A stretch of 64,000 bases of DNA from an uncultured Gemmatimonadales bacterium (GTDB lineage: Bacteria > Gemmatimonadota > Gemmatimonadetes > Gemmatimonadales > Gemmatimonadaceae): positions 128,001-192,000 of the forward strand of contig CAWBZV010000003.1 in assembly GCA_963793305.1 (NCBI GenBank), read 5' to 3'. Position numbers and translations under genes: made by a program. Below the pieces are notes generated by a model, which saw only the letters and a list, made by a program, of their open reading frames with translations, did no database searches and had not been told where the DNA came from. Below are positions 1 to 64,000 of the stretch, one piece after another (the first letter of the stretch is position 1; every line of letters starts with the position of its first letter).

Positions 1-1
1 C

Positions 2-130
2 GGACGCGTGTTTGAAATGCGTGTTGGAGAGGTGTTCTACATCCCGCCAGTGCCGCACGACAGCTGGGTCATCGGCAACGAACCCTACGTCTCGCTACAC
101 TTCCTCGGCGCGGACCACTACGCCCGATAG
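2..130 (+). CDS. Cupin-domain protein, 3' end (truncated by window edge)
   Basis: Manual translation of frame 2: GRVFEMRVGEVFYIPPVPHDSWVIGNEPYVSLHFLGADHYAR*, matching cupin motif 2 (G-x-xFYIPxxxHxxW). Stop TAG at 128-130. Confidence 0.75.
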   Translation, partial: GRVFEMRVGEVFYIPPVPHDSWVIGNEPYVSLHFLGADHYAR

Positions 131-1006
131 TCGGACCTCACTCTCCCACGCTGCTAAGAAGCGGCGTACAGTTTCACTCGCGTAGCGCCGCAGTTCCTGC
201 CGGCGGCCATCGTCGTCCTCGTCTTCACTCAAAAAGCGCTCATACAGCGAGGGGCCCGCCGAGTCGAGGGTTTGGAAATGCCGTCGGAGCAGGTCGATGG
301 CGGCTCTCACATCCGGGTCCGTCACGACCGGGCTGCTGGCGGCGTAGGCAGCAGCGCTCGCCGGCCCTTGTTCGAACGCGTTGAGGGTCCATACAATGTC
401 GTAAGCATCTTTGTGCTTGACTCGGCCGTCGAGCGCGAAAGCCTTTAGCGCAAGGAACGGCAACAGATTCGCCACGCGAACCTCGACGATGCGAATGCCG
501 CCGCCGTCGAGAGTATCGCCCTCCAGCCGGACCGCCATGCAATCGCGACCAGCGAGCTCGGCGCCCCGAAGTGCGAACGCACTGAGCCGGCGTCCCGCCT
601 GGCGATGCGGCCGGCGCCGTAGACGGCCCGGCAGAGTGTCCTCCGGCGCACAGAAGAATTCCAGGATCACGCCGACCCCGTCAACGTCGCGTTGCCAGCG
701 GAAATACTCCGGCTCGTCGGAGCGATTTCGCGACGGTGTGAAACCGGCGCCCGAGAGCTGCCGTTCGAGCGTCGAATAGAGTGGAATGTCTTCCGAAGCC
801 ATGACGACTCCGATCACGACATCAATGTCTGTGGTACCAATGTGCGGTTCGAGTCCAGGAGGCACGCGCTGCACCAAGTAGCGCGGCGCGAGTCCACCGA
901 ACACAATGAGATGCGGCCCCCATTGACCGATTCTGGCAACGAGCGTACGAAGCGCGCGCTCACACGCTGCTACCGCCGCGGGGGTGTAAGCGTCACGCTC
1001 GCGCAT
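95..1006 (-). CDS. AbiEii-like nucleotidyltransferase (type IV TA toxin)
   Basis: Pol-beta NTase motifs LIVFGGLA, GTTDIDVVI and C-terminal LKAFA...KDAYDI. ATG at 1006 (MRERDAY) overlaps the upstream gene's 3' end; the track start at 1051 is probably too long. Confidence 0.8.
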   Translation of the reverse strand: MRERDAYTPAAVAACERALRTLVARIGQWGPHLIVFGGLAPRYLVQRVPPGLEPHIGTTDIDVVIGVVMASEDIPLYSTLERQLSGAGFTPSRNRSDEPEYFRWQRDVDGVGVILEFFCAPEDTLPGRLRRRPHRQAGRRLSAFALRGAELAGRDCMAVRLEGDTLDGGGIRIVEVRVANLLPFLALKAFALDGRVKHKDAYDIVWTLNAFEQGPASAAAYAASSPVVTDPDVRAAIDLLRRHFQTLDSAGPSLYERFLSEDEDDDGRRQELRRYASETVRRFLAAWESEVRLSGVVVRAEEV

Positions 1007-2126
1007 CGAGCGAGGAGCGGGCACGGAGATGATCGGCGACCTCGCCGCCACGCCCCCGTGCGCGGCGGGCTTCCACGTACGCTCGCGGCCAGCTTACGCA
1101 GCGAATTTGCTCGCGTAGATCGTCGCGCGCGATGAACGTCCTATGGACGAGTGCCGGATCACCCGAGGTCTGCCATAGATGAATGTTCTCGCCACTCTCG
1201 ACGACCGTCCCTCCGAGCTCACGCGCAATGTCTTCCGCCGCCTCCGCGGCCGGAATCCGAACGTCCGGTGGTGGATCAGCGGTCAAGAGCGGTGCCCACA
1301 GATTCGCCGCCCCAGCTCCGCCGACTGCGTAGTTCGTCAGATTACCGAGTTTGGCGATGCGTGCGTACAGGTCGTGATACGACGGCGCGTGCGCGTACAC
1401 TCGAGTGATGACTTCCGGGCGGACCTCTTCCTCCGCCCAGCGATCCAGCAACGCACCCGGATTGCTCAGCCTCCAGGTCTTCCACCGCGGTCCAGAGCCC
1501 ATTTCCTCGACGATCCCCTCATTCGCCAACCGGATGAGCACGCGGCTCACGAGCGCCGGGGAGACTCCGGTGTCGTGAGCCAGATCCTTGGCGCGAAAGT
1601 GGGGGCCTCGATACTTCAGCAGCATTGTCTCCGCGCAGACCCCGGTCCGTCTTCGCAACCGAGCCGGTCGGCCTTGGCCAGCTGACGTCCTGTTAGAGGT
1701 CCCAGCGATTGGTGGGGAATGTGGATCGATGTCGATCACGACTCCGGGCGCCACAATGTGCGACACGGCAGTCTGCTCTTCGAGCCATGAGATACCAGCC
1801 GCGCGCAAGATGCTGCGTGAGGCGGGCGTCAGACGATCTGTGGCCAGCATGAGATAGTTCACGGGATAGGCAGGGATTTGGGAAAACCGAGAGAAGCCGA
1901 CGTGCACTCTCTCCCGTCGCGGTATCACCGGATCCGGGTCGCGAGCCATCGCGGCGAACTCGCGCACCCTTTCCTCGCTCACGGGCCGCTCGCGTCTGAC
2001 GTAGAACGTGACGAAGCGGCCGCCCCGCGGTCGTATCTTGACCTTCGACCCGTCGGCGGGAAGCTGGATATCACCAGCTACAGCAGTGCGGACACGCCGC
2101 ACGACCCAGTCTGGAACGTCAGGCAT
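993..2126 (-). CDS. AbiEi-like antitoxin / winged-HTH transcriptional regulator
   Basis: Central wHTH (AKDLAHDTGVSPALVSRVLIRLANEGIV), LLDRW, YAVGGAGAA, and VSWPRAYVE...RGGEVA tail typical of AbiEi-type antitoxins. Overlaps the NTase start. Confidence 0.75.
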   Translation of the reverse strand: MPDVPDWVVRRVRTAVAGDIQLPADGSKVKIRPRGGRFVTFYVRRERPVSEERVREFAAMARDPDPVIPRRERVHVGFSRFSQIPAYPVNYLMLATDRLTPASRSILRAAGISWLEEQTAVSHIVAPGVVIDIDPHSPPIAGTSNRTSAGQGRPARLRRRTGVCAETMLLKYRGPHFRAKDLAHDTGVSPALVSRVLIRLANEGIVEEMGSGPRWKTWRLSNPGALLDRWAEEEVRPEVITRVYAHAPSYHDLYARIAKLGNLTNYAVGGAGAANLWAPLLTADPPPDVRIPAAEAAEDIARELGGTVVESGENIHLWQTSGDPALVHRTFIARDDLREQIRCVSWPRAYVEARRARGRGGEVADHLRARSSLDARA

Positions 2127-2129
2127 AGA

Positions 2130-2184
2130 TTTACCGTTCAGTTAACTTAACCGATGCGGTAAAATACGCAATAACGGTAAAATA
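2130..2184. promoter_or_regulatory. AT-rich promoter/operator of the AbiE-like pair with four TTWACCG half-sites
   Basis: TTTACCG (2130) and TTAACCG (2147) on +; CGGTAAAATA twice (2157, 2175), i.e. the same motif on -. Together they form a ~55-bp imperfect palindrome directly upstream of ATG 2126. Confidence 0.6.
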
Positions 2185-2192
2185 AGAGCGGA

Positions 2193-4424
2193 TTAGTCGG
2201 CTTCGCTGACCACTACGCTCGGTAACTGGCCGCGCTCGCCCGGCCACCAATTCCATTTGCCAGCGAGCCGTAGCACGGCTGGCCCAATGCCGAGGCGGAC
2301 GACCGTGGCGTCGATGAGTACGGCCACGGCTAAGGCGAAGCCGAGCACTTTGATGAGCAGGAAGTCGCCGAGGGTAAACGACGCGAACACGACGATCATC
2401 ACGGCCGCCGCGCTCGTAATGACGCCGCCCGTGCGCGCGACACCCTCGGCGAGCGCATCGTTGACGTTGGCGCCCGACCGGTTCGCTTCGGCGACTCGTG
2501 CCACCAAGAACACCTCGTAGTCCATGCTCAGGCCGAACACGAGGCAGAACACGATGACGGGGACGGCGGGGAAGAGCGCGTCGACTGGCGCCGCCAGGCC
2601 GACGAGCCAGGCGAGGTGGCCGTCCTGAAACACCAACACCGTCGCGCCGAACGCCGCGCCGACGGAGATGAGATTGAGCAAGATCGCCTTGATCGGGATC
2701 AACACGGACCGGAACCCGATCAGGAGCGCGAAGAACGTCCCGCCGACGACGAGCCCGACGACCCAACTCGCGTGTCCCGCGATCGCGTCCTGATAGTCCG
2801 TGTTCTGCGCCGGCAATCCACCGATCCGAATCGTCGCGCCCTTGAGACCAGTGAGCTGCACCGGATCGGTCGCGCGCAGATCGTGAATGAAGTCCGTGAG
2901 CTGCGCGGGCGTCGCGCTCTCTTTCGGGACCACCTCGATCACCGCCGCTTTGTGATCGCGACTCACGAACGAGTGGATGAGATCGACCGACACGAGGCCC
3001 AGGACGGTGGTGCTGGGATGCTCGGCGTGCAGGATCGTCGGGAGCGACCGTACGCGTGCGACCTCGGGCCGCTGCTGGACTGTCAGCGTGAGTCGTCGCC
3101 ATGCCTGCCAGCCGGCGTCAGTCAACGGCCCCTGGCCGGGCGGAAGCTCGAGGAGAATGTGCGTATCCTCGACGATCCCCATCTTCCCCATGCCGCGCAT
3201 CGCCCGCACGGCGCGCGCTGACTCCATCGACTGCGGCAACCAGTCTTCGCCGGTCGGCAACTGATCGTTGAGTCGCCGCGCTTGCCCCACGAGAATCGCC
3301 AGCGGTACACCGCATAACACGAGCACTCGCACCGGATGCGCGGCGACCCACGCACCCCAGCGCCGCCAGCCATTCTCACTTCCCACCCGGCGCGCGTGCC
3401 AGAGACTCCACCGGTTGACCAAGGGTCCGAGCCACGCGAGGAGTCCCGGTAATAGCGTGGTCGCTAAGAGCGCCGAAAAACCAACAGTGAGCAGGCCACC
3501 GATGCCGATCGAGCGAAGGTCACCGATGGGAATGACAATCAACGCCACGAACCCGATGGCGACCGCCATTGCGGAGATGAGAATCGTATGCCCCGCGCGC
3601 TGCACCGCTTCGACCGCGGCGTCCTCGGAATTTCGTCCAGCGGCGAGCGATTCCCGGAAGCGGCTGACCGTCAGGAGCGCGTAGTCGACGCCGATGCCGA
3701 GCCCGAGCATCGTGATGATGTTGTGCGACAGCACCGAGAGCGGCCAGACCATGCTGATCAGCGCCGCCGCACCGAGGCTCAACCCGATGGCGAGAGCGCC
3801 GGCTATGGCGGGAAGCAGCGCGGCGACGACGGACCCGAACACGATCACGAGCAACACGATCGTGATCGGCAATACCCGTCGCTCGGCCGTCCTCGCATCG
3901 GCGGCACTGGTCGCACGCACGTCGTAGTTGAACGGCGCGTCGCCAGTCCATCCCATCGTGATGCCGGGAAACTGCACCGCGAGCTCGCGCTGGAGCGCGC
4001 CGCTGGCGCGCCGCATCGCCGGGATGTACTCCTGCGCTGGATTGCCGACGCGATCGAGACCGACCACGACGAACGTGCCGCGCGGCGAGAGGAACGCCGA
4101 GTCCGGCGTGTTGGCGTACGAGAGCACGCGGCGCACGCCCGGTAACGAATCGAGCACGGTGACCACGCGGTGCAACGCCGCTTTGCCCTCCGGCGTCGCC
4201 GGCGACGCGACATTCGAGATCACCAGCACGGCGAACAATGCGTAGGGCGCGTCGAATCGCGAGGACATGATGCGCTCGACGACGCCCGCCTCGCGCTCGT
4301 TTGGGCGGGCGCTGGCATTCATGCGATCGGAGGCCGTGAACGCCCACGGGATCAGCGCGACGGCCAGGAGGGCCCAGACAGCGGCGACCGCACCGCGTTG
4401 GCGTACGATCGCGCGTGAGAGCAT
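2193..4424 (-). CDS. MMPL family (RND superfamily) transporter
   Basis: Two MMPL repeats with GIGVDYALL..RFRE and FGLSMDYEVFL..R..E, about 12 TM segments. ATG at 4424 (MLSRAIV); alternative start 4463. Confidence 0.9.
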   Translation of the reverse strand: MLSRAIVRQRGAVAAVWALLAVALIPWAFTASDRMNASARPNEREAGVVERIMSSRFDAPYALFAVLVISNVASPATPEGKAALHRVVTVLDSLPGVRRVLSYANTPDSAFLSPRGTFVVVGLDRVGNPAQEYIPAMRRASGALQRELAVQFPGITMGWTGDAPFNYDVRATSAADARTAERRVLPITIVLLVIVFGSVVAALLPAIAGALAIGLSLGAAALISMVWPLSVLSHNIITMLGLGIGVDYALLTVSRFRESLAAGRNSEDAAVEAVQRAGHTILISAMAVAIGFVALIVIPIGDLRSIGIGGLLTVGFSALLATTLLPGLLAWLGPLVNRWSLWHARRVGSENGWRRWGAWVAAHPVRVLVLCGVPLAILVGQARRLNDQLPTGEDWLPQSMESARAVRAMRGMGKMGIVEDTHILLELPPGQGPLTDAGWQAWRRLTLTVQQRPEVARVRSLPTILHAEHPSTTVLGLVSVDLIHSFVSRDHKAAVIEVVPKESATPAQLTDFIHDLRATDPVQLTGLKGATIRIGGLPAQNTDYQDAIAGHASWVVGLVVGGTFFALLIGFRSVLIPIKAILLNLISVGAAFGATVLVFQDGHLAWLVGLAAPVDALFPAVPVIVFCLVFGLSMDYEVFLVARVAEANRSGANVNDALAEGVARTGGVITSAAAVMIVVFASFTLGDFLLIKVLGFALAVAVLIDATVVRLGIGPAVLRLAGKWNWWPGERGQLPSVVVSEAD

Positions 4425-4437
4425 GGGCGCGTCCAAG

Positions 4438-5475
4438 TTAGGGCGCGTGGGAAACTGGCTCAAGCAGGAGACCGGTCAGTGCGTCCAGCACTGGCTCGAC
4501 GGGGAGCGACTGTAACGTCCCTTCGGTCGACACGACTGCGGCGCTTCCCGTCTCATACGGGCCCCAGATCTCGGCCCGATTTCTCGGGAACATCACGACG
4601 GCCGGCTTGCCGAACGCCGAGGCCGCGTGCGTGATCGCCGTGTCGGGTGTCAGCACGTAGTCGGCTGTGGCCACCAATGCAAAAGCCTCACGTACGCTTC
4701 GCGTGCGCAAAAACCTCGCGTCTGTTAATTGCTCGGCCATCGCGGCGTCCCCAGGCGCGGCTATCAAGCCGACATCGAGGTCCGCGTGCGCGCGAAGCGC
4801 GCCGAGGATTGCGGCAAATCGCTCAGCTGGCCATCGGCAGGTCGGCTTCCCTGCCGAGATGTTGACCAGCAGACGGCGACCAGCACGCCACCGTGATTCT
4901 CCCTCGGCACGCTCGGCGGGCGTGAGAAAAATCTCCGGGCGCCAATTCGCGTCAGTCACTCCGAATGGCGCGGCCAGCGCTCCGAGATGCTCGACGTAAT
5001 GGCGGGCCGTGGCGGGACGAGGCGTCGGGATGGTAAACGCAGCATCAATCCCACGTCCAGCGAGGCCAACGCGATGTCGCGCCCGGCTCAACAGCATCAT
5101 GACCAACGTCGTAGTCGACGGCGAGAAAACCTGACAATCCAAAATCGCGTCGTACCGTTCGCGCCGAATGCGACGAAACGCCGCGACGTAGGCGGGATCG
5201 GCGATGATGACGGACCGAACGTAGGGATTGCCGAGCAGCACAGGCGCGTTCTCGGGAGACGCGAGCACGTCGACGACGACATTCGGATGCGACCGCGCGA
5301 TCGCACGCAGGAGCCCGGTCGACAAGATCATGTCGCCGATCCGATCGTAGCGGAGATAGAGCACTCGGACGGGCTCCGCGCCGGCCGCGAAGTCGAGCGG
5401 CGACGGCTGAGGCAGGCGCCGGGCGAGCCCAACGAGCACGGCGCGCGATGCCGCCTCTAACCGTCTCATTCGCAT
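4438..5475 (-). CDS. Glycosyltransferase family 9 (ADP-heptose:LPS heptosyltransferase-like)
   Basis: RYDRIGDMILSTG, RWPAERF and TPDTAITHAASAFGKPAVVMF motifs. Confidence 0.88.
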   Translation of the reverse strand: MRMRRLEAASRAVLVGLARRLPQPSPLDFAAGAEPVRVLYLRYDRIGDMILSTGLLRAIARSHPNVVVDVLASPENAPVLLGNPYVRSVIIADPAYVAAFRRIRRERYDAILDCQVFSPSTTTLVMMLLSRARHRVGLAGRGIDAAFTIPTPRPATARHYVEHLGALAAPFGVTDANWRPEIFLTPAERAEGESRWRAGRRLLVNISAGKPTCRWPAERFAAILGALRAHADLDVGLIAAPGDAAMAEQLTDARFLRTRSVREAFALVATADYVLTPDTAITHAASAFGKPAVVMFPRNRAEIWGPYETGSAAVVSTEGTLQSLPVEPVLDALTGLLLEPVSHAP

Positions 5476-5601
5476 GACATTCTCAAATTACCATGCGTAT
5501 CTCATACACCATCGGCACATACGATTCAGAGCGGGCACTGCCATTCTGGCGGCCACGCTTTACCGCTTGCGGTAACGATCCGGAAGGGGCTTCTTATATC
5601 A

Positions 5602-5919
5602 ATGCTGTCGGATACCATGACCCAATCGTCCGCCGAGGCGAGTCCGAGATTGGTCCGGATGCGCGAAGCGGTTTGTCGTGCGATGGACGCGGTCTCGAGC
5701 AACCCCGAGGAGCCGCGGACAGAAAGAGGCGCCCGTATGGCGGCCGCTCGTGAGGCGGTCGTTGCGTACACGCGGTGGATGCGTGACCAAGGTGTGCCCG
5801 CGCTGACGGTGATCCAACACGTCAAAGCCCTGGTCCGGGGTGCGTCGTCCCGAGGCGCGAAGGCGTTTCGTGATGCGCTGTCCCAGTGGACCATCGCGGC
5901 CTACTTCCAAGCGGACTAG
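5602..5919 (+). CDS. Small helical hypothetical protein
   Basis: Fills the gap between GT9 and glk. Protein-like composition (AVVAYTRWMRDQGVPALTVIQHVKALV...WTIAAYF). Stop overlaps the glk stop. Confidence 0.6.
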   Translation: MLSDTMTQSSAEASPRLVRMREAVCRAMDAVSSNPEEPRTERGARMAAAREAVVAYTRWMRDQGVPALTVIQHVKALVRGASSRGAKAFRDALSQWTIAAYFQAD

Positions 5920-6896
5920 GAAGCGGCGACCACAGCGGCGCCGAGCAGTCCAATCATGTCGTTGGTGATCACGTGGACGGGGATCTTGGACAAGAGCCCC
6001 GCCATTCGGCCTTTCGCGGTGAACGACGCGAGAAAGTCGCCGGATTTGAGCACGGGCAGGATGCGCCTGGCGATACCGCCAGCCAGGTAGACGCCACCGG
6101 TCGACAGGGTCTGGAGGACGACGTTCCCCGCCTGCGACCCGTAGACCGAGGCGAAGAGCCGCACCGCCATGACACACGCCGGATCTGTCCCCGCGACGCC
6201 GCGCGTCGTCACCGTGGCCGCCGGGACTCCGCCTCGCATCTCGTCAGAGACGTTCGGATCCTCGGGCGCGAGCTTGCTGGCGACGATGTACTGATAGGTC
6301 GAGACCAACCCTGAGCCCGACAGCACGCGTTCGTACGACACGTGTCCGCCGTCGTGCTGCGCCGAGAGAAACTTCGCCAGGCCCCACTCGATCTCATTCC
6401 GGGCCCCGAACGTCGCATGGCCGCCTTCGGACGGAACAACCCTCACGCCCGTCGGCTCCCTGAGCACGAGCCCCTGACCGAGTCCCGTTCCGGCGCCGAG
6501 TAGGGCTATGGGACCGTCGGGATCGGACACCCCGGGCTGGAGCGTCTCATAGTCGGTCGGGCCGAGTCGGGTAACGCCGAATCCAACGGCGTCGAAATCG
6601 TTGATCAGCGTCGTCCGCCGTACCCCAATAGCGCTCGCCAGCTCGGCGCCCCGGACCATCCAGGGGAGGTTGGACGCCTTGATGTCGCCGTCGACAACGG
6701 GGCCCGCCACGGCAAAGCACGCAGCGCCGATATCGGTCCCATCGTCACGACGAAACTCCTTGACGATGGTCGCCAGACTGTCATACTGGCCGCTCGGATA
6801 GACGTGCTCGCGCACGCATCGCAAGGGTGCTCCGCCCACGGCAAAGACGGCGAGACGCGCGTTCGTCCCGCCAATGTCGCCCGCCAACACGTTCAT
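5916..6896 (-). CDS. glk: Glucokinase
   Basis: Starts MNVLAGDIGGTNARLA (ATG 6896, ATGA overlap with the MFP stop). Motifs INDF, GAGTGLG, PSEGGH, YERVLSGSGL, GGVYLAGGI, F.AKGRM. Confidence 0.93.
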   Translation of the reverse strand: MNVLAGDIGGTNARLAVFAVGGAPLRCVREHVYPSGQYDSLATIVKEFRRDDGTDIGAACFAVAGPVVDGDIKASNLPWMVRGAELASAIGVRRTTLINDFDAVGFGVTRLGPTDYETLQPGVSDPDGPIALLGAGTGLGQGLVLREPTGVRVVPSEGGHATFGARNEIEWGLAKFLSAQHDGGHVSYERVLSGSGLVSTYQYIVASKLAPEDPNVSDEMRGGVPAATVTTRGVAGTDPACVMAVRLFASVYGSQAGNVVLQTLSTGGVYLAGGIARRILPVLKSGDFLASFTAKGRMAGLLSKIPVHVITNDMIGLLGAAVVAAS

Positions 6897-8155
6897 GGAG
6901 TGGGACTGCCGGGGAATCCTTCGAGGACCTGGACCTGCTGCCCGCGCGGCCGGTCTCCCTTGTTCTGATCTGGAGCCAGGCGGGCTCGCACCCGTTGCCC
7001 GTCCCGCAGCGCATCCGATGGCTGATTGACCACAGCATCTCCCTCGGTCAGTCCCGACACGACTTCCATCACCGTGCCGTAATCTCGGCCGATACGGAGA
7101 GTCCGGAAATGGGCGATCGAATCCACGCCCACGACCGCCGCCTGCGCGCCCTGGGTGCGGAAGATCAACGCCGTCCCCGGCATGAGGATCGGCGGCGACG
7201 GCCGCGAGAACCGGAAATGGATGTCGGCATACATCCCGGGCAACAGCGCGCCACCCTTGTTCGCCACGTCCACCTCGGTCAAAAGCGTCCGCGACGCCAC
7301 GTCGACCGCATCGGCCGTGCGGACGATCTTCCCGGGGAAGAGCTGTCCCGGCAGCTCCTCTTCTTCCAGCGCCGCCTCGAGGCCCGCGTGAACCGAAGGC
7401 GCGTACGCCTGCGGCACCCCGATGTAGACGCGCATCGTGTCGGTTCGCGCGATGTGAAAGAGCTCCGTCAAACCACCGGTCGCGCCAGCGGCATTCGGCG
7501 CGCCGGACGATCCGGTGGCCGTGATATACGATCCATTGTCGATGTTGCGGGCGGTCACCACACCAGCGAACGGCGCGGTCACGCGCTCGTAACCAACGAG
7601 CGACTGGAGTCTCAGCACATTGTCGTGCGCCGCGTTGACCGTCTGGATCTGGGCCTGATACGTGGACTGCTTCTGGTCGTACTCGTCTGCCGTGACCACA
7701 CTGTCCTTGACCAACGACTGCCACCGCTCGGCCTCGCTCTTCGCGAGCACCAGGGTCGCGCGGTCCTGCGCCTCGGTCGACTTGGCCTGGCTCAACTGCT
7801 GGTCGAGATCCGGCGCGTCGATCACGGCGAGCAACTGACCATTCGCGACCCGCGCCCCGATGTCCGCGTAATACGCACGCACGTAACCCGACGAGCGCGC
7901 GTAGACCGACGCGTCGTGGATCGGCTGGAGCGTGCCCGGCAACGTGAGATCGGCGCCTGCCGGCGCGCGACTGACGCGCACCACACTGACAAGGGGTAGC
8001 GTGTCGGCCAGCGCGCTACTCTGCGCGCGCTGCTCGAGCACCTTGCGCTGCGACCGCCGCGGCAAAAGGCCGACAAGGAGCAAGACCAGGAGCACCGCGA
8101 TGATCACGATGGCGGCCACTCCCATCGATCTCCGGGAGAGGGTCGCCTCAGCCAC
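6893..8155 (-). CDS. RND efflux periplasmic adaptor (MFP)
   Basis: N-terminal TM, ARSSGYV...DIGARV..GQLLAVIDAP, coiled hairpin, APFAGVVTARN, LLPGMYA. Confidence 0.92.
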   Translation of the reverse strand: MAEATLSRRSMGVAAIVIIAVLLVLLLVGLLPRRSQRKVLEQRAQSSALADTLPLVSVVRVSRAPAGADLTLPGTLQPIHDASVYARSSGYVRAYYADIGARVANGQLLAVIDAPDLDQQLSQAKSTEAQDRATLVLAKSEAERWQSLVKDSVVTADEYDQKQSTYQAQIQTVNAAHDNVLRLQSLVGYERVTAPFAGVVTARNIDNGSYITATGSSGAPNAAGATGGLTELFHIARTDTMRVYIGVPQAYAPSVHAGLEAALEEEELPGQLFPGKIVRTADAVDVASRTLLTEVDVANKGGALLPGMYADIHFRFSRPSPPILMPGTALIFRTQGAQAAVVGVDSIAHFRTLRIGRDYGTVMEVVSGLTEGDAVVNQPSDALRDGQRVRARLAPDQNKGDRPRGQQVQVLEGFPGSPTP

Positions 8156-11100
8156 GGGTCGCGCCTACCGCGAACTGTTGCTCGATCGGCGTGGCCTCCG
8201 GCAGCACGACCTCGTGCAGCGGCTCGGTCTTGCGGATCGTCGCGTACATCACCGGGACCACGATCAGCGTGTACACGCTCGCGATCAGCAGCCCGCCGAT
8301 CACGGCGCGCCCAAGTGGCGCATTCTGCTCGCCTCCCTCTGTGAGACTCAACGCCAAGGGCACCATACCAATGATCATGGCCAGTGCCGTCATGATCACG
8401 GGCCTCAGTCTCGTCACGCCGGCTTCGATCGCCGCGCCGTCGGCGTCATAGCCGCCCTTTCGTGCGTCATCGGCGAAGGTAATCAACAGGACGCTATTCG
8501 ACGTCGCCACACCGAGCGACATGATCGTTCCCATGAGCGATGGCACGCTGAACGAGGTTCCGGTCACATACAAAGACCACAGCACACCCGACAGAGCGCC
8601 GGGCAGCGCCATGATAATGACCAGTGGGTCAAGCCACGTCTGGAAGTTCACGACGAGCAGGATGTAGACGAGGATCAGCGCCGCGAAGATCCCGCCGATC
8701 AGCCCGGCAAACGATGATTTCATCTGCTGCACCTGGCCGCGCATGACGATGCGTGAGCCGGTGGGCGGTGTGGTCCTCGCAACAACATTCACTCACGTCA
8801 TTCGCCACGCCGCCCAGATCCCGGCCGGTGGCGCGGGCGTAGACGTTGAAGGCCGGCAGAATATTGTAATGATTGATGCTCGCGGGAACCGTGCGCCGCG
8901 CGGTGGTCGCCAGGTTCGCGAAGAGCTGCGTGGGCACGCCGCCCGCGGCCGCCGTGACGGGTGTCAACGCCAGGTCTTCCATCGACCGCATCTCTGTACT
9001 GCGGCGTCTGCACCTGGATCGAATAGTTGACGCCGTTCGTCGGATCGAGCCAGAAGTTCGGCGCCGACTGAAAGCTCGAGCTGAGGGAGACTAGGAGGGC
9101 CGAGGCGACGTTGCGTTGCGTGAGCCCGACTTCCTGCGCTCGCAGACGATCGACGTTGAAAAAAATCTCGGGCTCGTCGACCACCTGGCCCACCCGGACG
9201 TTCGGACGCGCCGGGGATCTGCCGAATCTCACTCGCCAAGCGCTGCGCGAGCGCGTAGTTGCTGTCGCGTTGCCGCCCCACGATCTGGACGTTGATCGGC
9301 GCGGCCAATCCCTGATTCAAGACCTGCGTGACGATATCCGCCGGCTGATACCAGAACTGATCACTCGGAAACTCGTTGATCAGCGTCTCCCTGAGCATTC
9401 GCTGGTACTGGGCCGTCTTGTGCGTCCGCTTTTCGCCGAGTACGACGAGGATCTCGCCCTCGGAGGGGCCGATGATCGAGAGGTCGCCGGTGGCGAGCGC
9501 GACGCCACCGCCGGCCAGGCCGATGTTGTCGCGCATCAAGGCGATCTCGTTCTCGGGGATGAGGCGCTGTTGATCGCCCGCTCGACCTCACCGAACACCA
9601 CTCGCTCGACTCTAACCGGGTCCCGGCCGGCAGTCTCACGTGCGGCCGGAAAACTGGCCAGCATCGACCTCGTCGGAAAGAAGTCCTGGCCGATCGCCGG
9701 AATGAGCACCAGGCTGCCGGCGACAAAGGCGAACGCCAGTATCATGACGATCACCCAATGCCGCATGGCGGTGCGCAAGACGGCCTCATATCCATCGCTG
9801 AACCGGTTGAACTCCGTCTCGACCCAGGCGTTCAGCGCCCACAGGCCGCCTCGTTTCTTCTCTTCTCCAGTGATACCTCTTCGCCGCCCTGATAGAGCTC
9901 GACCTCTCCCTTGAGCATGTAGTGCACGATCGTCGGTACGAGGGGTACGGGAGAGGAGATACGACGCGAGAATGGCGAAGATGACCGCGAGCGCCAGTGG
10001 CCGGAATAACGCCGAGGCAGCCCCACTCAAAAAGAAAATCGGAACGAACACAATGCAGATCGACACCGATGCCATGAACGCGGGCGCCGCGACCTGTGAT
10101 GCCGCGTCGATGATCGCCTGCAGGAATGTTCTTCCCCTCGCCCATGTTGCGATGGACGTTTTCTATTTCGACCGTCACGTCGTCCACGAGGATGCCAACG
10201 GCGAGGGCCAGGCCGCCGAGGGACTGGATGTTGATCGTCTCGTGCAGCGCATAGAGCACAATGATCAACGTCATGATCGAAAGCGGGATCGATACCGCGA
10301 CGATGACGGTGCTCCGCCAGCTGCCGAGGAAGAACAGGATCATGATGGCCGTCAGGCAGGCGGCGGTGACGGCCTCGACGATCACGCCCTTGATCGCGTT
10401 CCGCACATAGGTCGACTGATCTTGAATGACGCTCAAGTCGATCCCCGGCGGGATCGCCCGCTGCGTTGGCGGGAGCAGCGCTTTGATGTGGTCGACGACG
10501 TCGATCGTCGACGCGGCCCCGAACTTGAGCACGTCGAGGTACGCGCCGCGCCGGCCGTTGATGCGCACGATGTTCGTCTGCACGCCGGCGCCCAACCGTA
10601 CGTGCGCGACGTCGCGCACGTATACCATCTGGCCGTTCACCAGCTTGATCGGCGCATCGTCCAGCGACTCGACGATGTCGGGGCTGGAGTTCAAGGCGAC
10701 CTGGTACTCCTTGTCTCCCATCTTCGCGGTGCCCGAGGGGAGAATGATGTTCTGCACGTTGATCGCGCTCGAGACATCGTTCGGAGACAGTCCCTTCTGA
10801 TAGAGGAGCCGCGGGTCAATGTCGATCGTGACCTGCTTTGGCGGCCCGCCGAACACCGGCGGCAGGTTCGCGCCCTGTGCCGTGACGAGCCCGGGGCGGA
10901 TGAACTGATTGCCGATATCATTCAGCTCTTGCTCGCCGAGCGTCTTGCTGGCGATACCGACTTCCATCACCGGGACGTCGGTGGCGCTGTAGCGAATGAT
11001 GAACGGCGGGGTCGTCCCCGGCGGCAATCCGCGCAGGATCGCCTGACACGTCCCGGCGATCTGCGCCACGGCCGCCGCCAAATCCCCACTCGGCTCGATG

Positions 11101-11386
11101 TCAACGCGGATGACCGCAATGCCGTCGAGGGATTCTGATTCGAATGTGCTCGAATGTCGGCGACGCCCGTCGTGAAGGCGCGCTCGGAGAGCGTCACGAT
11201 GCGGCCTTCCATGTCGCGCGCGGGGAGGCCGTTGTACGACCAGACGACCGAGACAATCGGGATGTTCGTCGACGGGAAGATGTCCGTCGGCATCGAGACC
11301 GCCGCGAACGCCCCGAACAACATCATGATCAGGGCGAGACACGCCGTCGTATATGGGCGCCGAAGCGCGAGCCTGACTATCCACAT
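8148..11386 (-). CDS. RND efflux permease (AcrB/CzcA family), broken by about 10 frameshifts
   Basis: Fragments in successive frames: MWIVRLALRRPYT, MPTDIFP, GGLALAVGILVDD, LFRPLALAV, GQDFFP, GVATSNSVL, RLRPVIMTALAMIIGMVP, EQNAPLGRAVIGGL. Several shifts are GAYG+A or homopolymer events, so the gene is probably intact in vivo. Confidence 0.85.
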
Positions 11387-11429
11387 ATCGTATGCGCTCT
11401 CTTACGCAGCGCCCATCGAAAGCGATGAG

Positions 11430-12427
11430 CTACATGCCCTTCGGTCGCTCGCTCGCTTTGAGCGCGTAAGCGCACTCTTCGATTCGCGAGCCTTTGGTGT
11501 CGGCGACCGCGAACTTGGTTCCCTCATACAAGCACGCACTCCCGTACCGGCCGTCCTTGGTGACGGCGTAGTACGTGAGATCGAACTTCGCGCGCCCTCG
11601 CTCATCCAGCAACCGTTTCTCGGTCATCGCGATCACCCGCTCGATGACTTTGAGACACGCGGCTTCGGGATCGAGCCCCTGGCGCATGAGCTCGACTGCG
11701 TAGAAGGCTCCGCAGACCTTGATGTTGCCCTCTCCGTACCCGGTAGACCCGGCCGCGCCAACCGTGTTGTCGCAGTACTGGCCCGCGCCGATGATCGGCG
11801 AGTCGCCGACGCGACCCGCGATCTTATAGGATATGCCGCTGGTGGTCGTGACCGAGCCAATGTCACCCGCCGCATTGACCGCGCACATGTTGATGGTGCC
11901 GTGCGTCCAATTCGTATCTTGGTGCGCCTTCCAGCGAAGCCAGTCCTGCCGGCTCTTCTCGGTGAGCAGGTTCTGCTCCTTGAACCCCATCTCGAGCGCG
12001 AACTTCTTGGCGCCGGCGCCGACCGAGAGATGTGGTTGGTATTCTCCATGATGGCCTTCGCGACGAGCGATGGCGTCGCGATATCCTCGAGCGCCCCGAC
12101 GGCGCCCGCGCGCTTGGTGGGGCCATGCATGACGCTCGCGTCGAGCTGCACGACGCCGTCCTCGTTCGGTAGGCCGCCGAGTCCGACGGACTGGTCGTCG
12201 GGGTCGAGCTCCTGGATGACGACGCCCTGGATCGCGGCGTCGAGCGGGTCCGCGCCGCTCGACATCATCTCGTAGGCCTTGGCGACGCCGCGGATTCCGT
12301 TCAACGACGAGATCGCGATGGGGCGCGATCCGGGTCGCGAGACGTTCGTCGTTCGGATGTCGGGGACCACCAGACCGGCCGCGGCCGTCGCGCCGGCTTC
12401 AATGAAGGAACGGCGGGAGATCGTCAT
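11430..12427 (-). CDS. Ntn-hydrolase, glycosylasparaginase / isoaspartyl peptidase (asparaginase 2 family), Tat signal; one frameshift near 12030
   Basis: MTISRRSFIE Tat motif, SVGLGGLPNEDGVVQLDASVM, HG-TI (nucleophile Thr), TTTSG, GRVGDSPIIGAG. Confidence 0.88.
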
Positions 12428-12441
12428 GCCGGTGGAAAGTA

Positions 12442-12780
12442 CTACAGGCGGACTTGCTCCGTGAGCCAGGCCTGGATCTCGGGCCACGCGGCCTCCACCT
12501 GCGCCAACGCCGTCTGGGTACCGCTGGCGTCTCCCTTCGAGGCCGACGCCTCCCCGCGGCTGCACCCCTCTTGGATCGCCGTGAGGCCGAGCTGGCCCGC
12601 GCTCGATTTCAACGAATGGAGCGCGCGCTGAGCGGCCAACAGATCCCCGGACTGAATGCCGGCCCGCGCGACGGAGAGGCGCTCGGGAGCGTACTTGAGA
12701 AACAGCTCGATGAGCTCCCGGACCAGCTTCGGTCCACCCACGATCCGGAGTGTCTCGAGAACGTCGTTCACTGCGGTCAC
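12442..12780 (-). CDS. Stand-alone Hpt phosphotransfer protein
   Basis: ELIELFL...ALHSLKSSAGQLG Hpt motif. GTG start overlaps the upstream stop. Confidence 0.88.
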   Translation of the reverse strand: MTAVNDVLETLRIVGGPKLVRELIELFLKYAPERLSVARAGIQSGDLLAAQRALHSLKSSAGQLGLTAIQEGCSRGEASASKGDASGTQTALAQVEAAWPEIQAWLTEQVRL

Positions 12781-14877
12781 ATTGCCGCGCGCCGGAGGGC
12801 GGCTTTGACGCGAGCCACGAAGCGGGGTGGGTCGAACGGTTTTCGCACGTAGTCATCCGCGCCGAGCTCAATGATCCGCGCCTCGGACTCTCCGTCTTCC
12901 GAGCCCGTAAGGACAATGACGGGCGGCCCATGGTGCTGGCGAATGTGCGTCAGCAGCATATCCCGTTCATCTTCGGCATGCACAGGTCGGTGATGACGAG
13001 CTGGTACGGCTCGGCCCCTGCATCGAACAACGCTTGCGCCTTGTCGCCATCGTCTGCTTCGGTGACCTGGAACCCGGACTGCTCCAGCATCGCCTTGGCG
13101 AGCTTCCGCTGCACGGGATCGTCATCGACGACGAGCACGCGCTGGGTCGCCGACCCTTCGCCGATCCCGACCACGCGATCGACTTCGCTCAGCGTCGTGA
13201 TGCCCAGTCCGACTTTTTCGAGCGCCGTCTGCCGGAGCAGCCGCATGCCGCCCGCGATCGCGGCCTCCTGCAATTCGAGCACGGTCGCGCCGCGCGCGAT
13301 CGATGTGGCCAAGGCCGGCGTTGTCGTGAATACCTCGAGCACCGGCACGCGACCTCGATAACCGGTGCCGCCGCAACTCGGGCAACCGACCGCGCGCTTC
13401 GTAGGTCTGACGCCGGAGCGCGTGCTGAGCGATGCCTCGCTGTCGGGCAGTTCCCCATTCGCCACCGGCACCGCGCACTGCGAGCAGAGCCGTCGCAAGA
13501 GCCGCTGCGCGAGTGCGCCGCGCAGCGTCGCCGAGATGCTCGGCCGATCCAGCCCCAGGTCCGACAGGCGGCTCACGGCGCTCGCGGCATCATTCGTGTG
13601 TAGCGTCGCCAGCACCAAATGCCCCGTCATCGCGGCCTGCACGGCGATCTGCGCCGTCTCGCTGTCGCGAATCTCGCCCACGAAAATCACGTCGGGGTCC
13701 TGCCGCAACACCGCGCGCAGCGCCGACGCGAATGTCACTCCGCGCTTCGTCTCGACTTGGATCTGCGTGATGCCGGCGAGCTCGTACTCGACGGGGTCCT
13801 CGACCGTGATGACATTGACTTCGCCGTTCGCGATCTCCTTTAGCGCTGCATAGAGTGTCGTTGTCTTGCCCGAGCCTGTCGGACCGGTCACGACGACGAT
13901 CCCCTCCTTGTGCGACAGGAGCTGTTTGATTCGCGTCAGCTCGCTCTCCGCCATTCCCATGTCTTCGAGCTTGCGCGCGGTATCCGAACGCAGCACGCGG
14001 ATGACGGCTTTCTCCGAATCGCGCGTCGGGACAGTCGACACGCGAAGATCGAACGTCTTGCTCTCGATCTGGATTCGCGCGCGACCGTCCTGCGGGCGCA
14101 TGCGATCGGCGATATCCAGCTTGGCCAGCACCTTGATGCGTGACACGACGCGGTTGAGCGCCGACATGGGCAGTTGCAAGTGCTGTCGCATGACGCCGTC
14201 GACACGGAAGCGCACGACGCCGGTGCCCTTCTGTCCGGGCTCGATGTGAACATCGCTCGCGCCATTCACGATCCCATCGCGCAAGATCAAACTCGTCAGC
14301 TTGACCACCGGCTCGAGCTCCGCCTCGCGCTCGGCGATCTCTTCGGGCTGCAGGCTGTCGACGATCTTCACGGCGTCGGCCAGCTCCGAGTCCATCGTGC
14401 CGACGACGCGGTCGAGCATCGTGCTCACGTCCTCGGGCTTCGCGTATGTCGCGTCGAGTGCCTCGGCGATCGCGGCCGGCGAGGCGATCTCGAAGATCAC
14501 CGCTCGACCGGCGGCAAAGCTTACCGCCTGCTCCACGGCAAGATCGTCCGGGTTTGACGCGCGACCGTGATATGGCGATCGGTTTCGCGCAGCGGGATCA
14601 CGTGATAGCGGCGCGCGAGCTTTTCCGGCAGGAGACGGAGTGCCTTTGGCTCGATCGCCGAGAGATCGGCGACGCCCAGTTTGAGCGACTGCGCGACGTG
14701 AGTGGCGAGCGACTCGGGCGTCGTGCCGGTCGCGCGCGCGACTTCGGTCCAGGATTCCGGAGTCGACGTGCCGGGCAGCACTATTAGCGAGTCGGCGCCC
14801 GGGAGCTTCGCGCGGCGCGCGGCGGTCACGAGAAACATCATCATCGTATCGAGGACGCAAACGCCGTCACGGCGCAA
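12777..14877 (-). CDS. PilB/GspE-family secretion ATPase fused to a C-terminal response-regulator receiver domain (frameshifts near 14560 and 12963)
   Basis: T2SSE_N-like LPEKLARRYHVIPL, ASDVHIEP, GPTGSGKTTT, TVEDPVEY, RQDPDVIFVGEIRD, GHLVLATLH, two CxxC pairs; then VLVVDDD...ITDLCMPKMNG...VIVLT...GADDYVRKPFDP. Start codon uncertain. Confidence 0.88.
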
Positions 14878-14947
14878 CGCTACGTAAAGACTTCACAGCG
14901 TGCAGTAAGCTGTGACGCGGGACGAAAGGGCGCGTCGTGCCAATGCA

Positions 14948-17900
14948 ATGACACGTCGCGAATACGCGTGGCCCGAGATTTGGATCGCCGAGCTTATCGT
15001 CCTCGGGGTCGCGAGCGTCGCGCTCGGCGGTATCTCAGCACTGTGGACGGCATCCGCGTTGGCGAGCACGATCGTCGCTGCCAGCCTGGCGCGCATCGAT
15101 CCGCGCGGCGGCTGGCGACTCGCGCTCGCCTATCTCGCCCTCGGTTGCGGCCTCGGGGCGGCACTCTACGCGCCTTCTGCGCTGCCTCTGGCGTCGCCTG
15201 CGATCCTGCTCGGCCTCGGGGTGCTCGGCATCGCTGTGATGTCGCTCAGCGATCGCGCACACTATTTCCGCCTCGGCGTCGCTGGCACGCTCGCTCCGAC
15301 TCTCGCTGCGCTCCTGGCATCCTGGCAGCTCAGCGCCAGCTGCGCGCTGATTGTTCTCGTCGCACTCGCTGCGCTCGTGCAACTGACGAAAAATGAGCGC
15401 ACTCTCACGATCGAGCGATCTGCCGAGCCCGAACGCGTCGGCCGCGAACGCGCCGAGGTCGTGCGCAACGGCCACGAACGCGCCGGCCAAGAGCACGCCG
15501 AGCACGACGGTCGCGAACGCGCCGGGACCGTGCGCGCCCGCGACGGGGCGGCCGAGGTCGCGCAGTCGGCGCGGATGGGGCCGGTGGCCGAGTCGCAGTC
15601 GCCGAAGGCGCTGCGTAATTCTGGGCAGGATGCCCAGACGTTCGCGCACACGCTGTTCACCGGCATGCCGAATCCGATCGCCGTAGTGGACCATGCCGGC
15701 AAATTCGCGGCGGTCAACCCGGCCTTCGTCTCGCTCTTCGGCTACACGGAGACCGAAGCGTGCGGCCAAAAGCTGGTAGACCTGATCGTGCCGCCGCACT
15801 TACACGAAACCGCCATTCGAATCCACGACCGCGTGAGGTCCGGCGAAACGGTCACCACCGAGACCGAGCGCCGCCGCAAAGATGGCACACTCGTCAACGT
15901 GCGCGTCTCCCTGGTGCCAGCCCAGGTCGACGGCCACCCGGCCGCGCTCTTCCTGTACACGGACATCACGGCCCTCCGCGCAGCCCAAGCACGCTTCGAG
16001 CAGGTCGTCGCGTCGAGCACCGCCGTGATCTACGCGACAAAGATCGAGGGCGACACATTCACGCCGACCTACGTCAGCGAGAACTTGACGCGTCTGACCG
16101 GCCATAATCCCGACGACGCGCTCGACCCGTCCTGGTGGTATGAGCACGTGCACGCGGACGACCGCGACCGGGTCCTCGCGGAGATGCCCTCGCTCCTGAC
16201 GTTCGGGCGAGCTCGTGACGGAGTACCGATTCCGTCCGGCCAAAGGCCCGTATCGTTGGATCCACGACGAAGCCCGACTCGTGCGCGATGCCGCTGGCTT
16301 ACCGCACGAGATCGTCGGCGCCTGGCTCGACATCACCGATCGCCGCCAGTCCGAGCAAGCGATGGCGGAAGCGAAAGAATGTCGCCGAACGCCTCGCCCG
16401 CACCCGCGCGGCGTTCCTCGCCAACATGAGCCACGAGATCCGGACCCCGCTCAACGCCGTCCTCGGCCTGACGGAGCTCGTGCTCGACACCGACCTCTCC
16501 ACCTACCAGCGCCGCTCGCTCGACATGGTTCGCTCGGCCGGCGAAACCCTTCTCTCACTGCTGAACGATGTGCTCGACTACTCGAAGATCGAGGCCGAGC
16601 AGGTCACGTTGGAGAGCATCCCGTTCGACCTCCGGTATCTGGTCGAGTCGACCGCCGGCCTGCTCGCGGTTCGCATCGTCGACCGCCCGGTCGAGCTCCT
16701 GTCCGAGATCTCGCCGGACATGCCCCACATGCTCCAGGGCGACCCGACGCGACTCCGTCAGGTCCTCACGAACCTGGTCGGCAACGCGATCAAGTTCACG
16801 ACCCAGGGTGAAGTCGTCCTCGCCGCGCTCATGGAGCGCACGACCGAAGGCCAGTGCCGCGTCAAGTTCGTCGTGCGCGACACCGGCATCGGGATCAAGC
16901 CCGAACAGCTCACCTCGATCTTCGAGGAGTTCACCCAGGCCGATGCGTCGATGACGCGAAAGTACGGCGGGACGGGACTCGGCCTCGCGATCTCCAAGCG
17001 CATTGTCGGCCTCATGGGCAGCGAGCTCGCCGTCAAGAGCGAGTTCGGCGTGGGCAGCGAATTCTCGTTCACGCTCACGATGCCTGTCGAAGAATCGCAG
17101 CCCGCGACGGTCTCCATCGGTCACGCCCAACTGGCGGGTCGGCGGATGCTCATTGTCGACGACAACTCCACGAATCGCCGCATCGTGCGCGACATGCTGA
17201 CCGCCGCCGGCGTCAGCGTGGAGGAAGCCGCCGGCGCCGAGACGGGCATCGCCGAACTGCGGCAGGCTCGCGCGGAAGGACAGCCTTATGCGCTCGCGGT
17301 CATCGATGCCCAGAATGCCGGGGAAAGATGGCTTCGAGCTGGCGCAGGACTTGAGAAAAGATGATCGCCTGTCCGGCACCAAATTGCTGATGCTGACGTC
17401 CGCGGGGCAGCGCGGCGACATTCAGCGGTGCAAAGAAGTTGGCATTGATGGCTACCTCACGAAGCCAGCAACGCGCACCGATCTCCTCGAGATGATCGCG
17501 GCGTTGCTATCCAACGAGACCAAGCCGGAGCTCGTCACGCGACACATGATCGCCGAGAGCCGCCGCCGGCTCTCGATCTTGCTGGCCGAGGATAACCCGG
17601 TCAATCAGGAAGTCGCAGCCGCCATGCTGCGCAAGCGCGGGCACAAGGTCGATGTCGTGTCCAACGGCGTCGAGGCCGTCGCCGCCGTCACGAGAGCGCC
17701 GTACGATCTCGTGCTCATGGACATTCAGATGCCCGAGATGGATGGGTTCGAGGCCACGCGACGCATCCGTGAAGGGGTCGCGGCCCACGTGTCGATCATC
17801 GCGCTCACGGCGCACGCGCTGACTGGCGAACGCGAGCGCTGTCTCGCCAACGGCATGAACGGATACCTCTCGAAACCGTTCCGCGCGCACGATCTGTTCG

Positions 17901-18379
17901 CGATCGTCGAGAGTATCGGCGATGAGAGCGAAGTCTCGACGACGACCGAGTCCGAGATTCCAGCGCCTGCCGTCGATCTCGAGGCCTTCCGCCGCTCCAT
18001 GCGAGAGGCGGGCGCCGAGGAGGCAGTCGATGCGATCCTCGAGCTCTTTGCGCAGACCGCACCGGAACGCGTGGCCGCACTCAACGCGGCCATGGAATCC
18101 GGCGACGCGAAGGCGATCGCGAACGCCGCGCACGCCTTCAAATCGCCCTCGAGCGCGATCGGCGCGCTCCGACTCGGCGGTCTCCTGCAGGAGATCGAGC
18201 TCGCCGGCAAAGTCGGCGACATCCCGCGCGCGCGCGCCGCGTTCGCGAATCTCGACACTGAGACGGCCGCGGTGCTTGCCGCGCTGCAATCTTTCAATGG
18301 TAGCGATGGCAATGGGACGGCGGCCTCTCGTCCCACTCCTACAGCTCAGGCTGCTTCCTCGGCCTCGCGGACGAGTTGA
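14948..18379 (+). CDS. Membrane-bound hybrid sensor kinase TM-PAS-PAS-HisKA-HATPase-REC-REC-Hpt (frameshifts near 16200, 16377, 17313)
   Basis: Hydrophobic N-terminus, two [54 protein letters not shown], two REC domains, Hpt AHAFKS. Removing one A at each GAAYG site restores the frame. Confidence 0.88.
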
Positions 18380-18573
18380 GAAACGCGAACGCCGAGACCT
18401 TTCGCGATCCGCTCCAGGCTGGCCATCGACACGTTTTGCTCGCCGCGCTCGACCTTGCCAATGTAGGTCCGATGCACGCCGCACTTGTTGGCGAAGGCTT
18501 CCTGCGAGATCCCGAGCCCTATGCGGCGCTGCCGAACTCTGTCGCCGAGCAGCTTCAGGAACTGGGAGGGCAT
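18346..18573 (-). CDS. XRE/Cro-C1 HTH transcriptional regulator
   Basis: [45 protein letters not shown]...IAKGLGV. Convergent overlap with the kinase 3' end. Confidence 0.85.
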
Positions 18574-18757
18574 GGCGGGCAAGAGTGCGCGGTGTACCAG
18601 AGTGTTTTCCACACCCGGGGATGCGCCACCCGTTGGTGGGCGACGTTTGTATTGCCTGCGCACTACTGACACCAGGCCCTGACGTGAGGGCGCCTGGCCG
18701 TAGACGTTAAGTCAGCGGCTGGACAGGACGGATGGCGCGGTCGATCTTGCTCGCCCT

Positions 18758-19956
18758 ATGCGCTCATCCCTCGCGTTCCTGCTCATTCTCGCGCCGGCAC
18801 TCGCGGCGCAGTCGCCCAAACCACGCGCCCGTGACCTCGGCGTGCCATTCGACGGCACGCCAGGTCCGCTCAACGCGATCACTGACGTCGCGGGCGTCAC
18901 CGTCGGTCAGGTGACATTGATCCATGGCGAGGGAAAGCTCGTACGCGGCGAAGGCCCCGTGCGAACCGGCGTGACGGCGATCTTCCCCCGGGGTAACCAC
19001 GCGGCCGATCCCGTGTTCGGCGGCTGGTTCACGCTGAACGGCAATGGCGAGAATGACGGGAACGACGTGGTTGGAGGAGAACGGATTTCTGCGCGGTCCC
19101 GTGGTCATCTCGAACACGATCAGCGTTGGGACCGTCCATGATGCCGTCATCGCGTGGCAAATAAAAAACGTTCCCGACGCGGACTGGTCATTGCCGTTCG
19201 TCGCCGAAACGTGGGATGGTGGTCTCAATGACATCTACGGCTTTCACGTCCATCAACAAGAACGTCTTCGATGCGATGGATCGCGCAACCGGTGGGCCCG
19301 TTGCCGAAGGCGGCGTGGGCGGCGGGACCGGAATGATCTGCCACGAGTTCAAGGGTGGCATCGGCACGGCCTCGCGCAAACTGTCCGTGAAAGACGGCGG
19401 CTACACGCTCGGCGTTCTCGTGCAATGCAACTATGGACTGCGCCGCCGACTGACGATTGCGGGTGTGCCCGTTGGACGAGAGATCCCTGAACCACTCCCG
19501 TGTTTCGCGGGGCACTGGCAATATCCGCCGCGTCAAGAATACCGCACGTGCGATAAGCCGGGTGTCGCACGCGATGGCGACCAGGGATCCATTATCGTCG
19601 TTGTCGCCACTGACGCACCGCTCTTGCCGCATCAGCTCAAGCGCATCGCCAAACGCGTGTCGCTCGGCATCGGTCGCACCGGCGGCTTGGGCGGCGACTC
19701 GTCCGGCGACATCTACATCGCGTTTTCAACGGCGAACCCTGATGCGGCTGACCCAAAGAACCTTCGCGCGTTGACGATGCTCCCGAATGAGCGCATCGAT
19801 CATCTGTTCGAAGCAACAGTCGAGGCGACGCACGAGGCCATCGTGAATGCCATGGTCGCGGCCGAGACGACGGTCGGCGCGGACTCGTTGCGCGTGCCGG
19901 CACTGCCACACGATCGCCTCCGCGCCGCGCTCGCCAAGTACAATCGCCTGCACTAG
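18758..19956 (+). CDS. DmpA-like aminopeptidase (P1/S58 Ntn family), signal peptide; frameshifts near 19051 and 19260
   Basis: RARDLGVPFDGTPGPLNAITDVAGV, VRTGVTAI, NGNGE(M)TG, PFVAETWDG.LNDI, EGGVGGGTGM, FKGGIGTASR, G-SII cleavage site, SGDIYIAFST. Confidence 0.9.
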
Positions 19957-19965
19957 GTTGGGCAT

Positions 19966-21186
19966 GTGGCCTCGCATGTCTTCTATCGCAAACTGCGCCG
20001 AACATACCCTCATATAGTTCGGGGTCAGGGTTGCTGGCTGGAAGACACCGAGGGTCGTCACTACCTGGACGGCTCGGGTGGCGCGTTCGTCGTGAACATC
20101 GGTCACGGCGTGTCCGAGATCGGCGAGGCGATGGCCGCACAAGCCGCGCGAGTCGGATACGTGAACGGCACGATGTTCACGCACGACCCCGTCGAGCAAT
20201 TGGCTGAGGAAGTCGCGCGCCGATCGCATCTCGACTACGTCTATTTCCTCGGCAGCGGCTCGGAAGCCGTCGAGGCGGCGCTCAAACTCGCGCGCCAATA
20301 CTGGGTCGAGCGTGGGCAACTTACAAAGCACAAGATCCTGGCGCTCACGCCGAGCTATCACGGCAACACGCTGCTCGCGCTCTCGGCCTCCGCGCGGGAG
20401 CACTACAAAACACTCTATAGCGACTGGCTCGTGCCGATCGCGCGTGTGCCCGCGCCGTATCCGTATCGCGAGCCACCGCGTGCATCGGCCCTCGAAGACG
20501 TGATCACGAGCGAGGGCGCCGAGAGCGTCGCGGCGTTCATCGCCGAACCGGTCGGCGGCTCGTCGACCGGCGCCTCGGTGCCGCCACCTGACTATTGGCG
20601 CCAGATTCGCGAGATCTGTGACCGGCACGACGTGCTGTTCATCGCCGACGAAGTACTCACCGGCGTCGGCCGCACGGGGACCTGGTCAGCGCTCGAGCCC
20701 TACGGTGTCGCGCCCGACATCATGACGCTCGGGAAAGGACTCGGTGGCGGATACGCACCCATCTCAGCCATCGCCGTCTCGCGCGAGATCGTCAATGTCA
20801 TCCGCAATGGCAGCGGGGCGTTTCAGCACGCGCAGACGTTCTCGCACCATCCCGTGTTGTGCGCGGGAGGGCTCGCCACGCTGCGCTATCTGGATGAGCA
20901 CGACCTGCTCGCGCGAGTGTCACGCATAGCCCCCCGGTTCCACGAGGCGCTTGGCACACTTCGCGGGATGCCACACGTCGCCGATGTACGTGGACGAGGG
21001 CTCCTTGCTGGAGTTGAGCTCGCGGGCAATGACGCCGAGCGCTTCGCTCAGGCTGCCCTCGACGCGGGGCTCGTCGTATGGCCCAATGTCAACATCGTGA
21101 TGCTGGCCCCACCGTTCATTATCACTGAAGAAGAGATCGACGTGCTCATCACTCGCTTTCGCACCGCATTATGTCGACTACAGTAG
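19966..21186 (+). CDS. Class III PLP aminotransferase
   Basis: YLDGSGG, SGSEAVEAALK, SYHGNT, FIAEPV, IADEVLTGVGRTG, PDIMTLGKGLGGGY. Confidence 0.92.
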   Translation: MASHVFYRKLRRTYPHIVRGQGCWLEDTEGRHYLDGSGGAFVVNIGHGVSEIGEAMAAQAARVGYVNGTMFTHDPVEQLAEEVARRSHLDYVYFLGSGSEAVEAALKLARQYWVERGQLTKHKILALTPSYHGNTLLALSASAREHYKTLYSDWLVPIARVPAPYPYREPPRASALEDVITSEGAESVAAFIAEPVGGSSTGASVPPPDYWRQIREICDRHDVLFIADEVLTGVGRTGTWSALEPYGVAPDIMTLGKGLGGGYAPISAIAVSREIVNVIRNGSGAFQHAQTFSHHPVLCAGGLATLRYLDEHDLLARVSRIAPRFHEALGTLRGMPHVADVRGRGLLAGVELAGNDAERFAQAALDAGLVVWPNVNIVMLAPPFIITEEEIDVLITRFRTALCRLQ

Positions 21187-22748
21187 CACCCCAAAAAATC
21201 ACGTATACGTCGACCAACGTCGACCTCGATGCCTTCCATCGGCGCTTCGACGAGGCCTTGGCGCACGTGCGGGCCGAGGTCGGTCGCACCTACCCACTGT
21301 ACATCGGCGGCGTAGCGATCCAGCCCGACCGCCCGACGTTCGCCGACACGTCGCCGATCGACACGCATATCGTGCTCGGCGCGTTCGCGTCAGCGACGCG
21401 CGAGCACGTCGACGCCGCCATCACGTCCGCGCGGCGTGCGCAACGGGATTGGGCCCGATTGCCGTGGCAAGAGCGCGTCGCCGTCATGCACCGCGCCGCG
21501 GAGCTCATCCGCGAGCGAAAGTTCGAGCTCGCCGCCACGATGGCGATCGAGGTCGGCAAGAGTCGCTTCGAGTCGATGGGCGATGCGGAAGAATCGGCCG
21601 ATCTCATCGACTATTACTGTGGCCAGGTCGAAGACGCCAATGGGTTCGTGCGCCGCATGGCGAGCCTGACACCGATCGAGCGCAACACCGACATGCTGCG
21701 CCCCTACGGAGTGTTCGCCTGCATCGCGCCTTTCAACTTCCCGCTCGCGCTCTCGGCCGGCATGTCCGGCGCCGCACTGGTCGCCGGTAACGCCGTCGTG
21801 TACAAGCCCGCCGAGGACACGCCATGGACGGGATTGCGCTTGTACGAGGTCTATCGCGACGCGGGCGTGCCCGCTGGGGTGTTCAACTTCCTCACGGGTC
21901 ACCGCGACGACATCGGTGACGCGTTGTGGCAGCATCCGTGGATCGATGGCGTCGTCTTCACGGGATCGAAGGCCGTGGGCCTCCGCATCCACGCCGGTCT
22001 GTCGCAGCGCTGGATCAAGCCCGCGCTCTTGGAGCTCGGCGGGAAGAACGCCACGATCGTCACCGCCACGGCGGATATCGATGCGGCCGCCGAAGGGACG
22101 GTCCGCTCGGCGTTCGGGCTCTCGGGTCAGAAGTGTAGCGCCACCTCTCGCGTGTACGTCGATCGCTCGGTCGCCGACGCATATCTCGGCGCCGTCGTGG
22201 CGAAGACCGCGGCGCTGCGCGTTGGCGATCCGACCGAGCGCGATGTGTTCGTCGGTCCAGTGATCAACGAGCGCGCGGTCTCGCGATTCGAGCGAGCGGT
22301 GGCCCAGGCGGCCCGGGAAGGGACGATCCTCGCTGGCGGCGGGCGCCTGCGCGAGGGTGTATTTTCACACGGGCATTTCGTGGCGCCCACGGTCGCTCGA
22401 CTGCCGGTCGAGAGCACGCTCTTTCTCGAAGAGTTGTTCGTGCCGTTTCTCGCGGTTGGCGTCGTCTCGGGGCTTGCCGAGGCCATCGCGGAAACGAACA
22501 AGGCCGAGTACGGGCTCACCGCGGGCATCTTTTCGCGCACGGCGGCCGAGGTCGAGCGTTTCTTCGACGAGGTCGAAGCGGGTGTGTGCTACGCCAACAA
22601 GCGCACGGGCGCGACGACCGGCGCGTGGCCCGGTGCTCAGGCGTTCTGTGGCTGGAAAGGCTCGGGTTCGACGGGCAAAGGCGGCTGCGGTCCATACTAC
22701 GTCGCGCAATTTTTGCGAGAGCAAAGCCGGACGGTAATCGAAGAATGA
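21171..22748 (+). CDS. Aldehyde dehydrogenase (P5C-dehydrogenase-like clade)
   Basis: APFNFP, YKPAEDTP, FTGSKAVG, ELGGKN, GQKCSA (catalytic Cys), EELFVP, YGLTAG. Confidence 0.92.
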   Translation: MSTTVAPQKITYTSTNVDLDAFHRRFDEALAHVRAEVGRTYPLYIGGVAIQPDRPTFADTSPIDTHIVLGAFASATREHVDAAITSARRAQRDWARLPWQERVAVMHRAAELIRERKFELAATMAIEVGKSRFESMGDAEESADLIDYYCGQVEDANGFVRRMASLTPIERNTDMLRPYGVFACIAPFNFPLALSAGMSGAALVAGNAVVYKPAEDTPWTGLRLYEVYRDAGVPAGVFNFLTGHRDDIGDALWQHPWIDGVVFTGSKAVGLRIHAGLSQRWIKPALLELGGKNATIVTATADIDAAAEGTVRSAFGLSGQKCSATSRVYVDRSVADAYLGAVVAKTAALRVGDPTERDVFVGPVINERAVSRFERAVAQAAREGTILAGGGRLREGVFSHGHFVAPTVARLPVESTLFLEELFVPFLAVGVVSGLAEAIAETNKAEYGLTAGIFSRTAAEVERFFDEVEAGVCYANKRTGATTGAWPGAQAFCGWKGSGSTGKGGCGPYYVAQFLREQSRTVIEE

Positions 22749-24076
22749 CCACACGCGAATATCCACGTATCGTAGTCCCGCCACCGGGCCCGAAGGCACG
22801 AGACATAGTCGCCCGCGACAGCGCTTGGGCCTCCACCTCATACATCAAAGAGTACCCGCTGGCGATCGCCGGCGGCCGCGGTGTGATGATCGAAGATGTC
22901 GACGGCAATAAGTATCTCGACCTGATGGCGGGCATTGCCGTCGCGTCGACGGGCTATGGCCACCCGGAAGTGATCAGCGCGATCAAGACCGCGGCCGAGA
23001 AGTTCTTGCATATCTGCGGCAGCGATTTCTACTACGAAGGGATGGCCGCGGTCTGTGAACGGCTGGCGAAGATCGCGCCGGGGACGAGCAGGAAGCGCGT
23101 CTTCCTCACGAATTCAGGGACAGAAGCCGTCGAGGGCGCGATCAAACTCGCACGCCATTCGACGCGCCGCACGGGCCTCATCTCATTCAAGGGCGCATTC
23201 CACGGTCGCACCTACGGCGCGATGTCCTTGACGTCGAGCAAGGCCAAGCAGCACGCTGGATTTACACCGCTCCTGCCCGAGGTCTACCACATCCCGTTCG
23301 GGTACTGCTACCGCTGTGACTTCAGCAAGCAGTTCCCGTCGTGCGAGTTGTTCTGCGTCTCGTCGATCGAAAAGGACCTCTTCGCCCGCGATCTCGACCC
23401 ACAGGATGTCGCCGCGATCTTCGTGGAGCCGGTGCAGGGGGAGGGCGGGTACGTCGTGCCGCCTCCCGGGTATCTCAAAGCGCTGCGCGATCTCTGCGAC
23501 AGGCACGGCATCCTGCTCGTGTTCGACGAGATCCAGTCGGGGATCGGGCGCACGGGCAAGATGTGGGCGGCCGAGCACGCAGGGGTCGAGCCGGACATTT
23601 TGCTGACGGCTAAGGGGTTGGCGTCGGGTATGCCCCTCGGCGCCATTATCGCGAAAGAGTCGATCATGCATTGGGGCACGGGGTCGCATGGGTCGACATT
23701 CGGCGGCAACCCGGTGTGCTGCGCGGCCGCGCTGGCCACGCTCAACGTCGTCGAGCGCGAGCTTGTCGCCAATGCCGCCGTCATGGGTGAGCGGCTCTTA
23801 GCCGGCGTGCGGGAGCTCGCCACGCGGCACGAAGTGATCGGCGATGTCCGCGGGCTCGGGCTCATGATCGGTGTCGAGTTCGTGAAAGACCGGAAAACTC
23901 GGGAGCCGCATCCGAACGCGGTCCGTGATCTCGTGAACGACGCGTTCGCGAAAGGGTTGTTGTTGCTGGGGTGCGGCAAGAGCACCCTGCGGCTTGCCCC
24001 GCCTCTGGTGATCGATGCACAGGACGTCGACACCGGTCTCGCGATGATCGACGAGTGTCTGGCCGGCCGAAAGTGA
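22745..24076 (+). CDS. Class III aminotransferase (GabT/4-aminobutyrate or acetylornithine type)
   Basis: ATG 22745 overlaps the ALDH stop. DVDGNKYLD, NSGTEAVEGAIK, FHGRTYGAMSLT, EPVQGEGG, DEIQSGIGRTG, AKGLASG, STFGGNP. Confidence 0.92.
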   Translation: MTTREYPRIVVPPPGPKARDIVARDSAWASTSYIKEYPLAIAGGRGVMIEDVDGNKYLDLMAGIAVASTGYGHPEVISAIKTAAEKFLHICGSDFYYEGMAAVCERLAKIAPGTSRKRVFLTNSGTEAVEGAIKLARHSTRRTGLISFKGAFHGRTYGAMSLTSSKAKQHAGFTPLLPEVYHIPFGYCYRCDFSKQFPSCELFCVSSIEKDLFARDLDPQDVAAIFVEPVQGEGGYVVPPPGYLKALRDLCDRHGILLVFDEIQSGIGRTGKMWAAEHAGVEPDILLTAKGLASGMPLGAIIAKESIMHWGTGSHGSTFGGNPVCCAAALATLNVVERELVANAAVMGERLLAGVRELATRHEVIGDVRGLGLMIGVEFVKDRKTREPHPNAVRDLVNDAFAKGLLLLGCGKSTLRLAPPLVIDAQDVDTGLAMIDECLAGRK

Positions 24077-24981
24077 TCGAATCGAAGGTGATGTCGATGC
24101 ACGATGCGATCGCCGCGTTCGTGCACGATGGCGACACAGTGGTTATCGAGGGGTTCACACATCTCATCTGCTTCGCGGCAGGCCACGAAATTATTCGCCA
24201 AGGCCGCCGCGACCTGACGCTGTGCCGGTTAACGCCAGATCTCATCTACGACCAGATGATCGCGGCGGGTTGCGCGAAGAAGCTGGTCTTCTCCTGGGCC
24301 GGCAACCCCGGCGCGGGCTCCCTGTTCGCCTTTCGCCGCGCGGTAGAGGGCAAGAACCCCTCGCTCGCCATCGAAGAATATTCCCACTTCGGGATGGTCG
24401 CGCGCTTCTCAGCCGGCGCGGCGCGTCTCCCGTTCTGGCCCCTGCGAGATTACGCCGGAACAGATCTCCCGCACGTCAATCCCAATATTCGCTCGGTCAC
24501 GTGCCCGTACACGGGCGAGACATTGGCCACAGTCCCAGCGCTCAATCCTGACGTGACCATCGTGCACGCACAGCGTGCCGATGCTCAGGGCAACGCGCAG
24601 ATCTGGGGACTCGTGGGCGTACAAAAAGAAGCCGCGTTCGCCTCACGCCACGTGATCGTGGTCGTCGAGGAGCTCGTCGACGAGTCCGTGGTGCGGGCTG
24701 ATCCTAACAGAACTGCGGTGCCGGGGATGATCGTCGACGCCGTCGTCGTCGAACCCTGGGGCGCGCATCCGTCGTACGCCCAAGGCCATTACGACCGCGA
24801 CAACGCGTTCTACGTCAACTGGGAGGCGATCTCCCGCGATGCCGCCCAGCTCGCGCGCTACCTCGACGAGTTCGTCTACGGCGTGCGCGACCGCGCGTCG
24901 TACCTGGCCGCGCATCCCGGTCTCCAAGACCGGTTGCGCGCGACGTCACGGATCGCGGCCGGCGTGAACTATGGGTTCTGA
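24073..24981 (+). CDS. Family I CoA-transferase subunit A (GctA/CatI-like)
   Basis: GTG 24073 overlaps the upstream stop. EGFTHLICFAAGHEIIRQ, TPDLIYDQMI, EEYSH, HAQRAD..GN, GAHPSYAQGHYDRD. Confidence 0.9.
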   Translation: MIESKVMSMHDAIAAFVHDGDTVVIEGFTHLICFAAGHEIIRQGRRDLTLCRLTPDLIYDQMIAAGCAKKLVFSWAGNPGAGSLFAFRRAVEGKNPSLAIEEYSHFGMVARFSAGAARLPFWPLRDYAGTDLPHVNPNIRSVTCPYTGETLATVPALNPDVTIVHAQRADAQGNAQIWGLVGVQKEAAFASRHVIVVVEELVDESVVRADPNRTAVPGMIVDAVVVEPWGAHPSYAQGHYDRDNAFYVNWEAISRDAAQLARYLDEFVYGVRDRASYLAAHPGLQDRLRATSRIAAGVNYGF

Positions 24982-25738
24982 GTACACGCCGAACGAGATC
25001 ATGGCGGTGACGGCCGCTCGCGCGCTCGCCAACGGCGACGTTGTGTTCGTTGGCATTGGCTTGCCGAACCTGGCCTGCAATCTCGCGCGGGCCACGCACG
25101 CGCCGGATCTCGTGCTCATCTATGAGTCGGGCGCGGTTGGCGCAGTGCCCGAGCGGCTGCCGGTCTCCATCGGCGACCCTGCCCTGGTCACTGGCTGTCT
25201 CATGGTCGCCAGCATGGCCGACGTCTTTCAGTACATGCTGCAGAATGGCCGCATCGGGGTTGGCTTCCTCGGAGCGGCGCAGATCGACCGGTGGGGGAAC
25301 ATCAACACGACGGTCATTGGCGACTACGCAACCCCTGCCGTTCGCCTGCCGGGCTCCGGCGGCGCGGCCGAGATCGCGGCGCACGCGCGGCGGACGATCG
25401 TGATCGCGAAGCTTGGGGCCCGCACCTTTCCGGCCGCGGTCGATTTCGTCACCAGTCCCGGTCAACGCTATCATGGCACTCGACGCTCGGCGCCATCGTT
25501 GCCTGGCGCCGGGCCAATCATCGTGATCACCGACATGGGCATTCTAGAAACCGACCCCGAGTCGGGCGAGCTGGAGCTGGCCGCGTTGTACCCCGGCGTG
25601 ACTGCCGAGTCGTTTTCTCGTGGCGTCGGGTGGCCGTTACGGGTACGCGCGTCGCTTCGCGACGTCGCGTCACCGACACCGCGAGAATTGGATCTCCTGC
25701 GCCATACTCTGGACCCTCATAAGTTGTTCCTAAAGTGA
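24971..25738 (+). CDS. Family I CoA-transferase subunit B (GctB/CatJ-like)
   Basis: FVGIGLP, LIYESG (catalytic Glu), GAAQIDRWGNIN, RLPGSGGA, VDFVTSPG, VITDMG. Confidence 0.9.
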   Translation: MGSEYTPNEIMAVTAARALANGDVVFVGIGLPNLACNLARATHAPDLVLIYESGAVGAVPERLPVSIGDPALVTGCLMVASMADVFQYMLQNGRIGVGFLGAAQIDRWGNINTTVIGDYATPAVRLPGSGGAAEIAAHARRTIVIAKLGARTFPAAVDFVTSPGQRYHGTRRSAPSLPGAGPIIVITDMGILETDPESGELELAALYPGVTAESFSRGVGWPLRVRASLRDVASPTPRELDLLRHTLDPHKLFLK

Positions 25739-25797
25739 CGACCACTTATTACGCCGGAAATTGGACCCTCATAAGTTGTCCCTAAATTGACGACCAC
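25710..25797 (+). repeat. 36-bp direct repeat (34/36 identical) duplicating the CoA-transferase B 3' end
   Basis: TGGACCCTCATAAGTTGTTCCTAAAGTGACGACCAC (25710-25745) and TGGACCCTCATAAGTTGTCCCTAAATTGACGACCAC (25762-25797), separated by 16 nt. Confidence 0.9.
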
Positions 25798-27199
25798 CAA
25801 TGTCACGGTGAGCGGCGAGCGAAGCGAGGCCGCTCCTGTGCTCCGTCGCACGATGTCGTTGCGCGACCTCGTGCTGTTCAACCTGGTAGCCGTGCTGAGC
25901 CTCCGCTGGCTCAACACCTCGGCGAAGTCGGGCCCGTCGTCACTCGTGCTATGGGGCTTGGCGGCCGTGCTGTTCTTCGTTCCCCAGGGCCTAGCCGTGG
26001 CCGAGCTCTCGGCGCGCTATCCGAAAGAGGGCGGGATCTACTTCTGGACCCGCCGTCGCTTCGGCGAAGGCCACGGATTCTTCTGCGGCTGGTGCTACTG
26101 GGTCGTCAACATTCTGTACTACCCGAACCTGCTGACCGCCGCCGCCGTGATCGCGCTCTACGTCGTCGGCAAGGGCGACTCGGGCCTCGCGAGCAGTTGG
26201 TACTACGTGATGCCGGCCTGCACCCTCATGCTGTGGTTCGCGACCGCGCTCAACATCGTCGGCCTCGGCACCGGCAAGTGGCTGCAGAACGTGGGCGGCA
26301 TCGGCGCCTTTCTCGCTGGCGCGATTTTGCTCATAGTGGGAATCCACGCGGTCTTCACGCACCCGAGCGCGAACCCGATCACGCTGCATTCGATCGTGCC
26401 CAACTTCGGCTCGCTGTCCGAAGTCAACCTCTGGGCATCGATCGCCTTCGCCTTCTCGGGCCTCGAGCTCGCGGCGTCGCTGGGCGACGAGATCCATGAG
26501 CCCGCGCGCGCACTCCCGCGAGCCATCTATCTCTCAGCGCCCGTGATCGCCGGCCTGTATATCCTCGGCACCGTCTGCGTGCTGTGGGTCGTGCCGCTCA
26601 ACTCCATCAGCATTACGTCGGGCTTCTTGCAGGCGATCGAGAGCGCGGCCGGCCACTACTGGTGGCTCGCGCCACTGGCCGCCGCCGTCTTTACGATCGG
26701 CAACATCGGCGGCGCCGGCGCGTGGCTCGCCGGCCCGGCGCGTGTGGCGTTCGTGATCGGGCTCGACAAGTATTTCCCGCCGGCCTTCGGCCGCATCCAT
26801 CCCAAATGGGGTACACCCTACGTCGCGATCCTCGTGCAAGCGATCGCCGCCACCATCGTGCTACCCCTCGTGACCTTGGGCAAAGGCTCATCGGTCGAGC
26901 AGGTCTATCAGATCGTGCTCGATATGAACGTGCTCATCTACTTCATCCCCTTTATCTACCTGTTCTGCTGCCTTCTCTTCGAGGGCGACACGCCCGGCCC
27001 AACCGTCATCCCCGGCGGTCGCATCGGCCGCTACATCGCCGGCTCGGCGGGCCTCTTCGTGACTATCTTCGCGATCGTCGTCGCGGCAATCCCCCCGTCC
27101 GACCAGAGCCCTCTCTGGTTCGAGGCCAAGGTCCTCGGCGGCGTCGGCTTCTTCTACTTGGTCGGCTGGTTCTTCTACCGACACGGCAGACACTTGTGA
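25787..27199 (+). CDS. APC family amino acid/polyamine permease
   Basis: About 12 TM segments; AELSARYPKEGGIYFW, FAFSGLE, PARALPRAI, FGRIHPKWGTP. Start could be GTG 25808. Confidence 0.9.
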   Translation: MTTTNVTVSGERSEAAPVLRRTMSLRDLVLFNLVAVLSLRWLNTSAKSGPSSLVLWGLAAVLFFVPQGLAVAELSARYPKEGGIYFWTRRRFGEGHGFFCGWCYWVVNILYYPNLLTAAAVIALYVVGKGDSGLASSWYYVMPACTLMLWFATALNIVGLGTGKWLQNVGGIGAFLAGAILLIVGIHAVFTHPSANPITLHSIVPNFGSLSEVNLWASIAFAFSGLELAASLGDEIHEPARALPRAIYLSAPVIAGLYILGTVCVLWVVPLNSISITSGFLQAIESAAGHYWWLAPLAAAVFTIGNIGGAGAWLAGPARVAFVIGLDKYFPPAFGRIHPKWGTPYVAILVQAIAATIVLPLVTLGKGSSVEQVYQIVLDMNVLIYFIPFIYLFCCLLFEGDTPGPTVIPGGRIGRYIAGSAGLFVTIFAIVVAAIPPSDQSPLWFEAKVLGGVGFFYLVGWFFYRHGRHL

Positions 27200-29704
27200 T
27201 TCGCTACTCGACCGCCGCGCTGATTCTGTTCGTGTCGGCAGCTGGCGCCCAGCGGCAGCCGGTGCTGAACCAGATCAAGCTCCCGCACGCCTACTACTAT
27301 CGCGAGATGTACCTGCCGCAGGTCACGAGCGGCCCGAGCGCGGTCGCGTGGTCGCCGGATGGCCAGAGCGTGATCTACTCGATGCAGGGCTCGCTGTGGC
27401 GGCAGAAGCTGGGCACAACGGATGCCGAGCAGCTGACGGTGGGTCCGGGATACGACTTCCAGCCGGACTGGTCGCCGGATGGCCGCACGGTGGTCTACAC
27501 GTCGTACCGGGGCGACGCCGAAGAGCTTCAGGTCTTGGATCTCGCGTCTGGCGAAGTCAAGGCGCTGACCTCGAACGGCGCCGTGAACGTCGAGCCTCGC
27601 TGGTCGCCGGATGGCAAGCAGATCGCCTTCGTGTCGACGCAGTACGAGGGACGCTTTCACATTTTCGTCTGGACAAAAGACAGCGTCCACCGCATCACCG
27701 AAGATCACGACAGCGGACTGCCCCGCTACTACTACAGCGTCTACGACCACTATCTCTCGCCCGCTTGGTCGAGCAATGGCAAGGAGATGCTGTGGATCTC
27801 GAACCGCGGCCACATCTACGGCACGGGCGGAATCTGGAGAGGCGGCCGCGAGATTCACTCTGAAGAGACGACATGGAAGACGCGCCCCGACTGGTCGCGC
27901 GATGGCCGCATCGTCTACAGCTCCTACCTCGGCGGTCAGTGGAACCAGTTGTGGCTGATGCCGGCCGACGGCTCCAATCCGTTTCAACTCACGTACGGCG
28001 ACTTCGACGCCACCGCGCCGCGCTGGTCGCCGGATGCCCGCCGGATTGCGTTCATCGCCAACGAGGGCGGCCCGTTGTCGCTCCGGATTGTCGACGTGCC
28101 GAGCGGCGCGATCACGATCGTTGCCGCGTCGCACCGCCACTATAAGAATCCGGTCGGCACCGTCCGCGTCTCGGTGCGCGATGCCACCGGCCAGCATTGG
28201 ATGACGGCCCGCGTCTCGGTGATCGGCGCCGGCGACCGGTCGTACGCGCCCGACGACGCGTGGCGCTACGCGGACGATGCGTTCGACCGCCATCGACGGA
28301 AACTCGAGATCGGCTACTTCGACACGCCCGGCGAATCCAATGTGACCGTGCCAGCCGAGAGCGTGACGGTCACCGTGAGCCGCGGCCTCGAGTATCGACC
28401 CATCACGCGCCGCGTCCTGGTACGCGCGAACGATACGACGCGCGTGACCGTCGGCCTTCCGCGTCTCGCGAACCTGCCGCCACTCGGCTGGTACAGCGGC
28501 GATCTGCACGTGCACATGAACTATGGCGGCACCTATCGCAACACGCCGTCGCATCTCGCCGACCAGGCGCGGGCCGAGGATGTGCACGTCATCGAGAGCT
28601 TGATCGTGAACAAAGAAGGACGGATGCCGGAACGTCAGCTACTTCGTGCCGGGCGGCAAGGTTGACCCGGCGTCCGACAACGAGACGCTCGTCGTGCACA
28701 GCCAGGAGTACCACACGAGCTACTGGGGCCACACCGGCCTGCTCGGATTGCGCACGCATCTCGTGCTACCAGGCTACGCGGCCTACGCTGGCACGGCGGC
28801 CGCGAGCCTGGTGCCGACGAACGCGGATGTCGCCACGATCGCGCGGGCCGAGGATCGTTCGGTGCTCGTCGGCTACGTGCATCCGTTCGACACGATTCCC
28901 AATCCCGCCAGCCACGCGGTGCCGTTGACCGACGAGCTGCCGGTCGATGCCGCGCTCGGCGGCGTCGATTACATGGAGATCGTCGGGTTCGCCGATCATC
29001 GGTCGACGGCCGAGGTCTGGTACAAGCTGCTCAACTGCGGATTTCGCATCCCGGCGGGCGCGGGCACGGACGCCATGGCCAACTTTGCGTCGTTGCGCGG
29101 CCCCGTCGGCCTCAATCGCGTGTTCGTGCACACGGGCACGTTCCTGTGGCACGGCGCGTGGCTCGACTCGCTGCGGGCCGGGCGCACGTTCGCGACCAAT
29201 GGGCCGTTGTTGACGTTGACGATCGCTGGTCACGAGATCGGCGATGAGATTCACGTCGCCGGTCCCACGACCCTCCACGTCCACGCCACGGTGTCATCGA
29301 TCGCCCCGGTCGATCACCTGGAGCTCGTGGGCGCGAGCGGCGTAGCGGCGAGCGCAACGTTGACCGGCGATCACACGACAGCGACGGCGGACTGGAGTGT
29401 CCCGGTTACGTCGAGCGGCTGGTACACGGTACGCGCCTACGCCGACAGCGCGTCAGACGTGATCATGGACACGTACCCGTTCGCCACGACGAGCCCGATC
29501 TACGTGACCGTCGGCAACCAACCGGTTCGCTCGCCGACTGACGCAGCCTATTTCGTGGCCTGGATCGACCGCCTCACCGAGGGCGTCCGCGCATTCACGG
29601 GCTGGAACGCGCCTGCCGAGCGTGACCACGTACTGGCTCAACTCGACTCGGCGCGCGCGGTGTACGTCAGTCGAAGTAACTCCCCCGCTCCAGATCGGCG
29701 ATAA
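27196..29704 (+). CDS. Secreted PD40/TolB beta-propeller plus CehA/McbA-type PHP metallohydrolase (frameshift near 28630)
   Basis: Signal peptide, repeated WSPDG motifs, WYSGDLHVH, QEYHTSYWGH, YVHPF, WYKLLNCG, AGTDA, GRTFATNGP. Confidence 0.85.
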
Positions 29705-30557
29705 GCCCAACGTGCGTCGGCCGCCATCCCAACTCTTTTTGAGTTTTCTCGCTCGACGCCGGCGTGTCGAGCGCGGCGAAGTGCGCGAAAAACCCGAAAT
29801 GCTCAGCGGCCTCCTCGGGAGTCTTCGACACGACCGGGACATTGAGCCGCTGCCCGATCACCGTGGCGATATCGCGGAAGGGAACGCCCTCCTCGCCGAC
29901 GCCGTGATATCGCTCGCCCGCCGCGCCGTTTTCGATCACGAGGCGAAAGAGATGCGCCGCATCGAGCCGGTGCACCGCGGGCCATCGGTTGCGGCCCTCA
30001 CCCACATACGCCGCCGCGCGCTTCTCACGCGCGATGCGGATGAGCGTCGGCACGAACCCATGGTCGCCGTCGCCGTGCACTGATGGAGGCAAGCGTACGA
30101 CCGATACGTTGACCCCACGTGTGGCCATGGCGTTTGCCGCCTCCTCTGACTTGATGCGCGGCACGGTCGACGTCGGCGCATCGTCCTCGGCGGCCGGGCG
30201 ACCGTCGGCTCGCGTCACGAGACCGGTGCCGGACGTGATCACGAGTGGGCGGTTGGAGCCGGCGAGCGCGGAGCCGAGCGCCTCGATGGCGAGCCGGTCG
30301 TTCTCGCAGTTCTCAGCCCACTTCGAGAAGTCGTGGTTGAACGCGGTGTGAATCACGCCGTCCGCTGCGGACGCGCCGCTGCGCAGGCTGTCGAGATCCT
30401 CGATCGACCCACGATGGACTTGGGCGCCGGCGGCAGCGAGCGATTTCGCGCTCGCGTCCGAGCGAGCGAGACCGACCACTTCGTGGCCGGCGTTGATGAG
30501 CTCAGGCACGAGGCTAGAGCCAATAAATCCGGTTGCTCCAGTGAGAAAAATTCGCAT
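29667..30557 (-). CDS. Atypical SDR / NAD-dependent epimerase-dehydratase family oxidoreductase
   Basis: MRIFLTGATGFIG, VIHTAFNHDF, RLPPSVHG, WPAVHRLDAA. Confidence 0.9.
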   Translation of the reverse strand: MRIFLTGATGFIGSSLVPELINAGHEVVGLARSDASAKSLAAAGAQVHRGSIEDLDSLRSGASAADGVIHTAFNHDFSKWAENCENDRLAIEALGSALAGSNRPLVITSGTGLVTRADGRPAAEDDAPTSTVPRIKSEEAANAMATRGVNVSVVRLPPSVHGDGDHGFVPTLIRIAREKRAAAYVGEGRNRWPAVHRLDAAHLFRLVIENGAAGERYHGVGEEGVPFRDIATVIGQRLNVPVVSKTPEEAAEHFGFFAHFAALDTPASSEKTQKELGWRPTHVGLIADLERGSYFD

Positions 30558-30634
30558 GTAGGATTGATAGTCGTTGCAACGGGACGATCTATGCTATAAA
30601 ATCCGGATAATCTTTGCTATCGTCCGGTGAAACG

Positions 30635-31553
30635 ATGGATCCGCTATCAGAACGTCGTCTCTCTTCTCAAACCACGCAGCTACCTGTCCGCGGGCTTCGA
30701 CGCCGGCGGAAAGTGGTCGGTCCAGTTCGCCAGGCACGACGGGTTCATCAAGTGCTATGCGGTGGTGAGGGGATGGTGCTGGCTCGCGGTTGACGGCGTT
30801 CCCGATCCGGTGCGCCTCGACGCCGGCGACTGCTTCCTCCTCGCGAGCGGGCGGCCGTTTCGCCTGGCGGCAGACCTGACGGCAACACCCGTTGACGCCG
30901 AGGCGATTTTTTCAGCCGCCCGATACGGTGGCGTCGCCGTGTGCAATGGTGGAGGCGAATTCTTTCTCGTCGGGAGCCGCTTCGCCGTGAGCGGCCATCA
31001 CGCGGGCATGCTCCTCGGCGTGCTGCCGCCGATCGTGCACATCAGGAACGAATGGGACCAAGCCGCGCTGCGCTGGTCGGTCGAGCGCATGATGCACGAG
31101 CTGCGGGATCCTCGCCCGGGCGGGTTTCTGGTCGCCGAGCATCTCGCGCACATGATGCTGTTGCTCGCGTTGCGGCTGCAGGTCACCGAAGGGCGCGTGG
31201 GCTGGCTCTTCGCGCTCGCCGACAAGCAAATCGGTGCGGCGATCGGCGCCATTCACGACGACCCAGGGCACCCTTGGACTCTGGCCGAGTTGGCGAAACG
31301 CGCCTTCATGTCGCGATCGACGTTTGCGCTGAAGTTCAAGGCGATGGTCGGGACGTCGCCGATGGAGTACCTCACGCAATGGCGCATGCTTCGCGCTGGC
31401 GACCGTCTGACAACCTCCCGCGATTCGATCTCGCTGGTCGCCGCATCACTCGGTTACGAATCCGAGAGCGCCTTCAGCACGGCGTTTAAGCGCGTCATGG
31501 GCTGCTCCCCCCGGCGCTACGCAAATCGCCCGAATCCCGTCGCTGTCGCTTGA
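30635..31553 (+). CDS. AraC family regulator (cupin_6 plus HTH), divergent from the SDR
   Basis: C-terminal WTLAELA...MSRSTFA...PMEYLTQWRM...GYESESAFSTAFKR. Removing one A at GAACGTC (30650) gives the canonical start MDPLSDVVSLL from ATG 30635. Confidence 0.9.
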
Positions 31554-31562
31554 CTTCGGTGT

Positions 31563-32399
31563 TTGTTCGGGCTATCGTTACGGCCGCCCGAGAGTCGGGG
31601 CGTGGTGTCATTACACGAAGAGGGGGCCGACGTGCGCGGCTGGCGGGCGGAGGCAGTGCGGCCGCGAGGCGTGGCGGAAAACGCGGCCGCGTTGGCCGAC
31701 CGCGGTCTTATCGTCGCGATGCGATGCCACGACCGCGGAGCGTTGGCCGAGTTCTACCGGCGGTTCCGCCCGGTGCTCGTTGTCGCCGCGCGGCGATTGA
31801 CCGCGGATGCGGTCGACGGCGAGGCAATCGTGGAGGATGTGTTGACGGATGCGGCGGTGCACTTCGTCTCGACGACGACACCGGTTCCTGGCTCGGTGGC
31901 CGGGTACCTGGTTCGCATGCTGCGCAACCGCGTACTCAACGCGTTGCGCGCGCGCAATCGTCACGACACCCGCATCGCCGACTCGTCCTGCATGTCGGAG
32001 CACGCCGAGCGAACGAGCGCCGGCGCTGATCACGAGGTCGAGCGGCAGACGACGCCGGCGCCGGCCGTCGCGCGCCTGGCCGCGGCGCTCGATGCGGCGA
32101 TGAGCGAGGACGACCGCATGTTGGCCACGTGGCTCGCGAATGGCATCGCGCAGCAGCAGATCGCCGATTGGGTCGGCGTGAGCTATCCGGCGCTGTGCAA
32201 GCGCGTCAGTCGTCTCCGCGCACGGCTGCGTACCGTCGCCGAGCGTCACGTGAGCGCGTCGAGCACTGACGATCGTCGCGCGCTGGCGCCGTTCCTGAAG
32301 CTCGAAGAGCTCGGCGCAGCCGAGCTCAGGCCAACCGACCAGTCGAGCAGCGCGGAACGCGGTGCATCGACGCGCGGCGGAGCCGCGCCTCTGGTATGA
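31563..32399 (+). CDS. ECF-type sigma-70 factor with C-terminal extension
   Basis: Region 2 (DRGALAEFYRRFRPVL..AARRL...EAIVEDVL...GYLVRMLRNRVLNALR) and region 4 HTH (MSEDDRML...QQQIADWVGVSYPALCKRVSRLRARL). True start uncertain. Confidence 0.8.
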   Translation: MFGLSLRPPESRGVVSLHEEGADVRGWRAEAVRPRGVAENAAALADRGLIVAMRCHDRGALAEFYRRFRPVLVVAARRLTADAVDGEAIVEDVLTDAAVHFVSTTTPVPGSVAGYLVRMLRNRVLNALRARNRHDTRIADSSCMSEHAERTSAGADHEVERQTTPAPAVARLAAALDAAMSEDDRMLATWLANGIAQQQIADWVGVSYPALCKRVSRLRARLRTVAERHVSASSTDDRRALAPFLKLEELGAAELRPTDQSSSAERGASTRGGAAPLV

Positions 32400-33124
32400 G
32401 CGACTCTATGAGCGACTCTCAGGGCGAGCTGTTCGAGCGGAGCTCACACGAGCCCGAGCACGACCCGTCGGACGCGCTGATCGACCTCGTCGGCAAGCGC
32501 GTTGTTCCGGCATTGGGCTCGCGGCGATTCTGGGATTGGTACACGCGCGCGTGTCGCGCCGGACAAACCGCCGACGAACGGCGTGAGACCGAGTCCGGCG
32601 TCACGGCATTTCTCGATCGCGTGGGCGCGCGACTCGCGACGCTCGACGCACCACTCGTTCGCGTTGCGGGCGCGGCGCCGCGACATGCGGCACTCATAGT
32701 AGGTCCCGTCTCGCAAGTGTTGACGCCGGCGCTCGCCTCCGGCGCCGCGCCACTCGTCGAGGCCGGCGTGGCCGCGGGCGCCGGCCGCGAATTGTGGGAC
32801 GAAGTGACGGACGCGTGGGTGGCGGTGCCGAACGACTTGCCGGCGCGACGCTACGTCGCGATGCGCGTGAGCGGCGATAGCATGACGCCGCTGCTCCACT
32901 CCGACGATGTCGTGCTCATCGACCTTGACAACAACGATACAACCGCGGGTTCGATCATCGTCGCGCGCAACAACGACGATGGCTACGTGGTGAAACAGGT
33001 CACCGCCACCGATGGTTTCGACATCGTTCTCGGTTCACTCAACCCCGCGTATGCACCGATGCGCATCACATCTTCGAGTGGAGTAGTACTCGGTCGCGTC
33101 GTGCTGCGATGGTGCGAGCACTGA
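32396..33124 (+). CDS. S24 (LexA/UmuD/CI-type) autopeptidase with a non-HTH N-terminal domain
   Basis: Cleavage-site-like GVAAGAG, catalytic Ser in MRVSGDSMTP, catalytic Lys in YVVKQV, LGSLNPAY and VLGRVV tail. ATGA overlap with the sigma stop. Confidence 0.85.
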   Translation: MSDSMSDSQGELFERSSHEPEHDPSDALIDLVGKRVVPALGSRRFWDWYTRACRAGQTADERRETESGVTAFLDRVGARLATLDAPLVRVAGAAPRHAALIVGPVSQVLTPALASGAAPLVEAGVAAGAGRELWDEVTDAWVAVPNDLPARRYVAMRVSGDSMTPLLHSDDVVLIDLDNNDTTAGSIIVARNNDDGYVVKQVTATDGFDIVLGSLNPAYAPMRITSSSGVVLGRVVLRWCEH

Positions 33125-33215
33125 GATATTTCTCTTTGGCACCTGCAAACCCTGACACCACGTGCGGCATCTCATCGTACGAACAGCAGGAACCCCAAGA
33201 CAACAGGGAGATGAG

Positions 33216-33600
33216 ATGCGGAAGTGGTATTCGGGCGCTGCCCTCGCGGTGGCGCTCATGGGAGCGGTCGCGTTTACGAACGCCTCGCGCACGAACGAAA
33301 CGGCGCCGATCGAAGGCCGCGTGATGGACTTGGAAGGTCTCATCATTCAGCGCGCCCACGTGCGCGTCACCGATGAGACGACGGGCGCGTCGACCGAGAC
33401 GCTGAGTCAGATGAATGGCCGATTCGTGATCGCGAATCTCGAGCCGTCGCACACGTACGCGGTCGATGTCCGCGCAATTGGCTTCGTGCCGTACCACGCG
33501 TCGGGAATTCACCCGACATCAGCGGGTGCTGCGCTGGCCGACGTTCTCGATGGAGCCGATCCCGCCGCTGTCGTCGACGCTCCGCGTAGCCGCTCGTTAG
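33216..33600 (+). CDS. Small secreted protein with carboxypeptidase-regulatory-like (prealbumin-fold) domain (frameshift at 33542)
   Basis: RBS AGGGAG; signal peptide MRKWYSGAALAVALMGAVA; IEGRVMD..G....AHVRV...TG......NGRFVIANLEP..TYAVDVRAIGF. Correcting GACGTTC gives ...LADVSMEPIPPLSSTLRVAAR* ending at 33600. Confidence 0.75.
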
Positions 33601-34613
33601 ACGAGCGGCATCACTTGCTCGGAGAACCGCTCCATCTCTTCGCGCTGCGGGCTGGATTGGAGCAACAGGAGATCAACGCCGGCGGCCGCGAATGCGCGGA
33701 TCCGCTCGGCCACGATCTCCGGCGTGCCGACGAGCTCGGCCCGCAGGCCGCGGTTGGAGACCGAGTAGTCCTCGAGACTGACGGCTTGCTCGAGCTTCGT
33801 GTTGGCGAGCCAGTCCTGGTAGTTGCCGTAACCAGGAGTGCCGGGCGAGACGTTGGTGATACGTGACTTCTCTCGCTCGGCCTCTTCCAGCGTGTCGCGC
33901 ACGATCGCGTAGGCCGCCATACCGTAGGTCATTGGCACCTTGCCGGTGGCGGCACGACGCTGGCGCATGTCGGCGATCTTTGGCGCGATGCGCTCCGGTG
34001 GGTCGCCGTGCATCACGTAGGCGTCGCACCGTGACGAGATGAGCGTCTTCGCCGCCTCGGATTCGCCGCCGGCGTAAATCACGGGAGCGCGGACCGGCTT
34101 TGGCGCCAAGACGGTCTCGTCGACAGAGTAATACTTGCCCTTGTGCGTGAACGTCTCGTTGCACCACGCGCCCTGAATGACCGCGAGCCACTCGTCGGTG
34201 CGCGCGTAGCGATCGTCGTGCTGCTCGAAGTGCACGCCGTAGCGCCGCGCTTCGTCGGCCCACCAGCTGGAGACGACGTTGAGCGACAGGCGCCCGTTCG
34301 AAATGCGATCGATATTCGCGGCCTGCTTGGCGAGAATCGCCGGATTGTGGAACGTCGGCCGCACCGCGACCATGAGCTCGAGCTTCTCGGTGACGGCCGC
34401 GAGCGCGGCAGCCGTGGACCACGCATCGAGCGCCGGCGCGTAGATGCCCTTGATGTCGTTCAGAAACAACTCGGCGATCAGCGTCAGATCGTAGCCGATC
34501 TGCTCGCTGCGCCGCGCCAAGTCGCGCGAGTACTCCCACGTGGCGGCCATCTGTTCGTCGGGGACATTGCGAAGCCAGCCCCCGAACACGGGCATCCAAT
34601 AGCCGTAGCGCAT
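33597..34613 (-). CDS. LLM-class (luciferase-like) flavin monooxygenase, SfnG/SsuD-like
   Basis: MRYGYWMPVFGGW, GYDLTLIAE, LDAWSTAAALAAVT, VAVRP, IDRISNGRLSLNVVS, IYAGGES, LVGTPE. Confidence 0.9.
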   Translation of the reverse strand: MRYGYWMPVFGGWLRNVPDEQMAATWEYSRDLARRSEQIGYDLTLIAELFLNDIKGIYAPALDAWSTAAALAAVTEKLELMVAVRPTFHNPAILAKQAANIDRISNGRLSLNVVSSWWADEARRYGVHFEQHDDRYARTDEWLAVIQGAWCNETFTHKGKYYSVDETVLAPKPVRAPVIYAGGESEAAKTLISSRCDAYVMHGDPPERIAPKIADMRQRRAATGKVPMTYGMAAYAIVRDTLEEAEREKSRITNVSPGTPGYGNYQDWLANTKLEQAVSLEDYSVSNRGLRAELVGTPEIVAERIRAFAAAGVDLLLLQSSPQREEMERFSEQVMPLV

Positions 34614-35560
34614 CAGTCGAGGCGAGTGAGGAGATAGTCGACGAGCCGCTCGTGCGGATCAAACCCGACCACGTTCCGCGCATTGGCCACGAAATTGGAC
34701 AGCGCGTTCACATCGTAGAAGTAGTACTCGCCATCGCGATCGTCGACGAGGACTTCGATGCCACCGACGTCCAAGTCGACATGCCGCGCGATATTCTCGA
34801 CGGCCCGGATGATCTCGGCCGGCGGATTGGCCTTCTCGACGCGCATGCCGTTCTTCGGCGCATCGAGCGCACACGCCGATCGGGTCAGCGCCTTCCCGTC
34901 CGTGGTCTGACACACATCGGCCGGGCACAGGTTGTACGAGTCCTCGGCCGGGAACACGTTGATCGCGTACAAGAATTCCCCGCCCAGCGTTTCGAGGCGG
35001 GTGATATGACCATTACGGAGCGGGGCGAGCTCCTGGACGAGCGCGACGCCGTCCACGCCAAAGTCGAGCGACCCCTGCTCGGCCGCCGTGATCAGGCCGG
35101 CCTCATCGTCGAACCGCGTGATCCCGGCACCGCTCCCACCCACGTTCGCCTTGACCAGAATCGGGTACCGGAGCCCCTGCGCCGCCTCGACCGCGGTGGC
35201 GCCAGAGTTTGCGACACCGGTACGGGGATAGGGCAGCCCGAGGGCCGCCAAAGCGTCGAGCTGTATGGCCTTGGACGTGTCCATGGCATACGCCGATGCC
35301 CCGTTGACGACGGGGACGCCGACGCGGGCCAAGTGCCGCAGCCACTGGAGCGTATAGAACGTCGACTGGCTGTGCCCCCGAAGGTAGGCCGAGGGCGAGG
35401 CGCGGTTGAACACGAGGCTATAGGGAACCTCGGTCTCGGACGGATTGTAACGATGCGCGGCGGCATCGAGGCGGACATATGGAACGCGACGCCGGTCGAG
35501 CTCCGTGAACAGCGGGCGAAACCAGTCGGGGTGCTCGTGGTAGATCGCGATGGGTTTCAT
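34613..35560 (-). CDS. RimK/glutathione-synthetase-like ATP-grasp protein
   Basis: ATG 35560 (MKPIAIYHEHPDWF); FNRASPSAY, SKAIQL, YPILVKANVGGSGAGI, LVQE, GGIE, YDVNALSNF. Stop overlaps the LLM start. Confidence 0.85.
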   Translation of the reverse strand: MKPIAIYHEHPDWFRPLFTELDRRRVPYVRLDAAAHRYNPSETEVPYSLVFNRASPSAYLRGHSQSTFYTLQWLRHLARVGVPVVNGASAYAMDTSKAIQLDALAALGLPYPRTGVANSGATAVEAAQGLRYPILVKANVGGSGAGITRFDDEAGLITAAEQGSLDFGVDGVALVQELAPLRNGHITRLETLGGEFLYAINVFPAEDSYNLCPADVCQTTDGKALTRSACALDAPKNGMRVEKANPPAEIIRAVENIARHVDLDVGGIEVLVDDRDGEYYFYDVNALSNFVANARNVVGFDPHERLVDYLLTRLD

Positions 35561-35593
35561 ATTGTATAATCTACATGTGCGAACAACTTGGCG

Positions 35594-36679
35594 ATGACGA
35601 CTCCTCCGACTCCCCCTCCCAGCGGCGCCCCGGAGGCGAAGGGCGGTATCCGCACGTTGGTTACGCGTGGCGTGATCATCGTGTTGGTCATTATAGGACT
35701 CATTTGGGGCGTCAAGAAATTCCTCTACGCCCAGACGCACGAGACCACCGACGACGCACAACTCGCGGGGCACGTCGTCCCGGTCATCCCCAAGGTTGCG
35801 GGCTACGTCCAGCGCGTGCTCGTGGCCGACAATCAGCCGATCAACGTCGGCGATACCCTGGTCGTGCTCGACCCGCGCGACTATACGGTGGCCTTGGACC
35901 AGGCGCAGGCGAACCTCCGGGGCGGCAACGCATCGGGCCGGGCCGGCACCGCCGCCCAGGCGATCAAGGCCGCCCAAGCCCAGCACGCGGCGCTGACCGC
36001 TGATATCGCCGTCGCGCAAGCGAACTTCGATCGCGCCGAGCGTGACGTCGCGAGGTATCGCGATCTCGCGGCGAAGAAGATCGTCTCGGACCAGCAGCTC
36101 GACCAAGCGATCGCGGCGGACAAGGCCGCGGCCGCCCAACTCGCCGCGGCCGAAGCCCAGGCCGCGAGCGGTGGTGCCAACGTCGCGGGCGCGGGGTTCG
36201 AGGAAGCGAACGCCGACTTCCGCGTGTCGAGTCTCCAGGCCGCGGTCGCGAACGCGCGGCTGCAGCTCGCCTACACCATCCTGACGGCGCCGGTCAAAGG
36301 GTACATCTCGAAGAAGTCGGTCGAGATCGGCCAGTACGTGCAGGCGGGCCAGCAGGTCATGGCCATCGTCGAGAGCGACACCGCCTGGGTGATCGCGAAC
36401 GTGAAAGAGACGCAGCTGCGCGACATCAAGGTCGGTCAGCGCGCCGAGGTGTCCGTCGACGCGTTCCGCGGGAAGCCGCTCACCGGCACCGTCCAGTCTA
36501 TCCAGGACGCGACCGGCGCCACTTTCGCGCTGCTTCCGCCCGACAACGCGACCGGCAACTTCACGAAGATCGTGCAGCGCGTGCCGGTCAAGATCGCGCT
36601 CGACTCGACGCACTGGAACGGCCGCCCGCTGTCGCCCGGGCTTTCGGTCGAAGTCTCGATCGATACCAAGTCACACTGA
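35594..36679 (+). CDS. EmrA/HlyD family membrane fusion protein
   Basis: ETTDDA, PKVAGYV..V.V.DNQ....GD.L..LD, APVKG, ANVKETQL, FALLPPDNATGNFTKIVQRVPV. Confidence 0.92.
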   Translation: MTTPPTPPPSGAPEAKGGIRTLVTRGVIIVLVIIGLIWGVKKFLYAQTHETTDDAQLAGHVVPVIPKVAGYVQRVLVADNQPINVGDTLVVLDPRDYTVALDQAQANLRGGNASGRAGTAAQAIKAAQAQHAALTADIAVAQANFDRAERDVARYRDLAAKKIVSDQQLDQAIAADKAAAAQLAAAEAQAASGGANVAGAGFEEANADFRVSSLQAAVANARLQLAYTILTAPVKGYISKKSVEIGQYVQAGQQVMAIVESDTAWVIANVKETQLRDIKVGQRAEVSVDAFRGKPLTGTVQSIQDATGATFALLPPDNATGNFTKIVQRVPVKIALDSTHWNGRPLSPGLSVEVSIDTKSH

Positions 36680-36686
36680 ACGGCCT

Positions 36687-37793
36687 GTGGCCAGTGTCAC
36701 GTTGGAAGGCGTGCGAAAAGTCTATGACAGCGCGCCCACGAACATCGTGGTGCGCGACGTCAGCTTGCGCGTCGACGATGGAGAGTTCGTCGTGCTCGTC
36801 GGGCCGTCAGGCTGTGGGAAAACGACCACGCTCAGAATGATCGCGGGGCTGGAGTCGGTGACCGGGGGGCGGTTGCTCATCGACGATCGGGTCGTGAACG
36901 ACGTGGCGCCGAAGGACCGCGATATCGCGATGGTGTTTCAGAACTACGCGCTCTACCCGCACATGACCGTGCGCGAGAACATGGCCTTCGCGCTCGTGCT
37001 CCGGAAGCTCGCTCCATCCGACATCGCCGCGCGCGTCGCGCAAGCCGCCGAGGTCCTCGGGCTCACCGACGTGCTGGATCGCACGCCGAAAGAGCTCTCC
37101 GGCGGCCAGCGCCAACGGGTCGCTATCGGGCGCGCGATCGTGCGACAGCCGCGCGTATTTCTCTTCGACGAGCCGCTATCGAACCTCGACGCGAAACTCC
37201 GCCTCGAGATGCGCCGCGAGATCGCGCGCCTGCATCGCGAGCTCGGCGCGACCATGATCTACGTCACGCACGATCAGGTCGAGGCCATGACCCTCGGCGA
37301 TCGCATCGCCGTCATGAACCGCGGCGCGGTGCAACAAGTCGACGCACCGCGCGCACTCTACGACCGCCCCGCGAACCGCTTCGTCGCGACGTTTATCGGC
37401 AGCCCCGCCATGAACATGATCGACGGAACGATCGCGAGCGTTGACGGGCGCTTCGCGTTCCGCACGGCGACCGGCGCGCTGGCGTTCGAGGGCGTACCCG
37501 CGCTGAGCACCTACGTGGGCCGCACCCTGACACTCGGCGTGCGCCCGGAGCATCTCGTGCCGCTGGCCAACGGTCGCGCGCCAACGCGTGCCGCAATCAT
37601 ACGAACGCGTGTCGAGCTCATCGAACCGCTCGGCAGCGAAGTCCTCCTCCACGTACGCTCGGCCGACGGCGAGCTCACGGCCCGCGTCGCGCCCGACGTT
37701 ACACCGCCGGTCGGCACCGAGATCGATCTCGCGCTCGATCTCGCCCACGTACACTATTTCGACCCGGCGACAGAGCAGCGCATTCCGACATGA
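36687..37793 (+). CDS. Carbohydrate ABC transporter ATPase (UgpC/MalK/MsmX family)
   Basis: GPSGCGKTT, VFQNYALYPHM, LSGGQRQRVA, FLFDEPLSNLDAKLR, YVTHDQVEAM, TOBE tail. Confidence 0.95.
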   Translation: MASVTLEGVRKVYDSAPTNIVVRDVSLRVDDGEFVVLVGPSGCGKTTTLRMIAGLESVTGGRLLIDDRVVNDVAPKDRDIAMVFQNYALYPHMTVRENMAFALVLRKLAPSDIAARVAQAAEVLGLTDVLDRTPKELSGGQRQRVAIGRAIVRQPRVFLFDEPLSNLDAKLRLEMRREIARLHRELGATMIYVTHDQVEAMTLGDRIAVMNRGAVQQVDAPRALYDRPANRFVATFIGSPAMNMIDGTIASVDGRFAFRTATGALAFEGVPALSTYVGRTLTLGVRPEHLVPLANGRAPTRAAIIRTRVELIEPLGSEVLLHVRSADGELTARVAPDVTPPVGTEIDLALDLAHVHYFDPATEQRIPT

Positions 37794-38053
37794 TCACGAT
37801 TGTCGGCGTCATTGGCGGCCTTCTGTTCCTATTCTGCCTCACATTCGGCGTTCGTAAACGCCAACCGCTGGCCATTATCGCCGCTTTCCTCCTGCTGGCG
37901 ACATTCTACTGTTGGTGGGAATTCCTGACGGCGGCGATGCTCACCGGCAGCCGACTCGCCGCGGAAATCTGGTTCGCGGCCGGCACGCTGAGCCTCGTGC
38001 TGGCCGGCGTCCTGGCGTTCATCGCATGGCGACGTTCATCCGGTTCGCGGTAG
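37790..38053 (+). CDS. Small 3-TM membrane protein
   Basis: ATGA overlap with the ATPase stop; three hydrophobic segments. Confidence 0.6.
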   Translation: MITIVGVIGGLLFLFCLTFGVRKRQPLAIIAAFLLLATFYCWWEFLTAAMLTGSRLAAEIWFAAGTLSLVLAGVLAFIAWRRSSGSR

Positions 38054-38145
38054 CTAACCGCGACACGTTCTCCGACCAGCAACAGGGCGTGTTCACCGCT
38101 CTGTACGCGCTCAAACGCGCCGGCGCGCTCCTGACGCACGCGCGC
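38026..38145 (+). pseudogene. Truncated hypothetical gene (MATFIRFAVANRDTFSDQQQGVFTALYALKRAG...)
   Basis: Protein-like for about 40 codons, then runs into a displaced copy of the ABC ATPase 3' end. Confidence 0.4.
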
Positions 38146-38160
38146 CACGGAGGTGGGGCG

Positions 38161-38225
38161 CCGAGATCGACCTCGCCGTCGATATCGCGAAGGTTCGCTT
38201 CTTCGACCCGTCGGATCAGCGCCTC
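38161..38225 (+). pseudogene. Diverged duplicate of the UgpC-like gene 3' end
   Basis: 38161-38210 matches 37717-37766 at 39/50 nt by manual alignment. Encodes EIDLAVDIAKVRFFDPSDQR versus EIDLALDLAHVHYFDPATEQR. Confidence 0.8.
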
Positions 38226-38246
38226 GGCCAACCGCGGCTGACTGAC

Positions 38247-38315
38247 GCATTGGGCATTTGCACGATTTGCGCGGCCACCGCGCAAATTTGCACGCCATTC
38301 GCGCAAATGGCGCAT
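38247..38315. promoter_or_regulatory. Clustered TTTGCRC/GCGCAAA palindromes, candidate enhancer (UAS)
   Basis: ATTTGCAC, ATTTGCGCGG-CCA-CCGCGCAAAT and CGCCATT-CGCGCA-AATGGCG, located 70-130 bp upstream of a -24/-12 element. Confidence 0.5.
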
Positions 38316-38380
38316 ACGTACCATGCGGGATCAGCAGCACAATGATCTACGCTGCAACGTGTTGCGCGAAACTGGCGGCA

Positions 38381-38396
38381 TGGCACCCGGGATGCA
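38381..38396 (+). promoter_or_regulatory. Sigma54 (-24/-12) promoter of the Rhs gene
   Basis: TGGCACCCGGGATGCA has GG-N10-GC spacing and a TGGCAC -24 box. It lies 40 bp before ATG 38436, which has the RBS GGAGG. Confidence 0.65.
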
Positions 38397-38435
38397 AATC
38401 CCTTACGGCCGACTCTTGCACTCGGAGGCCGGCTC

Positions 38436-41400
38436 ATGTCCCCCCGTCGATGGCTGTGCGCGCTACTCACGCTCGTCGCGTCAATCAGCGCCATAGCCAC
38501 ACTCGCTCCACGAGCGTCTGCTCAACAAGAAGGAGTGATTGGCAAACCCAGGCCATTCATCTGCACGCCGGGGCAACCCGGATGCCACACGTACCCGCCG
38601 TCGGTGACAATCAGCCCGGGCACCAGCTCGTACTTCTCGCCGACGCTCGCGGTGACCGTGACGTTCTGCGACAGCGTCTCCTTCAGCGCCGACACGATCT
38701 ACCTGAACAACGTGAATAAAACGAGCACGTTGACCGAGACGACGCCGTCGGGAACGGGTCAGTGCGCCGTGCAACGCAAGTACACGGGCAACATCACGCT
38801 GGTCGCGGGTTCGAACACGCTCAGAGCGGTCGCCTACAATGACTTCTCGGGGAACCTCACGAGCACCAGTGGCTCAGTGACGTATACGTATACCGTCCCG
38901 ACTTATAGCGTGACCGTCACGCCGACGGTGACCCAGGAGAACGTGTCGCCCGGACAAAACGGGACGCTGACGTTCACCGTGAAGAATACCGGGAACGTGA
39001 CCAATTCATTCACGTTTACGCCGGATTGCTCAGGGGTCGTCGTCGCATCGTGCGGCACGCCATCGCCCGCGTCCGCATCGAATCTCGCATCCGGCGGCAC
39101 GGTCAGCGTCACGGAGCCCTTCACGGTGAGCAACGCCGCCGGTTCATCCGGATCGGTTGGCATCTCGGCGGCCGGGAGCGGCGGCGCGAACGGAGCGGGC
39201 ACCACCACGATCACGACCCTCCCCGCGGCCGGCCTCGACGTCGTCGACGCGAATCCCGGTGCCAGCTTCAATCGCACGAACTGTCTCACCGTGCGTGTCG
39301 CCCCGCGCTCGGCGTTCGAGTGCGGCGATTTGCGCATCACGCACCCAATGGGCTCCATACGCACCTACGGCAAGCTGCGGACGCCGACGCTGATCTACAA
39401 TTGGCGATTCGCGACGCCCGCGCCGAACATTGGCGCGCTGCTGACGATCCCCGCGGGCTCGTCGTCGCTCGACAGCGTCAACGGCACGCTCTACATCTGG
39501 CCGCATAACCAACCATCCATGTCGCAAGTCGCGATGACGGGCTGGTGGTCCGGGGCCGAGTGGAACCACGCGTTGACGCAAGTGACGCGGCGCATTCAGC
39601 TGTCGTGGGGCGGGTACATTTCGGCCAGCGGCTACTACGATTTTGCTTTTGCGACGAAGCGCCACTACGGCACCGTGCTCGCCCAGGACTCCTCAGTCGG
39701 CCATTTCGTATTCGTGAACCGGTGGACGAGCCCGTTCGGCGCCGGCTGGTGGCTCGCCGGCTACGAGTCGATCCAGTTCTACTCCGACGGGATCTCGTGG
39801 ATCGGCGGTGACGGCAGCACGCAATGGTACACACGGCCCGGCAACACCGGGTCCGTCTGGTACCCCCAGACGTATGTGGGCGAGCGCGATTCGATCACGC
39901 AGAACGGCAGCCAGTACGTGCGCTCCGCCGCGCACGGCGCCCAAGTCGTCTTCAACTCGCTCGGCCAGCACGTACAGACGATCGATCGCCTGGGGCACGC
40001 GACCACCTTCGCCGTGCATACGGGTGCCAGCCGCCTCGACACGCTGACCGTGCCGACGCCGACGGGGAAAGTCTCCTACTACTTCTTCTACAGGGGCGAC
40101 GCTGGCGTCGCCGACACGACACTCGTAGAAGTGGAAGCGCCAGCCGGACTGACCATATTCGCCGACACGCTAGAAGCGACCGGCGCGACGAAAAGCTTCT
40201 CGAGCATCGCCGACATTGACGGCTTCCATACGTACTTCTCCTACGATCCGGACGGCGGGGGCCAGACGCGCATCCTGACGCGCATCGACCGGCTGGGCAC
40301 CACGACGTTGTTCAGCTTCGGGATGGGTGGTGAAAATCTCGGATTCACGACCATCCAGATGCAGCAAGGGGCTGGACACGATATCGAGCACACGTTCTCG
40401 ACAGAGAACGGGTTCGGGCAGGCGGCGCCGTGGATCCCCGAGTCGCAAACGCACTCGGCGAACCCCGACTCCGTCTCCGTACAAATCAACGGTCCGCGCT
40501 TCAACGCTATGGATGGCGATTCGACAGACTACACGATCGTCTGGATCGACCGATGGTGGCAGCCGGATTCCATCCAAGACGCGCACAGGAACATGACGCG
40601 CCTGACGCGAGCCAACGCCACCTACCCGGCGGCCGTGACGCGCACGCAGTACCCGGACGGCCGGATCGTCGGCGCCACGTATGACGCACGCGGGAACCCC
40701 GCGAGTGTCACGGATTCGAGCATGCAGGTCGCCGGCGCCTACCCGACGACGACCTACCAGTTCGATGGCCGCTGGGACTTCGACACGCTGACCACCTTAC
40801 CACTCGGCGAGACCATTCATGACAGCCTGGATGCGCTCGGGAATGTCGCCTGGCATCAGCTGGGCATGTCCACCGCGCATCGTACGGTGTTCAACTACGC
40901 GGACCCATGCGGACTGGTGCAGCACGTGACCGAGCCGGGCAGCACGCAACCATGGGCGTACCAGTACGATGGCACTCTCTGCAATCTGTCCATCCGGACC
41001 ACGCCCAACGTCTACTACACCGACATTGCCACCGATGCGCTGGGACGTGTCACGAGCGTTCGGACTGCCATCGACTCCAACGATAAGAACCAGCCTCCGA
41101 ACAATCCCTCGGTGGAATCCCATTACTACGATTTAATGGATCGTGACACGCTGACCACCACGACGGGTCCGGCGGAGGCGACGATCCCGGGATCCACCGC
41201 CCAGACGATCTCGGTCGAACGCAAGTACGACTATGAGGGGAATGTGGTCGCGGTGAACCGGACCGCGAGTCCGGACAGCAATCAGATCGGGACACTCCAC
41301 ACGGCGACCGTCTACGACCGCGCGTACCGGCCCATCGCCGACACGGCCGTGAACGGGGCCGTGACAACGCGAAAGTTCGATCCGGCGGGCAACCTCGATA

Positions 41401-43883
41401 CGCTGATTACGCGACGCGGATTCACGACCGTGAGCGTCTACGACGCGCTCAACCGGCTGGCGAGCAAGATCGTGCAGAGCTACACCGCGGCGAAGGACAG
41501 CATTGGCATTCCGGCCGATGTCGTGGAGGGAGCCGGCTTCGATATGCCGGCTCACCAGGCGACGTCGTACGGCGTGAACGGATACACGCCATACATCTCG
41601 CTCCCGTATGGCGGTCAAACGGTGCACGGCGATACCGTGACGTTCCAATACGATCCCGTCGGGCGGATCATCGAAGCCGACAATGTCAACGCGAAGATCA
41701 CCCGGCAGTATTACCCAAACGGCACCCTGCAGTCAGAGACGCAACGCGTCCGCACGCTGCCGGACTCCGGCGCGGTCGGCAGCTTTACCAAACACGTCTA
41801 CACGATCGGCTATCACTACGATCGCGATGGTCGCCGCGACTCGCTGTACTACCCCACGCAACTCGCCACCGCGAGTCAGAACGGTCCCGTTGGCACCACG
41901 CAATCGTACGCGTACAACGACACAACGGGATGGCTGGCATCGACCACCGACGCGGCGGGGCTGACGGCCACATTCACGTATACGGGGCGAGGCGATCTCG
42001 CGCTGGTCCAATACCCGTTGTGGCAATACCAGCAGGCCCGGAAATATGACAACGACGGGAACATCACGTCGGACACGGTCGACCAGTATGGGTCCTCCCA
42101 CACAGCCTATCGGGCGGCCACGTTCGCCTACGACGGGCGCGATAAGCTGCTGTACAGCGCCAACGCGGTCAATCTCCGGGATACGCTGCGGGCGTACTAC
42201 ACGGGTCTCGGGTACGTCGCGCGTGACACCTCGCGCGATTACCACACGGGGACACTCGCCATCGTTGGCGAAGACTTCCGGTACGACGCGCTCGGCAACC
42301 GGATGGTCGACACGACGTTCAGCAGCTCGGTCGAGCAGCTCGGTTCCGATAGCGGCTACACCATCAAAGCCTGGGATTATCAGGCTGGTACCGGTTGGTT
42401 GACGAGCGCCGGCGACTACGCGAATTCGGCCGTCGAGACGTACCAATACGACCAATCGGGCAATACGACGTTCGACTACGTCAGTGGATATAATCTCGTC
42501 GGGAATGTCACGCCGCAGATCCACGACCGCGCATCGTTTTATGATGCCGAGGAGCGTCTGGTCGAAGCCGACTATCGAACGATCACGGACGCGTACGACC
42601 CGATCTTCTCACTGACGCGGGCGGATGAAGTGTCCCGCTACGACGCGCTCGGCCGCCGCGTCCTGGTGCACGCCAGTCGCACCTGCGGTCCGTACCAGGC
42701 CATCGGCGTGCAACCGTTGTACCGGCCGGACGACTGCCGACGCAGCTTCGTGCGCCGAACCGTGTATGACGGGAACCAGGAGCTCGCGGAGTTCATGGCG
42801 CGCGACTCGATTCCGTTGACTGCGGAAATGGATTCCGGCGTCGTGCGGGACAGCGTCGACCGGAATGGTGGAGAGGCGACGGTTGACAACAACCCGTTTT
42901 TTGGTCAGGTCATATACACCCACGCCCTCGGCGTCGACCAGCCGATCGATGTGATCCGCCTCAACTGGGCGAATCGGACCGACAGCATAGGAAACAGCCT
43001 GGCGTACTACGTCTTTCCACCGCTGGTCTTCGCACCACTCTGGAACGTCCACGGTCGCAACGATTACAACTTGGGCGGATCAGTCGTCAGCGGCGCGATC
43101 TCCACCAACTACTGCTTCACGGTGCAGAGCCAGAATCGGTGTCCCAACTTCCCCATCGAGCCGGGGTTCGCGGCGTACAACAACGTTCCGACCGGCGCCG
43201 CCGTCGAGTGGTTCGGCACGTTGCTCGAAGACAAATTCGACCAAACGCTCACGCAATACCGGCGCGCGCGGGCCTACGATCCGGTGACGGGACGATTCAC
43301 TCAGCCCGATCCCATCGGTCTCGCCGGTGGCATTAACGACTATGGGTTCGCGAGTGGCGATCCGGTCAACTACTCGGACCCGTTTGGGCTGTGCCCGCCC
43401 GCAGACAAGAATTACAGCACGTGTAAACACGGATCCCCGGAGTGGGCGGAGGGGGCAAATCGCACACAGACCAATGTTGCCCACACCTCCGTGAATCCCG
43501 TAGTATTCGTGGGCGTTTCGGCGGCACTAAGTCCGGGCGCCGGTGTTGTCGCCTCGGCCGGGATCTACGCGGATCGATATGGTTCCGGTTTTTATTTCAC
43601 GCTCGGCTTCAGCGTCGGGCTCAACATTGGACTAGGTGGCGAGGTGGGTGGGTCTACGTCGGCGACGGCGATGGGCGGCGATTCGGAGGGAGGATGCGCC
43701 GGTCGTCTCATTTCAGGGTGTGCAACTGAAAACAGCGCCGGTCACACGTACTCAGCCAGCGCGGGTTTGGGCTTCCCATACACAGGCGCTGCGGTGTCGA
43801 CGACCACATTTCTTTCGCCCACGGCGCCGCCGGTCTGCGCGGGCTCGTCCAAGCCACAATGCCAACGGATGCCCGGACCGTGA
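38436..43883 (+). CDS. Rhs/YD-repeat polymorphic toxin with Sec signal peptide and Ig-like N-terminal domains
   Basis: Signal peptide (..LAPRASA/QQ), Thr-rich Ig-like repeats (FTVKNTGN), SPFGAGWWLAG, many YD repeats, core RARAYDPVTGRFTQPDPIGLAGGIN.YGF..GDPVNYSDPFGL, then a ~163-aa variable tip. Confidence 0.93.
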   Translation: MSPRRWLCALLTLVASISAIATLAPRASAQQEGVIGKPRPFICTPGQPGCHTYPPSVTISPGTSSYFSPTLAVTVTFCDSVSFSADTIYLNNVNKTSTLTETTPSGTGQCAVQRKYTGNITLVAGSNTLRAVAYNDFSGNLTSTSGSVTYTYTVPTYSVTVTPTVTQENVSPGQNGTLTFTVKNTGNVTNSFTFTPDCSGVVVASCGTPSPASASNLASGGTVSVTEPFTVSNAAGSSGSVGISAAGSGGANGAGTTTITTLPAAGLDVVDANPGASFNRTNCLTVRVAPRSAFECGDLRITHPMGSIRTYGKLRTPTLIYNWRFATPAPNIGALLTIPAGSSSLDSVNGTLYIWPHNQPSMSQVAMTGWWSGAEWNHALTQVTRRIQLSWGGYISASGYYDFAFATKRHYGTVLAQDSSVGHFVFVNRWTSPFGAGWWLAGYESIQFYSDGISWIGGDGSTQWYTRPGNTGSVWYPQTYVGERDSITQNGSQYVRSAAHGAQVVFNSLGQHVQTIDRLGHATTFAVHTGASRLDTLTVPTPTGKVSYYFFYRGDAGVADTTLVEVEAPAGLTIFADTLEATGATKSFSSIADIDGFHTYFSYDPDGGGQTRILTRIDRLGTTTLFSFGMGGENLGFTTIQMQQGAGHDIEHTFSTENGFGQAAPWIPESQTHSANPDSVSVQINGPRFNAMDGDSTDYTIVWIDRWWQPDSIQDAHRNMTRLTRANATYPAAVTRTQYPDGRIVGATYDARGNPASVTDSSMQVAGAYPTTTYQFDGRWDFDTLTTLPLGETIHDSLDALGNVAWHQLGMSTAHRTVFNYADPCGLVQHVTEPGSTQPWAYQYDGTLCNLSIRTTPNVYYTDIATDALGRVTSVRTAIDSNDKNQPPNNPSVESHYYDLMDRDTLTTTTGPAEATIPGSTAQTISVERKYDYEGNVVAVNRTASPDSNQIGTLHTATVYDRAYRPIADTAVNGAVTTRKFDPAGNLDTLITRRGFTTVSVYDALNRLASKIVQSYTAAKDSIGIPADVVEGAGFDMPAHQATSYGVNGYTPYISLPYGGQTVHGDTVTFQYDPVGRIIEADNVNAKITRQYYPNGTLQSETQRVRTLPDSGAVGSFTKHVYTIGYHYDRDGRRDSLYYPTQLATASQNGPVGTTQSYAYNDTTGWLASTTDAAGLTATFTYTGRGDLALVQYPLWQYQQARKYDNDGNITSDTVDQYGSSHTAYRAATFAYDGRDKLLYSANAVNLRDTLRAYYTGLGYVARDTSRDYHTGTLAIVGEDFRYDALGNRMVDTTFSSSVEQLGSDSGYTIKAWDYQAGTGWLTSAGDYANSAVETYQYDQSGNTTFDYVSGYNLVGNVTPQIHDRASFYDAEERLVEADYRTITDAYDPIFSLTRADEVSRYDALGRRVLVHASRTCGPYQAIGVQPLYRPDDCRRSFVRRTVYDGNQELAEFMARDSIPLTAEMDSGVVRDSVDRNGGEATVDNNPFFGQVIYTHALGVDQPIDVIRLNWANRTDSIGNSLAYYVFPPLVFAPLWNVHGRNDYNLGGSVVSGAISTNYCFTVQSQNRCPNFPIEPGFAAYNNVPTGAAVEWFGTLLEDKFDQTLTQYRRARAYDPVTGRFTQPDPIGLAGGINDYGFASGDPVNYSDPFGLCPPADKNYSTCKHGSPEWAEGANRTQTNVAHTSVNPVVFVGVSAALSPGAGVVASAGIYADRYGSGFYFTLGFSVGLNIGLGGEVGGSTSATAMGGDSEGGCAGRLISGCATENSAGHTYSASAGLGFPYTGAAVSTTTFLSPTAPPVCAGSSKPQCQRMPGP

Positions 43884-44143
43884 CGGCTCGCGTCATCGCA
43901 GGGTGGGCCGTCGTCGGGTTGGCGTTCATGAACTCGATATTCTGGCAGGACCGCCTCGCGGCCTTCCGCAAAGATCGCCGTTGGGAGCGCAGTACGTTCG
44001 GCGAATCATTCGATCTCAATTGGGAGGTGCTCAATCGGTCGAACTATTCTGCCGAAGGCCGGACGACGTACCTCATCTTCGTGATTTCCATAGTCGTATT
44101 CTGGGCAGCGCTCGCCGTCGCGGCATACTGGACGTGGAGGTGA
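43880..44143 (+). CDS. Putative 2-TM immunity protein
   Basis: GTG 43880 overlaps the Rhs TGA; small, with two hydrophobic helices. Confidence 0.6.
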   Translation: MTARVIAGWAVVGLAFMNSIFWQDRLAAFRKDRRWERSTFGESFDLNWEVLNRSNYSAEGRTTYLIFVISIVVFWAALAVAAYWTWR

Positions 44144-45076
44144 TCAGCCCTCGAGCCGCAGGAGCGGCTCGAGGGCTAGCTCGGCAACACGAGCGAGTCC
44201 TGTCGAACCCCGTTCAAAAACGCCGTGACGACGTTCGATGAAATCGTCGGGACACTCGTCGTGCGGCAGATCGCCGGCGGCCTCGATGACGGCCGCGTCG
44301 GTTGAGGGACGCGCGGCGCGGAAGGCGCGCAGGTCGGCGAGGGCGGTGAGGTACGGGTGCGCGCCCCAGATCAGGAGCGTGGGCTGGGAGAGCGTCGGCC
44401 AGATGCGCTTCACGTCGAGCGAGAGCTGCCGCGCGAGGAACGCCGAGGGCGCGCGGTGGGCGCCGGGCTGGTGCGCGCTCCGGTGGAAGTGCTCGATCGT
44501 GTCGTCGCTCGCGCGCGTGGCGTAGGCATAGGACTGCGTGAGATCGCGACGGAGCGCGGCGCGCGAGGTGACGAGGCTATACGCGGCCCTCATCGGCAAT
44601 CGGAGGAGCGCACCCCACCGTCCCGAGTTGCGCGCCGAGCGCGTGTAGCCCGTGGGCTGGATGAGCGCGAGTGCGGCGACGCGCTCGGGGTGTCGCGCCG
44701 CGACAGCCATCGCGTAGGTGGCGCCGAGGGCGTTGCCAATGACGGTGCACGGCGCGGCGACGTTGCGGAGGAAGTCGCTCAGCAGGTCGACGTAGAGGTC
44801 AGGTGAATAGCGCACCGCCGGACGATCGGACCGGCCGAAGCCGAGCAAGTCGATCGTGTACACGGTGTGCCGCGCGGCGAGCGCGTCGACGACGCGCCGC
44901 CACTCATACGCCGATGCGGCGGCATAGATGCCGTGGACGAGGAGGAGCGCCGGGCCGTTGCCCCGGGCCGTGTACGACACCCGGTAGCCGCGCCACGGAT
45001 ACCACCGCTCGGAGCCACCGACCAGGTTCCCGAGCGGGCTCACTCTCCGCCGCAACCACCGAGAAACGACTCCCAT
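44144..45076 (-). CDS. Alpha/beta fold hydrolase
   Basis: LLLVHGI, IDLLGFGRSDRP, IGNALG (Ala at the usual nucleophile position), TLLIWG, LPHDE. An extra base at 44232 probably alters the C-terminus (corrected DDFIDVVTAFL...LPS*). Confidence 0.85.
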   Translation of the reverse strand: MGVVSRWLRRRVSPLGNLVGGSERWYPWRGYRVSYTARGNGPALLLVHGIYAAASAYEWRRVVDALAARHTVYTIDLLGFGRSDRPAVRYSPDLYVDLLSDFLRNVAAPCTVIGNALGATYAMAVAARHPERVAALALIQPTGYTRSARNSGRWGALLRLPMRAAYSLVTSRAALRRDLTQSYAYATRASDDTIEHFHRSAHQPGAHRAPSAFLARQLSLDVKRIWPTLSQPTLLIWGAHPYLTALADLRAFRAARPSTDAAVIEAAGDLPHDECPDDFIERRHGVFERGSTGLARVAELALEPLLRLEG

Positions 45077-45088
45077 ACTCCCCGTACA

Positions 45089-45421
45089 CTACCCGATTCT
45101 TGTCCCGTTCGCGACCGGCTGATCGACGGCCAAGAGCACGACTTCGGTCGGGCTCGGCATCGCGCCGAGCACGAGTACTTCACTGGCGAATCCGGCGATG
45201 CGACGGGGCGGAAAATTCACAACGGCCACGACTTGGCGGCCGACGAGCGTCGCCGGCTCGTAGTGGACGGTGAGCTGGGCGCTCGACCGCCGAACGCCGA
45301 GGTCGGGCCCGAAGTCTATGACCATCTTGATCGATGGCTTGCGCGCCTCCGGAAATGGCGCAGCTTCGAGGACGGTGCCGACCCGAATATCGATTGCTCC
45401 AAATTCTTCGATCGTAGCCAT
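45089..45421 (-). CDS. csaA: tRNA-binding protein / secretion chaperone CsaA
   Basis: DIRVGTV, FPEARKP, IDFG..G.RRSSAQLT..Y, VVNFPPRRIAGFASEVLVLG. Confidence 0.92.
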   Translation of the reverse strand: MATIEEFGAIDIRVGTVLEAAPFPEARKPSIKMVIDFGPDLGVRRSSAQLTVHYEPATLVGRQVVAVVNFPPRRIAGFASEVLVLGAMPSPTEVVLLAVDQPVANGTRIG

Positions 45422-45479
45422 GGGGCAACGTTGGGAGAATCTCGTGCGTACCGAGTCTTAACCTACTCGAAAAGAGCTG

Positions 45480-47087
45480 ATGACAGACCGTCGAGCGTTC
45501 CTCAAGCAGAGTGCCGCACTCGCCGCCCTGACCGCAACTGGCGGCCGGACCTCGCGGGCCGTAGACGCCGCGCTCCGCGTCTTCTACGACCCGCCAGAAG
45601 TGAAGGCCTTGCTCATGACGGCACTGAACGCCGCCAAGACAGCGGGAGCCGGTTACGCCGACGTGCGCGTCGGCCGCTGGCGCACGAATTTCGTGTTCAC
45701 GCGCGAACATCAGATCCTGAACGTCGTCGACAACGACACGATCGGCTGCGGCGTCCGCGTGCTCGTCGACGGCACGTGGGGATTCGCGGCAACGCACGAT
45801 CTCACGCAGGATGGCGTCGCGGCAGCCGCGAAAAAGGCCGTCGCCACGGCGCGTTCTCTTCGGGTCGCGCGCGACCAGCCCGTCGAATTGGCGCCGACGC
45901 CGGCATACACCGATGTCAACTGGACGAACGGATTCGCCACCGACCCCTTCGACATCCCGGTCGAGCAGAAAGTCGACGTCCTGCTCAAGGCGAACGCCGA
46001 GGCGCTCAAAGTCCCGGACGTCAAGTTCGTGAACAGCGGCCTGCAATTCGTGAAGGAAGAACGACACTTCGCGTCGACCGAGGGCTCGGTGATCACGCAG
46101 ACGGTCGTGCGGACCGGTCCGACGATGACCATCACGGCGATCTCGAGCGATCGCACCGACTTCCAAAATCGCGGCAACGTCGCGGCGCCGATGGGCAAGG
46201 GCTGGGAGTACGTCCTCGAGACCGACATGGTCGGCCACGCGCAAAAGTGGGCGGAGGAAGCGGCCGAGAAGCTCAAGGCCAAGCCAGTGGAAGTCGGACG
46301 CTACGACCTCGTGCTGCACCCCTCGACGCTCTGGCTCCCGATCCACGAGTCGATCGGTCATCCGACCGAGCTCGACCGAGCCGACGGCTACGAGGCCGAC
46401 TTCGCCGGCACCAGCTTCGTGTCGCCGCCCGAGAAAGTGCTTGGCCAGCTCAAGTACGGCTCTGATCTCATGAACATTCAGGGCGACCGGTCGCAGCAGG
46501 GCGGCCTGTCGACGATCGGGTACGACGACGAGGGCGTCAAGCCCGACACGTTCATGATCATCAAGAAGGGCGTGTTCTCCGACTACCAAACCACCCGCGA
46601 GCAGGCCAACTGGCTCAAATGGTGGTACGACAAGACCGGTCGCCCGACGCGCTCGCACGGGTGCTCGTACGCGCAGGGGTGGCAGAACGTGCAGTTCCAG
46701 CGCATGCCCAACGTGTCGCTCCTCCCAGGAGAGAAGGACAACACGTGGGAGGATCTCATCGCCGCCACGGACCGCGGCATCGCGATCATGGGCGATGGGT
46801 CGTTCTCTATCGACCAGCAGCGCTACAACGCCCAGTTCAGCGGCCAGGTCTTCTACGAGATCAAGGGCGGGAAGCTCAACGGAATGCTCAAGGATGTCGC
46901 GTACCAATTCCGCACACCGGACTTCTGGAACTCGATGAACATGATCGGCGGCAAACGCAGCTATGAGTTAGGCGGCGCGTTTACGGACGGCAAAGGACAG
47001 CCACCGCAGGCCAACGCGGTGAGTCATGGGTGCGTGCCCGCGCGGTTCGCCCAAGTCAACGTCATCAACACCGGGAGAAAATCGTGA
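45480..47087 (+). CDS. tldD: TldD metalloprotease with Tat-like signal
   Basis: MTDRRAFLK twin-Arg; GVRVLVDGTWGFA, IHESIGHPTELDR (HExxxH), YDDEGV, RMPNVSL, GKGQP, VSHG. Confidence 0.9.
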   Translation: MTDRRAFLKQSAALAALTATGGRTSRAVDAALRVFYDPPEVKALLMTALNAAKTAGAGYADVRVGRWRTNFVFTREHQILNVVDNDTIGCGVRVLVDGTWGFAATHDLTQDGVAAAAKKAVATARSLRVARDQPVELAPTPAYTDVNWTNGFATDPFDIPVEQKVDVLLKANAEALKVPDVKFVNSGLQFVKEERHFASTEGSVITQTVVRTGPTMTITAISSDRTDFQNRGNVAAPMGKGWEYVLETDMVGHAQKWAEEAAEKLKAKPVEVGRYDLVLHPSTLWLPIHESIGHPTELDRADGYEADFAGTSFVSPPEKVLGQLKYGSDLMNIQGDRSQQGGLSTIGYDDEGVKPDTFMIIKKGVFSDYQTTREQANWLKWWYDKTGRPTRSHGCSYAQGWQNVQFQRMPNVSLLPGEKDNTWEDLIAATDRGIAIMGDGSFSIDQQRYNAQFSGQVFYEIKGGKLNGMLKDVAYQFRTPDFWNSMNMIGGKRSYELGGAFTDGKGQPPQANAVSHGCVPARFAQVNVINTGRKS

Positions 47088-47147
47088 GCGACGCCGCTCC
47101 GCGGCGCGTCGAGCATCGCTCCGCGCTGCACGACTGGTCGGTTCTCC

Positions 47148-47187
47148 TCCGGGGGGCAAACCCCAAGAGCGCCCCCCGGACCCCCCC
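47148..47187. repeat. GC-rich REP-like inverted repeat between tldD and pmbA
   Basis: TCCGGGGGGC (47148-47157) pairs perfectly with GCCCCCCGGA (47171-47180), followed by a C run. Confidence 0.6.
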
Positions 47188-47199
47188 ATCTAGGTAATT

Positions 47200-48576
47200 A
47201 TGAGCGACTCTTTTGCGGTCCTCTCGCGCGATGAGATGCAGTCGATCGTCGACAAGACGATCGCGGCGTCCAAAGCGGACTCGATCAGCGTCGTCGTCAC
47301 GTCGAGCGTCACCGGCAACACCCGCTTCGCGGCGAACCAGCTCTCGACCTCCGGCGAGATCAGCGACACGACGGTCGCGATCGAAAGCCACTTCGGCCCC
47401 AAGCACGCCGTCGTGACGACGAATGATCTCACGAACGAAGGCCTCACCGCCGCCGTCTCCAAGTCCGAGGTCATCGCCAAGCTCGCGCCCGACGATCCGG
47501 AGAACATGCCGTCGCTCGGCACGCAGCAGTACACGCCGGTGGGCGCCTACTTCGATGACACGTCGGCCTTGACCGCGGGCGACCGCGCGAAAGCCGCGCT
47601 GACGGCGCTGGAGATGACCCGCAAGGAGAAGGGCATCACGTCCGCGGGATTCATTAACACCGGATCCCACGCTCGTCTCCACGGCAACAAGTCAGGTCTC
47701 GCGGCGTATCACCGCAACACGACCGCGAACTACACGTTGACCGTGCGGACCACTGACGGCACGGGATCGGGTTGGGCTGGTGGCGACAACGATGACTGGA
47801 GCAAGATCGATTTTGCGGCGATCGCTACGCGCGCGGCCGAGAAAGCACGCGCGAGCCGGAACCCGGTCGCCATCGAGCCTGGTCGCTACACCGTTATCCT
47901 GGAGCCCCAAGCCGTCGGCGATCTCGTCCAGCTGACCGCGTTTGGACTCCAAGCGCGGACCGCGGACGAAGGCCGGAGTCCGTTCGCCAAGGCAGGCGGC
48001 GGGAACAAAGTCGGCGACAAGGTGGCCCACGAGAGCGTCACGTTGTTCTCGGATCCCACGGACTCGCAGCTGCTCTCCCAGCCGTTCGACAACGACGGCT
48101 ACCCACTCAGCCGTCAGGTATGGATCGAGAACGGCGTCCTCAAGCAGCTCGCCTACACCCGATTCTGGGCGCAGAAACAAGGGAAGCCGTTCAACGGGAA
48201 TCCGTTCGGTGGAGGCGGGTTCGGGGGTAATGCGCCCCTGAAACTGACCGGCGGAACGACCTCGCTCGAGGACATGATCAAAGGCACCGATCGCGGCGTG
48301 CTCGTCACCCGATTCTGGTATCTGCGAATGGTTGATCCCAGAGTCTTGTTGATCACGGGGCTGACCCGCGACGGGACATTCTTGATCGAGCAGGGCAAGA
48401 TCTCAAAGGCAGTCAAGAACTTCCGGTTCAACGACTCGCCGCTGTTCCTCATGGCCAACGCCGACGCCATTGGCCCCGCGGTTCGGCTCGCTGGGACCGA
48501 GATCGGCGGCGACATCGTCATGCCGCCGGTTAAGGCGCATGATTTCAACTTTACTTCGCTATCGGACGCAGTCTAA
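47200..48576 (+). CDS. pmbA: TldE/PmbA family partner subunit
   Basis: NTRFAAN, IEPGRYTVILEPQAV, PFDNDG, WIENGVL, GVLVTRFWY, TGLTRDG, NFRFN. No HExxH. Confidence 0.85.
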   Translation: MSDSFAVLSRDEMQSIVDKTIAASKADSISVVVTSSVTGNTRFAANQLSTSGEISDTTVAIESHFGPKHAVVTTNDLTNEGLTAAVSKSEVIAKLAPDDPENMPSLGTQQYTPVGAYFDDTSALTAGDRAKAALTALEMTRKEKGITSAGFINTGSHARLHGNKSGLAAYHRNTTANYTLTVRTTDGTGSGWAGGDNDDWSKIDFAAIATRAAEKARASRNPVAIEPGRYTVILEPQAVGDLVQLTAFGLQARTADEGRSPFAKAGGGNKVGDKVAHESVTLFSDPTDSQLLSQPFDNDGYPLSRQVWIENGVLKQLAYTRFWAQKQGKPFNGNPFGGGGFGGNAPLKLTGGTTSLEDMIKGTDRGVLVTRFWYLRMVDPRVLLITGLTRDGTFLIEQGKISKAVKNFRFNDSPLFLMANADAIGPAVRLAGTEIGGDIVMPPVKAHDFNFTSLSDAV

Positions 48577-48599
48577 ATCCTATCCGAATGGGCAATAGC

Positions 48600-48642
48600 A
48601 GGCGCCGGGGGAACTGCGTACCGTTTCCGGCGCCTTCTCTTA
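48600..48642 (+). terminator. Possible intrinsic terminator after pmbA
   Basis: AGGCGCCGG...CCGGCGCCT stem followed by TCTCTTAT (weak U tract). Confidence 0.4.
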
Positions 48643-48660
48643 TACGGTTAGGTTTAAACT

Positions 48661-50331
48661 GTGGCGAAACCCATTCTCCTATCGGTCGACGACGACCCGG
48701 AAGTCTCACGGGCCGTCGAGCGTGATCTCCGGCGAAAGTTCGGCGGCGACTATCGCGTAATGCGCGCCGAGTCGGGTCCAGCAGCCCTGGACGCGCTCGA
48801 AAAGCTGACGCTTCGCGGTGATCAGGTCGCCTTGCTGCTCGTGGATCAGCGTATGCCGGTCATGACCGGCGTCGAGTTCCTGGAGCGGGCCCTCAAGATT
48901 TACCCGAAGGCCAAGCGGGTGCTGCTGACCGCCTACGCCGATACCGACGCGGCGATCCGAGCGATCAATAGCGTCCGCATCGACTACTACCTCATCAAGC
49001 CGTGGGACCCGCCCGAGCAGAACCTCTATCCGTTTCTGACGGATCTGCTCGAGGATTGGAAGGGCGCGAACCGCCCGCCGTTCGACGGCATCCGCGTCAT
49101 CGGACACCGGTGGTCTCCGCAGTCTCATGCGTTGCGCGAGTTCCTGGGGCGCAACCTGATCCCCTACCAGTGGATCGACCTCGACGCGTCCAGCGAGGGC
49201 GCGTCGCTCGTCGAGCGCGCGGCCCAAGCTGCCGGCGGTGAACGGCCGAAGCTGCCGCTCGTGCTCTTCGCCGACGGCGTTCAGCTCGGTGATCCGGACC
49301 CCACGGCGGTCGCCGAGAAAGTCGGCCTCAAAACGCGCGCCGAGAAGCCCTTTTATGATCTCGCCGTTGTCGGCGCCGGCCCCGCGGGCCTGGCGGCCGC
49401 GGTCTATGGCGCGTCTGAAGGCCTCAAAACGATCATCGTGGAACGCGAGGCGCCCGGTGGCCAAGCGGGCACCAGCTCGCGGATCGAGAACTATCTGGGG
49501 TTCCCCGCCGGGCTCTCGGGAGCAGATCTGACCCGGCGCGGCGTGGCACAGGCCAGAAAATTCGGCGCCGAGATTCTCAACCCGCAAGAAGTCCGAAAAG
49601 TCCGGATCGAGGGGCAGTATCGCGTTCTGACACTTGGCGACGGTAGCGAGATCAGCGCGCGCGTGGTCGTCGTCGCCACGGGCGTTTCGTACCGGATGCT
49701 CGATATCCCGGGCGCCGAGGCGTTGACTGGCGCCGGGATGTACTACGGCGCCTCGACGGCCGAGGCGATCAACTGTCGCGATGAAGACGTCTACATCGTG
49801 GGCGGCGGGAATTCGGCCGGCCAGGCGGCCATGTTCTTCGCCCAGTTCGCGCGCCAGGTCACGATCCTCGTGCGCGGCTCTGGACTCGGCGCGACGATGT
49901 CCCAATACCTGGTAGACCAGATCGCGGCCACCCCGAACATTCGGGTGGAACCGCGCACACAGGTCGTCTCCGTCACCGGCAATGATCACCTGGAGTGCAT
50001 CACCGTCGAGTGCGCGGACCAGCAACGACAAGTGCGTCAGACCAACTCTTTGTTCGTGTTCATTGGCGCGGCGCCGCGCACCGATTTCCTCGGTGACACG
50101 GTGATGCGCGACAAGAATGGATTCATCATGACGGGTCCCGATCTCATCGTAGACGGCAAACGCCCGCCCGGATGGCCGCTCGATCGCGATCCATTCTTAC
50201 TCGAAGCGAGCGTCCCCGGCATCTTCTGCGCCGGTGACGTGCGACACCAGTCGATCAAGCGCGTGGCATCGGCGGTCGGCGAGGGATCGATCGCCGTGCA
50301 GTTCACGCATCAGTATTTAGCGCAGGCATAA
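48661..50331 (+). CDS. Response regulator receiver fused to a thioredoxin-reductase-like FAD/NAD(P)H oxidoreductase
   Basis: REC (VDDD, LVDQRMP, LLTAYAD, KPW), a Grx-like linker, then GAGPAG, GGQAG.SSRIENYLGFP, ATG, GGGNSA, GDVR...KRVASAVGEG. Confidence 0.92.
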   Translation: MAKPILLSVDDDPEVSRAVERDLRRKFGGDYRVMRAESGPAALDALEKLTLRGDQVALLLVDQRMPVMTGVEFLERALKIYPKAKRVLLTAYADTDAAIRAINSVRIDYYLIKPWDPPEQNLYPFLTDLLEDWKGANRPPFDGIRVIGHRWSPQSHALREFLGRNLIPYQWIDLDASSEGASLVERAAQAAGGERPKLPLVLFADGVQLGDPDPTAVAEKVGLKTRAEKPFYDLAVVGAGPAGLAAAVYGASEGLKTIIVEREAPGGQAGTSSRIENYLGFPAGLSGADLTRRGVAQARKFGAEILNPQEVRKVRIEGQYRVLTLGDGSEISARVVVVATGVSYRMLDIPGAEALTGAGMYYGASTAEAINCRDEDVYIVGGGNSAGQAAMFFAQFARQVTILVRGSGLGATMSQYLVDQIAATPNIRVEPRTQVVSVTGNDHLECITVECADQQRQVRQTNSLFVFIGAAPRTDFLGDTVMRDKNGFIMTGPDLIVDGKRPPGWPLDRDPFLLEASVPGIFCAGDVRHQSIKRVASAVGEGSIAVQFTHQYLAQA

Positions 50332-51783
50332 TGGAAACCAGCACGGAATCAGTGCTCACGGAAGCGGTGCTCCGCCGGTCGCCCTTGCTCGCCTCGTGCA
50401 GCAAGGTCGAGATCGACGCCGTCTTGTCGACGGCCACCGAACAACGGTTGGATGCCGATCAGGTCCTGTTCGAGGAGCAAGACGCCATCGACTCGGTTTG
50501 GATCATCGCCGAGGGTGAGCTCGAAGTCATAAAGCGGTTCAACGATGAAGACATTCTCGCGCGCGAGGAGGCCGGCGCGTTTTTCGGCGAGATCCCGGTC
50601 CTGACACACGAGCGGGCTTGGGTCAAGGTCCGCGCCATCGCCCCTTCGCGACTCGTCCGGATCCCGGAGCCGACATTCCGCTCGCTCATGGCGTCGTGCC
50701 CAACAGTCGCCGCGGCCGTCATGCGGGCGCTCGTCGACCGCGTCCGACGCTATACGATCCTGCTCCAAGAGCGCGAAAAACTGGCGGGACTCGGCACGCT
50801 CGCCGCCGGGCTCGCGCACGAGCTCAATAACCCTGCGTCCGCCGCGACCCGCGCCGTCACGCAGGCCGAAGAGATCATGGACACGTACCGGAACCTGGGC
50901 CGCCGTCTCGTGCAGCGCACCTGGACCGAGGCGGGACTCAACCTGGTCCAGGAGCTCGACGACGACGCGGCACTGCAGCCGGATACCAAAGAAGAGCTCG
51001 CGACCCTCGACCCCGTCGCGCGCAGCGACCGCGAAGACGCGCTCGCCAACTGGCTCTCGGAGCATGGCATCGACGACGCCTGGGAGTGCTCCCCGTCGCT
51101 CGTCGAGGCGGGATTCACGCCGAAACGACTGAGCGAGCTGGCCGAGGGCGTGAGCCCGGGCGAGCTGCAAGCCGCGCTCGAATGGGCCGAGGCGAACGCG
51201 CGACTCCGGCAACTGTTCGGCGAGATTCGCCAGAGCACCGGGCGGATCTCGGAGCTCGTCGCCGCCGTCAAGGGCTACTCGCACGCCGACCGCGTGACCC
51301 CGAAAGTCGCCAACGTCCACATGGCGATCGAGAACACCCTCACGATGCTCGGCTACAAACTCCGCGCGGCCAACATCCATGTGCAGCGCGAGTACGACCG
51401 GACGCTGCCCAAGATCAAGACGTTCGGCGCCGAGCTCCACCAGGTCTGGACCAATTTGATCGACAACGCCATCGACGCCATCGGCAGCGATGCGTCCAGA
51501 GCGAAACCTGGCGGCACGATTACCGTACGGAACGTCACGGAGCGGTGCCTGCGCCCAAGTCGACGTGATCGACGATGGCCCGGGGATTCCACCCTCGGCG
51601 CTGCCCCGATTGTTCGAAGCGTTCTTCACGACCAAGGAGGTCGGCAAAGGGACAGGCCTCGGTCTAGAAATTGTGCGGCGGATCGTGACGCGGCACGATG
51701 GCACCGTGTCGGTCTCGCCGGAACCGGGTGCCACCACGTTCACCGTTCGACTCCCGTTTGCCAGCGACGAGGCGAAATCATGA
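50331..51783 (+). CDS. cNMP-binding-domain histidine kinase (frameshift at 51530)
   Basis: cNMP fold (GELEV, FFGEIPVL), LAHELNNP, QVWTNLIDNAIDA, DDGPGI, FFTTKEVGKGTGLGL. Confidence 0.9.
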
Positions 51784-52046
51784 CGACCACGTGCACCCAT
51801 CGCGATCAGATCCGCAACGTCGCGCCCCGCACCCCAAAGGGTTGCGAAGAGTGCCTCAAGACCGGCGATACCTGGGTTCACCTGCGCCTCTGCCGGACCT
51901 GCGGGCACGTGGGTTGCTGCGATTCGTCCAAGAACAAGCACGCCACCAAGCATTTCCATTCCTCCCACCACCCTATCATGAAGTCGTTCGAGCGCGGTGA
52001 AGATTGGGGGTGGTGTTACATCGACAACATGGAAGTCGACGCGTGA
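51780..52046 (+). CDS. UBP-type zinc finger protein
   Basis: MTTTCTH...GCEECLK.G..WVHLRLCRTCGHVGCCDSS.NKHATKHF...HP...SFE.GEDW.WCY. ATGA overlap with the upstream stop. Confidence 0.92.
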   Translation: MTTTCTHRDQIRNVAPRTPKGCEECLKTGDTWVHLRLCRTCGHVGCCDSSKNKHATKHFHSSHHPIMKSFERGEDWGWCYIDNMEVDA

Positions 52047-53443
52047 ATACAACCACTGGCATCACCGCAGACGATCTCAAGATCATCACCATCCTCGCTG
52101 ACCTGCCGGACGAGGATCGCGAGTGGATCGCCGAGCACTCGACGGAGCGCACCGCCGTCAGGGGTGAGACCGTGTTCACTCCCGGCCAGCCGGCCGATTA
52201 CATGTACTTCATCATCTCGGGCGCGCTCGAGTTCCGGCGTACGGACCGCGAAGCCGATGCGCCCAATTTCATCGCGCGCGCTGGTGATACGAGTGGTCGT
52301 ATCCCGTTTTCGCGGATGAAGACCATGCAGGGGAGCGGACGGGCCATACTGGACACGCGCGCCGCGGTGTTCCCGGCGACGCTGTTTCCCGACCTGCTCA
52401 AGCGCATCCCGGTGCTGGAGCCGCGGCTCGTCGCGATCCTCACCGATCGCGTCCGCGAGACCGAGCGCAAAGACCACGAGTACGAGCGCTTCCGCCTCCT
52501 CGGCCGCATCTCGGCCGGCATGGCCCACGAGCTCAATAATCCCGTGGCCGCGGCGCGCCAAGCGTCGACCGAGCTGCGCGACCGCATCGACGCGATACAC
52601 CGGTTCACCATTGAGATGGTGGAGGCCGGTGTCGACGCGGCCTCACTCAAGGGTCTCAACGAGGAGCGCATCGAGGTCGCCCGACGCCATCCGCCGGTGC
52701 TCGATCCCATCGAGCGCAGCGAGCGCGAAGAAGCGATGACCGCCAGGCTCGCGGATGTGGGGATTCCCGATCCGTGGGTGAGCGCGGCGACGTTCGTGGC
52801 CGCCGGTATGACGTGCGAGGAGCTCCGGGCCGCGAGCGACTGCATCCCGGCTGAGAAACTCAAGCCCGTCATCTGCTGGATGGCGGCCGCCGTCTCGGCC
52901 GACACGCTGCTGCGCGAGGTCGCCCAATCCACCGTCCGCGTGTCCGATCTCGTCAACGCGGTCAAAGCGTACACGCAGATGGACCGGCCCAGCGCCAAAG
53001 AGTATGTCGATATCCGGAAGGGCATCGATGCGACGCTGGGACTGTTCTCCTCGCGGCTCGAAGAGAAGCACATCACGATATCGCACCAATTCGCCGATCT
53101 GCCGAAGGTCTCGGTGTACGTCAGCGACATCAATCAGGTATGGGCGAACCTCCTGTCGAACGCGATCGACGCGGTCGAGGTCGGCGGGCATATTACGCTC
53201 ATGGGCTGTCGCGAGGGCGAGACCCACGTGCGCATCGACATCATGGACGATGGCGTGGGTATCCCTGACGACCTGCAGGAGCGCGTCTGGGAGCCGTTCT
53301 TCACGACGAAGGAAGTCGGCCAGGGCACCGGCCTCGGGCTCGACATCGTGCGCCGCATCGTCGTGCGGCGGCACGAAGGGACCGTGTCACTCCGGTCGTC
53401 TCCGGGCGACACGGCGTTCACCGTCATTCTTCCCGTGAACTAA
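52043..53443 (+). CDS. Second cNMP-binding-domain histidine kinase
   Basis: GETVF.PGQPA, MAHELNNP, QVWANLLSNAIDA, DDGVGI, FFTTKEVGQGTGLGL. Confidence 0.9.
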   Translation: MNTTTGITADDLKIITILADLPDEDREWIAEHSTERTAVRGETVFTPGQPADYMYFIISGALEFRRTDREADAPNFIARAGDTSGRIPFSRMKTMQGSGRAILDTRAAVFPATLFPDLLKRIPVLEPRLVAILTDRVRETERKDHEYERFRLLGRISAGMAHELNNPVAAARQASTELRDRIDAIHRFTIEMVEAGVDAASLKGLNEERIEVARRHPPVLDPIERSEREEAMTARLADVGIPDPWVSAATFVAAGMTCEELRAASDCIPAEKLKPVICWMAAAVSADTLLREVAQSTVRVSDLVNAVKAYTQMDRPSAKEYVDIRKGIDATLGLFSSRLEEKHITISHQFADLPKVSVYVSDINQVWANLLSNAIDAVEVGGHITLMGCREGETHVRIDIMDDGVGIPDDLQERVWEPFFTTKEVGQGTGLGLDIVRRIVVRRHEGTVSLRSSPGDTAFTVILPVN

Positions 53444-53826
53444 TGCGAACGCGACGAGGCGTCACGGCGATCGAGATTGTGTTAATCGTCGCCATCATCT
53501 GCCTCCTCGTCGCGATCGCGTTTCCCTGGTTCACGCGCGCGGGCCGCCAGCAGGGGGCCTACGACGCTCGGCAAACGCTGGAGCACCTGCGCGACGCCGA
53601 GGACGCGTACTTCGCGAAGCACCACAAGTACGGGACGCTCACCGACAGCATCGACTATCACGTGCCGCCCAATGTGCACGTCGCGATCGGTGGCGATGGC
53701 ATAGCGTCTGGCAAAGGCTGGAACGCAACGGCCGTAGCCAACTCGGCCACGTGCTACCTCGGCGTGGGCGCCGACACGGTCATCGCGGACGTGCATCTGA
53801 GCGACGGCCACGTCCTCTGCCCGTAG
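53443..53826 (+). CDS. Type IV pilin-like protein
   Basis: Class III signal RRG/VTAIE (Glu+5), hydrophobic helix to P22, C-terminal Cys pair. Confidence 0.85.
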   Translation: MRTRRGVTAIEIVLIVAIICLLVAIAFPWFTRAGRQQGAYDARQTLEHLRDAEDAYFAKHHKYGTLTDSIDYHVPPNVHVAIGGDGIASGKGWNATAVANSATCYLGVGADTVIADVHLSDGHVLCP

Positions 53827-55325
53827 TCACTGCCCGTTCAGTCACGGCCAGCGCGCCGTCGACCGCCAGCGCCAGTAACGCCGCGGGGATCGCGCCCGAC
53901 AGAATCATTCGCGTGTCTGACAGCGCGAGCCCGGACACGATCGGGTCGCCAAGGCCTCCAGCGCCAATAAACGCCGCCAGCGTCGCCGTACCGACATTGA
54001 TCACGGCAGCAGTTCGGATCCCGGCCATGATCACCGGCGCGGCAAGCGGGAGCCTCACGTAGAGCAGTACCTGGCGTCCGGTCATGCCGAGCGCCTCGGC
54101 CGCGTCGGCCGCGCCGGGATCGGCGTCTCTCAGGCCAGTATACGTATTTCTGATAATGGGATAGAGCGAGTAGAGAAAGAGCGCGACGAGCGCCGGGAAG
54201 ACGCCGATCCCGAATAAGGGGATCATGAACGCGACAAGCGCGATCCCTGGGACCGTCTGCAACACTCCGACCGCGCGAATCACCGTCTCGGCCCGCGTGG
54301 GTATGGCCGTGAGCAGCAACGCGAGCGGAATCGCGAACAGGATCGCCGCGCCGAGTGAGATGGCCACCAATTCCAAATGCCGTCCGGTCAGCGCGGCCAG
54401 ATGTTCTTCCCGAACGTACTCCAGTAACGTCGCGCGTCGCGCTTGTGGCCCGAATGTCCCGGCCGTGTCGCCAACCAGAATGCAGCGAGACGAGCGTGCT
54501 GTGGGCAATGACGGAGACGGGCACGCCTTCGACTTCGAGCTGTCGATTGAGCGCCCGCATGCGCGCGACGTTGATGCGATCCGACAACTCGCTCAACGCC
54601 AACACCGCGCGCGGTGCATCGCGGAGCAGCGCCGGCCCAACCACCGCGACCGCCTCGTACGGCGGGAACGCGTGTCGATCGTCGCTGAGCACCACGACTT
54701 GGTACCGCTCGATCGACCCGTCGGTCTCGTACCCGTCGATGACATCGACGGCACCCTGGACCAGCGCCTGATACTTCACCGCCGGCAGCAGCGCCTTGAC
54801 CTCGGCGAGGTGCAGGCCATACACCCTGCCGAGCGCGGGCAGTCCATCGGGCCGTCCGATAAAATCCGCGGTGAGACCGCCGCGCAGGCGTGAGCTCACG
54901 CGGGCGAGATCGCTCAGAGTCGTCAGGTGCAACGAATCCGCGGTCGATTTTCGTACGGCCATCGCGTACGTGTTCTCGAAGCCGAGCGGCGGCAGCCAGC
55001 GCACCCCGTCCCGGCGGCCGAGCGCGGTTGCCACGCGTGAATAGACCGCCCTCGGGTCGCCACTCGCCATGCTATCGCCCAAGATCGCCAGGAGTCCCGT
55101 GCCCGTGTACTCGGGGTACACGTCGATCGCGCCCTTGACCAACGCGGGGTACGCGATCAACGTCTGGCCGAGCCCAGGTCGCCGTTCGACCTGGAACCCG
55201 CGGGCCTCGAGGAGTTGCGCGAACATCTCGGCCAGGATGTACGACTCGCCGAATGGCTTCGATCCCACGATGACGGGCCGTGTCCCACCAATGATGAACG
55301 CCGCGACGATCAGATAGCGCGTCAT
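53780..55325 (-). CDS. Fused OpuAC-type substrate-binding domain plus permease (EgtU/OpuBC-like; frameshift at 54478)
   Basis: GSKPFGES, DVYPEYTGT, GFENTYA, RPDG, DDRHAFPPY; then HLELV, QTVPGIAL, LYPIIRNTY.G, GMT..Q, GAGGLG. Confidence 0.88.
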
Positions 55326-56053
55326 TGAACGTGCGCCCGCTCGAAAAGAGTCGAGACATACTCGGTGGCCGGTGTCGCGAGCAGCTCGCCGGGCGGCGCG
55401 TACTGCTCGACGTGCCCCTGATGCATCACGGCGATCCGATCGGCGAGCTCAATGGCCTCGCGCAGATCGTGCGTGACCAGAATCGCCGTCGTGCCGAGGC
55501 GCCGGCGCAGATCCCGGAAGGCGTCCTGCAACTCCGTCCGCGTGATGGCATCGAGCGCGCCGAACGGCTCGTCGAGCAACAATACCGTGGGATCCGCCGC
55601 GAGCGCCCGCGCGATCGCCACCCGCTGCCGCTGACCTCCTGACAATTCACTCGGCCACCGCGCCGCGAATGTCGCCGGCTCGAGGCCGACGAGGTCTAAC
55701 GCGCGATCGGCAAGGTCGCTCCCGTTTTTGCCGAGGAGCCACGGCACCAACGCCACGTTGCGGCGCACGCGCCAGTGGGGCAGCAGTCCGCCATCTTGCG
55801 GCACGTAGCCCATCTGGCGACGGAGTGTGACCGGATCCAGCTCGGCGGTCTGGCGATCATTGAACCAGATGACGCCGGAATCCGGCTCGACCATCCGGTT
55901 GATCGTACGGAGCAGCGTGGTCTTGCCGGACCCGCTCTCGCCAATGAGCGCCACGCATTCGCCCGACTTGATGTCGAGCGACACGTTGTCGAGTGCGGTT
56001 ATCGTGGATGACCAGCGCTTCGTGAGATTCTCGATGCGAAGCGCCGCGGTCAT
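55322..56053 (-). CDS. Osmoprotectant/ergothioneine-type ABC ATPase (OpuA/EgtV-like)
   Basis: GESGSGKTT, INRMVEPDSG, LRRQMGYVPQ..GLLPH, LSGGQRQRV, LLDEPFGALD, VTHD. Confidence 0.92.
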   Translation of the reverse strand: MTAALRIENLTKRWSSTITALDNVSLDIKSGECVALIGESGSGKTTLLRTINRMVEPDSGVIWFNDRQTAELDPVTLRRQMGYVPQDGGLLPHWRVRRNVALVPWLLGKNGSDLADRALDLVGLEPATFAARWPSELSGGQRQRVAIARALAADPTVLLLDEPFGALDAITRTELQDAFRDLRRRLGTTAILVTHDLREAIELADRIAVMHQGHVEQYAPPGELLATPATEYVSTLFERAHVQ

Positions 56054-56056
56054 GTG

Positions 56057-57178
56057 TTACCCTGGCTGGAATGCCTCCACGAGCTCCACGTCCGCGGGAT
56101 CCAGAAACTCGGGACCGAGCCGACGACAACCCTGGAGCGCGATGTCGAGCAGATCGCGCGTCGCATGCTCGCGACTCGCGCGCGCGAGACGATCGGGATC
56201 CGGGGCGCCGAGCAGGTCGAGCGCCGCGGCGCGGGCTCCGGGATCGTACGCGAGACCGCCGAGCAGCGCGGGCGGCACGATGTAGTGCTCCGCGGGTACC
56301 GCGTCAGCCGACCGCACCTCGAAGGTCCCACGCGCGCGTACCTCCGGGAAGAGGGTCGTCAGATGCACCGCCCAATCGTGCTCGTTCACGAGACCCGCCG
56401 CAAGCAGCTCACCGAATGGCCGATATATACCATCGTCGTCCGCATGCATCATAGCCGGCGCACCCAGCGCAAACGCCTCATACTCGGCCACCGGGTCGTC
56501 GCCGCCCGGCAAGATGCCAGTCCGCTTGGGATCGAGCATCCGCCAGACGTGCGCTCGGTAGCTCCGGTACCCAGTTGGCTGTCCCTCGTAGATCGCGGAG
56601 TTGGCGAACATACTGACGACCACGGGGGCGGCCGCATTCAAGAGGCGCCAGAGGGCGGAGGGGTTCTCGCTCGTATCCAGACTCACCTGGAACGACGCGG
56701 TCTGCCGCATCATGCGCGCGCCAAACGGCCCGATGGTGCTGAAATACGCGTCCATCTTGGGGTACCGCGCGCCGCCGATTTGCAGTGTCGTGCTTTCGAC
56801 GGCGTTGCAGGGATCGATGCCGAGCGCCACGAGGTCAACGCCCTCGACCTCCGCGCCCTCGCGCATGATCGCCTCTACCTCGCGGAGCTTGGCCGCCAGC
56901 AGAGACGCCGACCGATAGGGCGGCGCGCTGTATTCGATCTGGCCGCCGGGCTCGAACGTGATCGCGCCCTGGTCATCGGCCGAGAAATTCGGAATGCAAT
57001 ACGGTCCGCCAAATTCTTCCAGACCGAGGCGCATGGCGGTTCGCCGGGCGACGCGCAACGAGCGGGCGATCGGGACCGGCCGTCGCGTCACCCCATCGAC
57101 CGGGATGAACTCGATCTCGGCCCCGATGAGCCGATTCGTGTTCGGAACGAAGAGACTACTCAGCGACGACCAGTGCAT
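56057..57178 (-). CDS. egtA: Glutamate-cysteine ligase (GCS2), EgtA-like
   Basis: IGAEIE, ITFEPGGQIEYS, RYPKM, MMRQTASFQVSLD, MFANS, SYRAHVW, HLTTLFPEVR..G.FEVRSAD. In an operon with egtB and egtD. Confidence 0.8.
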   Translation of the reverse strand: MHWSSLSSLFVPNTNRLIGAEIEFIPVDGVTRRPVPIARSLRVARRTAMRLGLEEFGGPYCIPNFSADDQGAITFEPGGQIEYSAPPYRSASLLAAKLREVEAIMREGAEVEGVDLVALGIDPCNAVESTTLQIGGARYPKMDAYFSTIGPFGARMMRQTASFQVSLDTSENPSALWRLLNAAAPVVVSMFANSAIYEGQPTGYRSYRAHVWRMLDPKRTGILPGGDDPVAEYEAFALGAPAMMHADDDGIYRPFGELLAAGLVNEHDWAVHLTTLFPEVRARGTFEVRSADAVPAEHYIVPPALLGGLAYDPGARAAALDLLGAPDPDRLARASREHATRDLLDIALQGCRRLGPEFLDPADVELVEAFQPG

Positions 57179-58073
57179 AGCCGTGCCGTTCGTCCACGTT
57201 CCACATCGTGACCCGGAGTCCCGCGGCGCCGAGGATGGCGGTCAGCCGCCGGCGATCGTACTTGTTGCTGATCTCCGTGCGAATGGACTCGCCGTGACGG
57301 ATGTAAACGGATCCCGCGTCGGGAATCGAAATACACAGGTCGCGCGTCGCCATGAGGTGCATCTCGATCCGCCCGGCCTCGGCGTTATAGAACGCCAGGT
57401 GCTCGAAGAGCTCCGGGTGGAAGTCGACGCCAAGCTCGCGGCCGACGACGTACAGGATGTTGCGATTGAACTCGGCGGTGACGCCGCGAGAATCGTTGTA
57501 CGCGGCATCGAGCGTCGCGTGATCCTTCACGAGATCGGCGCCGAGGAGCAGGCGATCTCCCCCTTTCATGCGGGCCCGAATCCGCGAGAGCAGGCCGACC
57601 GCGTCGTCATCGCTGAAATTGCCGATCGTACTGCCCAAAAAGGCGTACAACGCCGGCCGGGCAGGCGCAGCGGGGGCATTACGTGTCATGTCAGCAACGA
57701 TCGGAACAACGCGCAGCCGTGGATACTCGGCGCGCAGTTGCAGAGCGGTATCGGCCAGAAACGCCGCGCTCACATCGACGGGGACATACGTCGTGAGCCC
57801 GGACATCGCGTCGAGCAGAATCCGCGTCTTCTCGGCGTTCCCCGCGCCAAGCTCCACGAGCGTCGTCGCGACGAGCGTCGGCGCAACAGCGTGCAGCAGC
57901 CCGCGCTCGGCGCGCGTGAGATAATACTCGGGGAGCCTCGTGATCTCCTCGAACAGCTCCGAGCCGCGCTGATCGTAGAAATACTTCGGCGAGAGCTCCT
58001 TGGGCTCCCGATGCAGGCTCTCCCACACCTCGGCGATGACGCCGGAGTCGGTCCGATGAATAGTCTCAGTCAT
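57156..58073 (-). CDS. egtD: L-histidine N-alpha-methyltransferase
   Basis: KELSPKYFYDQRGSELFEEITRLPEYYLTRAE, LVELGAG..EKT, FLGSTIGN, AYNDSRGVTAEFN, IRTEISNKY. ATG 58073. Confidence 0.95.
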   Translation of the reverse strand: MTETIHRTDSGVIAEVWESLHREPKELSPKYFYDQRGSELFEEITRLPEYYLTRAERGLLHAVAPTLVATTLVELGAGNAEKTRILLDAMSGLTTYVPVDVSAAFLADTALQLRAEYPRLRVVPIVADMTRNAPAAPARPALYAFLGSTIGNFSDDDAVGLLSRIRARMKGGDRLLLGADLVKDHATLDAAYNDSRGVTAEFNRNILYVVGRELGVDFHPELFEHLAFYNAEAGRIEMHLMATRDLCISIPDAGSVYIRHGESIRTEISNKYDRRRLTAILGAAGLRVTMWNVDERHGYALVVAE

Positions 58074-59370
58074 TGGTTGCGCACCGGAAGCCGCTGAAGA
58101 TCTGCCGCCGCACCGGATAGTCCCAGTTGCGGAACGTGGTTCTCGCGACCATGGGCCGCGTCGCCCACGATCCGCCACGGAGCACCTTGTACTCGTCGCC
58201 GAAAAATACTTCGGAGTACTCGCGATACGGGAATGTCTCGTAACCGGGATACGGGCCGAAGTCGCTCGACGTCCACTCCCACGTGTCGCCGATCATCCCA
58301 TAACACCCCATCGGGGAGATATTCCGCGGATACGCACCAACAGGCGCGGTGCCGAATCCGAGCTGGTCGACATTGGCGAGCGCCGTCGTCGGAGGCTCAT
58401 CGCCCCATGGGAACGCCAGCGCGCGACCAGTTGTGGGATCCCACGTCGCGGCGACTTCCCACTCGGCCTCGGTTGGCAATCGTTTGCCGGCCCACCGCGC
58501 GAACGCCTTGGCCTCGTAGTACGACACATGACACACGGGGCGCGTCGGGTCAACCTGCTCGGCGCGATCCATCGACCGCGAGTACCATCCGGTGTCCGAG
58601 AGCGACCAATAGAGGGGCGCGACCGCGCGAGACTGGTCCAGCCACTGGAGCCCCGCGGGAGACCAGAGCTCGGGCCTGGTGTATCCGCCGTCAGCGATGA
58701 ATGCCAGATACTCGCCGTTGGTGACCGGCGTACGGTCGATGCGAAATGCCTTGAGCGTCACGCGATGCTGCGAGCGTTCGTTGTCGTAGGCCGCGCTCCG
58801 ATCGTTGGTGCCGAGCGTGTACTCGCCGGCTGGAACGCGAACCATGCTCTGCTTGATCTCACCGCCGGCGGGAAGCTCGTGTCGCCGCGCGGGATGATAC
58901 GGCCCACCCAATTTCAGTTGCAGCGTCTGCAGCATCGTCTCGTTGTGCTGATGCTCGTGCTGCGCGACCATGCGATAGACGTAGCCCTCGTGCAGCAGCG
59001 GCGATGCATCGAAGTCCACGGTCTCCAGTCGCCGCAGGACTTCCTCTCGCACGCGCTCCAAGTGCCCGAGCACTTCGGAACGCCGCGGTAACGGCAATGC
59101 ACCCCGCTCGCGGCGCGGATGCTCGAACGGGTTGTACACGCCCGGCATCTCGCCAAACTCGACCGGCCCGTCGAGGTGTTTGAGGAGCCACAGCTCCTCG
59201 AAGCTCGCGATGTGCCCGAGGTCCCAAATAATCGGGCTCATGAGCACGTCGTGCTGCTCCTCGAGATCGCGGTCGCTCAGAGTACTAATGAGCAGGAGCG
59301 TTCGCGCACGGGCATCCTGCAGCTCGGCCTCTAATTCAGCCGCCAGAGGACGCGTGAGGGTCGTTGACAC
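58066..59370 (-). CDS. egtB: Ergothioneine sulfoxide synthase (DinB plus FGE-sulfatase domains)
   Basis: MSPIIWDLGHIA, QHEHQHNETMLQ iron ligands, DNER..H, PVTNGEY, RLPTEAEWE, GDTWEWT, FRNWDYP.RRQIFSGFRCA. Confidence 0.92.
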   Translation of the reverse strand: MSTTLTRPLAAELEAELQDARARTLLLISTLSDRDLEEQHDVLMSPIIWDLGHIASFEELWLLKHLDGPVEFGEMPGVYNPFEHPRRERGALPLPRRSEVLGHLERVREEVLRRLETVDFDASPLLHEGYVYRMVAQHEHQHNETMLQTLQLKLGGPYHPARRHELPAGGEIKQSMVRVPAGEYTLGTNDRSAAYDNERSQHRVTLKAFRIDRTPVTNGEYLAFIADGGYTRPELWSPAGLQWLDQSRAVAPLYWSLSDTGWYSRSMDRAEQVDPTRPVCHVSYYEAKAFARWAGKRLPTEAEWEVAATWDPTTGRALAFPWGDEPPTTALANVDQLGFGTAPVGAYPRNISPMGCYGMIGDTWEWTSSDFGPYPGYETFPYREYSEVFFGDEYKVLRGGSWATRPMVARTTFRNWDYPVRRQIFSGFRCATND

Positions 59371-59409
59371 CTATGAGTTCTCCTACTCTTGGGACTAGAC
59401 CACTGAAAG

Positions 59410-60480
59410 ATGCACGGGTGCCCGGGGGAGCACGAACCATGCTCGTACGGTGACGATGATGGAGGTTCGGTTACTCGGTACGAGCGTATCTGTATGGAGG
59501 ACCAGCCGTTTGGCGAGTTGCTCTCGGCACGACGGTGCTGGGCGTGTTGCTCGGACGATCTGACCGAATTGACATGGGCGATCATCGATCAGCGACTCAT
59601 TTGCGGCGTGTGCATTCGGGGACGTGACATCCCCCGAACCGTCGCGTGCTATCGGGGCCGCAGCGGCTCGCCCCGGCGGTCCCTTCGCGCTGCATATGAG
59701 GCGATCGTTGCATTCAAAGAGTGCCGCCCCGGTGGTGATGCCCTCGGGCCGGTTCTCGCCGGCGCGCTGGCCTCGGCCGTCACGACAGTAGCCGCCGTTC
59801 ATGGGCTACCTAATGACACGGTACTCGTTCCGGTTCCCTCGTATCAGGACCAGCGCCCACACGTAGCGCGCCTCTGCTCGCTCATCTCTCTTCCCGGCAT
59901 TCGCACTCGGTCGGTGCTCCGTAAGATCCGCGATTTCCGTCAAGCGCGATTGGGCGCGGCCGCCCGAAGGGTGGCGAGCGCCGATGCATATCGCGTGACC
60001 GCCCGCGTGAAAAATCGCTCGGTGATCATCGCCGACGACATCATGACAACTGGTGCGACACTGGCGGCATGCGCCAACGCCCTCTATGACAAAGGCGCGC
60101 ACGAGGTATACGGCGCAGCCATCGTGCGCGCCATACAACGTCCGCGCAGCGGTCTCGTTGTGCTCGGCTCTCGGCAGGTTCGCGTGCGATGGACCGAGCT
60201 CGATGCTCGAGGGCGCACGGGGATTTCGCCTGGAAAGACGGCAATCTGGGTGCGATTTGGCTGCAGAAAACGTTGCCTACACATCCTTACCGCGGGACCA
60301 TTTCTCGCCCCGGCAATAGGTACTGAGTCGTTACACGCTTGGTCCTGCGAATGCGGCGAGAAGCACGCGATTGGGCTACGACGCGAGTGGCGTAGCGATG
60401 CCGAGGGCATCATCGAGCTCACACTGGCTCAGCGCCAGCCTTCCGAGCTTCTGATCGGTTTGCGACATTTCCGCCCATGA
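59410..60480 (+). CDS. ComF-like phosphoribosyltransferase with N-terminal Zn-ribbon and Cys/His-containing C-terminal extension
   Basis: CWAC...CGVC, AIVAFK, VLVPVP, RQA.L...RR, IIADDIMTTGATL PRPP loop. Start may be ATG near 59494. Confidence 0.8.
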   Translation: MHGCPGEHEPCSYGDDDGGSVTRYERICMEDQPFGELLSARRCWACCSDDLTELTWAIIDQRLICGVCIRGRDIPRTVACYRGRSGSPRRSLRAAYEAIVAFKECRPGGDALGPVLAGALASAVTTVAAVHGLPNDTVLVPVPSYQDQRPHVARLCSLISLPGIRTRSVLRKIRDFRQARLGAAARRVASADAYRVTARVKNRSVIIADDIMTTGATLAACANALYDKGAHEVYGAAIVRAIQRPRSGLVVLGSRQVRVRWTELDARGRTGISPGKTAIWVRFGCRKRCLHILTAGPFLAPAIGTESLHAWSCECGEKHAIGLRREWRSDAEGIIELTLAQRQPSELLIGLRHFRP

Positions 60481-61973
60481 ATCTGCCCGTTCTCGTTCTC
60501 GCACTCCTCGGCCACTGGGGCGAGGTTGGCCACCGTCTGATCGGCGCCGCCGCGGCCGCGGCCCTACCGGCCGAGATGCCAGCGTTCTTCCGCACCGCGG
60601 CAGATCAGCTCTCGTACTTGAACCCGGAGCCGGATCGCTGGAGGAGTCGAGCCGAGCGTTCGCTCGACCCGGCGGAGGACGATGCGTTCGCGCCGGATCA
60701 CTACATAGACCTGGAACGCGTACCCGCGGGCGCGCTCGACGCCCGCGATCGCTTCGCATACCTGGACACGCTCCGCGCCCATGGCGTCGACGCCGCCGGC
60801 GCCGGCCTGTTGCCGTTTCGCATTCTGGAGCTCTCGCAACGCCTGCGCGAAGAATTCCGGTTGTGGCGCGCGGCGACCGATGCGCGCACGAAGACGTGGA
60901 TCGAAGCGCGCATCATCAACGATGCCGGCATACTCGGCCACTACGTCGCGGATGGCTCGAACCCGCACCACACGACGATCCATTTCGACGGCTGGGTCGG
61001 CGACAATCCCAACGGATATACAGCGGCGCGCGGATTCCACGCGCGATTCGAATCGCTCTTTGTCCAAACCCACTTCGCGCCCGGTGACCTGCGCGTCGAC
61101 GAGAGCGCGCGAGTGTTCTCATCGCTGCGTCCGGCGATTCTCACCTACCTGCACGAGTCGAACGCATTAGTCCCCCGACTCTACGATCTCGACAAGCACG
61201 CGGCGTTCGACTCGGCGACGACTGATGCCGATGACAGGAAATTTGCGGTCGAGCGGCTCGTGGCGGGTGCACGGATGTTACGAGATATCTGGTGGACGGC
61301 GTGGATCACGAGTGGCCAGACCGTCGAGACCGTCGAGTCGGTGATCGCGCATGATATCACCGCGCGTGGAGGGATGGATCGGATTCACGCGTTGCGGACG
61401 GTCAAGCAAATCGGGCTCTTGATCAACGGCAAGGACACGTCGCGCCTGGTGATCGAGAACAAGCTGCCCGATGCGATGCGCATGGAGATCACGTCGGCGG
61501 GGAAGACGCTGCTGCGAGCGTATGATGGTCGGACCGGCTGGCAGAAGGCGCCCGACGCGAAGACGGCGAATCTCATGACGCCGGCCGAGCAAAAGAACAT
61601 CTCGCACGAGGCGGACATCATGAGCGCCCTCGTCGATTATGCCGCCAAGGGGAACCGGGTCGCGTTGCTCGGAACCGAGTCAGTCGAGGGGCGCGACGCC
61701 TACAAGGTCCAGGTGACGCTCAAGGACAGTACCGTGTTCGCGTACTTCATCGACCGCGAGACGTGGCTCCCGGTCAAGTGGCAAGGGGGTCCGTGGCAGA
61801 CCATGTACCGGGCGTTCACCGAGGCCGGTGGGGTGAAATTCCCATCGCGGTTCGAGACGACCGAGCGCGAGGCCACCGTGGCGGCGCCGCCCGTCGTTCT
61901 CGTCATCACGTCGATGGTCGCCAACCCGTCACTTCCGGACGCGCGATTCGCGCCGCCCGCTGACGCGCGCTGA
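60477..61973 (+). CDS. S1/P1-type Zn nuclease fused to a LolA-like (lipoprotein-sorting-type) domain
   Basis: Short signal then WGEVGH, PD, HYID, GHYVAD...PHH, FHARFES. Second half: VESVIA...ARGG, MRMEI, AYDG..GW, LLGTESVEGRDAYKV, YFID.ET.LP, GGVKFP. Confidence 0.75.
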   Translation: MNLPVLVLALLGHWGEVGHRLIGAAAAAALPAEMPAFFRTAADQLSYLNPEPDRWRSRAERSLDPAEDDAFAPDHYIDLERVPAGALDARDRFAYLDTLRAHGVDAAGAGLLPFRILELSQRLREEFRLWRAATDARTKTWIEARIINDAGILGHYVADGSNPHHTTIHFDGWVGDNPNGYTAARGFHARFESLFVQTHFAPGDLRVDESARVFSSLRPAILTYLHESNALVPRLYDLDKHAAFDSATTDADDRKFAVERLVAGARMLRDIWWTAWITSGQTVETVESVIAHDITARGGMDRIHALRTVKQIGLLINGKDTSRLVIENKLPDAMRMEITSAGKTLLRAYDGRTGWQKAPDAKTANLMTPAEQKNISHEADIMSALVDYAAKGNRVALLGTESVEGRDAYKVQVTLKDSTVFAYFIDRETWLPVKWQGGPWQTMYRAFTEAGGVKFPSRFETTEREATVAAPPVVLVITSMVANPSLPDARFAPPADAR

Positions 61974-62195
61974 CTATTTATTAATGCGACGATACTGGGG
62001 CGTGCCGTCGGGAGTGGCGCGCGACTCGACGTAACCCTTCCGGGCCAACGTCTCCAAATACAGGTACGCCCATTCCGCCATCCGGTCCACGTCGGCGAGT
62101 TTTGACAGATTCGGCGCCGCCTGGCTCGGTGTCGTCCAGTCGGTGAGCGGTACGCTCCTCAGAATCCATTGCTCGGCCGGCGTCAGCAATGCCAT
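61974..62195 (-). CDS. Small hypothetical protein, possibly winged-helix
   Basis: Strong RBS AGGAGGAG; LTPAEQWIL...YLETLARKGYVES.....QYR pattern. Confidence 0.6.
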   Translation of the reverse strand: MALLTPAEQWILRSVPLTDWTTPSQAAPNLSKLADVDRMAEWAYLYLETLARKGYVESRATPDGTPQYRRINK

Positions 62196-62222
62196 GATCC
62201 ACTCCTCCTATTATTCTGACGC

Positions 62223-63395
62223 GTGATGTCATCACTTATAACGTGGCGGTCGGACACGCCTGGCTGTAAAAATCGGATTCACCTGAATAACGCCGGCGCC
62301 GCGCTCATGCCCACCGCGGTCTCCGATGCGATTCAGCGCCATATCCACTTGGAGTCCGAGATCGGTGGATACGAGGCCCACGAAGCCGCTGAGACCGAGA
62401 TTCGAGGGGTCTACGCGGATCTGGCGCGCTACATAGGGGCGTCGGCCGGCGAGATCGCCGTCGTGGAGAACGCGACGGTGGCGTTCGCGCAGGCGCTGTC
62501 GGCGTTCGACCTCCGATCCGGGGATGCCATTATCACGAGCCGGGCCGACTATCCGTCGAACCAGCTCATGTACCTGTCGCTCGCCCGCCGACTCGGCGTC
62601 GAGATCCGCCGGGCGGCGGACCTGCCGGACGGTGGCGTCGATCCCGACAGCGTGCGCGCCCTCGCCCGGGACGGACGGTGTCGTGTGATCGCCATCACCT
62701 GGGTCCCGACGAACTCGGGACTGATCCAAAACGTCGAAGCCATCGGAGCGATCGCCGAGGAGCTCGAGATCCCGTACATCATCGACGCGTGTCAGAGCGT
62801 CGGCCAGATCCCGATCGACGTCGGGCGACTCAAATGCGACTTTCTCGCCGCGGCGGCGCGCAAGTTTCTGCGCGGGCCTCGCGGGGTCGGATTCCTCTAT
62901 GTCTCGAACAAGATCGCGGGGCGCGGGGCGTATCCACTCTACGTCGACATGCGCGGCGCTGATTGGACGAGCCCCGATACGTACGCGCTGGCGTCGGGCG
63001 GGCGGCGATTCGAAAATTGGGAATTTGCGTATGCGCTCGTCCTGGGCATGGGAGCGGCGGTACGGTACTCCCGGGATGTGGGCAACGTCACATTCACGCG
63101 TCCGGCGGAATTGGCGGCGCGATTGAGGACACTGCTCGCCGACGTGCCCGGCGTTCGGGTGACGGATCTCGGCCGCCATCGGGCCGCGATCGTGACCGCC
63201 GCGGTATCCGGTCACGATCCCGAGATGGTCAAGCTCAAGATGCGGGCGCGTGGCGTGAACGTGTGGACCTCGGAGCCACAGGAAGGCGCGAACGATGCCA
63301 GAGGCGAGCCGCTGCTCCGGCTCTCGCCACATTACTACAACACGGAGGAGGAGTTGGAGACCGCCGTCGCAACGTTGAGAAAGGTGCTATCATGA
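62223..63395 (+). CDS. Class V PLP enzyme (cysteine desulfurase / C-S lyase-like)
   Basis: IHLNNAGAALMP, ENAT, IIDACQSVGQ, RKFLRGPRGVG, RRFE, LRLSPHYYNT. Confidence 0.9.
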   Translation: MMSSLITWRSDTPGCKNRIHLNNAGAALMPTAVSDAIQRHIHLESEIGGYEAHEAAETEIRGVYADLARYIGASAGEIAVVENATVAFAQALSAFDLRSGDAIITSRADYPSNQLMYLSLARRLGVEIRRAADLPDGGVDPDSVRALARDGRCRVIAITWVPTNSGLIQNVEAIGAIAEELEIPYIIDACQSVGQIPIDVGRLKCDFLAAAARKFLRGPRGVGFLYVSNKIAGRGAYPLYVDMRGADWTSPDTYALASGGRRFENWEFAYALVLGMGAAVRYSRDVGNVTFTRPAELAARLRTLLADVPGVRVTDLGRHRAAIVTAAVSGHDPEMVKLKMRARGVNVWTSEPQEGANDARGEPLLRLSPHYYNTEEELETAVATLRKVLS

Positions 63396-63958
63396 CGCGA
63401 GACGAAGCACTCGCGCTCGTGCAGGAGTACACGGCCAGCGAATCGCTCCGCAAGCACATGCTGTCCGTCGAAGCCGCCATGCGGGCGTACGCCGAGCGCT
63501 GGGACGAGGACCAGGCGCGCTGGGGGCTCGCCGGATTGCTCCATGACTTCGACTACGAGCGCTTTCCAAACGCCGAGCACTCGCCGACCGAGGGGCACCC
63601 ATCCGAGGGCGTCCGCATCCTGCGCGAGCGTGGATGTCCCGACAACGTCCTCGAGGCCATCCTCGGCCATGCCCAATACACCGGCGTCGCCCGCAGCTCC
63701 CGGATGGCGCGCACGTTGTTCGCCGTCGATGAGCTCACGGGCCTCATCACCGCGACTGCGCTCGTCAAGCCGTCGAAGAAGGTCGCGGACGTCGAAGCGT
63801 CATCCGTGCGCAAGAAGATGAAGGACAAAGCCTTCGCGCGCGGCGTGAGTCGCGAGGATGTCGTGCAAGGTGCCGCGGAGCTCGGCGTCGATCTCGACGA
63901 GCATATTCAGTTTGTCATCGAGGCCATGAAACGCCACTCGGAGGCGCTAGGCCTGTAG
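63392..63958 (+). CDS. HD/HDIG domain metal-dependent hydrolase
   Basis: MTRDEAL, LRKHML.VEA.M, GLLHDFDYE, AILGH, DELTG, KDKAFARGV.R. ATGA overlap with the upstream stop. Confidence 0.9.
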   Translation: MTRDEALALVQEYTASESLRKHMLSVEAAMRAYAERWDEDQARWGLAGLLHDFDYERFPNAEHSPTEGHPSEGVRILRERGCPDNVLEAILGHAQYTGVARSSRMARTLFAVDELTGLITATALVKPSKKVADVEASSVRKKMKDKAFARGVSREDVVQGAAELGVDLDEHIQFVIEAMKRHSEALGL

Positions 63959-64000
63959 CTCAGTGAAATGATACGTCCGCCGGCAACGCGCGCACGATGA

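Follow-up and report, generated by a model that had tools for sequence, protein, structure and literature searches.

The operon described here lies in the window (the whole stretch of DNA that was analysed, 64,000 nucleotides), where an ECF-type sigma factor gene is overlapped through ATGA by a 242-aa open reading frame (32396–33124) that encodes an S24 autopeptidase domain. Matches to TIGR02937, Sigma70_r2 and Peptidase_S24 confirm this arrangement, which had been proposed in the original prediction. The features of the locus are as follows.

31550–31578, + strand: housekeeping-type promoter leading the operon (predicted), with −35 TTGACT at 31550–31555, a 17-bp spacer and −10 TATCGT at 31573–31578
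31555–31570, + strand: direct repeat TTCGG-N6-TTCGG, period 11, between the −35 and −10 elements
31593–31610, + strand: motif 2, AGTCGG-N6-GTGTCA, predicted autoregulatory sigma promoter with its start site near 31619
31632–32399, + strand: ECF-type sigma factor, 255 aa from the likely GTG start
32396–32743, + strand: N-terminal head of the S24 protein, residues 1–116, predicted sigma-binding module
32750–33124, + strand: S24 autopeptidase domain (PF00717, E 4.5e-18)
32765–32779, + strand: predicted autocleavage site G-V-A-A127/G128, aligned with VAAG of host LexA1
33216–33600, + strand: downstream carboxypeptidase-regulatory-like gene with a signal peptide (PF13620)

The sigma–S24 pair is a conserved Gemmatimonadales cassette. 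The neighbourhood search for ECF and S24 pairs suggested with the original prediction places the sigma gene directly 5′ of the S24 gene in 73 of the 73 Gemmatimonadales loci with upstream DNA, and the pairing exceeds chance because it is kept in 73 of 80 genome loci while the other seven stop at or just before the S24 start. The start/stop overlap is 4–17 nt in most loci and suggests that the two genes are co-transcribed, which, together with the adjoining ECF gene, gives the S24 gene the setting of a class I anti-sigma factor. A sample of 401 genomes from the phylum agrees: every S24-family place adjoins a sigma-family place (21/21), two of 25 sigma-family places have no S24 neighbour, and neither this sample nor the set of loci yielded an S24-family place without an adjacent sigma. 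A literature search for the pair found no paper, and a term search of PMC7826278 returned no ECF group with a LexA/S24 partner of this kind.

The sigma open reading frame (31563–32399) matches TIGR02937 at 45.3 bits (cutoff 42.9) and also Sigma70_r2. It has sigma2 and sigma4 with no match to region 3, as ECF (group 4) factors do, aligns end to end with CnrH and SigH, and has CnrH as its closest solved relative (E 1.5e-8). Translation likely starts at GTG 31632, behind a ribosome-binding site at 31620–31626; this start is preferred because TTG 31563, considered and rejected, falls within the promoter repeat. In the family alignment sigma2 is followed by a ~30-aa linker, sigma4, a conserved helical extension (~residues 201–228) and a variable tail. 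The C-terminal extension claimed earlier at ~45 aa is therefore present but longer, at ~55 aa, of which ~28 are conserved.

The S24 protein and its head

Peptidase_S24 spans residues 119–236 (PF00717, 65.5 bits against a cutoff of 23.3), and a PDB search with the S24 profile picks up chains of LexA, lambda CI and UmuD. In alignment with host LexA1, the Ala-Gly site and the Ser-Lys dyad (Ser162, 32879–32881; Lys200, 32993–32995) stand in LexA register. Ser, Lys and the cleavage-site Gly are each present in 81/81 S24 proteins and the Ala in 80/81 (Ser-Gly once), the three residues before the Gly being VAA in 58, IAA in 16, AAA in 6 and IAS in 1. A cut at A127–G128 is predicted to leave a head that ends in GVAA. 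The C-terminus of the protein carries a family-specific RWCxH. The gene was considered as the host LexA and rejected, since the genome has two separate canonical LexA genes; the protein scores 24.7 against the LexA model TIGR00498 (cutoff 110.95).

The head is soluble and family-specific, with three helices predicted by pattern. It has no match in Pfam, the PDB or the Atlas, its profile matches only 155 clusters among 1.84 billion representatives, and among the 150 head-profile matches listed the family S24 domain is present on 86 of 90 long ones, so that the head appears to be confined essentially to the S24–sigma family. None of 71 family N-terminal domains matches a Pfam HTH family at E<=0.1, and hhalign gives the head a probability of 0.03% against the N-terminal domain of host LexA and of 0.56% against 22 zf-HC2 class I anti-sigma domains from related genomes. 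The top 19-residue hydropathy is 1.36 in P0001 and at most 1.41 across the 71 domains, with no TM segment. The earlier description of a complete S24 module (A127–G128, S162, K200) behind an N-terminus with neither HTH nor TM segment therefore stands, with the cleavage site, the dyad and the HTH-free head kept throughout the family, and no umuC was seen among the ORFs listed for 24–42 kb, of which only eight were scanned against Pfam. Where sequence can address them, none of the contrary findings that the original prediction had named, among them an unconserved pair and a DNA-binding HTH in the head, was encountered.

An SOS-type box at the operon promoter

An alignment of 56 sites shows TTG...TA-N3-T to be conserved around the box, and this points to a housekeeping-type promoter driving the operon. 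Of 46 regions preceding the first gene of the cassette, 45 carry an exact copy of the TTCGG repeat, as do 11 of 13 where the sigma gene comes first. In genome G000 the repeat also precedes recA, lexA1, uvrA, dnaE2, ruvB and repair radical SAM genes. Five genomes in which the cassette was not found hold 26 exact matches against 0 in the reversed control, and 14 of the 26 adjoin lexA, SplB-like, imuA-like, ruvB, uvrB, gyrB, Ku/LigD or TIGR03916-like genes. A putative operator common to lexA, recA and repair genes thus overlaps the operon promoter, as in members of a LexA (SOS) regulon, and TTCGG-N6-TTCGG is likely the host LexA (SOS) box; a role as binding site of the sigma or the S24 protein was rejected, since these five genomes have neither family found. 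The link to DNA damage that had been proposed for the pair gains independent support from this box. A literature search found no description of a LexA box or SOS regulon in Gemmatimonadales, for which candidates of both are now available.

A predicted compact promoter motif upstream of the sigma gene

Motif 2 was detected upstream of the sigma gene in 50 of 65 regions and downstream of the S24 gene in 21 of 71, against 7 of 899 background windows; the copy in the window is a weaker match, at 12.5 bits. It precedes the sigma gene and unlinked genes for small membrane proteins and Ig-like plus RHS genes, and in one clade 7 of 8 unlinked copies lie 52–58 nt before a ribosome-binding site and ATG. 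A second clade showed no excess (13 against 12 in the reversed control), and no clear regulon emerged in G000 from a pooled scan (27 against 12 reversed at the top threshold) or from a genus-specific pattern (10 against 2 reversed). There is no sequence information upstream of the left half or beyond ~+6. An identity as an integron attC site was rejected because the motif is too short for one and has the wrong core.

Several lines of evidence are consistent with motif 2 being a promoter read by the sigma. The sigma residues C189, K190 and N103 are the counterparts of R171, S172 and N84 in RpoE, the last through the SigH alignment. Across 47 loci K190, C189 and N103 each rank first of 209 columns against the left-4, left-6 and −13 bases, a covariation that comprises few independent changes (2, 2 and 6) and leaves sign tests without power; the F175 equivalent ranked 32. 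This covariation matches the ECF promoter code of R171/S172/N84 as set out in 10.1101/2020.06.23.168245, except that the base tracked by K190 lies two positions upstream of the one read by R171 rather than three. The halves resemble the ECF −35 and −10 elements but lie 10 bp, or about one helical turn, closer than is canonical. The bipartite motif thus covaries with both sigma4 and sigma2 residues, as expected bioinformatically of an autoregulatory ECF promoter, and departs from the 16–18-bp spacer of that class.

Viewed differently, motif 2 resembles an inverted repeat, imperfect and with 6 bp between its arms. In this alternative the S24 protein, alone or as a dimer with two sigmas, would repress at motif 2 as a pseudo-palindromic operator, and RecA-triggered cleavage would derepress, as in a split or non-HTH analogue of LexA/CI. 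S24 domains dimerise in LexA, as described in PMC9578287, and sigma4 with its extension also matches NarL-type HTH chains (E ~1e-4). Against such an operator, the motif shows a constant asymmetry and points toward the genes downstream of it, the sigma2 residue N103, the counterpart of a reader of −12/−13 in ECF promoters, covaries with the right half, the expected +1 is a purine with 91% conservation, and the head carries no HTH; nor is the SOS box the site of the S24 protein, because it occurs in genomes without a detected cassette. We regard repression at motif 2 as highly improbable and favor a promoter function.

Neighboring genes

The recurring neighbors of the S24 gene are the sigma gene and an upstream Slr1353-like gene. 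An identity of the Slr1353-like product as a Rad52-like annealing protein was not borne out here, and a PDB sequence search with it gave no useful match. The downstream PF13620 gene encodes 127 aa in L029 and L030; in the window one extra base near 33544 shifts its frame, and this base is absent from contigs of the RNA runs, which have shares of 0.05–0.08 and patchy cover. It has no forward motif-2 match of at least 8 bits and is a genus-level neighbor, a candidate target at most. M1 peptidase genes downstream in one clade were rejected as targets, having no motif-2 match.

The frequent presence of the Slr1353-like gene beside the pair, in 51 of 63 informative loci, would fit a further alternative, in which the S24 protein is an SOS effector co-expressed with the sigma but without a regulatory effect on it, acting instead on or with the Slr1353-like protein or another substrate. 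The two sigma-family genes without S24 fit such a role, as does a mirror-tree signal that is not specific to the sigma: sigma–head r is 0.88, and the rate-matched control, the C-terminal half of the upstream gene, also gives 0.88. The other 12 of the 63 loci lack the Slr1353-like gene, and tblastn did not detect it in G000, yet the overlap of sigma and S24 is retained. The absence of any S24-family place detached from a sigma and the fusion of the head to sigma domains in two different architectures also weigh against an independent effector, which we consider very doubtful.

Natural fusions of sigma and head

In P0266, P0160 and P0168, which are 72–73% identical, the head is fused to a whole sigma and the protease is lacking; in L013 it is fused, by a weak match (21 bits), to a sigma2 half. 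A metagenome scan for fusion loci returned two ordinary pairs. These natural fusions support contact between sigma and head, and a co-activating head explains them no worse than an inhibitory one. The head could stay on the sigma as a co-activator while UmuD-like cleavage removes an inhibitory, dimerising S24 domain; the three protease-free fusions would then be constitutively active forms, whereas a purely inhibitory head would keep them permanently off. The head also shows no profile similarity to zf-HC2 anti-sigma domains, and the unusual promoter spacing suggests a need for a partner that remodels: in its fuller form this alternative has the head reposition sigma4 for the compact promoter, with RecA-triggered cleavage as the activating step. 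Several observations run the other way. Anti-sigma genes usually occupy the overlapping +1 position that S24 has here, and in 80 of 81 proteins the head fragment would terminate in VAA, IAA or AAA, resembling a ClpX degradation signal. In G031, moreover, a paralogous sigma without any S24 gene directly precedes an Ig-like/RHS-like pair, yet two other copies in that genome could supply the head. On balance a retained co-activating head, the main alternative, seems rather unlikely, and the same low standing applies to the repositioning of sigma4; we continue to favor inhibition by the head.

Discussion

We lean toward reading the sigma–S24 operon as a two-lock DNA-damage switch with an anti-sigma factor cleavable by RecA*. 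Cleavage of LexA likely opens the operon for transcription, and the S24 protein likely uses its helical head to hold the sigma in check; RecA-ssDNA would then induce the protein to cut itself between Ala127 and Gly128. Because this cleavage alone would not take the head off the sigma, a downstream protease step is needed: ClpXP would degrade the head through its new VAA end and so free the sigma. Free sigma is predicted to transcribe its own gene in positive feedback, along with a small regulon peculiar to the lineage (small membrane or secreted proteins, Ig-like/RHS genes), from compact promoters in which −35 and −10 stand 10 bp nearer to each other than in the canonical layout. Once repair clears the RecA filaments, newly made S24 protein, still uncleaved, would close the loop. 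The match between the predicted head and the ClpXP-degraded RseA(1–108), which ends in GVAA in the accounts of PMC8138137 and PMC7593790, is not independent evidence for the protease step, since LexA-type cleavage sites also carry AA before Gly. Points against the anti-sigma model are the protease-free fusions, the head's lack of resemblance to zf-HC2 domains and a mirror-tree signal shared with the upstream gene. The earlier interpretation is partly supported. Its contrast of activation with derepression is no more than half correct, since LexA derepression of the operon is likely required first.

It is an even call whether the cassette represents a sigma70-family factor with a compact promoter, its −35 and −10 elements nearer to each other by one helical turn than in any ECF promoter described, switched on by a soluble, RecA-sensing, self-cleaving partner to express a second-tier SOS regulon of secreted and RHS-type proteins. 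If so, DNA damage would be converted by a new route into a positive, self-amplifying transcription program, with no need of a membrane or a separate protease cascade. The compact promoter would imply a different placement of sigma4 on RNA polymerase, since in the standard holoenzyme sigma4 contacts an element 16–18 bp upstream of the −10, a geometry that the short spacing does not fit. As a compact two-gene DNA-damage switch, the cassette is directly testable in a laboratory host.

To our knowledge, LexA-type autoproteases act as repressors or as UmuD. The S24 protein shares its S24 domain, Ala-Gly site, Ser-Lys dyad and SOS context with LexA, lambda CI, HdiR and PrtR, but it has no HTH, is obligately coupled to a sigma gene, and exists beside the two canonical LexA proteins of its host. 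UmuD is also an HTH-less S24 protein activated by autocleavage, with a short N-terminal arm and umuC as partner, whereas the protein described here has a conserved N-terminal domain of ~100 aa (head ~115 aa), is paired with a sigma and scores 27 bits against the UmuD model NF007621 (cutoff 110). With E. coli RseA–sigmaE, in which DegS/RseP and ClpXP release a class I anti-sigma factor, the cassette shares a partner at +1 of an autoregulated ECF gene and the GVAA end of the predicted cleavage product; it differs in that the S24 protein is soluble, lacks a TM segment, carries its own protease, has a head without profile similarity to the zf-HC2 form of the class I domain (a three-helix bundle plus helix 4), and would respond to RecA-ssDNA rather than envelope stress. 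Autoproteolysis inside the anti-sigma factor is also an activation step in RsgI and, as proposed, in DdvA (PMC10328401; PMC11506125), but these proteins sit in the membrane, are cut on its extracytoplasmic side either non-enzymatically or by a CHAT domain, and need RseP-type proteolysis, and none is described in these sources as using S24 or RecA. SigN (ZpdN) of B. subtilis pBS32 likewise combines a LexA-repressed housekeeping promoter with a sigma-dependent autoregulatory one; no S24 partner appears in the account of 10.1101/624585, the phylum is a different one, and here motif 2 is a compact ECF-type element. Relative to canonical ECF promoters, the halves of motif 2 follow the R171/S172/N84 code with the R171- and N84-read bases 9 rather than 19 bp apart.

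Organization of the gene pair

The original prediction of an ECF-type sigma gene overlapping a gene for an S24 protein is borne out in the window, as the first ORF passes the TIGR02937 cutoff and the second matches Peptidase_S24. The features of the region are as follows.

31555-31570, window copy of the TTCGG-N6-TTCGG direct repeat
31593-31610, motif 2, the predicted autoregulatory promoter of the sigma
32396-33124, S24 gene, 242 aa, Peptidase_S24 at residues 119-236, ATGA overlap with the sigma ORF
33216-33866, downstream gene; put out of frame by a single additional base near 33544, it runs into an opposite-strand monooxygenase gene
38436-43883, plus strand, RHS/YD-repeat-like protein of 1815 aa with a signal peptide, 5 kb downstream, weak Pfam matches only

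The sigma gene had been placed from 31563; the gene is present, but the TTG codon at that position lies inside the promoter and was rejected as the start, making GTG 31632, which has a ribosome binding site ahead of it, the likely one. The S24 domain carries the predicted Ala-Gly site (A127-G128), Ser (S162) and Lys (K200). The proposal that the N-terminal head lacks a TM segment and an HTH also holds at the sequence level: residues 1-116 are soluble by their top 19-residue hydropathy of 1.36, HTH families gave no match to the heads of 71 homologues, and the N-terminal domain of the host LexA did not match the head. The S24 gene was rejected as the host LexA repressor, since the host genome, G000, has two canonical LexA proteins besides.

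Conservation and distribution

A protein search found 333 relatives among 8000 scored candidates, with source names that include Gemmatimonadaceae. The pairing itself is conserved: in the best 80 of 126 loci, from a scan with one genome per species, a family sigma lies directly 5′ of the S24 gene in 73, with a start-stop overlap in most of the loci, and in the remaining 7 the DNA stops at or just ahead of the S24 start. The scissile Gly, Ser and Lys are kept in 81/81 S24 proteins. In a 401-genome sample of the phylum the sigma family occurs in at least 23 genomes and the S24 family in at least 21, lower bounds with six candidates scored per genome, and all carriers come from two families of one order. 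The sigma adjoins every S24-family place in this sample (21/21); the 25 sigma places comprise these 21, 2 at a contig edge within the head, and 2 without S24.

Several loci depart from the common arrangement. L240 (G031:C104) and L241 (G250:C12) hold family sigmas without an S24 neighbour, that of L240 directly 5′ of an Ig-like gene and a long RHS-like gene. By title 79 of the 80 loci are from Gemmatimonadota; the exception, L058, is from a Thermoleophilia bin, and since its sigma clusters with Gemmatimonadaceae copies, it points to mis-binning or transfer. In L058 the S24 gene is also followed by another ECF gene, which has its own motif-2 site. The cassette of G008 has close by another S24-family gene, divergent and with no match to the head (L025:3087-3707, minus strand; L028:1456-2280, minus strand).

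A candidate SOS box at the operon promoter

Of the 80 loci, 17 were too short on the 5′ side and were left out; in 51 of the other 63 a gene of ~180-200 aa lies 5′ of the sigma. Its PHROG match is 11717, of unknown function, and language-model features relate it with very high confidence to PF27148 Slr1353_N, a dsRNA-binding-like fold; its product possibly binds nucleic acid. In the window this third gene is missing, with an AraC gene upstream instead, and a tblastn search of G000 (92% complete) gave no match to it.

L045:1341-1892, example of the third gene, leading the cassette under the box, motif ENxETSAIGRAL
G000 C5:1433070 region (L001), lexA1, canonical HTH-LexA with two TTCGG-N6-TTCGG boxes upstream
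G000 C2:789366 region (L002), lexA2, canonical HTH-LexA paralogue with no such box upstream

Upstream of the first cassette gene is TTCGG-N6-TTCGG, set between a TTG -35 and a TA-N3-T -10 element, and the exact repeat occurs in 45/46 regions 5′ of the third gene and in 11/13 regions where the sigma comes first. A matrix scan of G000 places the cassette site at the top, followed by dnaE2, a radical SAM gene resembling TIGR03916, and an SplB-like gene (named by reading of its sequence) ahead of imuA, with recA and ruvB at lower scores; uvrA has one box upstream. Five genomes where the sigma and S24 families both went undetected contain 26 exact matches vs 0 for the reversed pattern, and 14 of the 26 adjoin lexA, SplB-like, imuA-like, ruvB, uvrB, gyrB, Ku/LigD or TIGR03916-like genes. 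The repeat looks like the Gemmatimonadales SOS box, and we infer that LexA1 is its binder. It has the same period of 11 as the alphaproteobacterial LexA box, given as GTTC-N7-GTTC in PMC8565304. Because the box is present at repair genes and at the cassette promoter, the operon is likely an SOS gene, and the predicted link of the pair to DNA damage is supported independently of the protease. At L242 (G316:C3) one box is common to the cassette and a divergent SplB-like radical SAM gene.

The predicted promoter of the sigma

Motif 2, TGT(C/A)(A/G/C)C-N6-G(T/C)(G/A)TC(T/A), is present in 50/65 sigma-upstream regions, 21/71 S24-downstream regions and 7/899 background windows, as counted with a matrix whose training set was these same regions. 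Within a locus, the upstream copy and the downstream copy agree at 0.85 vs 0.66 for permuted pairs (16 loci), a value inflated by relatedness. The sites were chosen without use of sigma sequences, and covariation was ranked over 209 sigma columns in the 47 loci that have a site together with a full sigma. The fourth base of the left half is best predicted by the column of window residue K190 (rank 1 of 209; V/I with A in 16/16, K/R/Q with C in 30/30), the sixth by that of C189 (rank 1 of 209), and the -13 base by that of N103 (rank 1 of 209; Asp with -13C/-12G in 6/6). By alignment these residues are equivalent to RpoE S172, R171 and N84, which read positions -34, -31 and -12/-13 in the published ECF code (10.1101/2020.06.23.168245), and they match residues of that code; K190 and N103 emerged from the scan prior to the comparison. 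The independent changes behind the covariation number only 2, 2 and 6, and sign tests are without power; the base that K190 tracks is displaced by one position from that in the published code, and the F175 equivalent ranks 32. The bases read by the R171 and N84 equivalents are 9 bp apart in motif 2 vs 19 in the published numbering, the motif carries no information 5′ of its left half, and at the +1 that the right half predicts a purine is 91% conserved. Given these features, motif 2 resembles an ECF promoter that falls short by one helical turn, and its promoter function is predicted.

Candidate targets beyond the cassette differ between clades. In five genomes of clade one, the motif 2 of that clade occurs 15 times vs once reversed, with 10 sites at the cassette; of the 5 unlinked sites, two precede short ORFs and three precede Ser/Thr kinase genes. 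In five genomes of clade two the count is 13 vs 12 reversed and is no evidence by itself; 7/8 unlinked sites lie 52-58 nt ahead of the ribosome binding site and start codon of a gene for a hydrophobic protein of 36 or 62 aa, or for an Ig-like secreted protein with an RHS gene after it. The conserved 62-aa protein, without a Pfam match, recurs as an unlinked target in one clade (L196, L197, L199, L200, L203). The same Ig-like family, a descriptive label for proteins with no Pfam match, is encoded immediately 3′ of the S24 gene or close to it in 13 other loci, and RHS genes follow it in 3/3 loci scanned. Five genomes without a detected cassette have 15 matches to the merged motif-2 pattern vs 40 reversed. 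G000 has no clear site beyond the autoregulatory one, and none was seen by eye upstream of the RHS-like gene.

At 33140-33180, ahead of the downstream gene, is a genus-conserved block, TGACAC-N6-CGGCATCTCATCGTAC, which can be read as a minus-strand motif-2 site facing the S24 gene or as a plus-strand ECF promoter of canonical spacing. In relatives this downstream gene encodes 127 aa, and L029 has ~145 bases more at the junction.

The head and the proposed mechanism

The head profile matches 155 clusters among 1.84 billion representatives. Among the 150 matches listed, 90 are at least 190 aa, and 86 of these contain the S24 domain of the family; the four that do not comprise one sigma–head fusion, one degenerate copy and two apparent frameshifts. 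Three proteins, which are 72-73% identical to the first, join the sigma directly to the head and end after it; one of the three is full length, at 322 aa. Such natural fusions suggest contact between head and sigma. The mirror-tree correlation with the sigma is 0.88 for the head and 0.79 for the protease domain; against a simple reading, the upstream gene's C-terminal half, which served as control, equals the head at 0.88. The gene 3′ of the S24 gene at L013:1987-2508 combines a sigma2 half with two head-like helices, without sigma4 (a weak match, 21 bits), and L099:6604-7095 is similar judging by its start; the product could be a feedback or decoy protein. Six proteins of 120-148 aa with related N-termini consist of the head alone (P0208, P0211, P0216, P0221, P0239, P0245), P0220 and P0161 keep the head and have lost the cleavage site and dyad, and P0030 (400 aa) has two S24 domains.

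LexA is cut at Ala84-Gly85 (PMC9578287), and an equivalent cut would yield a head whose last residues are VAA, IAA or AAA in 80/81 proteins, the predicted fragment of the window ending in GVAA. Cleaved RseA(1-108) also ends in GVAA, and its removal by ClpXP frees sigmaE (PMC8138137 and PMC7593790). This likeness favors a two-lock switch, which we consider somewhat better than an even prospect. LexA derepression would produce the sigma and its S24 partner together, RecA-triggered autocleavage and ClpXP would then free the sigma, motif 2 would provide positive feedback, and newly made, uncleaved S24 partner would end the response. Against a simple reading, a fusion that lacks the protease would stay off for good if inhibition were all that the head did. 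The main rival, in which cleavage would unmask the head as a co-activator, fits both the fusions and the odd short promoter well, and overall we regard it as rather unlikely. Both the two-lock switch and the co-activator fit better than an S24 protein acting as a repressor or as an unrelated effector, each of which appears improbable.

Comparison with known systems

Among the papers listed by searches of openly available full text, none was described as reporting a sigma paired with an S24 protein, a LexA box from Gemmatimonadota or an ECF promoter with a short spacer, and term searches of the ECF reclassification (main text and part of one supplement of PMC7826278), PMC7739468 and PMC7406223 gave none. 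Compared with 22 zf-HC2 anti-sigma domains of related genomes, the head shows no similarity (0.56%), and it cannot be recognised as a class I anti-sigma. The published self-cleaving anti-sigmas of PMC10328401 and PMC11506125 are membrane proteins without S24. The cassette is like LexA at its input but does not qualify as LexA or CI by the tests that define them, and the S24 protein likewise does not qualify as UmuD. The promoter layout is like that of B. subtilis SigN, as described in 10.1101/624585, and the proposed release step would be like that of RseA–sigmaE.
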